From contig NC_042999.1 of NCBI RefSeq assembly GCF_006345805.1, forward strand, positions 63,984,001 through 64,048,000: a stretch of DNA of 64,000 bases, written 5' to 3'. How positions within the stretch are numbered: position 1 is the first letter of the stretch; each line of letters starts with the position of its first letter. The notes under the pieces are model-generated. The model made no database searches. It was not told the DNA's origin and saw nothing but the letters and a program-made list of their open reading frames with translations. The translations under genes and the position numbers were made by a program. This document shows, in pieces, positions 1 through 64,000 of this stretch. The stretch is from Octopus sinensis (Eukaryota).

Positions 1-95
1 CTACTACTACCACCACCACCACCACCACCACCACTACCACTACTACTACTACTACTACCACCACCACACCACTATCACCTCCAATAACACCAACT
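1..95. repeat. (CAC/CTA)n microsatellite
   Basis: Read directly from the sequence. Confidence 0.9.
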
Positions 96-250
96 AATTC
101 TCACTGTGATGGTTATATGAAATATAACAGATTTCAGCAGTTTTTAACACTTCTTTATTTTTGGTAATTGTGCAAGTTATTCTAGTTTAGTGCATGGTTT
201 AACATATAGGTTACATTAGGCAAATTCTGTGCGAATTAAAAAAAAATTAA

Positions 251-408
251 TTCTGTGAATTTTGGCAAAATGTTATTTTTTATTCAGCGAATTTTCGTAA
301 AATATTTTTTTTTATTCGGTGAATTTTGGTAAAATATTATTTTTCATTCGGTGACTTTCGGTAAAATATCATTTATTATTCGGTGAATTTTGGTAAAATA
401 TTTACTAT
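251..408. repeat. ~33-bp minisatellite, 5 copies
   Basis: Unit ttcggtgaattttggtaaaatattatttttta, with substitutions between copies. Confidence 0.8.
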
Positions 409-509
409 TATAAAATGTAATAATTCAATGAAGGCTTTGAGTTGGAAAGATTCCCTTTTTTGAATGTCTGTCTGTTTTCCGCATTATATACAATCCCTTG
501 GCTCACCCC

Positions 510-540
<31 letters not shown>

Positions 541-1617
541 CCCAGCACAGCCCTTTTGATCCCATTGTATTTATTACTCTTTTATCGCCAGGCACAGGCA
601 TAGCTTTGTGGTAAGAAGTTTGCTTCTCAACCACCTGATTTCGGGTTCAGTCCCACTGTACGGCAACTTGGGTGTCTTCCAATTAAGCTCCAGTATGACC
701 AGCCTTGTGAGTGATTTTATTGTATGCATCTATGTATGTGTGTTTGTGTCCCATCCCCTTTCCGCTTGATAACCGGTTTGGTCTATTTTTGGCCTCCTTA
801 ACTTAACGGTTCGGCAAGGAAACAATAGAATAAAAGCTGGACTTAAAAAATAGTGGGATCGTTTATTCGGCTAAAACCTTACAAAGTGGTGCAGCTGCGT
901 GACTAAAGTCTGATGACTAAAACAATTCAAAGTTAAAAGATACAACTGTTTTGCACATCTTTTATACAGCTTCCTTGTTGCCATATTTTATGCATCTTCC
1001 ATGCTTTCATCCTCTAGATGCAGGTATGGCTGTGTGGTTAAGACACCCGCTTTGCAATCGCATGATTAAGTGTTCAGTCCATCTACGTGGCCTCTTGGGT
1101 ACGTGCATACCGATTGAATAGGCAGAGGACTTGAGGATGAAAGCATGGAAGATACATAAAATATAGCAACAAGGAAGCTGTGTAAAAGATGTGCGTAGCA
1201 TAGCTGTATCTTTTATCTTTTGAACAAGTACTAGGGCCGATTTATTTGACTAAACCCTTCAAAGCGGTGCACCAGCGTGGTCACAGTCGAATGACTAGAG
1301 CAATTGAAACATAAAAGAAAGATAACTGTTATGTTCCTATTTTTAAACGGTATCCTTGATACAATCTTTTACACAGCTCTCGTATCTCCAGGTTGTATAA
1401 ATCTCTCTTGTTTTCATTGCAGTTACAGTTCTTTCGTTGCCATTTATACGGTTCTCTTTTATATACATCTTATATACAACTCTCTTTTTCACATCTTTTA
1501 TATAACTTCCTCTCTTTTATGCAATTCACTTATTCATATCTTTCACACGATTCTCTTTCCTTCTTTCTTACAACTCTCTTCTTTTATAAGTCTTATACAT
1601 CGACTCTAGTGCTCAGT

Positions 1618-2000
1618 TAATACTTATTTTATCGTCTCCCAAAAGATGAAAGGCAAAGTCAACCTCGGCGGAATTTGAACTCAGGACATAAAGACCGACG
1701 AAATGCCGCAAAGCACTTTGCCCGGCGTACTATCGATTCTGCTAGCTCGCCGCCTCGATTGTAATATTAATAATAAAAGTAAGGCAGCGAGCTGGCAGAA
1801 TCGTTAGCACGCTGGGCGAAATGCTTAGCGGTGTTTCGTCCGTCTTCGTGTTGTGAGTTTAAATTCTGCATAGGTAGACTTTGCCTCCCATCTTTCGGGG
1901 TCGATAAAATAAGCACCAGTTGAGTACTGGGAGCCGATGTAATCGACTTATTCCCTCCTCGAAATTGCTGGCATTGTGCTAAAATTTGAAATCAATATTA
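1618..2000. mobile_element. Two head-to-head SINE family B copies (1618-1757 minus, 1779-2000 plus)
   Basis: Head ggcggcgagctggcagaa, B-box gagttcaaattcc and central gactttgcctttcatcctttcggggtcgataaa block; the plus copy has the short tail gccttgtgccaaaatttgaaa-type. Other B copies lie at ~7860, 21540, 24255, 41125, 55372 and 63870. Confidence 0.85.
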
Positions 2001-3300
2001 ACAATAAAAAATGTATGTATAGAAAATAGCACCACCGCTAATAGTAATAAAATTAATACATTGTATAGATATAGCCATGTAGTAAACTGTAGTAATGTAT
2101 AAACTCTGCTGACGATATTTCATCTAAATTCACTGACAAACGTAATGGGCAGGGAACGTTACTTGGTATAATCCACCATAAAAATATTTATGTCAGAATA
2201 TTCTTTAGAATTAAAGAGAATTTTCTATCATAGCACAAGTACCATCTGACCTTTAACATTTAGACAGTGAAGCTTTTCTGTTCTAGTATCTCACCCTGGC
2301 TGTTATGGCATAGCAGCATCTAATAATAAACATATAAGGAAATAATATTAGTAATGAAAAATTATCAAACTCCGGTTTAGAAACTAATACGATAAAAAGC
2401 AACAAAAAAATCATGTCATTCAAATTTAAACTGCGTCAGTGAGCACACTGTTGAAAATATTTAGCTCGATTTGGTAAAGGTGCAAAGTTTCAGTAGCCAT
2501 TTCAAATTATTAAGGCATAATTCACGTAGCAACTGTGCTAAGTGGATCAAGACCATTTAGAAGACACGACTGTAAGGATTAGATGGAGGAAGAGAGTATG
2601 TAGGTTAGCTAGAAGAATAGGGGGTGAAACCTTACTAACGGGAGAAAGCGTGAGAGTTAAATGGAAGGAGAGAGAACATTATTCTTATTAAATCATCTAT
2701 AATTACCCCTCATCTCTTTTTCAAGCATCTAGTCAAATGGGCCTCTATGTGGCGATCAGATCTACTAGAAATGGCAGCCAAATCGCTCTCGACACAGAGC
2801 CATCAAAAGCAACGAATGAAACATTAAATGACGTATATCTAACTCTGTAAAAGTTAACTTGGCGCTAAACGAAACAACATCAATAACAACAACAAATAAT
2901 TGTTTTTGATGAAAGGGAGGCGTTAAATTTCCCTCTTTCTCCGTTCTGAATTAAAATCCTGCTGGACTCAACCGTGTCTTGTAAAGTTCTTTAAAATAAA
3001 TCTAAAATATAAAGTCGTATCAAGTAAGTTACATATTTTACCTCCTAGAATCCCCATAAAAACGTCAAGCACAACAGTTCCCGATTCCATTTAATCCAGT
3101 GAAAGTTATTCAAGAATATCAAAGACCTCCACGCGTACATAGCAGCCCTGATACCAGATTCACTGGCTGTTGTTATAATATTGGAGAAAACGAAGGTGTT
3201 TTAGAGAAGAGATTCGATGCAGACTTTTTCGAATCGGAAATATCAGAAATATTTGCTGAAAATTATAATGGAGTATCCTGTCTGTTGAAAACCTATATTT

Positions 3301-3387
3301 TGCATCCGAAGATGGCGGTCCATTTCAAACTGATGTAATGCTTACATTGTTAGATTAAATGAAGCCGCCTGAAACGGCCGTAAGCAC
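3301..3387 (+). ncRNA. Decayed hammerhead with long stem II insertion
   Basis: CCGAAGA (U4C) at 3306-3312; GGCGG/CCGCC stem II (3314-3318/3365-3369) enclosing a 46-nt structured loop; then GAA-AC(ggcc)GT-A, with the palindrome ACGGCCGT and a GUA triplet. Confidence 0.45.
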
Positions 3388-3440
3388 TAATACCTTGATA
3401 TCCTTGTTACTTATTTTATATATATAAATATATATATATA

Positions 3441-3507
<67 letters not shown>

Positions 3508-3651
3508 AGACACTCAATTTACAACCACGTAGTTTCTGGTTCACAATCACTGCGCGGCACCACAGACAGATAACTATAACCTTGGGTCAAGCAATCCCTT
3601 ATGAGTAAATTTTGCAGACAAAAATTGTATGGAAGCCCGTCATATTTATAG

Positions 3652-3834
3652 TTGGAGTTTATAAAAAAAAAAAAAAAACAAAAGACGAAGACAGGTGTGT
3701 AAACAACAAAGAGATGTCTAACGCCCTGGAAGTGAGAAAGTCTTTTATGTTTCGAGGCTACGCTCTTCAACAGAAAGGAACATAGAAATAAGCAAAGAGA
3801 GAAAATAAAAAAGGTTTAGTGGCTAGCGATCAAT

Positions 3835-3835
<1 letters not shown>
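3652..3835 (-). mobile_element. Family G: short Penelope-like terminal repeat with hammerhead-like motif
   Basis: Shares aaaacaaaagacgaag(a/g)caggtg, cgc(t/c)c(a/t)ggaa and the hammerhead block with 43672-43812 and 47843-48046. It abuts a (CA)n microsatellite. Confidence 0.5.
3742..3777 (-). ncRNA. Decayed hammerhead-like motif (family G copy 1)
   Basis: The minus strand reads CTTT-CTGTTGA-A-GAGCgtagCCTC-GAA-ACAT-A-AAAG. One stem II pair is broken and ACGT has decayed to ACAT (CpG-type change). Confidence 0.4.
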
Positions 3836-3893
<58 letters not shown>

Positions 3894-4195
3894 ACACACT
3901 CACATATATATAAAACCTATTTGCATACGCATCGTTTTAAGGAAATTTTGGCACCAGATAAGCATATTTTGACTGTTCATGATTTTTACGTTATAATTTC
4001 TGACCTTTAAATACTTGCGCCTGCATTGATAATCTTTCTTCCATTTCAATAATCGTTTGTAGATCAGAAACATGAAACTTAGTGTAACAATTTAGGTAGC
4101 TTCAACTTTTAAAAGTTAATATATCACTTTACATTTTGAGTTACTTACTTTCTTCTTGTTCTTGCTTAAACACAAGCATCTGGCTGTCTGACTGT

Positions 4196-4199
4196 TTAA

Positions 4200-4264
<65 letters not shown>

Positions 4265-4291
4265 CGATAGATAGATAGATAGAGAAAGAAT

Positions 4292-4379
<88 letters not shown>

Positions 4380-4380
4380 A
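4196..4380. repeat. Compound (ATCT)n/(GATA)n/(GA)n microsatellite
   Basis: Read directly from the sequence. Confidence 0.95.
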
Positions 4381-5114
4381 AGCAGAGGTAGGATAGATTG
4401 AAAGTTTAATGGTGAGTAAACTGTTTTGAAGCTGTAATTTATCATAAATACACACAACACACACGCGTACACACACACACACACACACACACGGGAAATT
4501 TGTCGAGTACTCACTACTTTGATGATGTCATGAAATTGGATGCTGTTTTCTAAGCAACAGCAACAACAACAAACACGTGAGAGAAATAAAGAAACTTGGA
4601 AAATAAACATTATAACAATCACCAAAACAAAACAAAAACAAAAATGGTAACAATAGAAATATTTATTGTTAAGTCAACAAACTATTGTTTATAAAGTGCT
4701 GTTGTGACGTCAATCTATAACACCCGCTTCTACTATCGTATTTTACGTCTGCGGCTCTCTTTTATCTCAATATTTTGATATATTATCTTCAAAATCTGTA
4801 TTATAATGTTTCTAGTTCCATTTCTGAACACAGTATCATGTTCAGCTTACGCCACAATTTTCCCACCACCGAAATGTTTTAGTCTTTGAAAGGAAATAAA
4901 TGAGTTTATGGACATGCAACGTTTCCGATGGTTGTGAACCCCTTTTTACTGTCCCGATAAATATTTGAAAGAAATATTTGAATCAATGGCGCTCAAACGA
5001 TTAACGAATGAAAGGAGATAATGAAATATTTATTTGTGAATATCTTGTTCTTGTTGATTAATTCAAGGCTCACCTATAACAAACAAACATATGAAGAAAA
5101 AGTTTATAACCATA

Positions 5115-5292
5115 GGCGTAGGAGTGGCTGTGTGGTAAGTAGCTTGCTTACCAACCACATGGTTCCGGGTCCAGTCCCACTGCGTGGCACGTTGGGCAAG
5201 TGTCTTCTACTATAGCCTCAGGCCAACCGAAGCCTTAAGAGTGGATTTGGTAGACGGAAACTGAAAGAAGCCCGTCGTATATATATGAGTAT

Positions 5293-5323
<31 letters not shown>

Positions 5324-5556
5324 TATGTATGTGTGTGTGTGTGTGTGTTTGTGTGTCTGTGTTTGTCCCCCCAACATCGCTTGACAACTGATGTTGGTGT
5401 GTTTACGTCCCCGTAACTTAGCGGTTCGGCAAGGAGACCGATAGAATAAGTACTAGGCTTACAAAGAATAAGTCCTGGGGTCGATTTGCTCGACTAAAAG
5501 CGGTGCTCCAGCATGGCCACAGTCAAATGACTGAAACAAGTAAAAGAGAAAAAAAG
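5115..5556 (+). mobile_element. SINE family A (tRNA-like head, internal microsatellite, AAAAGAG tail), near-consensus
   Basis: A-box GTGGCTGTGTGG and B-box-like GGTCCAGTCCC (GGTTCAGTCCC in most copies); 8-bp TSD taaccata (5107-5114, 5557-5564). About 25 copies or fragments occur in the window, e.g. 594, 12345, 25030, 25425, 32150, 41710, 44960, 60530, 60780, 62105 and 62680. Confidence 0.9.
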
Positions 5557-5962
5557 TAACCATACTTATCCTATCTTTCTAAATATCAGGTTTGTTTGTC
5601 CTTTCTTTCAGACAGTAGCATGTGATTTCAGGGAAATTTATCTGCTATTTCTAACAGGTTAAGCGAACACGTAAGATCAAAGAAATTCAAAAAGTGATCT
5701 GAAAATTAAGGGACTTAGTCTAATATTGAAAAGAAAAATTAAGAAATATTTAATGTTCTCGTTTCGGACAACGGTGCGTCATCAGCAGAAACAGAAGAAA
5801 GACCGAGAAGATAGGAAGAGGGAAAGATCTTTCGAATCATATTACAGATTTTATCAAAGCTATTGGGGTAACATGAATGGGCGAACGGGAGTGAGTACAC
5901 AGACATTCTGCTTTATCAAGGCTTAGAATACTCGAATGAATAGTTCCTTGCGCAGTTAAGTA

Positions 5963-6528
5963 TTGGATTGTCCGGAAAGTTCGTCCCGATATTTAAAGGA
6001 AAGCAAAAGGCCAATAAATACTTGCCATTACATTTTTAATCAACCAAATGTGAACCATTTTGTTGCACAATGCGTCTCCATCTTTCCTTTAACTTGAAAA
6101 TACCCTCTTCCCAGAATTGAGGCGGTTTCATGGCAAAGAATTCAACAAGGTACCTCTTTACGTCATCCAAAGAATTGAAATTTTTACCAGTAAGACTATT
6201 CTGCAGAGACCTGAATAAGTGGAAATCCGAAGGAGCAATATCTGGTGAATATGGAGGGTGGGGTAACACATTCCAGCTGAGCTGCAGCAATTTTTGTCTT
6301 GTTCCCAAAGCATCAAGTACCGAAAATTAACTTTCTTATCTTCCATTTTAAAGGGTTACAGAATTAACACAGGTTATAGGAACATAAACATTCTTCCACG
6401 AAAAGATAGCTTAATCTGTGTTCTAAATGGAGGTGTAGTAAAATCCTATTTTATGGACTCAACCATGTTCTAAAATAAGTAAAAAATTAAGCTATTATAA
6501 ATCGGCACGAACTTTCCGGACAGCCCAA
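5963..6528 (-). mobile_element. Internally deleted mariner (566 bp)
   Basis: 28-bp TIRs ttgg(at/gc)tgtccggaaagttcgt(c/g)ccgat with a TA TSD at both ends. The transposase N-terminus MEDKKVNFRYLMLWE is fused to the C-terminus TRQKLLQLSWNVLPHPPYSPDIAPSDFHLF...QNGSHLVD*. Confidence 0.93.
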
Positions 6529-6827
6529 TATATTTGAAAGTAGATCAGTGGAGGAATGACATCGAACTCTCTCATGCACCAAATGGCAATTGCTAAAAAG
6601 TATTCGTGAAGTAAAATCATGTAGCAACACCAAATGGCGGTGCCCCAGCATGACCACAGCTTGTGAGCTGAAACTAGATAAAAATAAAAATAATAAAAAA
6701 TAAATAGACAATGTTCATTGTGTGTAGGTGTGAACGTGCGCGTAGGTGTAGGTATGTGTGCGTGTAATGTGGCGTGTGTGCATAAATGTAGATGTTCGTA
6801 GGTGTATGTATGACACACACACACATA

Positions 6828-7570
6828 CAGGGGTGGTCAAAAGTAGGTATATAGCTTAATATGAGTGGGATGTTCTTTCCGTTTCTCTATTTCTTTTTTC
6901 GGATAAGAATTCAATGATTCTCTGTTCTTGAACATGTTACTTCAGTCTCTCAAGTGCTCAAACCGATGGACTTCCGTGTCTATGAACTCTTGAAGTTGAT
7001 ATTCGACACTTAAGCAGATCTTTGTACCCAGTTCTTTGTTTGCATGAATTTCTTGGCAGATCTTTTTAATGAATTCAATCTTTGGCATCAACAGCGTGCA
7101 GCAGTTTTAGAAAACACTTTGTCTTTGACAACAAGCCAAAAGAAAAATTTCATGAGCGTGAGATCCGGTGATCTTAGTGGCCAATCAACTGGGCCGATCC
7201 AATTGTTCGTCACCTCTTTGTTCAAATACTCACGAACCACAAGAGCGCAGTGTAGGAGTCATGGGGACTCTCCAACAAGAGAGTCCCCATCTTGTTGGAA
7301 ATAAAAGTCATCATTGCCTTGTTGCTGCTTCAATTCAGAAATGGCTTTGCCTTAACATGTTAAGATAAAGGTTTTGGCTAAAGGTTTTGTCAAAGAACAC
7401 AGGTCCTATGACCCCCTGATTTGCTCAGATCTTAACACCTGGTTGATTCACTTGCTGTTCGATTGTGACACGAGGATACCCTGTTGCATAATATACACAG
7501 TTGTGTCTATTAGCAACATCCGAGAGTTTAAAATTGGCTTTGTCGGAAAAACAAAGGATAAGGATAAGTG
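6828..7570 (-). mobile_element. Decayed Tc1/mariner-superfamily element, rosa/DD41D-like (3' half)
   Basis: TA-CAGGGGTGGTCAAAAGTAGG terminus. The minus strand encodes FSDKANFKLS..NRHNC, GVIGPVFFDKT, FYFQQDG and WIGPVDWPLRSPDLTLMKFFFW, and ends HRFEHLRD*. It has stops and frameshifts, and no second TIR was found. Confidence 0.75.
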
Positions 7571-7652
7571 TGAGACAGATAAAGTCATAAGGATATATAT
7601 CGAGAGAGCTCACAAAATGGATAAAGAGAGATGGAGAGAGAGAGAGAGAGAG

Positions 7653-7696
<44 letters not shown>

Positions 7697-8016
7697 CGGA
7701 GCGTTGCAAGGAAACAGCAGAAAGAAAGGATACTAACGTCAGACGTTAAAAATACCATGTCGCACCAAGTAGATTTATATTTTTAGATTAGCGTGTAGTC
7801 GAAATCTTCAAAAATAAAAGAAACTTAAAAATCACAATTTGATAGAAAGCAATATTAAAATTCAGGGTCGATTAAATAAGTACCAGTTACGCACTGGGAT
7901 CGATGTAATCGACTTAATCCCTTTGTTCTTGTTTGTCCTCTCTGTGTTTAGCCACCTTTGAGCAATAAAGAAATAAATATTTATAAATTCCATCGAAGGA
8001 TTATTATTTCTCCCTG

Positions 8017-8070
<54 letters not shown>

Positions 8071-11000
8071 CACACACATATATACACACACAGTCCTTCA
8101 TGCATATATATATACACACACTGTCCTTCACGCATATATATGTATATACAAACACACCGTCCTTCACTGCTCAGGAAAGATAACTTTTTTACGAATTGAA
8201 TGCTTACAGTAATACGCTATATATGTGCATACATGCATGCATGCATCCATACATACATACATATCATAAGGATAGCATTTTGACAAGTGAAAATACACAT
8301 GCATACATAAATATATATATGTATATGTATGCATGTATGTATGCGCGCGCGTGTGCGTTTCAATGTATATACATGTATGAATTTATCTATATTTATTTAT
8401 GTATATATGCATGTATGATATATATAACATATATAAGCATATATATGAGTGTGTGTGTGTGTCTATTTACACACACTGACTCACACTCACACATACACAC
8501 GCACACACACACACGCATTATGTTCTATGCGCTTAGCCTTTAAGTATCAATCACATTCTACACAGAATACTCCTCCGGGTTCACTATGGAGAAACCCATT
8601 AAATACAAAAACAAAATGTAAACAAAAGGAATGATACTATCGCCGCCAAATAAAAAAAATAAATATACCCCTCCACCAAAAAGAAAAAGAAAAACCTCGA
8701 AGATTATTTATTTTATTGTAAATAATACCTTTGAATATTTTTTTGTTACGCATTGATTCACAGACAGACAAAACATAGTTATGTTCAGTATGAGACTCGG
8801 ACTAATTTTGTTATGCATTAGGTAATAGAAAAACAGACTGTAGTTTATATTCTACATAAGACCAGAACTTATTCTGTATGCATTTGACAAGAGAATGATT
8901 AAAAAGTAGTTTAAATTCAGTATGGTTCAACGATTAATTTGTTATTGCGTTAGACTTGGGAAAATTGGTCGTAGGGTATATTTTATATAAGACAACGATT
9001 AATTTGCTACTGCATTGAATTTTCGGCAAATTATAGCTCAGCTGCTTGAAAAATCTACAGCCTCAAAATCATATCTACAGCAACAATATGATTTGTATAT
9101 TTCAAAGTGTTTGGATCTGTTTCAAAATCATTTCCTGGTATGGTTATGTCTGACATCTCTCAAGCTAAACTGGTAACACACCGAGTTTAAGAGACAGAGG
9201 AAGTATGTTTCATTTGAAAACTGCAAGTGTTTAAATTTCGATGCCATGCTGGGTGTCAGCTTAAAACAGAAAAACGGCGAGTGAATCTAACAACATGCCA
9301 CTTCCAGTTCAGTTTCAATAGATTTCATTCGTTTTTGTTTTCTGTTTTGTTGCTTTTAATTTTTGCTTTATATCAACATGTATTTGTAAATAGAACGAAC
9401 CTTGTAATGTAGTGAGGAGCCATTGGCAAAATGAACCCCGACCTGATTTCAGTTCCGAATCGACACAATTTCACTATACCCATGCTGCTAATGCCACTGG
9501 AAAAACATGAATTTCATCATTTCCTACTGGCTCTTAATAGGAAGAAATACAAATATTAGAGTTTTTATAAAAAAAAAAAAAAGGTTAATAAATCACGCAA
9601 ATTTTTTGGCCGGAAAATTCTACTTTCGACAGGAAATTAAATTATAAAAAAAAGAAGATAAATATGTCCTTGTCTTTTAAAAAAACAAACATGCTCCTGG
9701 TGTGTATGGAATTTAGCAGAAAGAAAAAAAAAGGACAGAATGGAGAATCACCATTCATTCATTCATTCATTCATTCATTCATTCATTCATTTATTCATTC
9801 ATTTACTTAATTAGTGCGATATCTATACTATATGAAGTTAAGGCGTGTGGTCTAGTGGTTAGTGTTGGACTCATGGTATCGTGGTTTCAATTCCTAGACC
9901 AGGCGACCCGTTCTGCTCTTGAGCAAAACACTTCATTTCATGTTGCTCCAGTCCACTCAGCTGCCAAAAATGAATAATCCTGCGATGGACTCGCGTCTTG
10001 TCCTAGGGAAAAAAATATATATTCCACAGAAGCCGGAAACCGGACCTTATAAGTCCATAAGACACGGGAAGGATGCTTTATACTATAAGAAGGAAACCTC
10101 CTTACTAATTAAGTGTATGTAAATTTTATCAAAAGAAAGCAGTTTTTAAAATCAAAACTAACTACAAAATTCCAATAAATTCCAGTTTAAATTTTTTTTT
10201 TTATTATCAAAATGTATTTTTCATTCAGAAAACTAAATTCTATTCACTGCGACATGCAATCCTTAACATTTATATTCCTTTTCATCCGCAGTTTCCTTGC
10301 AACACACACGCGTGCACACCCACTACCCCCACACTCTTTTATTCCTCTCCCTCCCTCCCTCCTCTCTCTCTTGTTTTTTATCGCCTCTTTTCCTATTATT
10401 CTCTCTATTTCTTTATCCTTATAACTTTTTTCTCTTCGGTCTTTGTCGCTTCTCTATCTCACAGACTTAGTGAGATAGATATATATATATACAGACACAT
10501 TCCTCTATTCCGATTAGCCCTCATACATGTTTTATAAAATTGAGGAATATAAAGGCGTACACACAACACGTAAACTGTTTTTCAAAAGTTTCGTGTTGCC
10601 CTGTTTTCAAAAAAGATTTTCTAGTTTATGATTTTTGAAAATCTTTAAATATCGTGACTGTAGCAAGTAATTTTGGCAAAAATATTGTGACTGTAGCAAG
10701 TAATTTTGGCAAAAACTTTATAGAAATGTCCACTTTGCACGTCATATCCTACAAGAATTTATATCAGATTACTTGGGATCGATAAAGAACATATAATCAA
10801 TTAAATGCTTTCAGGCGATGTCCCAGCATGCCCACAGTCAAGTGGCTGAAGCCAGTAGCATAATTAAAGAATAACATTTTGAGAACGGCAAAAAACAAAA
10901 CAAAACAAAAACACAATAGAACCGACTACATTGGAATTTGAACTCATGCATCTATCTTTTCCGAGTAACTGCATTCCTGACTACCTATTAGCGCCCACCC

Positions 11001-11575
11001 ATACTAAGCTTTACTTCCTAGATACCGCACTAAATACGTCTTTCCTAGAATTACAACACTTCAGAATTTCCTCTCCACCCGCGTTCTGTAGCAGCCGGTC
11101 AACTGTTGATGAACATGTTCTTCACCCACATTCCGCTCAGAAATCTGAGGTGACCTGGGAAGGTCATTGGCATTGACCATTCTAACTAATTTATAAAAAG
11201 ATAAAACCCGGGGGCTTATAATGTCTAATATCCTATGAAATTGTACTTGAGAGGAACTTTGAGAGAACGTGAACTTTCCATATGTTATATATGTGGGGGT
11301 GTTTATATATGTACGTTTGCATTATATATCTAAATATGTATTGAGCGCTTATATATTATGATATAAATATATATATATTCATCTCGCAAGTGCAAAAATC
11401 GATAATGTGTTTGTTTAGGCCTTATCACATGCATTGAATAGTGAACTTTACTCAGTCAGCTGTTTGACGTGATTATATATAGATTATATATAGATTATAT
11501 ATATTTATATTTTTCATTGATAATTTTATTATTTTACACTTATATTTTAATATATTGATATTTTAGATCGAAAGT

Positions 11576-11618
11576 CCACCTGACGAATGTCATTGAAGAC
11601 ATGAAACGATTGTAGTGG
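11576..11618 (+). ncRNA. Minimal type I hammerhead ribozyme (Penelope-associated type)
   Basis: CCAC-CTGACGA-ATGTC(attgaa)GACAT-GAA-AC(gatt)GT-A-GTGG. All core nucleotides are canonical. Stem II is 5 bp, stem III 2 bp, stem I 4 bp (CCAC/GTGG), and the cleavage triplet GUA ends at 11614. Confidence 0.8.
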
Positions 11619-11709
11619 CGGTTTATTTCTTTATATAAAAATTTTTTATGTATTGATTAAGTCTTTCCTTGTTTGTTTTGCAAAGTAGTGGTTTTGTCTC
11701 GAATTATAT

Positions 11710-11782
<73 letters not shown>

Positions 11783-11796
11783 TATACAGACATATA

Positions 11797-12270
11797 TCTA
11801 TATATATAAAACTCAACTTGTGTGTCTGTGTGTGTATCTGTGTGTGTGTCTGTGTGTTTAACTTCCCGGCACATCTCCTCCTAGCAAATCGTAGAACCAC
11901 AAAAAATGGGTCTCAAAGTTTAGGCGAATGAAAATTGAACTGCGCTATTTCTGTTCCGAAATTCATTTCGCAAGTGCAAAAATCGATAATGTGTTTGTTT
12001 AGGCCTTATCACATGCATTGAATAGTGAACTTTACTCAGTCAGCTGTTTGACGTGAACTGTGTTCACCACGCGTAAATTGCATGAAAAATAAAAAATCAA
12101 GATATAAAAATCGAATCGCTGTAAACATTGTAGAAATTCGGCAAAAAAATGAATTTTCGGGATGTAGCCTGGAGGGTTTTTTCGTATTAATCATTTGGAC
12201 TTTGTGAACACATACCAATTGCTTTCATAACATTTTTAACGCTTTGAATTGTGACCATTTTGCGTTGAGT
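11797..12270 (+). mobile_element. Helitron-type 5' fragment
   Basis: Same A|TCTATATATATAAAACT start as 39959, followed by a (TG/TGTC)n tract. No CTAG 3' end was found, so the end coordinate is approximate. Confidence 0.6.
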
Positions 12271-13499
12271 CTGCAGTTTGAATCACTTTAACCAAATTTT
12301 AGCAGGCCGGATTCAATTTATAGTCCTTGGTGCAGACTTGACAGTGTGGCTAAAAATTCGTTTCTCAGCTACGTGGCTCCAAGGCAAATCCCACTGCGTA
12401 CCACCTCTGACAACTGCTTCAACGAGAGCACCGGACCGACCAATGCTTTTTCAGTGAACTTGATGGGCGAAAAATGAGGAAACCCATCGTGTATATATGT
12501 TTGTGCCAGAGAGCATTTAGTAACCGGTGCTGGTTATTTTACGTCCTTGTACCATAGCTGTTCGGCAGAAAAAGATATGCTGAATAAGTACCAAACTAAT
12601 TTAAGTACTAGGGTCAATTTGATTGGCTCATCAACTCGACCCAGTTGTTATCGTTCCCTAGCATGCCGCAATTTAATGACTGAAACAAATAAGGGAGTAC
12701 AAGAATAATTTTTATTAACAATGGTTTGTTTTTGCTGTTTAGGCCTAAACCAATATTAATCAAGCAAACTTATCTTTCCATCGTTGTAGGGGTATATAAA
12801 TAGGACCTCGTTACCTAATGTGCCATTTATCTAAGATTATACAGTGTAAATCGAGGGGGATGCATCTGTTATTTCTTACACGTCAAAACCTCCCGCTGGT
12901 TTGTTAATGGATTGCGCAAGGTTGCGTGGATGAGGGAATATTAACAATGGAGAGGATGGGAAGAAAGTGGAAGAAGAAAGTGAGAAAAATATGGTAGTCA
13001 TAAAATATGAACGTGAACAGGAAGTTGCAGCTATGTCAATTACAATGGCTGTCAGCAGACGATCATAATCTGACAAATATGTTGATGCTGTGGCGAAGGA
13101 GGTTATGGTTTCCTCCTCCCTCTCCGAAACAATTCCTGCTTTAAACTTACTTCCCTACTGTGGTAATATGTGATTGTTGTTGTTGTTGTTGTTGTCGTTG
13201 TTGTTAGTGTTGTTGTTGTTTAGCTCCGTATCGGCCCTGATCGAGTAAACCTCTGGTTTAAAGGCATCCCGACTTCTTTTCTTATATATTATAACCAATG
13301 TCTCCTTTTTCAAGACGTTAGAATGTAATTTAGTTGCTGTTTCTGGAATATTTACTGCTGCGACAACAAACGTATCTTCACAGCTGGCTGCGAAAGACTC
13401 ACTTGTCAATATTTAAACCAGCAAAGTATTAATACTAACATACTTTTACTGTAGTTAGCACAATAACTTTAATTAATATATATATATTATATATATATA

Positions 13500-14337
<838 letters not shown>

Positions 14338-14762
14338 TTTAATATATTGATTGAATATCATACCTGGTTGTCTGAAAAGACACTCGTCTACAGTTCGGAC
14401 TGGAATTGGCAGTTCACACTACCAAAAATCTTTGCTAGCCAAGAACTGTATAACATTTCTAATGAGATTTGGCACTTGGTTTTACATGACAGATATTTTT
14501 GACTTTTGTTCTTGATATAGTGTGTCTTCTGTCTTACGGTTCCTGTCATAATAGTGAGAACAGAATGATGAACAGACAGAAAAACTAATTGCAAAACGTC
14601 TCATGTTCCAAGAGAAATATTTTCAGACAAGCTTCGCAGTATGTTGTGCAGATACACGAAGCAAATGTTTTGTAATCAGAGAATGGGACATCAACTGAAA
14701 TGTTGTCTTAACAACAAACAAGATGAAGACAAATATCCGTCAAATATAAATAATGTAAATAA

Positions 14763-14812
14763 TCTAGCATCACTCTTTCATAGTCAGCCTATGAACCTTG
14801 CAGCCGGCCTCG
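14763..14812 (-). mobile_element. Solo 5' end (TIR plus UTR) of an irritans-type mariner
   Basis: tctagcatcactctttcatagtcagcctatgaacc...cctcg-TA closely matches the 5' end of the element at 28331-28381. Confidence 0.55.
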
Positions 14813-15021
14813 TAACACCTTAAAAACGGGGATACATTGTACACAGCCACCTGTACATATTAACGACATCAGCAAAAGCATCAAACACTGCCCCATCAAC
14901 ATAAAAGCAAGCTCCAATGCTAGTACCATAATCATCATGATCAACATGATCACATTACTTTCATCACTAACGATACCAATAGAGCACAACGACAATCACC
15001 CACCGTAGCAGCAGTAGCAGT

Positions 15022-15391
15022 GGAGGCGCAGTGGCTCAGTGGTTAGGGCAGCGGATTCGCGGTCGGAGGATCGCGGTTTCGATTCCCAGACCGGGTGTTG
15101 TGTGTGTTTATTGATCGAAAACACCTCAAAGCTCCACGAGGCTCCGGCAGGGATGGTGGCGACCCCTGTTGTATTCTTTCGCCCCAACTTTCTCTCACTA
15201 TTTCCTCCTGTTTCTTGTCCCCGACTTCCTACGCAACCGCTGAGCCTGGATGCGCATTCATCCATCCGTCGATGATCTCGGTGTCGGGGTTTGGCCTGCT
15301 TTCTCTTCTGCGGGTCTTACGAATAGCAAAGGACCACGTTTCGGACTTCTCCCAAGAGGACGAAGACCGCTTCGCTCAACAGCAACAGCAA
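15022..15391 (+). mobile_element. SINE family C
   Basis: tRNA-like head ggaggcgcagtggctcagtggttagggc...ggtttcgattccc and a (CAACAG)n tail; colinear with 38212-38598. Confidence 0.88.
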
Positions 15392-15399
15392 CACCAGCA

Positions 15400-16331
15400 G
15401 TGCTTAGGCCCTTATTGTTCTTAGTCTTCATAAATGACTTGCCCGACGACCTCACGCAACACACCCTTCTATTTGCCGACGATGTCAAACTGGTCGCTCC
15501 TCGCGGTGATATAGAGGATCTTCGTCGATGCCTCCACCAAATTTGGAGGTGGTCTAACGAATGGGACCTGTGTCTGAACGTGTCAAAGTGCTGTCATCTG
15601 CCTGTTGGCTCTCCTCCTGCAACTCAACTTGATTTCGAGCCGTGTCGTTTGCTGCTGGAGAGGACCGATCAGGTAAAGGACCTGGGTATCTTGGTGGATT
15701 CCTCCTTTTCACCTTCGGCCCAGTGCGTCCATGCTGCCAACAAAGCACGCGGAATTCTGTTCTTGATTCGACGGTCATTCGGAATGCTCACAGCAGCCAT
15801 ATTCCTACCACTCTATGTCACGCTGGTGAGACCCATATTGGAGTACGGGATTCAAGCCTCTTCTCCTTATCTCCTCAAAGACATACAGCATCTCGAAAGA
15901 GTCCAGAAGCTGGCTACCCGCATGGTTCATGGTCTCAAAAATTTGTCTTATGAAGAAAGGCTGAGGACGCTCGACCTTTATTCTCTAGAAAAACTCCGCC
16001 GCCGTGGTGATCTCATTCTCGCTCACAACATCATAAGCGGAAAGTGTAACCTCTCAATTGAGCGTCGGCTGCGGGGTCATTCTGAAAAGCTCTACCTGCG
16101 ACGATTTCATCTCAATCGAAGGAGAGGAGCTTTCTCCGTCCGGGTTGCGGATCCGTGGACAAGCTGCCAGACGAGATGGTGAAGATGCCGACGACCGCTT
16201 TGTTCAAAGTCTCCCTTGACCTCAAGTGGCCTGAACTCTTTACATGAACACCACCCTGTACTTAACTCCATGTCCCCCTACATGGCCTTGCTATTTACTT
16301 TTGAGCCAAATTAACTAACTAACTAACTAAC
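15400..16331 (+). mobile_element. 5'-truncated CR1/L2-group LINE (RT C-terminal half plus 3' UTR), apparently young
   Basis: Starts in the VL(G/R)PLLFLVFINDLP...LLFADDVKL RT motif and continues VKDLGILVD, RPILEYG and LERVQKLATR. It is open until a 1-nt deletion near 16158; the shifted frame reads KLPDEMVK...WPELFT*. It has a (TAAC)n tail and a candidate TSD caccagca (15392-15399, 16334-16341). Confidence 0.92.
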
Positions 16332-16894
16332 ATCACCAGCATCACTGCCATACACCATCATAGTAGATATAACTGCTACCACCGTCATCAACACAAAGAC
16401 CAACAAAACCATCACCAACGCCACCAGAATCACTCCACCACCACAATATCATTAACAGTATCCTCACTACTACCCCCACCACCAACATCAACTTCCCCAC
16501 TCCACCAAAACTACCACCACCACCCCTGCTGTCAACATTGCCTACCAGGGTACAAAGCTGAAAAACGGTGGCAATTCATGTAGAATACATTGCAACCTTT
16601 TATTCCAGTCGGTTGCTTTACTTTGTAACTCAAATTTAATGTTGTTTTTCTCCAAATTAAATAAAAAAGAAATTTTTAGTTTTGATGTTTAGAATTGGTC
16701 AATTATTTTATAAATGTCAAATGTATCGAGTAAAATTTAACAAAATTAAAAAAAATTCTCTGTGTGTGTGTGTATGTTTTCTGTTTTAAGGATGTGACAT
16801 TTGTCACGGATTTTAAAAAGTTAGTCAGGTAAGGAGAAGTTGTACCACCGGCCTTTGATCTACATCGTTTTTATTGGTGAGATGGCGTGTTATT

Positions 16895-17560
16895 GTTGTT
16901 GCTTAGTCCCAGGTTAATCTTAATCGAACAATGATCAAATGCGTCCCAGCCATGACCATCCTGTTTTATTCCTTTGTGCAGAAACCCAGGATCACATTAA
17001 CCAAAGTGTCCTTTTCTAAGATGGAGACTGTGTGATTTGAGGGATACTTCACTATTATTTTTAGTAAACTGAGTGTCCGTATAAAGGCCTACCTTATAAA
17101 TAAAATAAATGCGCCCTTTTAAAGCCTAGCCAGGCTCATGGGCCCAGTTTCCCGGTTTCAATGGACGTCAGTCCATCGCAGCGTTACTCAATTTTGCCAG
17201 CTGAGTGGACTGGAGCAACGTGAAATGAAGAGTTTTTCTCAAGAACACAACGCGTCGCTCGGTCCAGGAATCGAAACCACAATCTTACGATCATGATGGT
17301 GACACCTTAACCACTAAGCCACGCACCTCTAAAGGCCTACCTTAGCTGTTGTTATTGCTTATGCTTCGCTTTAGGTAGTTTTTGATCGGATATATCTATG
17401 GTTAAAGACATTCCAGCCATCGTCCAGTCTTTGGTTTACGCGCAGGGAATCGAGAAACACTTATAGTTTAAGGTAGTAAAGTGTGATGTAATATGAGGGA
17501 GATTTGGTTGTTATTTCTTGCAGATAGCGCGATCATATTGATGTTCTTTTGTTGGCTCGG
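16895..17560 (+). repeat. Old dispersed repeat (gagatttggctgctatttctag family), interrupted by a SINE D
   Basis: cagccatgaccatc...aacccagga...gtgtgatttgaggga motifs recur near 5610, 13220, 18700, 52300, 2760 (rc) and 62050 (rc). Confidence 0.45.
17097..17329 (-). mobile_element. SINE family D (tail variant 2, internal deletion)
   Basis: 15-bp TSD taaaggcctacctta (17082-17096, 17330-17344); lacks ~24 nt present in the 21783 copy. Confidence 0.9.
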
Positions 17561-17759
17561 CATTGGAGAAAGTGATGTGTTTGGGGCTCATCCTAAGCAA
17601 CTACAAGCCAGTGTGTCCAGGAAAAGATGATGGGCCAGGTGAAAACCAAGTATCTATTACAGATACTTAAAGAGTAGGCCTGGCTGTGTAGTAAAGAAGT
17701 CCGTTTCACAACTTCGTGACGCTTCGGGAAAGTGTTTTTTTTTTATATATATGTTGAAG

Positions 17760-18390
17760 CCATATTTCTCAGTTAAGATGTAGGCTTCCTTTAGTCTGCT
17801 TTCATATGGCTCAGTGAGGCCAATCAAAATTATTTATTTTGATGAAAGCAGGTGGAGTATAATATCATACCACTTGTTGATTTCTTGTTCATTCTAGAAC
17901 GTCTATTGAGCACTTCCAGTCATCCACTCCATTGGTGACTGTATTTTTATGTTTTGAATAGCTTTTACAGACAATAATCTTTTGTCTCCAGTCATAAAAA
18001 AATATTGCTGGAGCTTCTGATGGCTTCGTTTTTCCTCTCGCAGTACAAATCGTACGTAAGACTTCTTTAAGTATTTGATTGTGCCTCCATGTGTACCTTC
18101 CTTGAACTAGCGTTACTTTGCATGGGCTCAGGACAAACCTCACTATTTGTATGTCTTGGCAGAGTGGACATACAGGGTTACTAATTTCTCCCCACTTCAC
18201 CAGGTTTGAATTCGAGGGCAGATCATATACAGATCTGTGGATAAAACTGAGAAGCAATATGCTATATGTCATTCGAGATAGGACCTCTTTGGAGTTCATT
18301 TTCTCAAGCCCCTCTTGGCCTTGCTGGACTGCCATGTGGATTCTCTTAGTATTCCCTTCCCTCCTCACTTCCTCAGTTATCACGTTGTAA
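17760..18390 (-). mobile_element. RLE-type non-LTR retrotransposon fragment (Hero/NeSL-like C-terminus)
   Basis: SFIHRSVYDLPSNSNLVKWG, zinc knuckle CPLCQ...C and GRYTWRHNQIL, followed in another frame by the endonuclease-like DIILHL...IILIGLTEPYESRL...EKY. Confidence 0.8.
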
Positions 18391-19159
18391 ATATGGATTA
18401 TGACACAAGACCGGAAGCACTTACCATGCAAGAGCCTGAGTTGCATACATTTCGCATTAAAGAACCAATATACCGTGGTGATAGTGGTGGTAGCAGTTGT
18501 GTGTCGAAATTTTAGTTGCAGGCGGTTACAGGCAGGATGCAATAGTTGTAGAGATGGAGATGGTGGCGATTTTTTCGTGTTTAACACCAACTCAGCCCTG
18601 ATCTAGCATACGTTCCACTATTGACCATTTCCTCTTAGTACTGACCATTTCCTTATTATTTAATATACCATTTCCTTATTTAAGACATGTTGCGATTTGA
18701 ATGAGATTTGGCTGCTATTTTTTTTTACATCGAACGACTACGAAAAGGCTTCGTCGTTGGCAATGGCTGCTAATTGTTTTTGTTACTTAGCTTCAGCAGA
18801 CCAGTAATCATAGCAGACTAGTGATCATAAACATTCCTACTAGGACCGTTCTGTATTCTTTTTTTCTACAGAGAACCCAGGACCACATCCCACTAGAACC
18901 TGCCCCGTTGCTTCGTGATGGTGATGATAACAATGATGGTACTGATGGTGATGTTGATAATAGTGCTGGTAGCGGATATTTGATTACACGTTGTTAGTTA
19001 CTAATGAGAAATATGTCTAATCCCACCACATTGAAAGCTGCTATCTTGTGCATGTTTCACGAAAACACCCTCAAAGTTTGGCGAATGTGAGTGTTAAAGA
19101 CGAACGATTTTGTGGATAAACCAAGACAAGCTCGGTGTCACTGAAACTGTACGAAAGCA

Positions 19160-19499
19160 AGTGTGTGTGTGTGTGTGTGTGTGTGTTTGTGTGCGTGCGT
19201 GTGCGTGCATGTGTGTGTGTGTAAGTGCGTGTGTGTATGTGTTTTCTTCGCCTCTCTATCCTCATTTTACTATTTATCTCTTTCTTATATACATTCGGTC
19301 ACGTACACTCATTTACAAATGTGCCATATATACATATATATATGTGTGTGTGTGTGTGTACATATATATGTGTATATATATATATAGATATACATACATA
19401 TATGTACATATATGTATATATATATACATATATGTACATATATGTATATATATGTATATATATATACATATATACGTATATATATATATATATATAATA

Positions 19500-19579
<80 letters not shown>

Positions 19580-20178
19580 CATATATATACATACATATAT
19601 ATAGATACATATATACATATATATATACATATATATATACTACATATATATACATACATATATATATACATATACATACATATACATTATATACATACAT
19701 ATACATATATATAATACATATACATATATATATACTACATATACATATATATATACATACATATACATATATATATACATTACATATATATATACATATA
19801 TATATATTATATACATACATATATATATATATATACATACATATATATATATATACATACATATATATATATATACATACATATATATATATATATACAT
19901 ACATATAATATATACATACATATATATATATACATACATATATATATATACATACATATATATATTATACATATAATATATATATACATACATATATATA
20001 TATATACATACATATATATAGATATATACATACATATATATATTACATACATATTATATATACATATATATATAATACATACAATATATATATATAACAT
20101 ACATATATATATATATACATACATATATAATACATACATACATATATACATACATATATATAATACATACATATATAT

Positions 20179-20225
<47 letters not shown>

Positions 20226-20399
20226 ATATATTATATATATACATATATATGTATATATATACATATATATGTATATATATACATATAATTATACATATAT
20301 ACATATATATGTATATATATACATATAATTATACATATATACATATATATGTATATATATACATATAATTATACATATATACATATAATATATATATTA

Positions 20400-20441
<42 letters not shown>

Positions 20442-20490
20442 TATGTAAGTATATATACAAATACATACATACACACACACACACATACTC
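19160..20490. repeat. Large (TG)n plus (TA/TACA)n compound microsatellite
   Basis: Read directly; includes a ~40-nt higher-order unit repeated about 3 times near 20240-20390. Confidence 0.95.
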
Positions 20491-20859
20491 TCGAAAGGAG
20501 TGTGGGTGAGGGTAGTAAAATGAATTGTCAGAGACAGCAAAGGAAATATTTCAGCAGAAGCTTTAAAGAGTTATAAATGTCAGGACTTGGAATCATCCTA
20601 CCGCTGGTGCTGATGGCGGTGTTGGTGGTGGTTGTAGTTGTCAGTGGTGGAGTGTAGTTTTGCTCGTGGTGGGGTATCAGTAATAGGTGGAGGGCAGCGG
20701 TGGGCCGGGGATTGATGTGGTATGATGGTAGTGGTGTGGGATTTTTTGGTGAGGGGAAAGTGGGTAGGTTCTAATGACTAGCTAATTAAACTGGTGCTGA
20801 AACGATTCTTGTAAAATAAAGTAACCACAGGAAAAAATAACCACGTCGACAAGTTCATC

Positions 20860-20953
20860 ACCACCACCACCATCACCATCATCATTGTCATTATCCTTCT
20901 TCTTCTTCTCATCATTATCACCATTACAATTATCCTCCTCATCATCACCACCA

Positions 20954-20986
<33 letters not shown>

Positions 20987-21170
20987 TCATCATCATCATC
21001 ATCATCATTGCCGCCATCATCATCATTAGCATCATCATTAGCATCAACATTAGCATCATCATCAGCATCATCAGGACAATCATCTTCATCATCATCACCA
21101 CCATCATCATTACCGTTATCTTCATCTTTATCATCATCATCATCTTCATCACAACCATCACCATCCATAC
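20860..21170. repeat. (CAT/CGT/CAC)n trinucleotide tract
   Basis: Read directly; source of the poly-D, poly-S and poly-M ORFs. Confidence 0.9.
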
Positions 21171-21782
21171 GTCGGTGTTTTGCTGTGAAACGAAAGATGA
21201 TGTCTCCAAAATTCAGATTTAAAAGCACGTCATCTTTTCAAAGCAATCGTACCAAAATGGCCTAAATTTCATGTTGTCCATAATGGAATCTCAAAATTAA
21301 GTATGGTATTCACGACCCACGCATCTTACAGGTAGTGTCGCAAGAAATAGTTTCAAACAGTTCCAGGAAGACATCTTTGTAGGGATGCAGAAACTTAAGC
21401 AACTCGTTCATTGAGCCCAAAATGCTTGGTCTTCGCTCATTGAGTCGCCTTGCACTGTTGCACCCTGCCTTCATGTGAGCCAAGTTCTAGCGATGTCTTT
21501 GCCCTGAATTTGAGGTAAAGTTGACCTCAGTGTGACCCGAACGCAGAGTATTTGAACTCTACCAACCCATAGGCACAGGGTCAGCAATTTTGAAGATACG
21601 TGATGAGTTGATAACATCAATCCCCGTACTTGATTGGTACTTTTATTTTATTGAACCCAGAGGGATGAAAGGAAAAGTTCACTTCACTAAGTTTCGAACT
21701 CAGAACGTAAAGAGCCGGAACAAATACTGAAAGACATTTTCCCGGCACTCTAACGATTCTGCCAACCTACAATCTTCCCTTA

Positions 21783-22043
21783 AAATAAATAAATGCGCCC
21801 TTTTAAAGCCTAGCCAGGCTCATGGGCCCAGTTTCCAGGTTTCAATGGCGTATGTGTTCCCCAGCTGGACGGGACGCCAGTCCATTACAGCATTACTCAT
21901 TTTTTGCCAGCTGAGTGGACTGGAGCAACGTGAAATAAAGTGTTTTGCTCACGAACACAACGCGTCGCCCGGTCCAGGAATCGAAACCACAATCTTACGA
22001 TCATGATGGTGACACCCTAACCACTAAGCCACGCACCTGCACA
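21783..22043 (-). mobile_element. SINE family D (tail variant 2)
   Basis: 15-bp TSD tacaatcttccctta (21768-21782, 22044-22058); (ATTT)n tail. Confidence 0.9.
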
Positions 22044-22127
22044 TACAATCTTCCCTTACTGAAGTAATATTAACCGTTTCTGATTTAGGCACAATGTCAA
22101 TAATTTTAACTGATTGGAGGTATTATC

Positions 22128-22603
22128 ATGTACATTGTTTCGTCTTCGTATAAAAGATGGGTTACAGCAAATATCCTGCTCAATACTACAGATTTGCTTG
22201 TCAGTTGTTTGACCTTAACCAGGTGAGCATGTCCCTTAGTGGTTGACGATATGTGTATCTCTAATCACGAGCAGGAATAGTGAGGGAGCATCATAGCCAT
22301 ATGTTGAGAGAAACTCTTTGGTTTTGGATAATTCGCCTTTGGAAACATAGGTGTTTCGTTCAACATCCTTAAACAACTCTTATTCAGGGACCTCTTGAGC
22401 GGGATGGGCTACTTGACTGAGGAAAATTCTAACTGGGCCCTACCTGCATGGTCATGCACTGTTAATTTTGATATGAGATCACATATCGCGCACATATGGT
22501 TATGGTGCATGTGCTTGGTGTTGTCGTGATGGATATACTGGGCTTCGTATATTTTACTCCAGTGACACTTCGATGGCATGTACTGCTTTCTCACTCAATA
22601 ATA

Positions 22604-22650
<47 letters not shown>

Positions 22651-22655
22651 TAATT
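22128..22655 (+). mobile_element. Unclassified interspersed repeat with long (AAT)n tail (family E)
   Basis: Non-coding ~470-nt body ending ...gcatgtactgctttctcactc-(AAT)~19. It resembles an octopus repeat I recall, but the class is not assignable from this window. Confidence 0.45.
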
Positions 22656-23490
22656 TCTTTTATTGGCCACTAGGGCCCAAGACATGCAGGACAATAGCAA
22701 AGGACGAGAGACAACCCACAAAAACAGGTGGGGTTTATATCGATCAAAGGTAGACTCTACAAAATTAAAGGATGTAACAAAGAGTATAGAAATAGTAATT
22801 TGAGAAATAAATAATTAATAAATAAATAGAATTCCCAAGAGTGGGGCAGTAAAACTCCGCCATCCCCAAGGCATGGGAAGTTCCCTCTTCCAGTTTCTTT
22901 CCTCCTGCTTAGAAAAGCAAACTCAGAGTTGATCCATTCAGTCTTAGCGGTCTTGCCGCTCTCGTTCACCTTTTGATAAAGACACTAGGAAGCACCACCT
23001 CCCTCTCACCTTCCTCTTCAAATGATATTTGAAGAAATTGACGAGAGCTTGACCAGATCGGAAAGAGCCCGTCTTCAAACATTTCAAACAAGTCAACCAC
23101 GCATCCCATTTTTTCCCCACAGTAATTAAGCAGAGAAAGATCTACCTTCCAGCTCAGCTAAATGAAATTGTTGCGTCAGTATTCTCCGTACGCTCAGCGG
23201 ACAGCTGGATTCGTCTTACATAAGACAGCAACTTCTCAACACAAAACCACAAGTCTCTAATGCACGGACACTGAACGATTGCACGCAGGTCGGATTCGTC
23301 CCACTGCATGCATTATGGGCAGGTTCGGCTGTTGGCATTTCTATGCCCGAAGAGCTTGTCTTGAACAAGTAATGCACCCCTGTAGCACTACCATACCAAA
23401 GACTATTCGGAATTGTCTATGATCTTCGACCCGGAAGAGACCACTCAGACTATTCTCGTCGATTCCCAGAGTCAATTTTAGGCCACCGTC
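22654..23490 (-). mobile_element. Tx1/L1-clade LINE 3' fragment (zf-RVT region plus 3' UTR)
   Basis: The minus strand encodes SLVW*CYRGALLVQDKL...TCP*C...AIVQCPCIRDLW...FFKYHLKRKVR and ends gtggccAATAAAagaaa. Confidence 0.75.
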
Positions 23491-23529
23491 GCAACGATAT
23501 GATTTTTTTGTCAGGGTTACTCTTTACTG

Positions 23530-23952
23530 CTTTACTTGCTTCAGTCATTTGACTGTGGCCATGCTGGAGCACCGCCTGTTATTCGAGCAAATCGACCCCA
23601 GGACTTATTCTTTGTAAGCCTAGTACTTATTCTATCGGTCTCTTTTGCTGAACCGCTAAGTTACGGGGACGTAAACACACCAGCATCGGTTGTCAAGCGA
23701 TGTTGAGAGGACAAACACACACATACATACATACATACATACATACATACATACATACATACATACAACATACATACATATATATATATACATACATATA
23801 TTCGACGGGCTTCTTTCAGTTTCCGTCTACCAAATCCACTCACAAGTCTTTAGTCGGCCCGAGGCTATAGTAGAAGACACTTGCCCAAGGTGCCACGCAG
23901 TGGGATTGAACCCGGAACCATGTGGTTCCTAAGCAAGCTACCTACCACACAG
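23530..23952 (-). mobile_element. SINE family A
   Basis: Reverse copy with an expanded internal (ACAT)n. Confidence 0.88.
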
Positions 23953-24764
23953 TCTAGAATAATCAACTAAATTTAACACAATAGTTAAATGGTACATATT
24001 TTATCAGAACCGGAGTTGAATAAATTGTGAAATATCTTGTGAAGGTCTCAAATCAGAACGTAAAGCGAAGCAATTAAATGATATTAAACATCAACGTTCC
24101 GATTAATATGGTTATTAGAGAAATAAGAATGTTATTTAGTGATGGGTCCATACTTGCACAAATAATAATCAAAATCAGATCACATTAAACTCATATTTGA
24201 GACAGAGTCACAAGTTCGGCTTGATTGTAACTTAACTCTATAATGTACACTATATGTGTATCACATTAATTTCAAATTTTGGCACACGGCCAGCAATTTC
24301 AAGGAAGAGTAAATCGGTTATATCACACAGAGTTATCAGCTGGTATATATTTTTATCGATATACGAAAGGATGAAAGCAAAGTCGACCTTGGCGGAATTT
24401 GAACTCAGAACGTAAAGACGGACGAGACACCGCTCGGCATTTTCCCCGGCGTGTTTACGATTCTGCCAATACCCTGCCATATGTTTATCATACCCACAGC
24501 ATTTTCTTTCTCCTTCCTTTTTATGGTATATATGAAGAAATGTTAAATTAAGGACATTTTTACTAATCCTTTAACAAAATAAAGATAAAATTTTTGGGAT
24601 ACGGATTTAAAGTTTGAGCCAATACAAAACAACAAAAAAATAAATAGTTGTTTTCCGAGTTCCGGTTTCATGGCATTGCGTATTCTTTAACCAATGAATA
24701 TTTTTGACGACGTTTTCTTATTTCAACTTTAGAAGGTTGTTTTCTTATCTACCTATCCCCAGCT

Positions 24765-24895
24765 CTCTTCTTCTTCTTCTTCTTCTTCTTCTTCTTCTTC
24801 TTCTTCTTCTTCCCCCCCCTCCTCCTCCCCTTCTTCTTCCCCTTCCCCCTCTTCTTCTTCTTCTTCTCTTCTTCTTCTTCTCCTTTCTCTCTGTG

Positions 24896-24967
<72 letters not shown>

Positions 24968-24975
24968 CATATATA
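24765..24975. repeat. (CTT/CCT)n plus (TA)n tract
   Basis: Read directly from the sequence. Confidence 0.9.
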
Positions 24976-25356
24976 TATCTTCAAACAATATACATATATA
25001 TCTTCAAACAAAATATATACATATATATATGCGCAGGAGTAGCTGTATGGTAAGAAGCTTGCTTCTCAACCTGGCTCTGGGTTCAGTCCCATTAAATGAC
25101 ACCTTGGGTAAGTGTCTTCTACTATATTCTCGGGCTTCACTTGTTTAAATAAAACAAGGACATTTCTCCCCTCTCTATATCTTTTTTATTTAAAAACAAC
25201 GGCCATTCAACACACATGGAGTTTTTTGAACTGCTCTTGTCCCCTCTCTATATCTTTAGTATGTACTTATTTAAATTAAATTAATTTAAAAATTGATTTA
25301 TTTTTAGTTTGTATTGGCCCAGCGACAGATTAGAAGCGTGTTCGACTCTCTTTTAC

Positions 25357-25437
<81 letters not shown>

Positions 25438-26319
25438 ATTTGTGGTCTGTGTTTGTCGCCTCACCATCGCTTGACAACCGATGCTGGTGTATTTACGTCC
25501 CCGTAACTTAGCTGTTCTGCAAAAGAGACCGATAGAATAAATACTAAGCTTACAAAGAATAAGTCCTGGTGTCGATTTATCCGACTAAAGGCGATGCTCT
25601 AGCATGGCTGCAGTCAAATGATTGAAACAAGTAAAAGAATAAAAATATATATATATATATATAGCTAACTGTAAAATCTCAAGCAATCAGAGTAGTAACT
25701 ATACTAACAAGTTAAGTTTATCGCCACATCAAAGTAGATGCTCCATGTTACTACTAGTTTAACCACAGGCATATCTTCTGCCAACTGGTTATCGGTGTAA
25801 CGCTTTACCTGGTATATACAGTATACATTGCTAGCAGAGGGAGCGAATCCTTGCCAACTTTAGCAGACAACAGGAACACAAGACTGAATGAGTTGGCTCA
25901 TCTTCAGTCGCGAGTACCTGGTTGCCAGAGTGATAGTCAGGGTCCGATCTAGCCAGCGATATATTGTAAACAAAGCGATCACCAGTCATTGATTTGCAAC
26001 AAGCAAAATAGCTTGCCCCGCTGCTTGGAATTTTATTTTAATTCTCTCGCAGCAAGGCTTAGTGGATTAGTGTTCTGTCTCTGCCTTCGAAACATGCTTG
26101 ACTCTACTAGCGACAGCTGATGACGGGGGTTTTTTCCTTGTGTAGCACGTCCTGTAACTGTTTTTTTCGTTTTCTTGTTTTTTGTTTTTTTGATTTTCCC
26201 GTTTCTATGTCTTATTGTGGTGTCCTGTACTCACGCATAATTATTTATATATGCATGTAAATATACATGTAGATGTAGGTACGTACATATATGTTTGTAT
26301 GTATGCATATATTTTTATT

Positions 26320-26322
26320 TAT

Positions 26323-26357
<35 letters not shown>

Positions 26358-26423
26358 CATATATATATACATATACATATATATATACATATTATATACA
26401 TATATATATACATATATATATAC

Positions 26424-26464
<41 letters not shown>

Positions 26465-26488
26465 TATAATTGTATATATATATGTATG

Positions 26489-26552
<64 letters not shown>

Positions 26553-26717
26553 ATATATATATATATACATATATATCATATATATATACATATATATATA
26601 CATATATATATACTATTATATATTACATATATATATACATATATATATATATACATATATATCTATATTATTATACATATATATATATAATATATATATA
26701 TAATATAATATACATAC

Positions 26718-26796
<79 letters not shown>

Positions 26797-26814
26797 CATA
26801 TATATATACATACA

Positions 26815-26845
<31 letters not shown>

Positions 26846-26888
26846 CATACATACATTATATATATATATATATATAATATATACATAC

Positions 26889-26964
<76 letters not shown>
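26320..26964. repeat. (TA/TACA)n compound microsatellite
   Basis: Read directly from the sequence. Confidence 0.95.
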
Positions 26965-26965
<1 letters not shown>

Positions 26966-27325
26966 ATTAAATTACACCATCTAGAAAATTACATATAATA
27001 GAAATATAAATAAAATAACAATAATATACCAATGATTAAGTAAATTGCAAAATAAAATAAAAACGTATATATTTGGTAGAATAACGTTATTATTATTTTT
27101 TATTATTATTTTGCAATTTACTTAATCATTGGTATATTATTGTTAGTTTATTTTTTAATATTACTATTATATGTAATTTTCTAGATGGTGTAATTCAATT
27201 GTTCATTTTGAATTGATAAAAGGTAGTTTTTCTAATTTTTATATATATATTATATTTTGTGAAATTTGATTTAGTATTTCTAAATTGAACTTTTCCCTGT
27301 AAGTTAGGAATAATATTCCCTCAAA

Positions 27326-27335
<10 letters not shown>
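26965..27335. repeat. AT-rich repeat family F in inverted arrangement
   Basis: Arms at 26965-27055 and 27106-27200; a second locus at 52805-52985. Confidence 0.7.
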
Positions 27336-27357
<22 letters not shown>

Positions 27358-28381
27358 CCATTATCCTCATCACTGCGATACTGGTTCCCAGCCAAGTGTT
27401 TCATCATGTTGGGGAACAGATGATAAATAGATAGGACCAAAATCAATAGAATAGGGAGGATGATCAACTAGTTCAACGCTATAGTCTCGCATAGCAGCCA
27501 TTGAACCAAAGGAATTGTGTGCTGGAGCATTGTCCTGATGAAACAAGATCCCGATCATCAGTTTCCTTGGCGTTTGGCCTTGATAGCTTTCAGCAAGTTG
27601 GTATATTACTCTCTATCGATGGTGTGGCCCTTTTGAAGATGGTCAGTAAACACAATACCTTTTGCATCCTCCCAGAACTGAGGCCATCACCTTCCCTGCA
27701 AATAAAACGATCTTGGCCTTCTTTGAAACAGGTGAAGAAGGGTGTTTCCAATGCATGGATTGTCTCATTGTCTTTGGTTCAAAGTGATGAACCAATCACT
27801 CATCGTGGCCTACGAAACGTTCAAGAAAACCAGCTGGGTCTGCCTGAGACAATGTCAAATTTTCCTGTAATGGGATCAGCCTGTTGCGCTTTTGATCAGG
27901 TGTCAGAATCTTCTCAACTATCTCACGGAATATGCTAATAACATTGCCTATTTCATTTCTAGTAAATTGTCTGTTATCCATTCTCATGTAATAGACATGA
28001 TCAAAGTTTTCATCGGTCCAACCCTTGGGTCATCTTGAAGACTCTCTCTTCCCCTCCTAAATTCAGCCGCCCCCTATTGCAGTGTTGATAAAGCTGGGAC
28101 ATTATCCTCTAATGTTGCAAGCATGTCAGCATGAATGTCCTTGGGGGGGGGGTAGATACTTTTTCTGCAGGTACTTGATAACATCACGATGCCAGATTTT
28201 GTCGATTCTGAAGAGAAGTGGCCACCAGTTACTTTTGAAGTCTTCTTTGAACAGTGAGATGAACTGTGAAAGAAGCAATGTAATTAATATAAAAAAAGAG
28301 TTGCGATAAATGCATGCAAGATTACACAGCTCTAGCATCACTCCTTCATAGTCAGCCTATTAAATTTTGAACTAGCCCTCG
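27358..28381 (-). mobile_element. Decayed irritans-type mariner, 3'-truncated
   Basis: TA-CGAGGGCTAGTTCAAAA 5' end. The minus strand encodes DKIWHRDVIKYLQKK, IHADMLATL, AAEFRRGRESLQDDPR, LTPDQKRNRL and ILFHQDNAPAH...VELVDHPPYS. It is cut off at a (TA)n tract. Confidence 0.85.
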
Positions 28382-28519
28382 TAGTACGTGAAGTCAATGT
28401 ACCCGGATATTATTCCACGATGCAGAATTCTACGTCACGGCAAAATTTTCAGGAACGGGTAGCGTTCCTAAGGCGAGATCTTCTGTATAAGTATGATATC
28501 TTATACTTATATATATATA

Positions 28520-29799
28520 TTGGGTCATCTCATAAATACTTTTATTTTTTAATACTTCTTTAATTTGTCAAAATTAAGATAAACAAAGTTCTTTTTTAAT
28601 CTAAAATATACTCTCCTCCATTTTCTACAATACTCTTCCATCTATCTGGTAGATTTCGAGGGCCCCTATTTCAAAATTCTCTTGTCCGTGACGAAAAATA
28701 CTCCTCCGGTACTGTTATGACCTCGTCTGCAGAATTCATACTTTTTCCCTCCAAATGATTTTGAAGAATGTGGAATAATTGATAATCAGATGGGGCAATG
28801 TCCGGCGAATATGGTGGGTGGGGCATCGTTTCCCATTCAAATTGCTCCAGTCTTTGGAACATCATCCTAACTGTATGTAGCCGAGCATTAATCCTGATGG
28901 AAGAACACCTTTCGTCTTAAAACCAAAAACGGTCATTTTTCTTCTAGCGCTGACTTACGCCGCTCAAGCTGCTCGCAGTAGATCTCCTTTGTTATCGTTT
29001 GCTTTGGGTTTGAAAGTTCAAAGTGGACTAAACCTTTCATATGCTACCAAACAGATAACATCTTACGTAGGTGAAGACCTTCTTTAGCCTGGGGTGCTGG
29101 TGTTTCTCCTTTGCCTATCCACTGTCTTCGGAGCTTGACATTTTTATAGAGAACCGATTTCTCGTCACCATTCACTATTCGGTCCAAAAAGGGTTCATTT
29201 GAGAGATGTGACAGCAAAGAAGAGCACACATTCACTCTCTGCGCGCGATTAAACTCAAAAAGTTTGTGAGGAACCCATTGACCCAATTTACTAACTTTTC
29301 GACGGCACGCAGGTGTCAATGAATGGTTGAATGACCAAATCCAAGCTTCTCTGCTAGTTCCTCAACAGTTACGATGGGATTTTGTTCCACCAGGATTTGC
29401 AGGACGTCCTCGTCGAGCTCTACAGATCTTCCAGGACGAGGCTTGTCTTCTAGGCTGTAGTTTCCAGCTCGGGGTTTCTGGAACCACTATTGACACTGGC
29501 TTACTCTTATTGTCCAATCCCCATATACTGCATTAATATTCTTCGCACTTTCCGTTGCGTTGTTGCCTTTATTGAACTCATAAAGCAAAATGTGCCGAAT
29601 AAGCTCCTTTGTCACTTCCATTATAGTTTTGAAAAAATAACAGTTAAAATCGAACTGCACTCTTCAAAACTTGCACTAAGAATAAGTTAAAATTACTACC
29701 TGCTTTTAAAGCAAGTTGATGCAGGTAGTTTATCCCGCCCCTCTCCGACTTTTTACTCCATGAAATTGAAAAAAGAGCATTATTTATGGGATGACCCAA
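28520..29799 (-). mobile_element. Near full-length (1280 bp) decayed DD34D mariner
   Basis: TIRs ttgggtcatc(t/c)cataaata (18/19 match). ATG at 29621 starts MEVTKELIRHILLYEFNKG, followed by WVPHKL, DRIVNGDEK and HQD(N)ARLH...PPYSPDIAPSD, with 34 residues between the last two Asp. It has several stops and frameshifts. Confidence 0.92.
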
Positions 29800-30209
29800 T
29801 CACTAATTTAATGGTTATTTTAATGTAATGCTACTTCAGTTGCGTACCTCGAATTTTTACCCAACTCGATGACTAATCGCAATGAAAGCGACAGACTACA
29901 TAAATATATAGATATTTATATATTAGGAGAACAAACGTACACAGAGTACAAACGATAGGAAGGCTTGGAGATACTTCATAATGTTGGCAAAATATGCAAC
30001 CAGTAATGAAAGCAAATAAATACTGGATTAATTCAGCCTCTGTCTTCAGGGTAGAAAACTATCTGACGGTTAGATGGTTTTTTTTTTTATTGTACTCTGT
30101 GTAACTTTGCTCTGTTAATATATAGATATCTATATGTTTATATTTGAATATTCATCGTCTGAAAATTTTTAGTCTTTGCTTCCTCTTTATTTAAATGTAT
30201 ACACGTATA

Positions 30210-30732
30210 TATGGGGACAAAAGTTGCTTACGTCAATCTAGTCATGGCTTACACGGGGGTCCAGATATATGAACAATCAAAATTAAAATACGGCTTGAAC
30301 TTCTACAAATATCTATTAGAAAATTAGTGACGTTACCTAGATGACTGCCTAATCCTAAGAATGCACACATTTGAACAACTTATAGATTTCAAAAACCTAA
30401 TCAACAGCACAAACAATAATATAAACTTCACCATGGAATACGGTAAAACCCAACTACCATTCCTGGATATACTAATCATCAAAAAGATATAAAAACATTG
30501 AAACAGACATTAACTACAAACAGATTCTAAATAATACTGTTCTCCTCATGCCATCCCAAACACACGAAGAATAGTATTACCTTTAATCGCAATTGTCTCT
30601 AACCCTGAAACTCGCAATAAAAGACTCCAGAAGCTAAAACAAAAACTTCTTAAAAGACAATATCCATTAAAATTAATACACAACGGAATAGAACGTGCCA
30701 AAGCAATAAATATTCAAGAACTGCAAGAAACG
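30210..30732 (+). mobile_element. Penelope-like element RT fragment (decayed)
   Basis: MGTKVA...NLVMAY, RYLDDCLI, INFTMEYGKTQLPFLDILI, SCHPKHTKNSI and KRQYPLKLI, with stops and frameshifts. Confidence 0.85.
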
Positions 30733-30917
30733 AAATGTACCAGACTTTTGAAATATAAGTAGTAAAGCTGATTTCTTCGACTGAACCCTTCAATGCGATG
30801 CCCCAGCAAGGCCGCAGTTTATATGACAGAAACAAGTTAATGATAAAAAAATGAAGAAAGGATATGCAGCAGCCTTCTTGATTCGTGTCGCAAAAGAAAA
30901 AAAATTATGCTGATAAC

Positions 30918-31124
30918 TCTTTACTCTTTTACTTGTTTCAGTCATTTGACTGCGGCCATGCTGGAGCACTGCCTTTAGTCGAGCAAATCGACCCCAGGAC
31001 TTATTCTTTGTAAGCCTAGTACTTATTATATCGATCTCTTTTGCCGAACCGCTAAGTTACGGGGAAATAAACACACCAGCATCGGTTGTCAAGCGATGCA
31101 GGGGGACAAACAGACACACAAACA

Positions 31125-31167
<43 letters not shown>

Positions 31168-31389
31168 ACACACACATATATATATATATACGACGGGCTT
31201 CTTTCAGTTTCCGTCTACCAAATCCACTCACAAGGATTTGGTCGGCCCGAGGCTATAGTAGAAGACACTTACCCAAGGTGCCACGCAGTGGGACTGAACC
31301 CGGGACCATGTGGTTGGTAAGCAAGCTACTTACCACACAACCACTCCTGCGCCTATAGCAAGCTATTTAACACACAGCCACTCCTGCGC
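30918..31389 (-). mobile_element. SINE family A with duplicated 5' head
   Basis: Full reverse copy; 32 nt of the head is repeated (31321-31352 and 31358-31389). Confidence 0.88.
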
Positions 31390-32325
31390 TGTTTCATTAA
31401 ATTCTTTCAACAGCAGACTCCTTGAAACATTTTGATAAAATTTGTCAACGAGGAAATTTGTGACTGCAAAAATCTTTTCTCGAAGTTTTTCAGTCGCAAA
31501 CACTATTTCAAATAGTGGTCTTCAGTTGACCGTTGAAAATAGTCACCATATATATAATCTTCCATGGACGTCTACCAATATCAGGCAAAGGTACTGAAGC
31601 ACACCACACAACATATATTAACCAATGAACCAGTAAAAGTTCTTTTTGCTAGTTGCTTTTACGATAAAGTTTAAAAGCCATTATTAAGCGATACACTGAG
31701 TAGCAATCAAGTGAATAACAACTTTATACAAAATCGCATACACACTCATATATACACCAAATAGGAGCAATTAACTCGCACGCACACACATACAAACACA
31801 CACACATTTTTTCTAGCTACATGTAACCAATCCTTTCGAGATCATCGAACACACGTGTTTGATAAAAAAATGTTTGTCATATCACTTGACGTGCACAAGC
31901 AAGTAGAACTGATATATAATATCCAAAATACACATTAAAATCTATTTTATAACTATAAAAGGAATACGAAATAGTTTTGTTGCGCAATACAATAATGTGT
32001 TTCTGTTTGTTTAGAATATTTCCTACTTTTTGTAAAGTTTCGGTTTCAAAATGGAAAGCAATTGTTTTTGTTGTTGTTTAGTTTCAAATCCAACCCGAAA
32101 GAACACATATATGGACCAAAGTTATTTCATCAATTAATATTATGTCACTGTCTGGTTAAGAAGCCTGCTTTGCAGCCACGTGGCTTAGGGCTCAGCCCCA
32201 CTGTGCGGCACCCTGGGCAAATGACATTTACTAGCCCTAGGCCGACCAATGCCTTGTGAGTGGATATGGTAAACGGAAACTGAGTGAAAGCCCATGGTAT
32301 ATATATATACATGGTATATATATAC

Positions 32326-32597
32326 AAAGCGGCGAGCTGGCAGAAAGGCGGCGAGCTGGCAGACAAGGCGGCGAGCTGGCAGAATCGTTAGCACGCCGGG
32401 CAAAATGCTTAGCGGTATTTCGTCTGCCGCTAAGTTCTGAGTTCAAATTCCGCCGAGGTCAACTTTGCCTTTCATCCTTTCGGGGTCGATTAAATAAGTT
32501 ACGCACTGGGTCGATATAATCGGTTTAATCCGTTTGTTTATCTTTGTTTGTCCTCTCTGTGTTTAGTCCATTGTGGGTAATAAAGAAATAGGTATAT
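32326..32597 (+). mobile_element. SINE family B with triplicated 19-nt head
   Basis: aaggcggcgagctggcaga x3, then the normal body and long tail. Confidence 0.88.
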
Positions 32598-32787
32598 ATA
32601 TACATGTGTGTGTTTGAGTTTGTTCTAGCACGTAATTTAGCGGTTCAGCAAAAGGGACCAACAGAATAAGAACCAACCTTTAAAAATAAGTCCTGGCGTT
32701 GATTTGCCCAAGGTGACACGTAGTGGGACTGAACCCGGAACCATGTGGTTGGTGAGCATGCTACTTACCACACAGCCACTCATGCGC

Positions 32788-32825
<38 letters not shown>

Positions 32826-33624
32826 CTGTGTAAAACCTTGCGTAACTATATATAAAATTTTATTGTAATATGTATATGTGTGTATGTGTGTGTGTCGGTG
32901 TGATGTCTTTTGTTGATATAAATTAGCAAAGGACATAAACGTCGTCGAGAAAACCGAAAATGTGATTCTTTACGAGTAACGTCCTTTGAGATTTTTATCC
33001 AGCATCGTATAAGACATGCCCTTATCAACTTCTCCTTTTGAAATGAGATGTGTGTGCAAATACACACACACACAGCCCGTGATTGACCGAAGGGAGATAT
33101 GGAAACAACGACGCATTTGCTCGCAAGTTACTTTATGTATACAATAACTAACACTTTAGTCGATCCAAAGCTATAGCTATAGCAGATAGTATTTGCCAAA
33201 GACACCAGACACTAAACCAAAAATCACGCTGTTACGAAGCGAACTTCTACACAGCGGAACTAGTCTGTTTGCGTATGAAACGAGAAGCTGGAGAGAATAC
33301 TATTCGAAACTGTAATACTGAAGTTGTCATTTAAAATATCACCGATTTTATAGGAACGTTTACTTCTGTTTTAAGGCAGGGTGAAAAAAAGAAAAAAAAA
33401 AAAAAAAAGAGACACTCAAACGCCGTGGTCTCATGACAATGAATTCTCAGAATCTCGCGAGAATAGAGACAAAAATTCAAATAATGTGAAACGCACGCAC
33501 GCACACACACATGCGCACAGAGAATTATACATACTGCTCAAACTTCCACACGAAAGAATCTGTATTACTGCGTGTATACTTACTCACACATTTCATAGTT
33601 CTAAGTCAATATTGTTACATCAAT

Positions 33625-34220
33625 AAGGCGGCGAGCTGGCAGAAACGTTAGCACGCCGGGCGAAATGCGTAGCCGTATTTCGTCTGCCGTTACGTTCTGA
33701 GTTCAAATTCCGCCGAAGTCGACTTTGCCTTTCATCCTTTCGGGGTCGATAAATTAAGTACCAGTTACGCACTGGGGTCGATGTAATCGACTTAATCCGT
33801 TTGTCTGTCCTTGTTTGTCCTCTCTGTGTTTAGCCCCTTGTGGGTAGTAAATAGAAATAAAAATAGGTATTTCGACTACCGCTACGTTCTGAGTTCAAAT
33901 TCCGCCGAGGTCAACTTTGCCTTTCACCCTTTCGGGGTCGATAAGTTAAGTACCAGTTACTCACTGGGGTCGATATAATCGACTTAATCCGTTTGTCTGT
34001 CTTTGTTTGTCTCCTCTGTGTTTAGCCCCTTGTGGCTAGTAAAGAAATAGAAATAGGTATTTCGTCTGCCGCTACGCTCTGAGTTCAAATTCAGCCGAGG
34101 TCGACTTTGCCTTTCATCCTTTCAGGGTTGATAAATTAAGTACTTGTTGAGTACTGGGGTCAATATAATTGACTGGCCCCCTTCCTAAAATTTTCGGGCC
34201 TTGTACGTAGAGTAGAAAAG
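33625..34220 (+). mobile_element. SINE family B trimer
   Basis: Units restart at ggtatttcg (33866, 34056; period 190 nt). The third unit has a different tail, and a decayed 17-bp TSD flanks the whole. Confidence 0.9.
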
Positions 34221-34484
34221 AATATCGTTATATCGATCTTTGCGCTTACTTATACACGCGCGCGCTCTCTCTCGCACACACATCTTATCTTTTACTTGTT
34301 TCAGTCATTAAACTTCGGCCATGTTGGGGCAGTCGAATGAATCGACCCCAGAACCTGCTCTTTTTAAAGCCTGATACTTTTGTTGAACCACTAAGTTACA
34401 GGGATGTAAACACACCTACTCCGGTCGTCAAGCAGTGGTGGGAGACAGATATGGTCACAAAAACACACACACATAGATATATAT

Positions 34485-34772
34485 GAAAGGCAAAGTCGAC
34501 CTCGGCGGAATTTGAACTCAGAACGTAAAGACAGACAAAATACCTATTTCTTTAATACTCACAAGGGGCTAAACACAGAGAGGACAATCAAGGACAGACA
34601 TACGGATTAAGTCGATTATATCGACCTCAGTGCATAACTGGTACTTATTTAATCGACCCCGAAAGGATGAAAGGCAGAGTCGACCTCGGCGGAACTTGAA
34701 CTCAAAACGTTGTGGCAGACGAAATACAGCTAAGCATTTCGTCCGGCGTGCTAACGTTTCTGCCAGCTCGAC
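34485..34772 (-). mobile_element. SINE family B, one unit plus partial second unit
   Basis: Reverse copy with the same aaagaaata-ggtattt re-entry junction. Confidence 0.85.
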
Positions 34773-34812
34773 ACAGCCACGCCTTCGCCTATACATATTT
34801 ACAAGTAAGCCT

Positions 34813-34848
<36 letters not shown>

Positions 34849-35223
34849 TGTGTGTGTATTCATACTCACAGACGTATATGTAAAACATACATGTACATAT
34901 ATAGTGGTTAGATGTTGGGCTCACATCATGGGTTCGATTCGTAGACCAGGCGGCGCGCTGTAACTATTAACAAGCACTTCATTTCCCGTTGCTCTACTCA
35001 GCGTAAAATGAGTACCACCTGAGGGATAGGAATGTTTCCTCCCTCCCTTCCGCAATCATCCACTGGGTGGGTCAAGGATAGGGAGAGCCGGGAGGGATTG
35101 TGTGCTTTCAACTGCATAGGCACCTAAACAATTAGCAAAATCACATGCTTTTTTCGCTTGCGAGTGATGGGAATAATAATGAATATTACATCACACACAC
35201 ACACATACACACACAAAATATAG

Positions 35224-35224
<1 letters not shown>

Positions 35225-35270
<46 letters not shown>

Positions 35271-35572
35271 GTATATATATATATATCTAGATATATATAT
35301 AATATATGTATATATATATGTATATATATGTAATATATATATATGTAATATATATATGTATTTATATATATGTATATTATATATATATATATGTATATAT
35401 TGTATTATATTATGTATATATATATATATATGTGTCTATATATATATATATATGTAGTATATTTATGTATGTATATATATATATTGTATATATAATATGT
35501 ATATGTATGTATATATATTATTATGTAGTATAATATATGTGTTATATATATATGCATATATATGTATATATA

Positions 35573-35603
<31 letters not shown>

Positions 35604-35929
35604 GTATATTATTATATATGTGTATATATATATATGCATATATATGTATATATATATATGTGTTGTATAATATATATATGTATATATATGTATATATATA
35701 TATATGTGTATATATATATGCATATATATGTATATATATATGCATATATATATATATATATACATGTGTATATATATATATGCATATATATGTATATATA
35801 TATATATGCATATAAATATATATATGTATATGTGTATATAATATAGCATATATATGTATATATATATATGTATATATATATATGCATATATATGTATATG
35901 TATATATATATATATGTTATATGTATATA

Positions 35930-35973
<44 letters not shown>

Positions 35974-35993
35974 CATATATATGTATATATGCA

Positions 35994-36044
<51 letters not shown>

Positions 36045-36045
36045 G
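35225..36045. repeat. (TA/TATG)n compound microsatellite
   Basis: Read directly from the sequence. Confidence 0.95.
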
Positions 36046-36049
36046 AATT

Positions 36050-36225
36050 AGGTATAATGGTCTTGTGGTTAGGGCAGCGGACTCGCGGTCGCAGGATCGC
36101 GGTTTCGATTCCCAGACGGGCGTTGTGTGTGTTTATTGAGCGTCATTCGAAGGCTAAAACAATGCGAACGCATTGTGACCAGCGATGTGTAACAACATCT
36201 GATGGTCTGGTCGGTCACGTGATAT
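36050..36225 (+). mobile_element. SINE family C head with a different, hairpin-rich body
   Basis: C-type head up to gtttattgagcg, then the hairpins caatgc-gaac-gcattg and gtgacc...ggtcac. Confidence 0.6.
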
Positions 36226-36609
36226 GTATGTATGTATGTATGTATATATATGTATGTATGTATATGTATATATATATTTTGAGAGGGAGAAAGAGAGAGG
36301 GGGAGAGAGAGAATGAGTGGGAGGGAGACAAACACTTACATATATGGGAGTCGTTGCACGTCATCTTAATCCTCAGGTGTGTTTATTAATCCCTGTTGGT
36401 TAAGCATATACGTACGTTTGAATAATCTTTTGATTACTACTTTGAAAAATTAAGCGTCACTGATGGATGTTAAGAATAACTTCCGTTCTACTGAGGGAAA
36501 GCAGGTGAGCTGGGGGACGCATCAATTAAAATAAATTAACGACATCGTCATTGCTGTTTTGTTGTAGCACTGAGTTTCCATGTTTAATTAAATAATCTCC
36601 TTATTTTAT

Positions 36610-36980
36610 TCCGGTCAATGGCTGTTATGCGAAAAGCCGTTAGGTGGCAGGGAAATGAGTGAGTCTCTCCAGGCGGAGCAGCTACTTTTCCACATTGGGA
36701 ACTCACGGTTCCGGTACTATGGGCATGGGATTAGCGTGCAGTAGGAAAGAATCGCAGGACGGATTCTTCACCGAGTTAATCGGCAGGAGACCTAGGTGAA
36801 GACCTGAAACGAGATTGTTGGATAACATCCATAGTCTCAAACTGGGCGCGCTTGGGAATCCAGGCGAAAAGGGTAAAGACGGTTGCTTCGCATAGAATTC
36901 TATGGAGGAGTAAAAGAGGATTCTACCCTCACGACCCTGCCAGGAATTGTAGATGGAGAAAATGGATGGAATATTTTGTA
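36610..36980 (+). mobile_element. RTE-clade (Expander-like) LINE 3' fragment
   Basis: EQLLFHIGNSRFRYYGHG, GRRPR*RPETRLLDNI and LGIQ, ending gaaaatggatgg. Confidence 0.65.
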
Positions 36981-37172
36981 TATATTAGCGATAGAGGCAG
37001 AATTTATACCGAGAGGTAATGTTTATTCCCACTTAAATGGAGATGTTCTGTTAGCACAAATCCTCGCTAGTGGTATTGACGAGCGTGCATTTTGCACCAA
37101 AAGCTTCTATGAAAGTTTCTCTCATGTTGTCGATCGCAGTAAAGTTTGTTCTAACAGAATATCCTCGTTTAA

Positions 37173-37595
37173 AAGGCGGCGAGCTGGCAGAAACGTTAGC
37201 ACGCCGCGCGAAATGCTTAGCGGTGTTTCGTCTGCTGCTACGTTCTGAGTTCAAATTCCGCCGAGGTCGACTTTGCCTTTCATCCTTTCGGGGTCGATTA
37301 AATAAGTACCAGTTACGCACTGGGATCGATATAATCGACTTAATCCGTGTGTCTGTCCTTGTTTGTCCCCTCTGTGTTTAGCCCCTTGTGGGTAGTAAAG
37401 AAATAGAGATAGGTATTTCGTCTGCCGCTATATTCTGAGTTCAAATTCCGCCGAGGTCGACTTTGCCTTTCATCCTTTCGGGGTCGATTAAATAAGTACC
37501 AGTTACGCACTGGGATCGATATAATCGACTTAATCCGTTTGCCTGTCCTCGTTTGACCTCTCTGTGTTTAGCCCCTCGTGGGTAATAACGAAATA
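37173..37595 (+). mobile_element. SINE family B dimer
   Basis: Period 190 nt (37222 vs 37412); 17-bp TSD agaat(a/g)tcctcgtttaa at 37156-37172 and 37596-37612. Confidence 0.92.
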
Positions 37596-37699
37596 AGAAT
37601 GTCCTCGTTTAAGTGGGAATAAATATTAAATCTCGGAATATTTTGTGTTTATTTTAAAACATTGTCTGAAGCATGTGGTGTTCCTTACGCCATTGTTAT

Positions 37700-37778
37700 T
37701 GCTTACCTCCAATCAGCGCTGACGGAGCAGAATCATGATGGAAGACGTTCAAGCGGTAACTAACTAACTAACTAACTG
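37700..37778 (+). mobile_element. Short 3' end of a LINE-like element with (TAAC)n tail
   Basis: GC-richer 55-nt segment followed by (TAAC)5. The tail unit matches the LINE at 15400 but the UTR differs. Confidence 0.3.
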
Positions 37779-38183
37779 ACTTTCATTCTTTCTTTCTTCT
37801 TTTTTAACTTAAAAAGTTGAAAGTGATTTGAAGGAATTTGCGTATTATTTCTCGCAGATTGACCGATTGTGTAGAGGTCTTCGTTTCCGTCGCATCGACG
37901 GTTTGCACTGAATTTGTCTTTTTAAACTGTTTCATCTTTCCGTTAATTTGAAATCTTTTTTTTCTGCATTGGTTTTTATCTTTGACTTATTTTTGGTCAT
38001 TGAAGTACGGCCATGCTGGGCACTGCCTTTAATTGTTTAGTCGAACAAATCAACACCAGTAATTACAATTTTTTAAAGTCTGTTATTCATTCTTACTTTT
38101 CTCTTTCGCCGAATCGCTCCGTTACGGGAACGTGAACGAATCGACACCGGTTGTCTAGTGGTACACACAAACACACACACATG

Positions 38184-38211
<28 letters not shown>

Positions 38212-38214
<3 letters not shown>

Positions 38215-38567
38215 GGCGCAATGGCCCAGTGGTTAGGGCAGTGGACTCGCGGTCGGAGGATCGCGGTTTCGATTCCCAGACCGGGCGTTGTGTGTGTTTA
38301 TTGAGCGAAAACACCTAAAAGGCTCCACGAGGCTCCGGCAGGGGATGGTGGCGACCCCTGTTGTACTCTTTCTCCCCAACTTTCTCTCACTCTTTTTTCC
38401 TATTTCTTGTCCCCGACTTCCTACGCAACCGCTGAGCCTGGATGTGTATTCATCCATCCGTCGATGCTCTCGGTGTCGGGGGTTGACCTGCTTTCTCTTC
38501 TGAATAGCAAAGGACCACGTTTCGGACTTCTCCCATCTTGCGAGCTCTGGGACGAAGACCGTTCGCT

Positions 38568-38598
<31 letters not shown>
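38212..38598 (+). mobile_element. SINE family C nested in a decayed family A copy
   Basis: Preceded by (CAG)~10 and ending in (CAACAG)5; sits in the internal microsatellite of an old reverse family A copy (37990-38180). Confidence 0.88.
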
Positions 38599-38600
<2 letters not shown>

Positions 38601-39044
38601 AGTAAAAAGAACACACACTGCTGCTGTTTATTCATGTTTATTCATTAGGCAACCGACCGAGGATAAAAAGCCATCTATGAATCAATCAATGTGTTCTTCC
38701 TTCTTTTAAAAGGAGATTTACTTGCTATTTCTATAGGCACAGGTTAAGAAGCTCGTCTTGCAACCACGAGATTTCAGTTTCAGTCCCACTGCGTGGCATC
38801 GTGTTACTTTGTTCACGTCGTCGTAACTTAGCGATTTGGCAAAAGATGGAAAATGTACCAGACTTTTGAAATATAAGTAGTAAAGCTGATTTCTTCGACT
38901 GAACCCTTCAATGCGAAGCCCCATAATGGTCGCAGTTTATATGACTGAAACAAGTTAATGATAAAAATTGAAGAAAGGATATGCAGGAGCCTTCTTGATT
39001 TGTGTCGCCAAAAAAAGAAAAAAATACTTATGTTGATAACTCTT

Positions 39045-39400
39045 TTACTCTTTTACTTGTTTCAGTCATTTGACTGCGGCCATGCTGGAACACTGCCTTT
39101 AGTCGAGCAAATCGGCCGCAGGACTTATTTTTTGTAAGCCTAGTACTTATTATATCGATCTCTTTTGCCTAACCGCTAAGTTACGGGGACGTAAACACAC
39201 CAGCATCGGTTGTCAAGCGATGTTGGAGGGCAAACACAGACACACATACACGACGGGCTTCTTTCAGTTTCCGTTTACCAAATCCACTCACAAGGCTTTG
39301 GTTGGCCCAAGGTTATAGTAGAAGATACTTGCCCAAGATGCCACGCAGTGGGACTGAACTCGGAACCATGTGGTTGGTAAGCAAGCTACTTACCACACAG
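39045..39400 (-). mobile_element. SINE family A (part of local duplication)
   Basis: Shares the diagnostic variants cactgcctttag and tattatatcgatctc with the 30918 copy. Confidence 0.88.
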
Positions 39401-39958
39401 CCTCTCAAAATGATTTTTACTTCTTTAAATTCAACATCATATTTTAAAAAAAATTCTACCATGTGTCTAGAAACTTCTATGGCTAAAGCAGTGGTAATTT
39501 AGTTCATAGAATCAAGGCAACCATTAAGATAATACTTGCATTCATCTAATCCCTTCAGGCGAACCACATTCCACAGATCAGACTCGCCAATATACGCCAT
39601 ATCTGATAGGCTTTCCGGACAGAACGCGTTCATCAAGCAGGAAATCAAAAATTATTTCGTTATTAGATTACAAACAAAACTGGAATATTATGCGGAAATA
39701 AATAAACAAACAAACAAACCAGTAAAATGCTTAAGTACTGAAGCCAATTCCTTTGTGCTTTGAAAACACAAGTTTTACATATTTAATTGAAACTATTTTC
39801 TATTCCTAGATCCAAATTCTCCTTTAAAAACAATATTAATACGTAATTACGTCTCTTGATACACAACATTCAAATGTTTGTTGGTGTTTGTTAAAATTCA
39901 CCAACCTCAGTTGATCAAATGAAACACAGATTATCCCTTTCCCTCCTCTCTGCATATA

Positions 39959-40472
39959 TCTATATATATAAAACTGTAGTTGCGTGAGTGTCTGTCTCCT
40001 ACGATTTAGATTCCTAACTACTCCCACATTTTGCGGTGCAGTTTAACCAAATTCGGGTATCTTATAGTCGTGATTCATATCGAGCCCGTCTGGGTATTAG
40101 CGCGCGTCTACGATGAGTCTACGATTTTAAAAATAATTTAACATAATTTTTTATTCCATTTTAATGCATATTTTTTCGTGTGTCGATGGCGGCGGAGTTG
40201 GCGTCCATGGTCACACCTGCACCTGTGTTGCTTTTCTCCCTTCTTCCCTCCCTCGTGAAGCTGTGGGGAAGGAAGTGTAAGGAAATCAACGTCGTAAAGC
40301 GTTGTCAAGGAGACCAGCGTTCTTTTAGAACAACGACTTCATGGCTTGAAGACACCAAAACAGAAATGGCTAAGAAAGCCCGAATTGGCATCTATAAGGG
40401 AAGTAACTCTCTAAAAATGCTTATACAGTTATTTCCCTTACAAATCCGAGCAACGCCGGGCGATACTGCTAG
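39959..40472 (+). mobile_element. Non-autonomous Helitron
   Basis: A|TCTATATATATAAAAC 5' end; subterminal hairpin ccgagcaacgccggg (40446-40460); CTAG|T 3' end; inserted between A and T. Confidence 0.85.
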
Positions 40473-40918
40473 TATATATATATAATCAAAGTCTTCGATA
40501 ATTTGGTATGATCGTTTCACGCTACATCATTTTATTAAACATTGTGAGTATTAAACATGGAAATAAGTATATGTATTGATGGAAAACCTCTATAAATGGC
40601 TGATGATTGCTCAGCATTTTAAAACTGATGTAATACTTACAATGATTTTGATTTTGATTTTTGATTTTCCAGTTTCAGCTAATGAGCTGTGGCCATGCTG
40701 GGGCACCGCCATTTGTTTAATAAAATGATGTTTAATGAATGTTTAATAAAATGATGTAGCGTGAAACGATCGTATCAAATTACCGAAGATATTCTTGTTG
40801 CTTACTTTGATTATAATCACCCCATGGATTTATATGGATAACACCATACAAAATTCTGGTGCATCTGACTTAAGTAACATATTCATTTGAATCTCTCTCT
40901 CTCTCTCCTCTCTCTCTC

Positions 40919-40962
<44 letters not shown>

Positions 40963-41058
40963 TCTATATTATTTTTATAGAAGGAGCTTATTTACTGTGG
41001 TTAACCCCGACTCAACCCGGACCTAACATATATACATATACATATATATATATATATT

Positions 41059-41107
<49 letters not shown>

Positions 41108-42917
41108 GTGTGATGACTTCTGATTTAGGCACAAGACCAGAAAATTTGAGGTGTAGGGTTTAACTGAAAATACAGACCCCAGTACTTAATACATACTTTA
41201 CTTTATCGACCCTTAGAGATGAAAGGTAAAGTTAATCTCGGCGGAATTTGAACAAGTACTGCGAAGTATCTATCCAACGTTCTACTGACTTCACCACACA
41301 CTACCGACTCATTCATTTCGGCGCTACTGTTAATATTATATTTTGGATCCAGACATAAATTACAGATCCTACAAAGCTGTGTTCATCCAATATTTGGTTC
41401 CGAGACATGGGCATGACTTTTATAACTACTTCATGGACAGTAGTAACAAAAGCGAAGCAAAATGATTACAACTGATTATAAAGATAAGCTCAGAAGCTTA
41501 CTTTTCTTGTGCTTAACTCGAGAATATGGGTGTCCTTGGAAATTTCATTTAGAAATAAATGGTTCGACTGTCACAAGATGGTCCACTGAGAAGGTGTAAT
41601 AAAACCAATAGTTATATTGTCACGACTGAGGAGGCGTAATATAACCAAAACATTGCTTTCATCTTGGCTGTACATGCTAATGCATTCTTTGTGCATATTT
41701 ATAGTTGCTGACAATGCTGTGTGGTTAAGAAGCTCACATTTAACTACGTGGTTTCTGGTTCTGACCGACAGTGTGGCACCTTGGGCAAGTGTCTTCTACT
41801 ATAGCCCTGGGCCGACCAATGCCTTATGAGTGAATTTGGTACTTAACTTTAAAATAAGTGCAGGGGTAGATTTGTTCGACTGAACCCTTTAAAGCAGTGC
41901 CGAAGTATGGCCGCAGTCCGATGGTTGAAACACGTAGATGAAAGGATATAACCAAAACATTCCAGGTATTTTATCGTCGACATGTAGTGGAATTGTGTCA
42001 GTGGCTAAGACACAGAAGTGTGACGAAATATTTTGATACTTCAAAATAAACTATTAAGAAACAAAAAGGGAATGTAACAGCTTCTGCGCATTCTTTATTG
42101 GCTAAAATGACACTTTCACTACGAAATATGCACACACACGTATGTGTGTGTTTGTCTGTGTGTATGTGTGTGTGTGCGGGCGTGTGTGTGCGCACATGTG
42201 TGTGTATGTGTGTGTGTGTGTACTGCGAATCAGTATATATACTTTTGTGTGTAACACTTTTTAGCGTTTGAAGCCGTTGAATTTGCGCTATTTTATAAAA
42301 TTTATTTTCTAAATCATTCGACACGAGCCTGAGTCATTCTGTTTATTTCTTGACTATATAAACACATGCATGTATATATGCATTTATATATACTGCTTGC
42401 ATATATGTAAATATATACCTCTCTTTTACTTATGAAAGGTGAATGAACTATGAGACTGGGTTTTTAAGCCTTAAGCCACAGTATCCTACATGGCTGACAT
42501 TGGAGTCAAGGAGAAATTATTAAGTACTGAGTCACGATGCGGAAAGAAGAAAATGTCGTGGATATCGCTGAGGCGACTGAGGGGAGAACTGAGAGGGAAC
42601 ACTAAATCCTTTATGAGTATCAAATAAAGATGTGTGTGATTAAATCTGGATTGATTGGAAGGAAACTGCAAGAAATAAATAAAGAAAATACAGAAAATCG
42701 TATAATGAATTGAGCCAAACCTAACAAACGAAACAATGTTACTGGTTGGGTGATACTGTTGTCTGTTGACAAGATCACTTTTATTTTCACTTGACAATTG
42801 ATAAAGGTGATGCCCTGCAGCTCAAGAGACACATATAGCATAAATACTCGCACGTTTGTGTGTGAGTGTGTATGAGAGAGAGAGAGAGAGAGTGATAGAC
42901 AGACAGAATGATATACG

Positions 42918-43002
<85 letters not shown>

Positions 43003-43077
43003 GAGGATGGTATAGGCATGCGTGTGTGTGTACAAACATAAAGAACAGATATACTGGTGTGGTGGTCAGATCTTTAT

Positions 43078-43143
<66 letters not shown>

Positions 43144-43616
43144 GGATGGATGGATGGATGGATGGATGGTGATAATCAGGATGAAATATGGAAGCGATTA
43201 GTTAAGAATGAAAACTTAAAGAGAAAAACTTCTTGTGTGCCATATGGACCAGAATAATCTTAGTTTTGGCGTGGTCAAAGTCCAAAGGCTTTAATCCCAT
43301 GTTAATATTCATCTGGTCGCAAAAGTGATTGTAAATATCACTGTGAGATAATGGACATTACAAACAAACAAAGAAGAGGACAACAGCATACGAATTAGAC
43401 GGAAAATAACAGGCAGATACATATAGCACGGTTCAACAAACAAGATTTTTTTTCAACTAGATATGGAAGACAACAAATTCACCAAAAGAGTACTAGCGCG
43501 AAAGAAATTAAGAATATGACTTTCTTCTTCAAATGAACACACGTATATGAATACATACGCTAACACATACTCATAAATATGTGTGTGTATATATATATAT
43601 GCATATATACTTATAC

Positions 43617-43671
<55 letters not shown>

Positions 43672-43674
<3 letters not shown>

Positions 43675-43812
43675 ACGGGAAGCTTTATGAAAATAAACAA
43701 AAGACGAAGGCAGGTGGAAAACAAACGAACAATTGTATTAGTATGGCGCTCAGGAAATATAAATAAAACAAGTCTTTAACGTTTCGAGCCTACGCTCTTC
43801 AACAGAAAGATA
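43672..43812 (-). mobile_element. Family G copy (5'-truncated)
   Basis: Colinear with 3652-3835 and 47843-48046; embedded in (TA)n/(TG)n. Confidence 0.5.
43773..43810 (-). ncRNA. Hammerhead-like motif with CUGUUGA core (family G copy 2)
   Basis: The minus strand reads TCTTT-CTGTTGA-A-GAGC(gtag)GCTC-GAA-ACGT-T-AAAGA, with a 5-bp stem I and a GUU triplet. Confidence 0.5.
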
Positions 43813-43889
43813 TACTTATACGTGTGTGTGTATATATATATATATATACTTATACGTGTGTGTGTATATATATATATGTATACTTATAC

Positions 43890-43929
<40 letters not shown>

Positions 43930-44521
43930 ACATATATATGTATATATATATATATACATGTATATGTATATATATATGTGCATGTATTTATACATGTGTG
44001 TGTGTGAGAAAGAGTGGGAGAGTATGAGTGCCAAACAGCGATTGACCACGTGATCTACTACATAGGTGTGTGTGTCTATGTGTGTAAAAGATAATAGCTA
44101 TGTATGTATGTATGTATGTATGTATGTGTGTAAGCTGTACGAAGAAGAACGATAAAATACGTGGTAAAATTTTTTTTTAAATAAAGCAAAGCCCGAGATT
44201 TTTCTGTCTCTGACAAACATATCAGCACTACCAGAACAAAAGAAATGCATATATATTGAAATAAGAGCAAAAAAATGATTTTTTATTACATATTTAGTGG
44301 GCCACTGTTTTTTTACATAGTCTATAATATCTTAAATGAAACAACGTTACAAAGAAATAGTTTATGTTCATAAAAGTAGGCCTGTAAGTACGATAACATT
44401 TAGATCGCTGTCGAAGTGGGGAGTTGCCCAAGTAATTTATTGCCTTCTCCCGGTCACGGTGAGGTAATTGAGTGTATAATTAAAGATGCGGTGCACATGC
44501 TTACACACACACATAAATTTT

Positions 44522-44554
<33 letters not shown>

Positions 44555-45475
44555 AACTACATTATGGAAATATCTTATAAGAACGTAAAAAATACCCCGT
44601 TATGTTTGCTTCTCTTTCATTTCTTAACAGTACAGAGAGTACAGCGTGTAGTGAATTGTCGAACTGTTTCGTCGCACATAATGCGACCTGGTCACTAACA
44701 CAAACACACGCATGCAGGCACGCACACACGTGTGCGCGCGCAGACACACGCACGCACGCACGCACACAGGCGCGCGCACACATACATATGTTAACGCTAA
44801 ACCACAGTACACAATTATCCACTAACAGTTTTTCTCTTTCATTCTCTCTCACGTGTGTGTGTGGGTGTGTGTGCGTGTGCGCGTGTGCGCGTGTGCGCGC
44901 GCGTGTGTGTGTATGTGTGGGTGTGTGCGTGTCTGTGTGCACGTACGTGAGTCATGCCTGCACCACCGCTTAACACTTCGAGTTGGTTTGTTTAACATCC
45001 CCGGTTCAGAAAAAGAGACCGATAGCACCACCTTAAAGAATTTTTAGTTGAATGAATCGATCCCAGTAGTTTTATTTTCGCTAAGCCTGGGGATTGTTCT
45101 ATTTGTGTGTTTTGTCGAGCCACTAGGTTACGTAGACGCAAACACATTAACACTGGTTGTCAAGCGGTGGTGGGAGACAAACACAGATACAGACCGACAG
45201 ACAGACAGATACACATACAATGTTTCCATCTACCAAATCCACTCACAAAGCTTTGGTCGGACCGAGTTAATAGTAGAAAACACTTGCCCAAGGTGCCACG
45301 CAGTGGGACTGAACCCGGAACCATGTGGTTGGGAGAAGATGTAAGACTCTGCTGTCTCTCTTTAGTTTTACTCCTGTCTACTTTTCATCGATGAATTACT
45401 CTTTCCGAAACATTGAATTTTCCACTCCCTGCGACAAGTTCGCTTTCCTCTTTTTGTCGATTTTAAAATCATATA

Positions 45476-45583
<108 letters not shown>

Positions 45584-46030
45584 AAGACATGCATATTTTT
45601 TTACTCAACTTCTGGCATTCAATACTTTATTCTCGTTCGTCATTATTAACCGCCATAAATTCATTAAAAAAAAATATGTATACACTTATTGTGAGCAACA
45701 AGGCAGTAAAGTATTTCTATGACTCCCACTTCTTTGGAAATCCATACCTTATCATATGCTTAAAGGTCCAGTAATATAGATTAGATTTCAAGTACCGAAA
45801 CTTTCCTGCTGATGTTTAAATTATAAGATTATAATAAACTATGGTAAGAATTTTAGTGTCAATAAATAAATAGACTGAAAAAAAAAAAAAAGAACGTATA
45901 TAACTTGCTACTCTCATTTCAATGTGTATTATGTAAATTATTTTTTGATGCAATGAAGGCGCTGACATATTTGGTATATGGAAAAAAAATTCGCTGCTTT
46001 GCATGCCGCATATTTTACTCTTGATTCTAC

Positions 46031-46034
<4 letters not shown>

Positions 46035-46072
<38 letters not shown>

Positions 46073-46206
46073 ACCACCACCACCACCACCACCACCACAT
46101 TCACCACCACCACCACCACCACCACCACCACCACCACCACCACGACAACCACCACCACCACCACCACACCACCACCACCACCACCACCACGACGACCACC
46201 ACCACG
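46035..46206. repeat. (AC)n plus (CAC)n microsatellite
   Basis: Read directly from the sequence. Confidence 0.95.
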
Positions 46207-47084
46207 TCCAGTTGAGGCATTACTCGAAGAAAATCCTGCATTATCAGTTGAAGAATTGGCAATAAAGCTTAGTTCAAACCATACAACTGTTCATGGTCAT
46301 CTTCAACAACTTGGAAAGGTTCCTAAACTTCGAAAATGGGTGCCTCATGAATTGTCTGAAAGCAACCGCAAATCCCGAGTTGACATCTGCACTTCTCTCC
46401 ATTCTCGCGAACTCATTTCACCCTTTTTGGATAGACTTGTGACTGGTGAGGAAAAGGGGATCTTCTATCGAAATGTTAAATGTCGTAAACAGTGGCTTGG
46501 TAAAAGGGAAAAAGCCCAACCACAACCGAGAAGGGAACTTCATGGGAAAAAGGTTCTTCTCCCTATCTGATAGAATTGCAAAGGAGTAATTCACTTTAAA
46601 TTGTTACCACCTAATGCAACAATCAATGCTCAAGTCTACTGTCAGTAATTAGAGCGTTTGAACCAAGCTTTGAAGAAAAAAAGACCCGCTTTAGTGAATC
46701 GAAAATGAGTGATGTTTCATCAGGACAAAGCGCGACCCCACACTGTAAAGATCCCATCACAGAAGATCGAAGAGCTTGGTTGGAAAAAAATTTCTCATCC
46801 ACCTTATTCTCCCAACCTTGCTCCTTCTGTTTCATAGTTTATAGAATCATTTGGGGGACATAACTTTCGCAAGCCAGGAGGAGGTCGAAACCGACATTTC
46901 AGAGTTCTTCGCTTTGAAAACAAAGGAGTTTTACATTGATGGGATTAAAAAGCTTGTAAATAGATGGAAGGAAGTCATAGATAATCAGGGAAAGTACATT
47001 GATGATTAAATTTCAATTAAATATAACATTTGATCACTTGTTTTCTTTATTCAAAATTCGGACAGAATTTATGGGATGAGCTGA
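46207..47084 (+). mobile_element. 5'-truncated decayed DD34D mariner
   Basis: Encodes KWVPHEL, FLDRLVTGEEK and FHQDKARPH...HPPYSPNLAPS with stops. The right TIR aaattcggacagaatttatgggatgagctga-TA is present; the 5' part is replaced by a (CAC)n tract. Confidence 0.88.
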
Positions 47085-47186
47085 TATATATATATAATCA
47101 TTAAAATATATGTATATATTCGTATGGATATTTGGTAAATGTATATAGATACAGATGCAGATATATATAATCATAAATATATATAT

Positions 47187-47515
47187 TCTTTTACTTGTTT
47201 CAGCCATTTGACTGAGGCCATGCTGGAGTACCGCCCTGGACTTACTTTTTGTAAACCTGGTACTTATTCTATGGGTCTCGTCTGCCAAACTAACAAGTTA
47301 CGGGGACGTAAGCATATCAACATCAGTTGTTAAGCGATAATGGGACGACAAACACATATATACATATAGATATACAACGGGCTTCTAACAAATCCACTCA
47401 CAAGCCTCTGGTCGGCCCGAGGTTATAGTTTACATCATTCGCCCAAGGTGCCACGCAGTTGGACTGAACCCGAACCATGTCGTTGGGAAGTTGGCTTCTT
47501 AACACACAGCCACTG
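47187..47515 (-). mobile_element. SINE family A, diverged
   Basis: Reverse copy with internal deletions. Confidence 0.8.
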
Positions 47516-47842
47516 TACACACACACACACAGATATATAATCATAAAAATATATGTATATTCGTATGGATATTTGGTAAATGTATATATAATACATATAC
47601 ATACGTGTGTGTGTATGCATATATAAGCGCAAGTTTACTAATCCATACACGTACATAAATCTACATATATATATATATATATATATATATACGCACATAT
47701 ATATATACATAAATGCGCACATATATATATAAATATATGCACACATATATATACATACACATATATATATACATACGTATATAAATATATACATACATAT
47801 GTATATACACATACATACGTATGTATATACATACATATGCAT

Positions 47843-48046
47843 AGGGAGAGTTTACGAAAAAAAAACAAAAGACGAAGACAGGTGGTGTACAAAACAAACA
47901 GATGTATTAGTATAACGCTCAGGAATAGAAAAAGTCTTTTACGTTTCGAGCCTACGCTCTTCTACAGAAAGGGACACAGAAAAAACAAGGAGAGAAACAA
48001 GAAGAGAAAAAAATGTGTGTAGTGGCTAACGATCTATCATGGCGAC
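47843..48046 (-). mobile_element. Family G copy (most complete)
   Basis: Colinear with the other two copies, including the gtggcta(a/g)cgatc(t/a)atcat end; flanked by (TA)n/(CA)n. Confidence 0.55.
47936..47971 (-). ncRNA. Hammerhead-like motif with non-canonical CUGUAGA core (family G copy 3)
   Basis: The minus strand reads CTTT-CTGTAGA-A-GAGC(gtag)GCTC-GAA-ACGT-A-AAAG. Stem I is CTTT/AAAG, stem II is 4 bp, stem III is the palindrome ACGT, and the triplet is GUA. Position 6 is U instead of A. Confidence 0.55.
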
Positions 48047-48048
48047 AT

Positions 48049-48130
<82 letters not shown>

Positions 48131-48279
48131 TATCAAACTTCAATTATCCGCGCTAAGGCACGTTGCGACACCCCAAGGTCGTAACTTCAACCGTGTTTTT
48201 TCTGTTGTGATTTTTGCTACCCAGGTATCGGTTAAATTTTGAATAATCCTTAACAAGATAATTCATTTATCCATTTCAA

Positions 48280-48289
48280 TATATATATA

Positions 48290-48335
<46 letters not shown>

Positions 48336-48381
48336 ATATATATATATCATACATATATATATATTTCTATATATATACATG

Positions 48382-48422
<41 letters not shown>

Positions 48423-48458
48423 TATATATACATATATATATTTCTATATATATACATG

Positions 48459-48502
<44 letters not shown>

Positions 48503-48700
48503 CATACATGTATGTGTATATATATGCATACATGTATATATATATATATATACATACATGTATATATATATACATAATATATATATAACATACATATATA
48601 TATATGCATACACGTATACACACACATACACACACGCACACACACATACACACACACATATATATGTGTATATATATATATATATTGCACACACACATAG
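48280..48700. repeat. (TA)n/(CA)n compound microsatellite
   Basis: Read directly from the sequence. Confidence 0.95.
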
Positions 48701-49144
48701 ATATTCAGTCACATTTATGCTCACAGCACACACATACATACACCCACCCACACATATCCATACGAATGTTCTCATACGCGTCATCTGTATATGCGTGACT
48801 TGTTTAAATTTTTACGAGGAAATTATAAATTATTTTTGAATGAATTTACTGACAAGTGACGTTGTCACCTCCGTTAAATATGACCTTAAGAAAATGTTGC
48901 AACTCCTTATTGCCAGATTTAAACTTCCAGTTTTTATGAAGACATGGAAATTATTCTCAAATCTTTTTATGGTGTACAAACAATTTATGAAATATTTTGT
49001 TTTCATTTGTAAAACGTTGAATCGCCTGATGTGTGAGAAAGAGAAAAAATAAACATAGCATCAAGAGCTTAAACGAACTTACCCTACCTGATAGAAACAG
49101 CAACGAAATTTCGCTTAAATCCGACCTTGTAATATACTTTAGAC

Positions 49145-49535
49145 CAGGGGTTCTCAACTAATTTTTAATCTAGGGACCTCGTTGGTCACTATTTTACTCT
49201 GGTGGAATCCCATAGCCATTCGCTGTTTAAAAACTAGTTTTATAGAAACTTCTTTCAAAATTCCGATTCTGCTTTTCATGCATTAACTTATGTAGGTTGG
49301 ACCCTGTAAAACTTGAGAGAAAGAAGCGCCCGGGAGGACGGCCATATTAGCTACACTAGAAAAAGAAACTTAGCTGTTACTTGCAATATATACCAATACA
49401 TACATCTAAAGAAAAAGGTTTTCACTGACCCTTAAATACTATTGTGGATCCTCAATTTACTATTTTGTTGCATGGACCAATAAAAATCTTACATGGCCCC
49501 TCAGGAGCCACATGTATCCCGGTTGAGAACCCCTG
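49145..49535. mobile_element. hAT (Charlie-like) MITE
   Basis: 14-bp perfect TIRs caggggttctcaac/gttgagaacccctg; 8-bp TSD ctttagac/ctttaggc (7/8 match). Confidence 0.9.
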
Positions 49536-49955
49536 CTTTAGGCAGAAAAATCTTAAGTATTTGTAGAAGACAGAAAGATGAAGTTCACGAAGATATGGTA
49601 AGGCTCATTTGATCATAAGTGTATTCGAACAACAACAAAAATATGGCGATTTGTTGAATATTCAAGGTTTATTGATTATCACACAAAGTGGTTGATGGTT
49701 GGCTGGGAAGTTTAGTCTTCCCAAAAGGAGGGAAACGAAATTGAGCTGGAAGTTGTGACAAAGAAACTCCATAATTTAATTAACAAATTCCTGTGAAATA
49801 CCGTAATTTCGTTAACAGAACCCCCTGATGATGTTGTGTCTACAAGCACCTATATCTTCTAGCGATATTTTAAGCATTTTTAAAATAGTAACTGAAGTAT
49901 AGCTGCTCCAACGTACTAAATACTCAACAACGAACACCATTGAAAAATCAATTCC

Positions 49956-50024
<69 letters not shown>

Positions 50025-52804
50025 GGATACATGAGAGCCAGGATATATGAGCCAGGATCTCAGGATATATGAGAGCCAACACAGTTCCATGTGATACAAT
50101 AATCTTGCAAAACCAGTGAGTTGCGTATAAACAATTGATGGGAAGCGCCAGAGTTGTTCTGCGTGGAGTCAAGTCTTACAAAAAAAAAAAAAAAGGCATT
50201 TAACTCCGCTTGCATTAATATACTTTCTATACACTATTTTCATGTTATATGAAATATATGTACGTCCTGTACATCATTTTCATGCTATGTACATATGAAA
50301 TTTAGGGGCTTTTAATGCATTGATGAATTAGTTCTTGCAGGATTAATTTCATACGGTTGTTTGGGATGTAGTGATTACCCATAATCCATTTTATTTTCCC
50401 ATGTCTGTTGTTTTATTTCCTGATGCCTGTTTCTTTTAATGACATCCATGAAAACATTATCCACAGTGGCAATTCTTTATTCAAGACAGTAGGTTGTGAT
50501 GAAGAAAATTCAGCTGTCATTTCTCGCAATCATTTGGGTCACGTAGTATCATCCAATTGATTCCTTCCCTATATGTCAATAGATTTGTGGTGGTTCCAAC
50601 AGAAGCGGGTATGTTGAACTTGATCTTTCCTCGACTGTAGCTATTGCTAGCGCAGGAGTTAGACAAACTACGAGCTAGGACCTCACAAACTACGAGCTAG
50701 GACCAACAGGATCCTAAAAGATGAATACAAAGCTTATATATTTTCAATTTTTGTGAGACGTTTTGATGTATTTCGTTTTGGGATTTGGTTTGCAAGATTC
50801 TTTATATGAGTTCGTGTGTTGAAGCATATTCTATTGTGTCTGGGGAGAGTCATTTTCTTTTTGTGCCTTATTATGTAACACATTCACCTGTAAAATTTCC
50901 ACGTTTTTCTTATTTTTATTGTCCTAAAATTTTCGTTGCGTCTTGCAACCTTTTCAATAGTTATTTTATCAAAAATTTGACACTGGCTCCTGCTTATCCG
51001 TACTTATAGCATCATGATGCAGTATTTGGAGCTAATAACGGTATTGTTATTGCGGATGTTGTTACTAGTTTTGTTTGTATATGTGCTTTATTTTGTTTTT
51101 AATGTTTAGCTGGATTTAATGGCTGAGATAGTGATCTCAAGATGTTATTAGTGCTTTAGAGTGCTGCAAATATGGCTGTTTGTTTGGAAATAATTGCGCC
51201 TGTCGCGGAAGATAGTGGATACAATGCATCAGTCACACATACATATATTTATTTACAAACATGCATATATAAACACGAACGTGTATGTGTATTAAATTTA
51301 TTCCGGAAAGGAGGCATCAACGCCAACGATCTTTGCAGGTTCTCCCTTATTAGTGTGGCTGGTAATCAGCTTAGAAGCTATTCCTCAAAACATGAGTGTG
51401 GAGGGAACCATACGTCTGATTTGAATGCCTGCAACGGGGTGAAATACTCAAAAAGCACAAGGATTAGGTAATGGTGTTAAACCGGGTGGCGTGATCTGCT
51501 CAACACCCATGTGAGAACTACCGTCTCGTGAAACTTGTAAATGAAATTATGGATAGATTGAACGATATAACCTGTTCTTTTTACAGAGTACACTCTGTTG
51601 CAATTATTTGGGCTAATACTCTGAAGTGAGTATAACTTCCTGCAACGAGTCAGGAAGTTCATGAAAAAGGTTATAAGTACAGCCTTTGCTATTTTGGCGA
51701 AACTAGAGTAAAACGAAAAAATAAAACACACACAAAGAAAAAAGAACGGTTTGTGACGGTAATTGGAAGGCGTAGAAGCGTAGATGTGCTGAAATATCTT
51801 TCAACAAGAATTACGAAATCATTAATAAGAAACAAATGCATAAATATAGATGCAAGAAGAAGTTCAAATATAAACATATAAATGCATAAATAAAGTTTGA
51901 CGACTCTTTAGCATAGATCCTTTTTGAAATTTTTTTTTTTCAATTTAGGGAATGTTGATGTTGGAATGATTAATTATATCATCAGTTTGTGTTCGCAGTA
52001 ATGGAAAAAAAGCTGAATAGAATTTTGAAAAAGATAACCAAAAGCGGCATTGGTCGGTCGTCTGGCAAAAAATAACTAAGCACATTCTATTTTTTAACTT
52101 TAGACTACTAACAAGGGAAAGCTGCGGTATTTGTAATAGTCTGTGAATACCTTCTGGGACCAGAAGGGTGGAGTCAGGAACTAAGAGTGATCTGGTCAGC
52201 AGTGGGGCTTGGAGATTTGAGAAACTTAATGTATTGTGAGAATATATCGGAAAGAAAGGCTACTGCCCAAGGTCAGCTCTTAACGAACTGACCTATGAAT
52301 AAAAGCATTGCAGTCTTTTCTAAGACGGCAGTTTGAAATTTCAAAGAGATTTGGTTGCTATTTCTGTCAAATCGAACGACCATTTAAATGCGTCCTTATT
52401 GTTGTTTAGCTGCAGCAGAATTCTGTTCAAGAACCTATAAGAAGTCGTTGGAACTATAATCATTCTGACTTTATGAATATATAAGACTATGTACTCAGTG
52501 TGTTTTTTTCTTTTTCTATCATTTTCTATCCAAGTATGTAAGTTGAGAAATATTTGACTACTATTTCGTGCCTATTTTTAGTGATCGTACTGACTCCTCT
52601 ACATTGATATAGTTATTGATGATGATAATGTTATGTAACTCCAGGGCAGCCCTGAATCAGTCACCATTCGAATCTAGTCTTCTATCTGAAGATAACTTCT
52701 CTCTTCTTTTCTTTCTGTTAGGGTTAGAGACAGTGAAAGACATCTATAGGTGCCATCTGCCCTGTGACTAAGCAAATCACGCGCGCACACATTATATATA
52801 TACA

Positions 52805-52978
52805 TTTTTATTATTATTTTGCAATTTACTTAATCATCGGCTTATTATTGTTATTTCAATTTTATTATTTCTATTATTATATATAAATTAGAAAAAAACA
52901 CCTTTTATCAATTCAAAATGAACAATTAAATTACACCATCTAGAAAATTACATATAATATAAATATTAAAATTAAAAT

Positions 52979-52985
<7 letters not shown>
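52805..52985. repeat. AT-rich repeat family F, second inverted arrangement
   Basis: ttattttgcaatttacttaatcat segment facing a reverse segment aattacaccatctagaaaattacat. Confidence 0.7.
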
Positions 52986-53043
<58 letters not shown>

Positions 53044-53045
<2 letters not shown>

Positions 53046-53438
53046 CGTAGGAGTGGCTGTGTGGTAAGTAGCTTGATTACGAACCACATGGTTCCGGGTT
53101 CAGTCCTACTGCGTGGCACCTTGGGCAAGTGTCTTCTACTTTAGCCTCGGGCCAACCAAAGCCTTGTGAGTGGATTTGGTAGACGGAAACTGAAAGAAGC
53201 CCGTCGTATATATGTATTTATATGTGTGTGTGTGTGTATACGTTTGTGTCCCCCCCCAAAATCGCTTGACAAGCGATGCTGGTGTGTTTACGTCCCCGTA
53301 ACTTAACGGTTCGGAGGGGAGAGACCGATAGAATAAGTACTAGGCTTACAAAGATTAAGTCCTGGGGTCGATTTGCTCGACTAAAGGCGGTGCTCCGGCA
53401 TGGCCACAGTCAAATGACTGAAACAAGTAAAAGAGAGT
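53044..53438 (+). mobile_element. SINE family A, near-consensus
   Basis: Full copy inserted in a (TA)n tract. Confidence 0.9.
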
Positions 53439-54074
53439 ATATATATATAGGAATAAAGCTGCAGAAACATGTCTCTCGTGGACGTACATATACTGCAATT
53501 GAATCAACCGGATGCACATAAGTGTTACATCAAGGGACATTAGGACGCCTATGCAGCAGAAACACGTGTCGGACAGAAATTTAACGCGAGAATTCTCCAT
53601 TTCTTCCTATCTAGAATATATACACTTTTTACCATATGAAATCCAAGGAAGCGAACTCAAGATTTACCTGTCTAGTGAAGTATCATGTAATTGTTTACCT
53701 TAATCCAGATGTGGCTAGCCAGAACCTGGATTATATAAGAATCTTAATAAGATACTTGCCCTGATCTCAAATACCTATTCTTTTAGGTTACATGAACGGA
53801 ATCGAAACGCCCCTCATTACACCATATCAGCTTAATAAAGGAAAAGGTACATTAGATTGTACAGTTGTAAACACACCTAATAAGATACAGAATAGCCGCA
53901 GCTTCAATGTCTTTTGATATAAGTTTGGTACATCAGGGTATGCTTCGAGAAACTTAGTAAAGAAGGTGGGGGTTACTCTATAATCTTGCAAAGGAGATTA
54001 TTCAACTATTTAGCTACATAGACTGCTACAACCCCAACCTCTTCGAGACTAAAGAAAGCATGAATTAGTCGAAG

Positions 54075-54395
54075 CAATGTGAAGACACTGTTGACCGTTT
54101 CCTTCGACTACAAGAGGATTGTTCAACCATGAGTATGCTTCGACTAGTCAGACCTTAAACAAGGAGTTCCACTACGAGGTTTTGTGGCGGTTGCAAGATG
54201 CTATTTGTCGGAAAAGTTTACAAATTGCATGTGTCCCATGATTGGTAATTGCACCATGACAATGCATCTGCCCATTTAGTGCAGCTTGTGCAACAGTTTT
54301 TGGCTAGGCACAGCATTCTCCAGGTCCAACAGCCACCGCATTCCCCAGATCTCACCCCTTGCGACATTTTCCTCTTTCAAAAAACCAAATCAAGA
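54075..54395 (+). mobile_element. Mariner transposase fragment (irritans-like)
   Basis: LHHDNASAHLVQLVQQFLARHSILQVQQPPHSPDLTPCDIFLF. It ends at the foldback insertion site. Confidence 0.8.
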
Positions 54396-54403
54396 CAAAT
54401 CTG

Positions 54404-55184
54404 GGATCTTTTCCTTTTGAACGGCAGTTTTCAACACAATTTCTAGTTAACTAAACACTTTTAAACTTCGTATACTGGTAGAATGTGTCAAAATAAAACA
54501 TTTTTTTCTCTTGGATTTCTTGAGAAAATTGTAATTTGTAAGTTTAACGTAGCTTAATTTTTCGAATTTTAACCAATCCTATGCCCTCTACTGAGCTAAA
54601 ATCATTTGCTGCGTCTAAAACAGATAACATCCTGTCACTAACCCTAGCCCTCACCCTAACCCTAAATTTTAGCCTTTCGTTTTTTTTTTCTTAATTGTTA
54701 AATTAATTTAAGGATAACAATTAAGAAAAAAAAAAACGAAAGGCTAAAACGAAAGCAATGGAAAATAATTTTGATTTAACAATTAAGAAAAAAATACGAA
54801 AGGATAAAACGAAAGCAAAAACTCAAAACAAAATCAAAACGAATAATTTTAGACACACGCGTAACAATTAAATTAATTTAACAATTAAGAAAAAAAAAAA
54901 CGAAAGGCTAAAATTTAGGGTTAGGGTTAGGGTGAGGGCTAGGGTTAGTGACAGGATGTTGTCTCAGTTTTATGCGCAGCAAATGATTTTAGCTCAATAG
55001 AGGGCATAGGATTGGTCAAAATTCGAAAAATTAAACTACGTTAAACTTACAAATTACAATTTTCTCCAGAAAGCCAAGAGAAAAAAATGTTTTATTTTGA
55101 CACATTCTACCAGTATACGAAGTTTAAAAGTGTTTAGTTAACTAGAAATTGTGTTGAAAACTGCCGTTCAAAAGGAAAAGATCC
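54404..55184. mobile_element. Foldback/MITE-like DNA element with ~310-bp TIRs containing telomere-like repeats
   Basis: Termini are GGATCTTTTCCTTTTGAACGGCAG... and ...CTGCCGTTCAAAAGGAAAAGATCC. The arms run ~54404-54710 and ~54869-55184 with about ten differences by eye. The 8-bp TSD caaatctg is at 54396-54403 and 55185-55192; an alternative reading gives a 6-bp aaatct TSD with GGGATC ends. CCCTAA-type units lie in the left arm and TTAGGG-type units in the right arm. Confidence 0.9.
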
Positions 55185-55820
55185 CAAATCTGGGACAAGC
55201 ACAACTAGAACACCGAATGTTTAGGTAAGGCATTGTATTAAACTCGATCTAGGAATATGTATTAGTAAAAGCGGCAACTTAAAAAATTATTAGAATACTT
55301 GTCTATATTCGAGTTTGATGAATTCTCTCCTAAAGATAATCTATTGTAGTATTTACTAGATTTTACCGTTGCTTAATATATTGGTTTCAAATTTTGGCAC
55401 AAGGCCAGCAATTTCGGGGCAGGGGCTAAGTCAATTAGATCGACCCTAGTGCTCAAGTGGCGCTTATTCTGTAGACCACGAAAAGATGAAAGGTGAAGCC
55501 GACACCGGCAGTATTTGAATTTAGACGAAATGCCGCTAAGCATTTTGCTTGGCGTGCGAACGATTTTGTCAGCTCGCTTAATGTATTTATAAAACAAATC
55601 ATTTAAATCTGACGATATTTTATTGCAGGGATAGGAAAATAATCATAAAATTATATCATAAATATTTAAACCATCTAAATGTAGTGTTTCGAATCAAGCA
55701 CATCATTCCTCATGGGAAAGGCAAACGTTACGGAAGTGGTGATGTGACACAAATGTAAATATTAAAAAAAAGAGAAAAAAAGAAATATTTGGAAAAAATA
55801 AAATTTGGAAACGTACTCTC

Positions 55821-56964
55821 TATTGTATGAAACACAGAAATACTAAAAAAGAAACATGGAAAAAAACTGCTCTTTTTCTTTCCCCATGAAGAGTGAGGCG
55901 CACAATACGAATCTCTCCGTATTTCAAATCACATTCACTGAGAAATGTGAATGAACGAAGATTTGGTAAATTTCTACAGCTACACCTGTTTGTCTTCGGG
56001 TTGGGCGATAGTTTACCTAAACAACAAGTAATTTTCGACGTTTTTGATAGTCAGATTCGTTCAAAACACACTAAAATACCACAGGAAAAACACATTTCCT
56101 CTTTAAAGGGTGTGTAGAATGGCTTGTAGTCCTTCATTCATTTCCTTTGGCACTGTATAATATATCCATGTATTATGGCTTTCTCTTATTATTTTGTTAG
56201 ATGCGATCGTGCGGCGTACAAGAGGAGACCTTGTCACCAAACTCCTTACGTACGGTCGATATATATATACCTACAGGTGTAATAGTAAACATTTACCTAA
56301 AATTGTTGATGTGTAATAGGACAAAGAACACTACACTGACAAAACGATCAGGTGTTTACTCCTGCATACGAGAGGACAATGTGGTGAACTCGGTTAATGA
56401 AGTTGTAAATAATAGCCATGGATTGGTCAATTCCAGGTTGTGAACAGTCAAAATTTATATAAATAGTTATGTTGCGGTTGAAGTGATGTAGCACCGGCAC
56501 AGACCCACGTGTTAAGTGTTTGAAATTAAGCTGACGTATATCCGATAAAATAAATAAATCTTCAGGGGTGTATCAACACCTTGCAAGCATTTAGATATGA
56601 TTTATTAACATGGTACAAGTCATATGAAGTTGGTCATGAATTACAGATATACACGTAGAGTCAACCTGATGAAAAAAATATAATGCAACAAGCTAGTAAC
56701 TTGATATCAAAAGCTTAGCACAGGGACTGGGTTAAACCCAGGAACATATAAAGGCATTGCTTCATGTCTGCCTTCATATACTGCATGTCTGAATGACCAT
56801 GTAGTTGTTATAGCAACTTGGTGAGAGTGGAGGCAATCATTCTGGGCTGATGTATGAAACACAGAAATACTAAAAAAGGAAAATGAAAAAAATCTGCTCT
56901 TTTTCTTTCCCCATGAAGAGTGAGGCGCACGATACAAATCTCTCCGTATTTCCAATCACATTCA
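55821..56964 (-). mobile_element. TRIM/LTR-like unit with ~117-bp terminal direct repeats and decayed Gypsy-like pol fragments
   Basis: Direct repeats at 55824-55939 and 56851-56966 differ by 7 substitutions in 116 nt, with no indels. The second starts TGATGT and both end ACATTCA. A 5-bp ctctc flanks the unit (55816-55820, 56965-56969). The minus strand encodes PVLHHFNRNITIYINFDCSQPGI (~56420-56495; RNase H-like spacing PVLxHF...DxSxxGI) and L*QLHGHSDMQYMKA...YVPGFN (~56735-56850; integrase H2C2-like). No clear PBS or PPT was seen. Confidence 0.45.
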
Positions 56965-57314
56965 CTCTCCAATAAACCGCGCGATCTTACTTCCAAAATA
57001 ACTATAGAACAGAGTTAAGCTTTCATCGAACCAAGCCTCGTGAATCGGTTATGATCTCCGGTTTTATCTATTCATTTCGCTTCATTTATGTCACTAATAC
57101 ATTTAAAGTGATAAATTTATGTAAAAAATTATAACTAATGTTTCTGTTCCCGATAATTTCGATAGTAAATGTAATGTCACAAAGTACGAGCGAACAGAAA
57201 AGGCTAACTATTTAAATTAAAAAAGCGTCCTTCCGTGGCGTTTGTCTTTAAACGTTTTCCATACGTTTAGAAACTGTAACCAGTCAGTTGCGTTCTGCTG
57301 TCTGGTGTTGCCAC

Positions 57315-57378
57315 GTAAACTTATTTATCGTTCACTTTGTTATTTTATTTCAAGTGTTTAATATCGTTTGCTTTTTAG
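57315..57378 (+). other. Possible short 5'-UTR intron of the EB1-like gene
   Basis: 64-nt GTAAAC...TTTGCTTTTTAG segment with a pyrimidine-rich acceptor, 77 nt upstream of the ATG. Motif evidence only. Confidence 0.22.
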
Positions 57379-57455
57379 GATACAATATCCATCAATATAT
57401 TCATATACGTTGATATTCTTGAAATAATAAGCCTGGACTTCAGAATACAACAGAT

Positions 57456-58781
57456 ATGAGTGCAAATAATTGTTTCAAAATTGAACATGTCAGTAAAGAA
57501 GATTTGATTATTTGGTTCCGTCGTACAGTTTCTCCGAAGTTCAATGCAATCGAAGACCTATGGTCTGGATCCGATCTTTGCTTAGGAATGGAAATACTTT
57601 TCCCTGGCTCTGTTGATTTACGGAATATAAAGATTGACAGACTTACAGAAAACGATCGGCGCCATAATTTTACTTATCTTCAAACAGTTTTTGAGAAAAA
57701 TGGTGTTGAAAAAGAGATTCCCGTTGAAGATATTTTAAAAGGAAATTTTAAGAGTTGTTATCAGTTTGGGCAATGGTTCCGATCATTCTTTCTGGAGAAT
57801 TATCAAGGCCAACCTTATGATATAAACCAAATTAGAGCCTCATGCAAAAAGAAAAAGTTCAAGAAAAGGGCTACAAAATCTCAAAATAGAGAACATTCTC
57901 AAGATACAAAGGACTTCTCTGAAACGAATGCTCAGTCACCAGTCGACAAAAACAAAGAAGAAACCTCGAAATCAGGGAATCACCGTGATAATGAATCTGT
58001 TCATAAAAACGCTATGATTCAACCGCCGAAGATATTCGTCAAATCAAAGAATTTGGCTGTGAATAATACGTTTCGGGTTCAAAATGTAAGCAAAGAAGAT
58101 TTAATTATTTGGTTCCGCAGAGCAATCGCTCCGAAATTGTCCAGCATTGGTGAATTAGGAACCGGTGTCGATTTTTGTGTTGGTATAGGAATATTATTTC
58201 CTGGCTCAATTGCTTTTGAAGATATAAAATTCAGTCCTGTTACCGACACGGATAAACGCCAGAATTTCAAATGTCTTCAAGCTGCTTTTAAAAATTTTGC
58301 AGTCGATAAGGATATTCCAGTGGAGAACTTAATAAAAGGAACCTTTAAAGGGAATTTCTTCTTCGGAAAATGGTTTAAAGCATTTTTTCACGCAAACTAT
58401 AAAGGTCAAACGTATGATTTGTGTCGACTGCGTGGTTTGGGTAATAATAATTACAACAAAAACAACAGAAAGAGTCATTGTTATGAAAAATGTGAAAGGG
58501 AGAATTCCGGTCAAGGTGACGCTTGCAGGAGAAATAGTGAATCTGGTGTTGAAGCGATGGCAAAACATGTTGAGTGCCACCGTAGATGTAAGTTGATATT
58601 AGAAAAGGAATCCCAAACAGATTTGGACTATGAAGCTGATATGAGCGACAAAGACAGGGAGTCGGATAATAACAAGATAGAGAAACTTTCTGAAAAACTG
58701 CAACGGATCGAAACTATTTGCAGGAATAATCCAGACGAAGGAATATGTCTAATGATATGGAAAGTACTCGCAGAGGCTTGA
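57456..58781 (+). CDS. MAPRE1-like: Intronless EB1/MAPRE-family protein with two tandem EB-type CH domains (aa ~4-127 and ~203-326) and a degenerate C-terminal EBH domain
   Basis: The ORF is an uninterrupted 441 aa, with an in-frame upstream stop at 57420-57422. Both repeats align to the EB1 CH domain: ILFPGSVDLRNIK and ILFPGSIAFEDIKF vs EB1 MLFPGSIALKKVKF; NFKCLQAAFK vs NFKILQAGFK; VDKDIPVENLIKGTF vs VDKIIPVDKLVKGKF; WFKAFFHANYKGQTYD vs WFKKFFDANYDGKDYD. The C-terminal EKLQRIETICRNN...IWKVL aligns to EB1 GKLRNIELICQEN...IVDIL. EB1 sequence is quoted from memory. Confidence 0.92.
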   Translation: MSANNCFKIEHVSKEDLIIWFRRTVSPKFNAIEDLWSGSDLCLGMEILFPGSVDLRNIKIDRLTENDRRHNFTYLQTVFEKNGVEKEIPVEDILKGNFKSCYQFGQWFRSFFLENYQGQPYDINQIRASCKKKKFKKRATKSQNREHSQDTKDFSETNAQSPVDKNKEETSKSGNHRDNESVHKNAMIQPPKIFVKSKNLAVNNTFRVQNVSKEDLIIWFRRAIAPKLSSIGELGTGVDFCVGIGILFPGSIAFEDIKFSPVTDTDKRQNFKCLQAAFKNFAVDKDIPVENLIKGTFKGNFFFGKWFKAFFHANYKGQTYDLCRLRGLGNNNYNKNNRKSHCYEKCERENSGQGDACRRNSESGVEAMAKHVECHRRCKLILEKESQTDLDYEADMSDKDRESDNNKIEKLSEKLQRIETICRNNPDEGICLMIWKVLAEA

Positions 58782-58825
58782 TTGGATAAAACTGAATAGA
58801 GTATGACAGAAAGATATTGTGAATG

Positions 58826-58837
58826 AATAAAAAAAAA
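58826..58837 (+). promoter_or_regulatory. Candidate polyadenylation signal / A-tract after the EB1-like gene
   Basis: AATAAA running into an A-tract (gAATAAaaaaaaagtt), 45 nt after the stop codon. Confidence 0.35.
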
Positions 58838-59379
58838 GTTGTTCTTTGAATTGGAAAAAGAATCCAACAATAATCATTATGTACTCTTCACCAATGCTGA
58901 AGAAATATCCAATGTTGATTTGGAAACATTAATTCACACAACATTGCTTATAAATATCGGACATTCAAAGAAGCATTTTGTTATATAGTGAACGGGAATA
59001 TTGTCAGTCTTTAGAAATGTTTTTTACAAAATCATTTCAAGATTAGCTGTTTAATGTAAATTTAAAAATATTAATATTAGTAAATATTTTTCTCCCTGTT
59101 GTAGCTTTCATGTGTATTTGGTTTAAATATTACACTTCAGTATATAATTATAGTTTATCATAAATGTATATATTGTTAATCCGTTCCTTTACTGCAAAAG
59201 TTCAGGTATGACCTTTCATTTTACAAAAGGAAAAATTTTATCTTTTTCTTTTTCAATTTTTTTTTTTTCATAAATTTTGATTCTATTTGCATCTGTAATA
59301 TTGAACCTAAATTTATATGCTATTTACAAGTGTTGTTCCTAAAGCATTGAAAAAATAGGCATTACGTTTTTTTTTTATT

Positions 59380-60450
59380 GAAATAGGACGTCCAAGTTGC
59401 ACATGTTAGCAGAGCATCTCTTTCTCTATACAAAGACAGTACTCAACATAACCCCCTCACGAGCGATGTGTTTGCATTTTCGTTGGACCCAAGATATGTA
59501 TCGTCTTAAAAAAATCAGGTATGCTCTGTTGCAACCATTTCTCTACATACACTTAAACCTAATCTCAGTCATAATTTCGTTGTCCTCTTCATTAGACCAA
59601 ACAGAGAGAAGTCAGAGGGTGTCAGATCTGGACTGTACGGTGGATGGGGGAACCACTGATTTGCTCTATTTGCCGATTGCCTGGTTTGTTGCCAAAGATG
59701 TCTATGATAATGCATCGTTATGGTGAATGTGGTTAGTTTTCTGATTCTTGTTTGGTATTACCCACCTGATGGTTTTTCTAAGCCTTTATATTGCTTCAAT
59801 GTACCGTACGCTGTTCATAGTACAGCCAGGGTTCAGAAAATTAAGGACTTGGCCCCCCGCCCGAAGCTACCATACCATCTTGTGTCGAAGCTAGCGCTTG
59901 GAGAAGAGATGTGACAACATTCTATGCACTGAGCCTTCGTTTCTGGATCACAAAGATACGGACACGTTCTTTCTCCTGTCACCAGATCGGGAAAAATATA
60001 TTCATTAGCTTCAAGCGCTTCAGCAAATTACAGGAGGCTGCCACCCTTCTTTCCTTCAAATCGAGTGTCAACTGCCGAGGTACTTACTTCGCACAAACTT
60101 TCTGACATCCAAAGTTTTCCATTATCTTCTGTATTGTATTGCGACCACAGTCCAGTTGTGCGGTATGCTCACAGATTGTGACTCATCTATCTGCGCGAAT
60201 CAGTACGTCCACTCACTGGCGATTCGTGTCAGTAGTCGCAGCTGATGGCCTTCCGCTGCGTTGTTTGTTTTTAGTTTCCCATTCTTTAAACTTGTAAACA
60301 ATGTGTATCTTTCTGTCGGATAGCCTGTCCCTCATCTTCATCAAGAACACAACATCACGTTCCTTCTGTTTGGAACTATTATGATGAAGAGGAAGGAGAT
60401 TTAATATAGATGAAGAGTAACACGATCAACATATGCAAGTTGTCAGTTAA
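59380..60450 (-). mobile_element. Heavily decayed irritans-like mariner
   Basis: The minus strand encodes SGRPSAAT, QKVCAK*VPRQLT, DLVTG...DPETKAQC and PHPPYSPDLTPSDFSLFG, plus a C-terminal HIAREGGYVE-like stretch. Ends are degenerate. Confidence 0.75.
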
Positions 60451-60836
60451 TAAAAGAAGTTACGCCCACTTTTGCATTACTTTCAGGATAATCCTAGTAT
60501 TTTAATACTAATACATAAATGTACACATAGGCACAGGTGTGGCTATGTAGCCAGAAGCTTGCTTCCTAACCACATGGTTCTGGGTTCAGTCCCACTGAGT
60601 GGTTTCATGGGAAAACATCTACTATAACCTTGGGTTGACCAAAGCCTTCTGAGTGGATTTGATAGATGGAAACTTAGATTGTCGTATATGTGTGTGTGTG
60701 TTCGGCAAAAAAGACCGACAGAATAAGTACCTGGCTTAGCAAAAAAAAAAAAAAAAAAAAAATTAAGTACTATTGCAACGGGCCGACAAAACGCTTGTGA
60801 GTGGATGTGATAGACGGAAACTGAAAGAAGTCCGTC

Positions 60837-60907
<71 letters not shown>

Positions 60908-61324
60908 TGTGTATTTGTATGTCTGTGTTTCTCCCCCCACTATCGCTTGACAACCGATGTTGATGTGTTTACGTTCCGTAACTTAGCGGTTCGGCAAAAG
61001 AGACCGACAGAATAAGTACCAGGCTAACAAAGAGTAGATCTTGGGGTCGATTAATTCGACTAAAAATTCTTCAAGGCGATACCCCACAAAGGCTGCTGTT
61101 TCTAGCGTAGCTAGAGTGTGTGCCGCCCGAGGCGGCCCTTCCGTTTTCCGCCGCTGGACCCCACAAAAAACACATTGCCTACAGCAGACCCAAATATTTA
61201 TATACTGATATATACAGTTACAAGCATAACAAAGAAAAGCAAACACGATCTGTTAGAACAAGCAGCTAAATCTTGCTCAAATCATTATGGACTGTTAAAA
61301 GGAAAAAAAACAAAGGACGCATAG

Positions 61325-61708
61325 TTGTATTAAGTCGATTACATCGACCCCAGTGCGTAACTGGCACTTATTTCGAAAGGATGAAACGCAAAGTCAACCT
61401 CGGCGGAATTTGAACTCAGAACGTAACGGCAGACGAAATACTGCTAAGCAATTCGCCCGGCGTGCTAACGTTTCTTATTTCTTTATTGCTCCCATGGGGC
61501 TAAACTTAGAGGGGACAAACAAGGACAGACAAACGTATTAAGTCCATTACATCGACCCCAGTGCGTAACTGGTACTTAATTTATCGACACCGAAAGGATG
61601 AAAGGCAAAGTCGACCTCGGCGGAATTTGAACTCAGAACGTAGCGGCAGACGAAATAGTGCTAAGCATTTCGCCCGGCGTGCTAACGATTCTGCCAGCTC
61701 ACCGCCGT
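61325..61708 (-). mobile_element. SINE family B dimer (different junction)
   Basis: The second unit re-enters at gaaacgttagc near the head; spacing is about 217 nt. Confidence 0.85.
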
Positions 61709-62642
61709 ATAGTTGTCGGATATATTGCCTGGGAACAAACGAAATAGTCACAGATGGTTCGTATTTGTTCATAGATCTGCTCGAGCACGGCTGATCTCGA
61801 TGGAGTTAATCGTCAGCACAAGAACAAAATAGGAACTCGAAATAGGAATAATCTTCGATTTTAATTATGTTAAAACGATATATTTTCTCCTGAATTTCCA
61901 GTTAGCTTGGTATAAACATCATCTTAACTGGTAGGAATCAGTTTTTATACCTATTTCTCCATGCATGCTGTCTCCATGTTACTAGCTGTCATTTCAACTA
62001 ACATTTCTGTGTTATAGAATTAACTACACTAGTTGAAATCCACGTGGTCACTCGACCCGCTAGAAATAGCAGCCAAATCCCATTCAATCTATATTCTGCT
62101 GTTCTTTATTCTTTTACTCGTTTCAGTATTTTTAACTGCGACCATGTTGGGGCACCGTCTTGAAGGGTTTTGGTCGAACAAATCGACCCCAGGATTTATC
62201 AATTTAGGTCTGGTATTTATTCTATCGGCCTCTTTTGCCGAACCGCTAGGTTACGGGGACGTAAACACACCAACACCGGTTGTCAAGCGGTGATGGAACA
62301 AACACGAGATAGACACAGACAGACAGACAAACAGACACACACACACACAAACACACACACACAAACACACACATACGCACATATATATCGTTTGCTATTA
62401 TGGAAAAGTGTCGTATGTCCAAAACGTTGCTTTTTCAGAAATCGAAAAAATAGTTCCACCATTCCATAGCCAAACCGCTGTACTGCACTTTGGCAAATTT
62501 TGATATCTTGGCATCTAAAGCAGCTAGAGATACGATAGTTTAATCAAAAGAACCGGCTATTGCAAACAAAAATAAATAGCGAAAACAAAAAACGCATTTG
62601 GCCAAATGTGGGCATACGACAATATAATATAATAGCAACGAA

Positions 62643-62687
<45 letters not shown>

Positions 62688-63388
62688 ACACGACGGGCTT
62701 CTTTCAGTTTCCGTCTACCAAATCCACTCACAAGGCTTTGGTCGGCCCGAGGCTATAGAAGATACTCGCCCAAGGTGCCACGCAGTAGGACTGAACCCGG
62801 GACCATGTAGTTGGTAAGCAAGCTACTTACCACACAGCCACTCCAACACTTTTCATAGATTTCAGCATGAAAATCACCGATAAAACTAGTGTATTGAAGA
62901 AAAATACCTTTTGCTTTTGAATACACCCAGAGTAACACACGCACTTTCGTGTCTCCCTCATAGTCAGATGAGCAATAAATGCATAGTTTTCTCGTTTTAA
63001 CAAATTGTAACGAACGATGTTAGTACTTGTTGTTCACGAAATACGATCTATTATACATTAAATAAAATATTTGAATGATTCACAAACACACGCATCACTG
63101 TCAGTTAGAAATGAGGTGATGCATCACCCTTCCTTCACTGTAACTACTACTTGTGTCTGCTGTTTTCAACTACCAACACATCCACCAGAAATTTGACCAA
63201 CTTCCACACCAAACAGTCACTTAACCTCTCACCCTTCGCAAAATTAAACAAATGCCTGATGTAGCAATGGCCGTTTTTGAGTCAAATGTACACCAACGAA
63301 CAAGCTTGCACACCAGTCTGCACACATACACTCAAAGATGTAGGCGCTGGTGTCAAGAGTTGTGTATGTTTATCATTCAAATGTTTAT

Positions 63389-63688
63389 GTTGTTCCTTCT
63401 CAAGCCACGCCTGGCTCATTAGGGCCGGTTTCCCGGTTTCTTTGGCGTATAGGTTCCCCACCTGGACGAGACGCCGGTCCGTTGCAGGTGACCTGCAAGA
63501 TGCAGGAGGAAAGAGTGAGAGAAAGTTTTGGCGAAAACATCAGCAGAAGTTCGCCATTACCTTCTGCCGGAGCTGCGTGGAGCTTAGGCTTTTCGCTCAT
63601 AAACACACACATCGCCCGGTCTTAGATTCGAACCCGCGAACCCTCGACCGCGTGTCCGCTGCTCTAACCACTAGGCCATGTGCCTCCA
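63389..63688 (-). mobile_element. SINE with C-type head and D-type tail
   Basis: 11-bp TSD caaatgtttat (63378-63388, 63689-63699). Confidence 0.85.
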
Positions 63689-64000
63689 CAAATGTTTATA
63701 TAGCATGACTGAATTAGCTTTGTATATGCATGAGAAGAGAATAATAAGGTGCATTTACGGCAGTTGACTTTCCACAGGGTATGCTTACAAACTATCGCCT
63801 TACTACGTTTATGTATGTGTGTGTGTTGTGTGTATGAGAGTAATATGCAAATTAGTTGTTTCAAATTTTAGTACAAGGCCAGCAATTTCGGGGAGGGGTG
63901 AGTCAGTTATATCGACTTCAGTTTTTAACTGGTGTTTATTTTATCAACTCGGAAAGGATAAAAGGTAAAGTCGACTTCGGAATCTTGGGGTTAGTAGCCC

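What the first reader, a model, noticed from the sequence alone, without database searches (positions are those of the whole stretch)
57456..58781. Single-chain EB1-like protein with two tandem CH domains
Seen: one intronless ORF encodes two complete EB-type CH domains 199 codons apart (nt 57465-57836 and 58062-58433). They align without gaps at 62/124 identities by hand count and are joined by a basic linker (KKKKFKKR). Both share derived states such as VSKEDLIIWFRR where canonical EB has LSRHDMLAWIN, so the duplication happened after this lineage left the canonical EB gene. Established: EB proteins normally have one CH domain and reach two-CH avidity by dimerising through the coiled-coil/EBH region. 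Inference: this protein may be a monomeric or four-headed microtubule binder in which cis-duplication replaces or extends dimerisation. I know of no natural tandem-CH EB protein, but I cannot search to confirm that.
Basis: partly seen in the sequence, partly recalled or inferred. Interest (0 to 1): 0.9.

Follow-up and report, generated by a model that had tools for sequence, protein, structure and literature searches.

The report
Two-headed EB-like microtubule protein, cephalopods
This octopus gene really does encode a relative of the microtubule-tip protein EB1 with two microtubule-binding heads in one chain; it is an old, conserved cephalopod gene that has probably stopped acting as a classical tip-tracking hub, but its function has not been tested.

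Summary
Window 57456-58781 (+) is one intronless 441-codon ORF with two complete EB-type CH domains (aa 4-128 and 203-327; 62/128 identical, no gaps). A 74-residue disordered basic linker joins them.

It is neither an assembly artefact nor a pseudogene. The same architecture occurs in Octopus sinensis (this genome), O. vulgaris, O. bimaculoides, Argonauta hians and the cuttlefish Sepia pharaonis. Both CH domains are under strong purifying selection (dN/dS 0.04-0.09).

The gene belongs to a coleoid-specific family of at least nine intronless EB-like paralogues, probably derived from a retrocopy. The canonical EB gene in this genome has several exons.

A second tandem-CH gene (T2, chromosome C5) falls in a different clade and has no C-terminal domain at all.

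Trees place both CH domains after the split from canonical EB. They cannot resolve whether CH1 and CH2 are sisters.

The C-terminus keeps only an EBH-core helical hairpin. The FYF/Y aromatics are gone, and octopods lack the EEY tail. The nucleotide-sensing glutamine (EB1 Q102 / Mal3 Q89, Q in 24/24 canonical EBs) is lysine in both heads.

I therefore favour a bivalent lattice-binding protein over a +TIP hub. Oligomeric state and expression remain untested. In databases it is only an uncharacterised protein.

The parts
56966..57455 (+). Conserved upstream block, a putative promoter and 5'UTR
   Evidence: Collinear blastn alignment with O. bimaculoides (L038) and another Octopus species (L048-L050) begins at 56958-56966 and runs into the CDS. 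There is no transcript evidence.
57456..58781 (+). Intronless CDS of the tandem-CH EB-like protein (T1), 441 aa plus stop
   Evidence: The identical protein is found in O. vulgaris. The O. bimaculoides protein is 97% identical, the Argonauta protein 73% and the Sepia pharaonis protein 36-39% (P0171). Whole-gene dN/dS is 0.10-0.18.
57465..57839 (+). CH1, an EB-type calponin-homology domain (aa 4-128)
   Evidence: HMM envelope; PDB EB3/EB1 hits; pLDDT about 80-90; dN/dS 0.075 against Argonauta. Lys replaces EB1 Q102, and EB1 K89 is kept.
57840..58061 (+). Inter-CH linker (aa 129-202): disordered and basic (net +9, pI 9.95)
   Evidence: pLDDT <50 for aa 133-199; charge. It evolves fastest: dN/dS 0.59 between the two Octopus species.
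57846..57869 (+). KKKKFKKR basic patch (aa 131-138)
   Evidence: Read directly from the sequence. Conserved as KKKKYKKK in Argonauta. It could be an electrostatic contact with microtubules or a nuclear localisation signal (inference).
58062..58436 (+). CH2, an EB-type calponin-homology domain (aa 203-327)
   Evidence: HMM envelope; best PDB hits are EB1 at E=3e-29; dN/dS 0.035 against Argonauta. Lys replaces EB1 Q102.
58437..58655 (+). Disordered middle region (aa 328-400) with the conserved ENSGQGDA motif
   Evidence: pLDDT <50 for aa 329-402. EN[SI]GQGDA is conserved from Octopus to Sepia.
58611..58622 (+). SQTD (aa 386-389), a TQT-like short linear motif
   Evidence: The motif [VL]Dxx[ST]QT[DE] recurs in many paralogues and in the Sepia T1. 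It fits the LC8 recognition pattern described in PMC6607443. It is absent from Argonauta T1. This is a hypothesis only.
58656..58778 (+). C-terminal helical hairpin (aa 401-441), a remnant of the EBH four-helix-bundle core
   Evidence: AF2 helices 401-424 and 429-440. EKLQRIETICRNN aligns to EB1 GKLRNIELICQEN. It falls below the Pfam PF03271 threshold. The FYF and Tyr247 equivalents and the EEY tail are absent.
58826..58831 (+). AATAAA, a possible polyadenylation signal 45 nt after the stop codon
   Evidence: Read directly from the sequence. This is a consensus match only.

Best explanation
The ORF is a functional, coleoid-cephalopod-specific member of the RP/EB family, here called T1.

**Origin.** The family most likely began as a retrocopy of the canonical multi-exon EB gene. 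Within it, the microtubule-binding CH domain was duplicated in cis before octopods and decapodiforms diverged.

**Architecture.** The protein is CH1, then a 74-aa disordered basic linker, then CH2, then about 75 disordered residues, then a short helix-loop-helix that is the remnant of the EBH bundle core.

**Likely function (inferred).** It binds microtubules bivalently as a single chain. [quoted passage not shown] The flexible linker is long enough to reach a neighbouring site.

Both heads carry Lys at the position of EB1 Q102 (Mal3 Q89), the contact with beta-tubulin helix H3. Mal3 Q89A, and Q89R in vivo, give lattice binding in place of end tracking. The SxIP-pocket aromatics are missing and, in octopods, so is the EEY tail. 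For these reasons I expect a lattice-binding, stabilising or bundling protein rather than a plus-end hub.

The retained KLxxIExxC hairpin could still pair two chains and give four heads. That point is open.
For: **Shown**
- Two EB-type CH domains.
- The architecture is present in independent assemblies or read sets of O. sinensis, O. vulgaris, O. bimaculoides and Argonauta, and a further Octopus species.
- It is also present in Sepia pharaonis: P0171 comes from run ERR3431203, which also carries the exact S. pharaonis protein CAE1252686.1. It occurs in one more decapodiform-like assembly.
- dN/dS is 0.075 for CH1 and 0.035 for CH2 over a saturating dS of 1.1-1.4.
- Every divergent paralogue is a single open frame, whereas the canonical EB gene is split over at least 4 exons at C10:55039219-55053169.
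- Both CH domains lie in the cephalopod clade.
- EB1 position 102 is Q in 24/24 canonical EBs and K in 16/16 tandem-protein CH domains.
- Mal3 Q89A bound the whole microtubule with higher affinity. Q89R in vivo enhanced lattice binding and lost end tracking (PMC3368265). Q89 is reported as conserved in EB1 proteins across eukaryotes (PMC10199041).
- The linker and middle region are disordered and the C-terminus is a hairpin.
- The EBH core aligns, but FYF and Y247 are replaced and the protein ends in ...LAEA.

**Supporting**
- T2 in the same genome has two EB-type CH domains and nothing after CH2. A single-chain two-headed EB-like protein without any dimerisation module therefore does exist.
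Against: - No binding, localisation or expression data exist. The Logan contigs found are genomic, not transcripts.
- Lys at Q102 has not itself been tested. Mal3 Q89E abolished tracking, so the effect of the substitution depends on the residue.
- In CH2 of octopods the K59/K60 equivalents are E and D, and CH1 has net charge -2. One head may therefore bind weakly or bind something else.
- The retrocopy origin rests only on the absence of introns. No poly(A) tract or target-site duplication can be expected to survive after such a time.
- The CH1/CH2 sister relationship is unresolved.
- The copy in the ENA decapodiform assembly has two frameshifts in CH2, which could be assembly error or loss in that species.
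Confidence: 0.6

Rival explanations
1. T1 is still a plus-end tracker. It dimerises through the retained EBH-core hairpin and becomes a four-headed, high-avidity +TIP, which is the reader's 'extends dimerisation' option.
For: - The hairpin EKLQRIETICRNN...ICLMIWKVL aligns with the EB1 bundle core and has an a/d-like spacing of I, L, L, I, C.
- This region is under constraint (dN/dS about 0.3).
- A single CH domain is sufficient for tip tracking and dimerisation enhances it (PMC2686402).
- EB1 K89 is retained in both heads.
Against: - The helix before the loop is only about 24 residues, and the region scores nothing against Pfam EB1.
- Q102 is replaced by K in both heads, and changes at this position (Mal3 Q89A, E, R) altered or abolished end tracking.
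- The partner-binding aromatics and the EEY tail are gone, so it could not act as a hub.
Confidence: 0.2
2. The two CH domains came from fusion of two different EB-like paralogues (gene fusion or exon capture), not from an internal duplication.
For: - CH1 and CH2 are no more similar to each other (48%) than each is to the single-CH paralogues (44-53%).
- The free trees do not make them sisters.
Against: - Neither domain nests inside any of the well-supported single-CH paralogue clades.
- Constraining all T1 domains to one clade costs only 4.9 lnL units (AU p=0.14). Constraining the octopod pair costs 0.8.
- Both domains sit together at the base of the main clade.
- In T2 the two CH domains fall in one clade with 100/99 support, so internal duplication has happened in this family.
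Confidence: 0.12
3. The protein's main role is not on cytoplasmic microtubules. One option is a nuclear or spindle protein imported through the KKKKFKKR patch. Another is that one CH has been re-purposed for a different ligand.
For: - KKKKFKKR resembles a classical monopartite NLS (my knowledge).
- Nuclear EB1 variants with an NLS are reported in Plasmodium, Toxoplasma and Arabidopsis (PMC10199041).
- CH1 of octopods is acidic (pI 5.7), and CH2 has E and D at the K59/K60 positions.
Against: - The basic patch is not at the same place in Sepia T1.
- Both CH domains remain clearly EB-type with K89 retained.
- No non-EB structural matches scored above TM 0.3 on the query.
Confidence: 0.08

Closest known systems
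Canonical RP/EB proteins (human EB1/MAPRE1, EB3; S. pombe Mal3; S. cerevisiae Bim1)
   Same: The CH fold is of the EB type. The only PDB sequence hits are the EB family (E=3e-29), with 37-45% identity and TM 0.86-0.96. EB1 K89 is conserved. A basic linker follows the CH domain. The EBH core motif KLxxIExxC is recognisable at the C-terminus.
   Different: - There are two CH domains per chain instead of one.
- The gene is intronless.
- The long coiled coil is reduced to about 24 residues.
- The FYF and Tyr247 aromatics are replaced, and octopods have no EEY/F tail.
- The invariant Q102 is Lys in both heads.
- The Pfam EB1 domain is not detected.
Engineered dimeric or tandem EB heads (EB3-N-LZ, EB1N-FKBP; Slep & Vale 2007; Komarova et al. 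2009, PMC2686402)
   Same: Two EB CH domains are held together without the native partner-binding C-terminus. In those experiments dimerising the heads raised tip affinity, and the artificial EB3 dimer lacking the C-terminal partner-binding domain still had significant catastrophe-inhibiting activity.
   Different: Those constructs are artificial, use identical wild-type heads and are joined by a dimeriser. Here the two heads are natural, 48% identical, covalently linked by a 74-aa disordered linker, and both carry Q102K.
Mal3 Q89A / Q89R mutants and Plasmodium EB1 (lattice-binding EBs)
   Same: These are precedents for an EB CH protein that decorates the whole lattice instead of the growing end (PMC3368265, PMC10199041). 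T1 has a basic residue at the Q89-equivalent position, as Mal3 Q89R does.
   Different: Plasmodium EB1 keeps the glutamine and uses its linker. The Mal3 variants are laboratory mutants. T1's behaviour on microtubules is untested.
T2, the second tandem-CH EB-like gene of the same genome (G000:C5:49450868-49452154, minus strand; Argonauta GAB1598528.1)
   Same: It has two EB-type CH domains in one intronless ORF, Lys at Q102, and is found only in cephalopods.
   Different: - It belongs to a different clade, with a single-CH relative (100/99 support), so its tandem arrangement probably arose separately.
- It has an 86-aa N-terminal extension.
- It has no sequence after CH2 and therefore no EBH remnant.
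Tandem-CH actin-binding domains (alpha-actinin, spectrin, fimbrin)
   Same: There are two CH folds in one chain.
   Different: Actin-binding domains pair a type-1 with a type-2 CH across a short linker and pack them together. Here both CH domains are EB-type and are separated by a disordered linker. Foldseek matches to actin-binding domains are poor (TM on query 0.18-0.22, rmsd about 15 A).

Membership tests
RP/EB (MAPRE) family | N-terminal EB-type CH domain | tested here: met
   Both CH1 and CH2 hit only EB-family chains in PDB. Foldseek top hits are EB3 and EB1. Both fall in a tree with EB CH domains.
RP/EB (MAPRE) family | C-terminal coiled coil plus EBH domain (Pfam PF03271) | tested here: not met
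   There is no PF03271 hit for the Octopus protein, even at E<=1 on the isolated C-terminus. Argonauta scores 13.4 bits against a cut-off of 27. The core KLQRIETIC motif aligns to EB1 KLRNIELIC, so it is a homologous remnant.
RP/EB (MAPRE) family | SxIP-binding pocket aromatics (EB1 F216, Y217, F218, Y247; residue list from my knowledge of Honnappa et al. 2009) | tested here: not met
   In the alignment, FYF corresponds to KLS (Octopus) or TVT (Argonauta), and Y247 to Ala.
RP/EB (MAPRE) family | Acidic tail ending in EEY/F | tested here: not met
   The Octopus protein ends in ...KVLAEA and the Argonauta protein in ...KILADD. Sepia T1 has an acidic tail with an internal EEVEEY followed by 18 more residues.
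RP/EB (MAPRE) family | Conserved Gln contacting beta-tubulin H3 (EB1 Q102 / Mal3 Q89) | tested here: not met
   It is Lys in both CH domains of all T1 orthologues and Q in 24/24 canonical EBs.
RP/EB (MAPRE) family | Autonomous tracking of growing microtubule ends; homodimer | not testable with these tools
   This needs TIRF reconstitution or live imaging, plus SEC-MALS.
Retrogene (processed copy of a multi-exon parent) | Intronless CDS while the parental gene has introns inside the same coding region | tested here: met
   T1 and all divergent paralogues are single open frames. The canonical EB gene matches exon by exon over 14 kb on C10.
Retrogene (processed copy of a multi-exon parent) | Poly(A) remnant and target-site duplications | not tested
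   They are not expected to survive since before the octopod-decapodiform split, so I did not look for them systematically.
Tandem-CH actin-binding domain | Type-1 plus type-2 CH pair, short linker, packed interface | tested here: not met
   Both CH domains are EB-type. The linker is 74 aa with pLDDT <40. Foldseek TM is at most 0.22 on the query.
LC8/DYNLL-binding partners | 8-residue motif anchored by TQT (Q at position 0, T/S at -1, T at +1, often D at -4) in a disordered region | tested here: inconclusive
   Octopus T1 has LEKESQTD in a disordered stretch, with E rather than D at -4. Sepia T1 has VDVASQTD. Argonauta T1 lacks the motif. The motif rules come from PMC6607443. No binding predictor or assay was run.

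The most novel reading that the evidence does not exclude
Coleoid cephalopods evolved, from one EB retrocopy, a family of lattice-binding EB-like microtubule-associated proteins. In this family the ancestral way of getting two heads (coiled coil plus EBH dimer) was replaced several times. T1 and T2 did it, probably separately, by covalent duplication of the CH domain. Other paralogues may do it by recruiting the LC8 dimer through a conserved [VL]Dxx[ST]QT[DE] motif. All of them changed the invariant nucleotide-sensing Gln to Lys. T1 would then be a natural single-chain bivalent EB that reads the microtubule lattice instead of the GTP cap.
Probability: 0.25. Interest if true: 0.7.

Novelty: new variant of a known kind. 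Interest (0 to 1): 0.55.

Why it matters
How far EB function depends on having two heads is a long-running question: do two heads simply add avidity, or are they needed for activity on microtubule dynamics? So far this has been addressed only with artificial dimers and monomers (PMC2686402).

T1 and T2 are natural single-chain two-headed EB relatives that selection has kept. T1 has been kept since before octopods and decapodiforms diverged, and both of its heads have a substitution at the residue that sets end-versus-lattice preference. They offer ready-made constructs for testing avidity, linker reach and nucleotide-state reading.

For cephalopod biology, the finding exposes an undescribed lineage-specific expansion of microtubule-binding proteins, with at least nine intact intronless paralogues. 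Coleoid-specific cell types such as giant axons, a large nervous system and sperm are the obvious places to look for their roles.

Tried and rejected
1. **Assembly artefact: rejected.** The tandem is present in at least six independent assemblies or read sets. CH1 and CH2 are only about 48% identical, so a collapse or duplication error is not possible.
2. **Pseudogene or chance ORF: rejected** by dN/dS.
3. **Local tandem gene array: rejected.** tblastn of all paralogues against the window finds only this gene.
4. **Transcript evidence from Logan contigs: led nowhere.** L048-L050 all begin at a (TG)n repeat and are collinear with the genome, so they are genomic contigs. L040 has no clear poly(A) tail.
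5. **Phylogenetic resolution of CH1 versus CH2: attempted twice.** Both runs used about 62 CH domains and 125 columns, with AU tests. The basal branches are too short and no hypothesis was rejected.
6. **Recent gene conversion as the reason VSKEDLIIWFRR is identical in both copies: unlikely.** 5 of the 12 codons differ synonymously (read).
7. **Literature.** Seven full-text searches covered EB or CH with octopus or cephalopod, tandem CH with EB1, locus and run accessions, the Q102/Q89 residue, and the LC8 motif. None of them turned up a description of this protein, the family or any natural tandem-CH EB. The only mention is a MAPRE1-like gene drawn within the giant squid Hox cluster figure.
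8. **More T1 orthologues through a profile search.** None were found beyond those already in hand. Nautilus and Vampyroteuthis remain unknown.
9. **Species of the ENA assembly ERZ21867824 (P0017): not identified.** The protein is 72% identical to the Sepia protein, so the assembly is presumably another decapodiform.
Full report
**1. The observation**

Window 57456-58781 (+) is a single ATG-to-stop ORF of 441 codons. It is the only long non-repeat ORF in the window. The rest is microsatellite-rich and carries transposon fragments.

Pfam finds the CH domain twice. A sequence search of the PDB returns only RP/EB family chains (EB1, EB3, Bim1, Mal3). Both halves of the protein match, aa 9-122 and aa 206-324, with E down to 3e-29.

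The halves align without gaps at 62/128 identities (E=5e-50), offset by 597 nt. An AlphaFold2 model built on 16 family sequences gives:
- two confident CH folds (aa 4-128 and 203-327, pLDDT about 80-90);
- a disordered linker (aa 133-199);
- a second disordered stretch (aa 329-402);
- a C-terminal helix-loop-helix (helices 401-424 and 429-440).

Its best structural matches are the EB3 and EB1 CH domains (TM on target 0.86-0.96).

**2. It is a real, conserved gene**

The genome is Octopus sinensis.
- The identical protein is encoded in the O. vulgaris chromosome assembly.
- O. bimaculoides has a 97% identical copy, XP_052822784.1, 'uncharacterized protein LOC128247397'.
- Another Octopus species has a copy in the same 90%-identity cluster (P0170).
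- Argonauta hians has a 73% identical, 428-aa copy.

All are single-exon.

phmmer against 1.84 billion representative proteins brought up P0017, with 38% identity and collinear through both CH domains. A follow-up search found P0171, an intact 488-aa tandem-CH protein. P0171 comes from run ERR3431203. That run also carries the exact Sepia (Acanthosepion) pharaonis protein CAE1252686.1. T1 therefore exists in a cuttlefish, and the architecture predates the octopod-decapodiform split.

Nei-Gojobori estimates between Octopus and Argonauta give dN/dS of 0.075 for CH1, 0.035 for CH2, about 0.23 for the C-terminal part and 0.10 overall, at dS of 1.1-1.5. Both heads are under strong purifying selection.

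**3. Family context**

Searching the window's own genome with CH2 gave 26 matches. At least nine are intact single open frames of 300-760 aa. They have orthologues in O. bimaculoides, O. vulgaris, Argonauta and Sepia.

The canonical EB gene matches exon by exon over about 14 kb on C10. A founding retrocopy followed by DNA-level duplication is the simplest history. This is inference: it rests only on the paralogues lacking introns.

In maximum-likelihood trees of about 62 CH domains:
- the 24 canonical EBs separate from all the cephalopod divergent sequences (93-96 support);
- the divergent sequences split into a T2 clade (100/99) and a main clade (99/93-95);
- all T1 domains sit at the base of the main clade.

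**4. Duplication or fusion**

CH1 and CH2 are not recovered as sisters. In the free tree:
- the decapodiform CH1 and CH2 pair weakly (94/60);
- the octopod CH1 and CH2 branch off one after the other below the single-CH paralogues;
- the internal branches there are only 0.03-0.12 long.

AU tests reject none of the alternative groupings:

| Rows forced into one clade | AU p |
|---|---|
| All ten T1 domains | 0.14 |
| The six octopod T1 domains | 0.16 |
| The five CH1 domains | 0.10 |
| The five CH2 domains | 0.23 |

Neither domain nests inside a supported single-CH clade. Fusion of two extant paralogues is therefore unsupported, but with 125 columns it is not formally excluded.

**5. A second tandem-CH gene**

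The same genome search found a second ORF with two EB-type CH domains, T2, at C5:49450868-49452154 on the minus strand (428 aa; CH at aa 87-205 and 303-425).
- Its PDB hits are again only EB proteins.
- Orthologues occur in Argonauta (GAB1598528.1) and in an ENA assembly.
- Its two CH domains and one single-CH relative form their own clade (100/99), so this tandem probably arose separately.
- T2 ends immediately after CH2, with no coiled coil and no EBH.

T2 is the cleanest natural case of 'two heads in cis, no dimerisation module'.

Among the 150 best representative hits, every other protein with two matched stretches turned out to be one of two things. Some were a single CH plus an EBH. The others were gene models with a retained intron, or with only a partial CH segment repeated (P0020, P0105). 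Only 7 proteins scored E<=1e-30, and all are from the cephalopod family. No tandem EB-type CH protein was seen outside cephalopods, within the limits of that search.

**6. What was lost and changed**

The C-terminus of Octopus T1 has no Pfam EB1 (PF03271) match. Argonauta scores 13.4 bits. Only one paralogue lineage (the L032 ORF and its orthologues) passes the threshold.

Aligned by hand and with MAFFT, EKLQRIETICRNN-PDEG-ICLMIWKVLAEA corresponds to EB1 GKLRNIELICQEN...VLQRIVDILYAT. The bundle core is homologous. However, FYF and Tyr247, the aromatic SxIP pocket as I know it from Honnappa et al. 2009, are replaced. The octopod proteins also end without an acidic EEY tail. Sepia keeps an acidic tail (net -21) with an internal EEVEEY.

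In the CH domains EB1 K89 is retained. EB1 Q102 is Q in 24/24 canonical EBs sampled and K in all 16 T1 and T2 CH domains. Only the EBH-retaining paralogue clade keeps Q.

Q102 corresponds to Mal3 Q89, the contact with beta-tubulin H3. I made this mapping from the KFQDNFEF / KMQDNLEF motif. The published results at this position are:
- Q89A bound the whole microtubule with higher affinity;
- Q89R in vivo enhanced lattice binding and lost end tracking;
- Q89E strongly impaired tracking (PMC3368265).

This glutamine is reported as conserved in EB1 proteins across eukaryotes (PMC10199041).

**7. Mechanism proposed**

Shown:
- two constrained EB-type heads;
- a flexible basic linker (net +9);
- loss of the hub features;
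- Lys at the nucleotide-sensing position.

Inferred: T1 binds microtubules bivalently as one chain. A 74-residue disordered linker can span the distance of about 5-8 nm between neighbouring EB sites (my estimate). It prefers the lattice over the GTP cap and does not recruit SxIP or CAP-Gly partners.

Open: whether the remnant hairpin still dimerises.

Caveats:
- Octopod CH1 is acidic overall (pI 5.7), and octopod CH2 has E and D at the K59/K60 positions, so the two heads may not be equivalent.
- There is no expression evidence.

**8. Comparison with what is known, and novelty**

T1 is a divergent member of the EB superfamily by its CH domain, but it fails several defining features of canonical EB proteins:
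- no EBH domain at the Pfam threshold;
- no SxIP pocket aromatics;
- no EEY tail in octopods;
- no Q102;
- two CH domains per chain instead of one.

It resembles the engineered EB-N dimers in logic (PMC2686402). In its predicted lattice binding it resembles Mal3 Q89R and Plasmodium EB1.

Sequence databases list it only as an uncharacterised or CH-domain protein. None of the literature searches found a description of it.

I rate it a new variant of a known kind. It is interesting to microtubule biologists as a natural experiment. It is of moderate general interest until expression and binding are shown.

Noticed in passing
G000:C5:49450868-49452154 (minus strand; L027 ORF 2347-3633 on the reverse strand): A second tandem-CH EB-like gene (T2, 428 aa), probably of separate origin. 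It has CH domains at aa 87-205 and 303-425 and nothing after CH2. Orthologues occur in Argonauta (GAB1598528.1) and in an ENA assembly. In the trees it groups with a single-CH relative at G000:C2:185.69 Mb.
   Followed up: partly
Own genome: C19:38.13 Mb, C11627, C3:170.347 Mb and 170.386 Mb (39 kb apart), C13:9.73 Mb, C5:112.39 Mb, C2:185.69 Mb (L028-L034): A cephalopod-specific radiation of at least nine intact intronless EB-like paralogues (300-761 aa). NCBI variously names them 'RP/EB family member 1-like/2/3' or 'interaptin-like'. Only one lineage (the L032 ORF, 313 aa) keeps both a Pfam-detectable EBH domain and the Q102 glutamine.
   Followed up: partly
Paralogue linkers, e.g. L032 ORF aa 209-218 LVDTLSQTDE; Argonauta P0021 TVDGLTQTDK; window 58611-58622 (ESQTD): A recurrent [VL]Dxx[ST]QT[DE] motif lies in the disordered region before the coiled coil of many family members, and none of the canonical EBs sampled carries it. 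It fits the LC8/DYNLL recognition pattern (D at -4, T/S at -1, Q at 0, T at +1). It may be an alternative dimerisation route.
   Followed up: partly
G000:C7:31013634-31020526 (L018-L025): A tandem repeat of about 1.03 kb with more than 8 units. Each unit carries the N-terminal half of an EB-like CH domain (FKVKDMSCQQLITWYREHLKPDMTD.TELSTGLHNCIGMDKLFPGVINMNNVK). A gene fragment has been amplified like a satellite.
   Followed up: partly
L039 about 8850-8900 (ENA ERZ21867824, contig ctg112704l): The T1 orthologue in this decapodiform-like assembly has two frameshifts and a stop inside CH2, but stays open for about 170 codons afterwards. This is either assembly error or recent loss. The intact Sepia copy (P0171) shows what the sequence should read.
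   Followed up: partly
window 54396-55192: An inverted repeat with 229-nt arms (96% complementary). Its inner part contains telomere-like CCCTAA/TTAGGG-type repeats. It looks like a foldback element about 2.3 kb upstream of the gene.
   Followed up: no
window 55824-55939 and 56851-56966: A 116-nt direct repeat (94% identical) spaced 1027 nt apart. It ends exactly where cross-species conservation upstream of the gene begins.
   Followed up: no
window 15244-16182 (+); 46166-46570 (+); 19.1-20.4 kb, 26.4-27.0 kb, 35.4-36.4 kb, 48.3-48.8 kb: A reverse-transcriptase fragment (RVT_1, 30 bits), a mariner-type transposase fragment (Transposase_1, 26 bits), and long TA/CA-rich microsatellite blocks that create spurious 'YIYI' ORFs.
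   Followed up: partly
Literature: PMC6962438, Hox cluster figure legend: A MAPRE1-like gene is drawn among the non-Hox genes inside the giant squid Hox cluster region. It may be one of these dispersed intronless EB-like copies.
   Followed up: no
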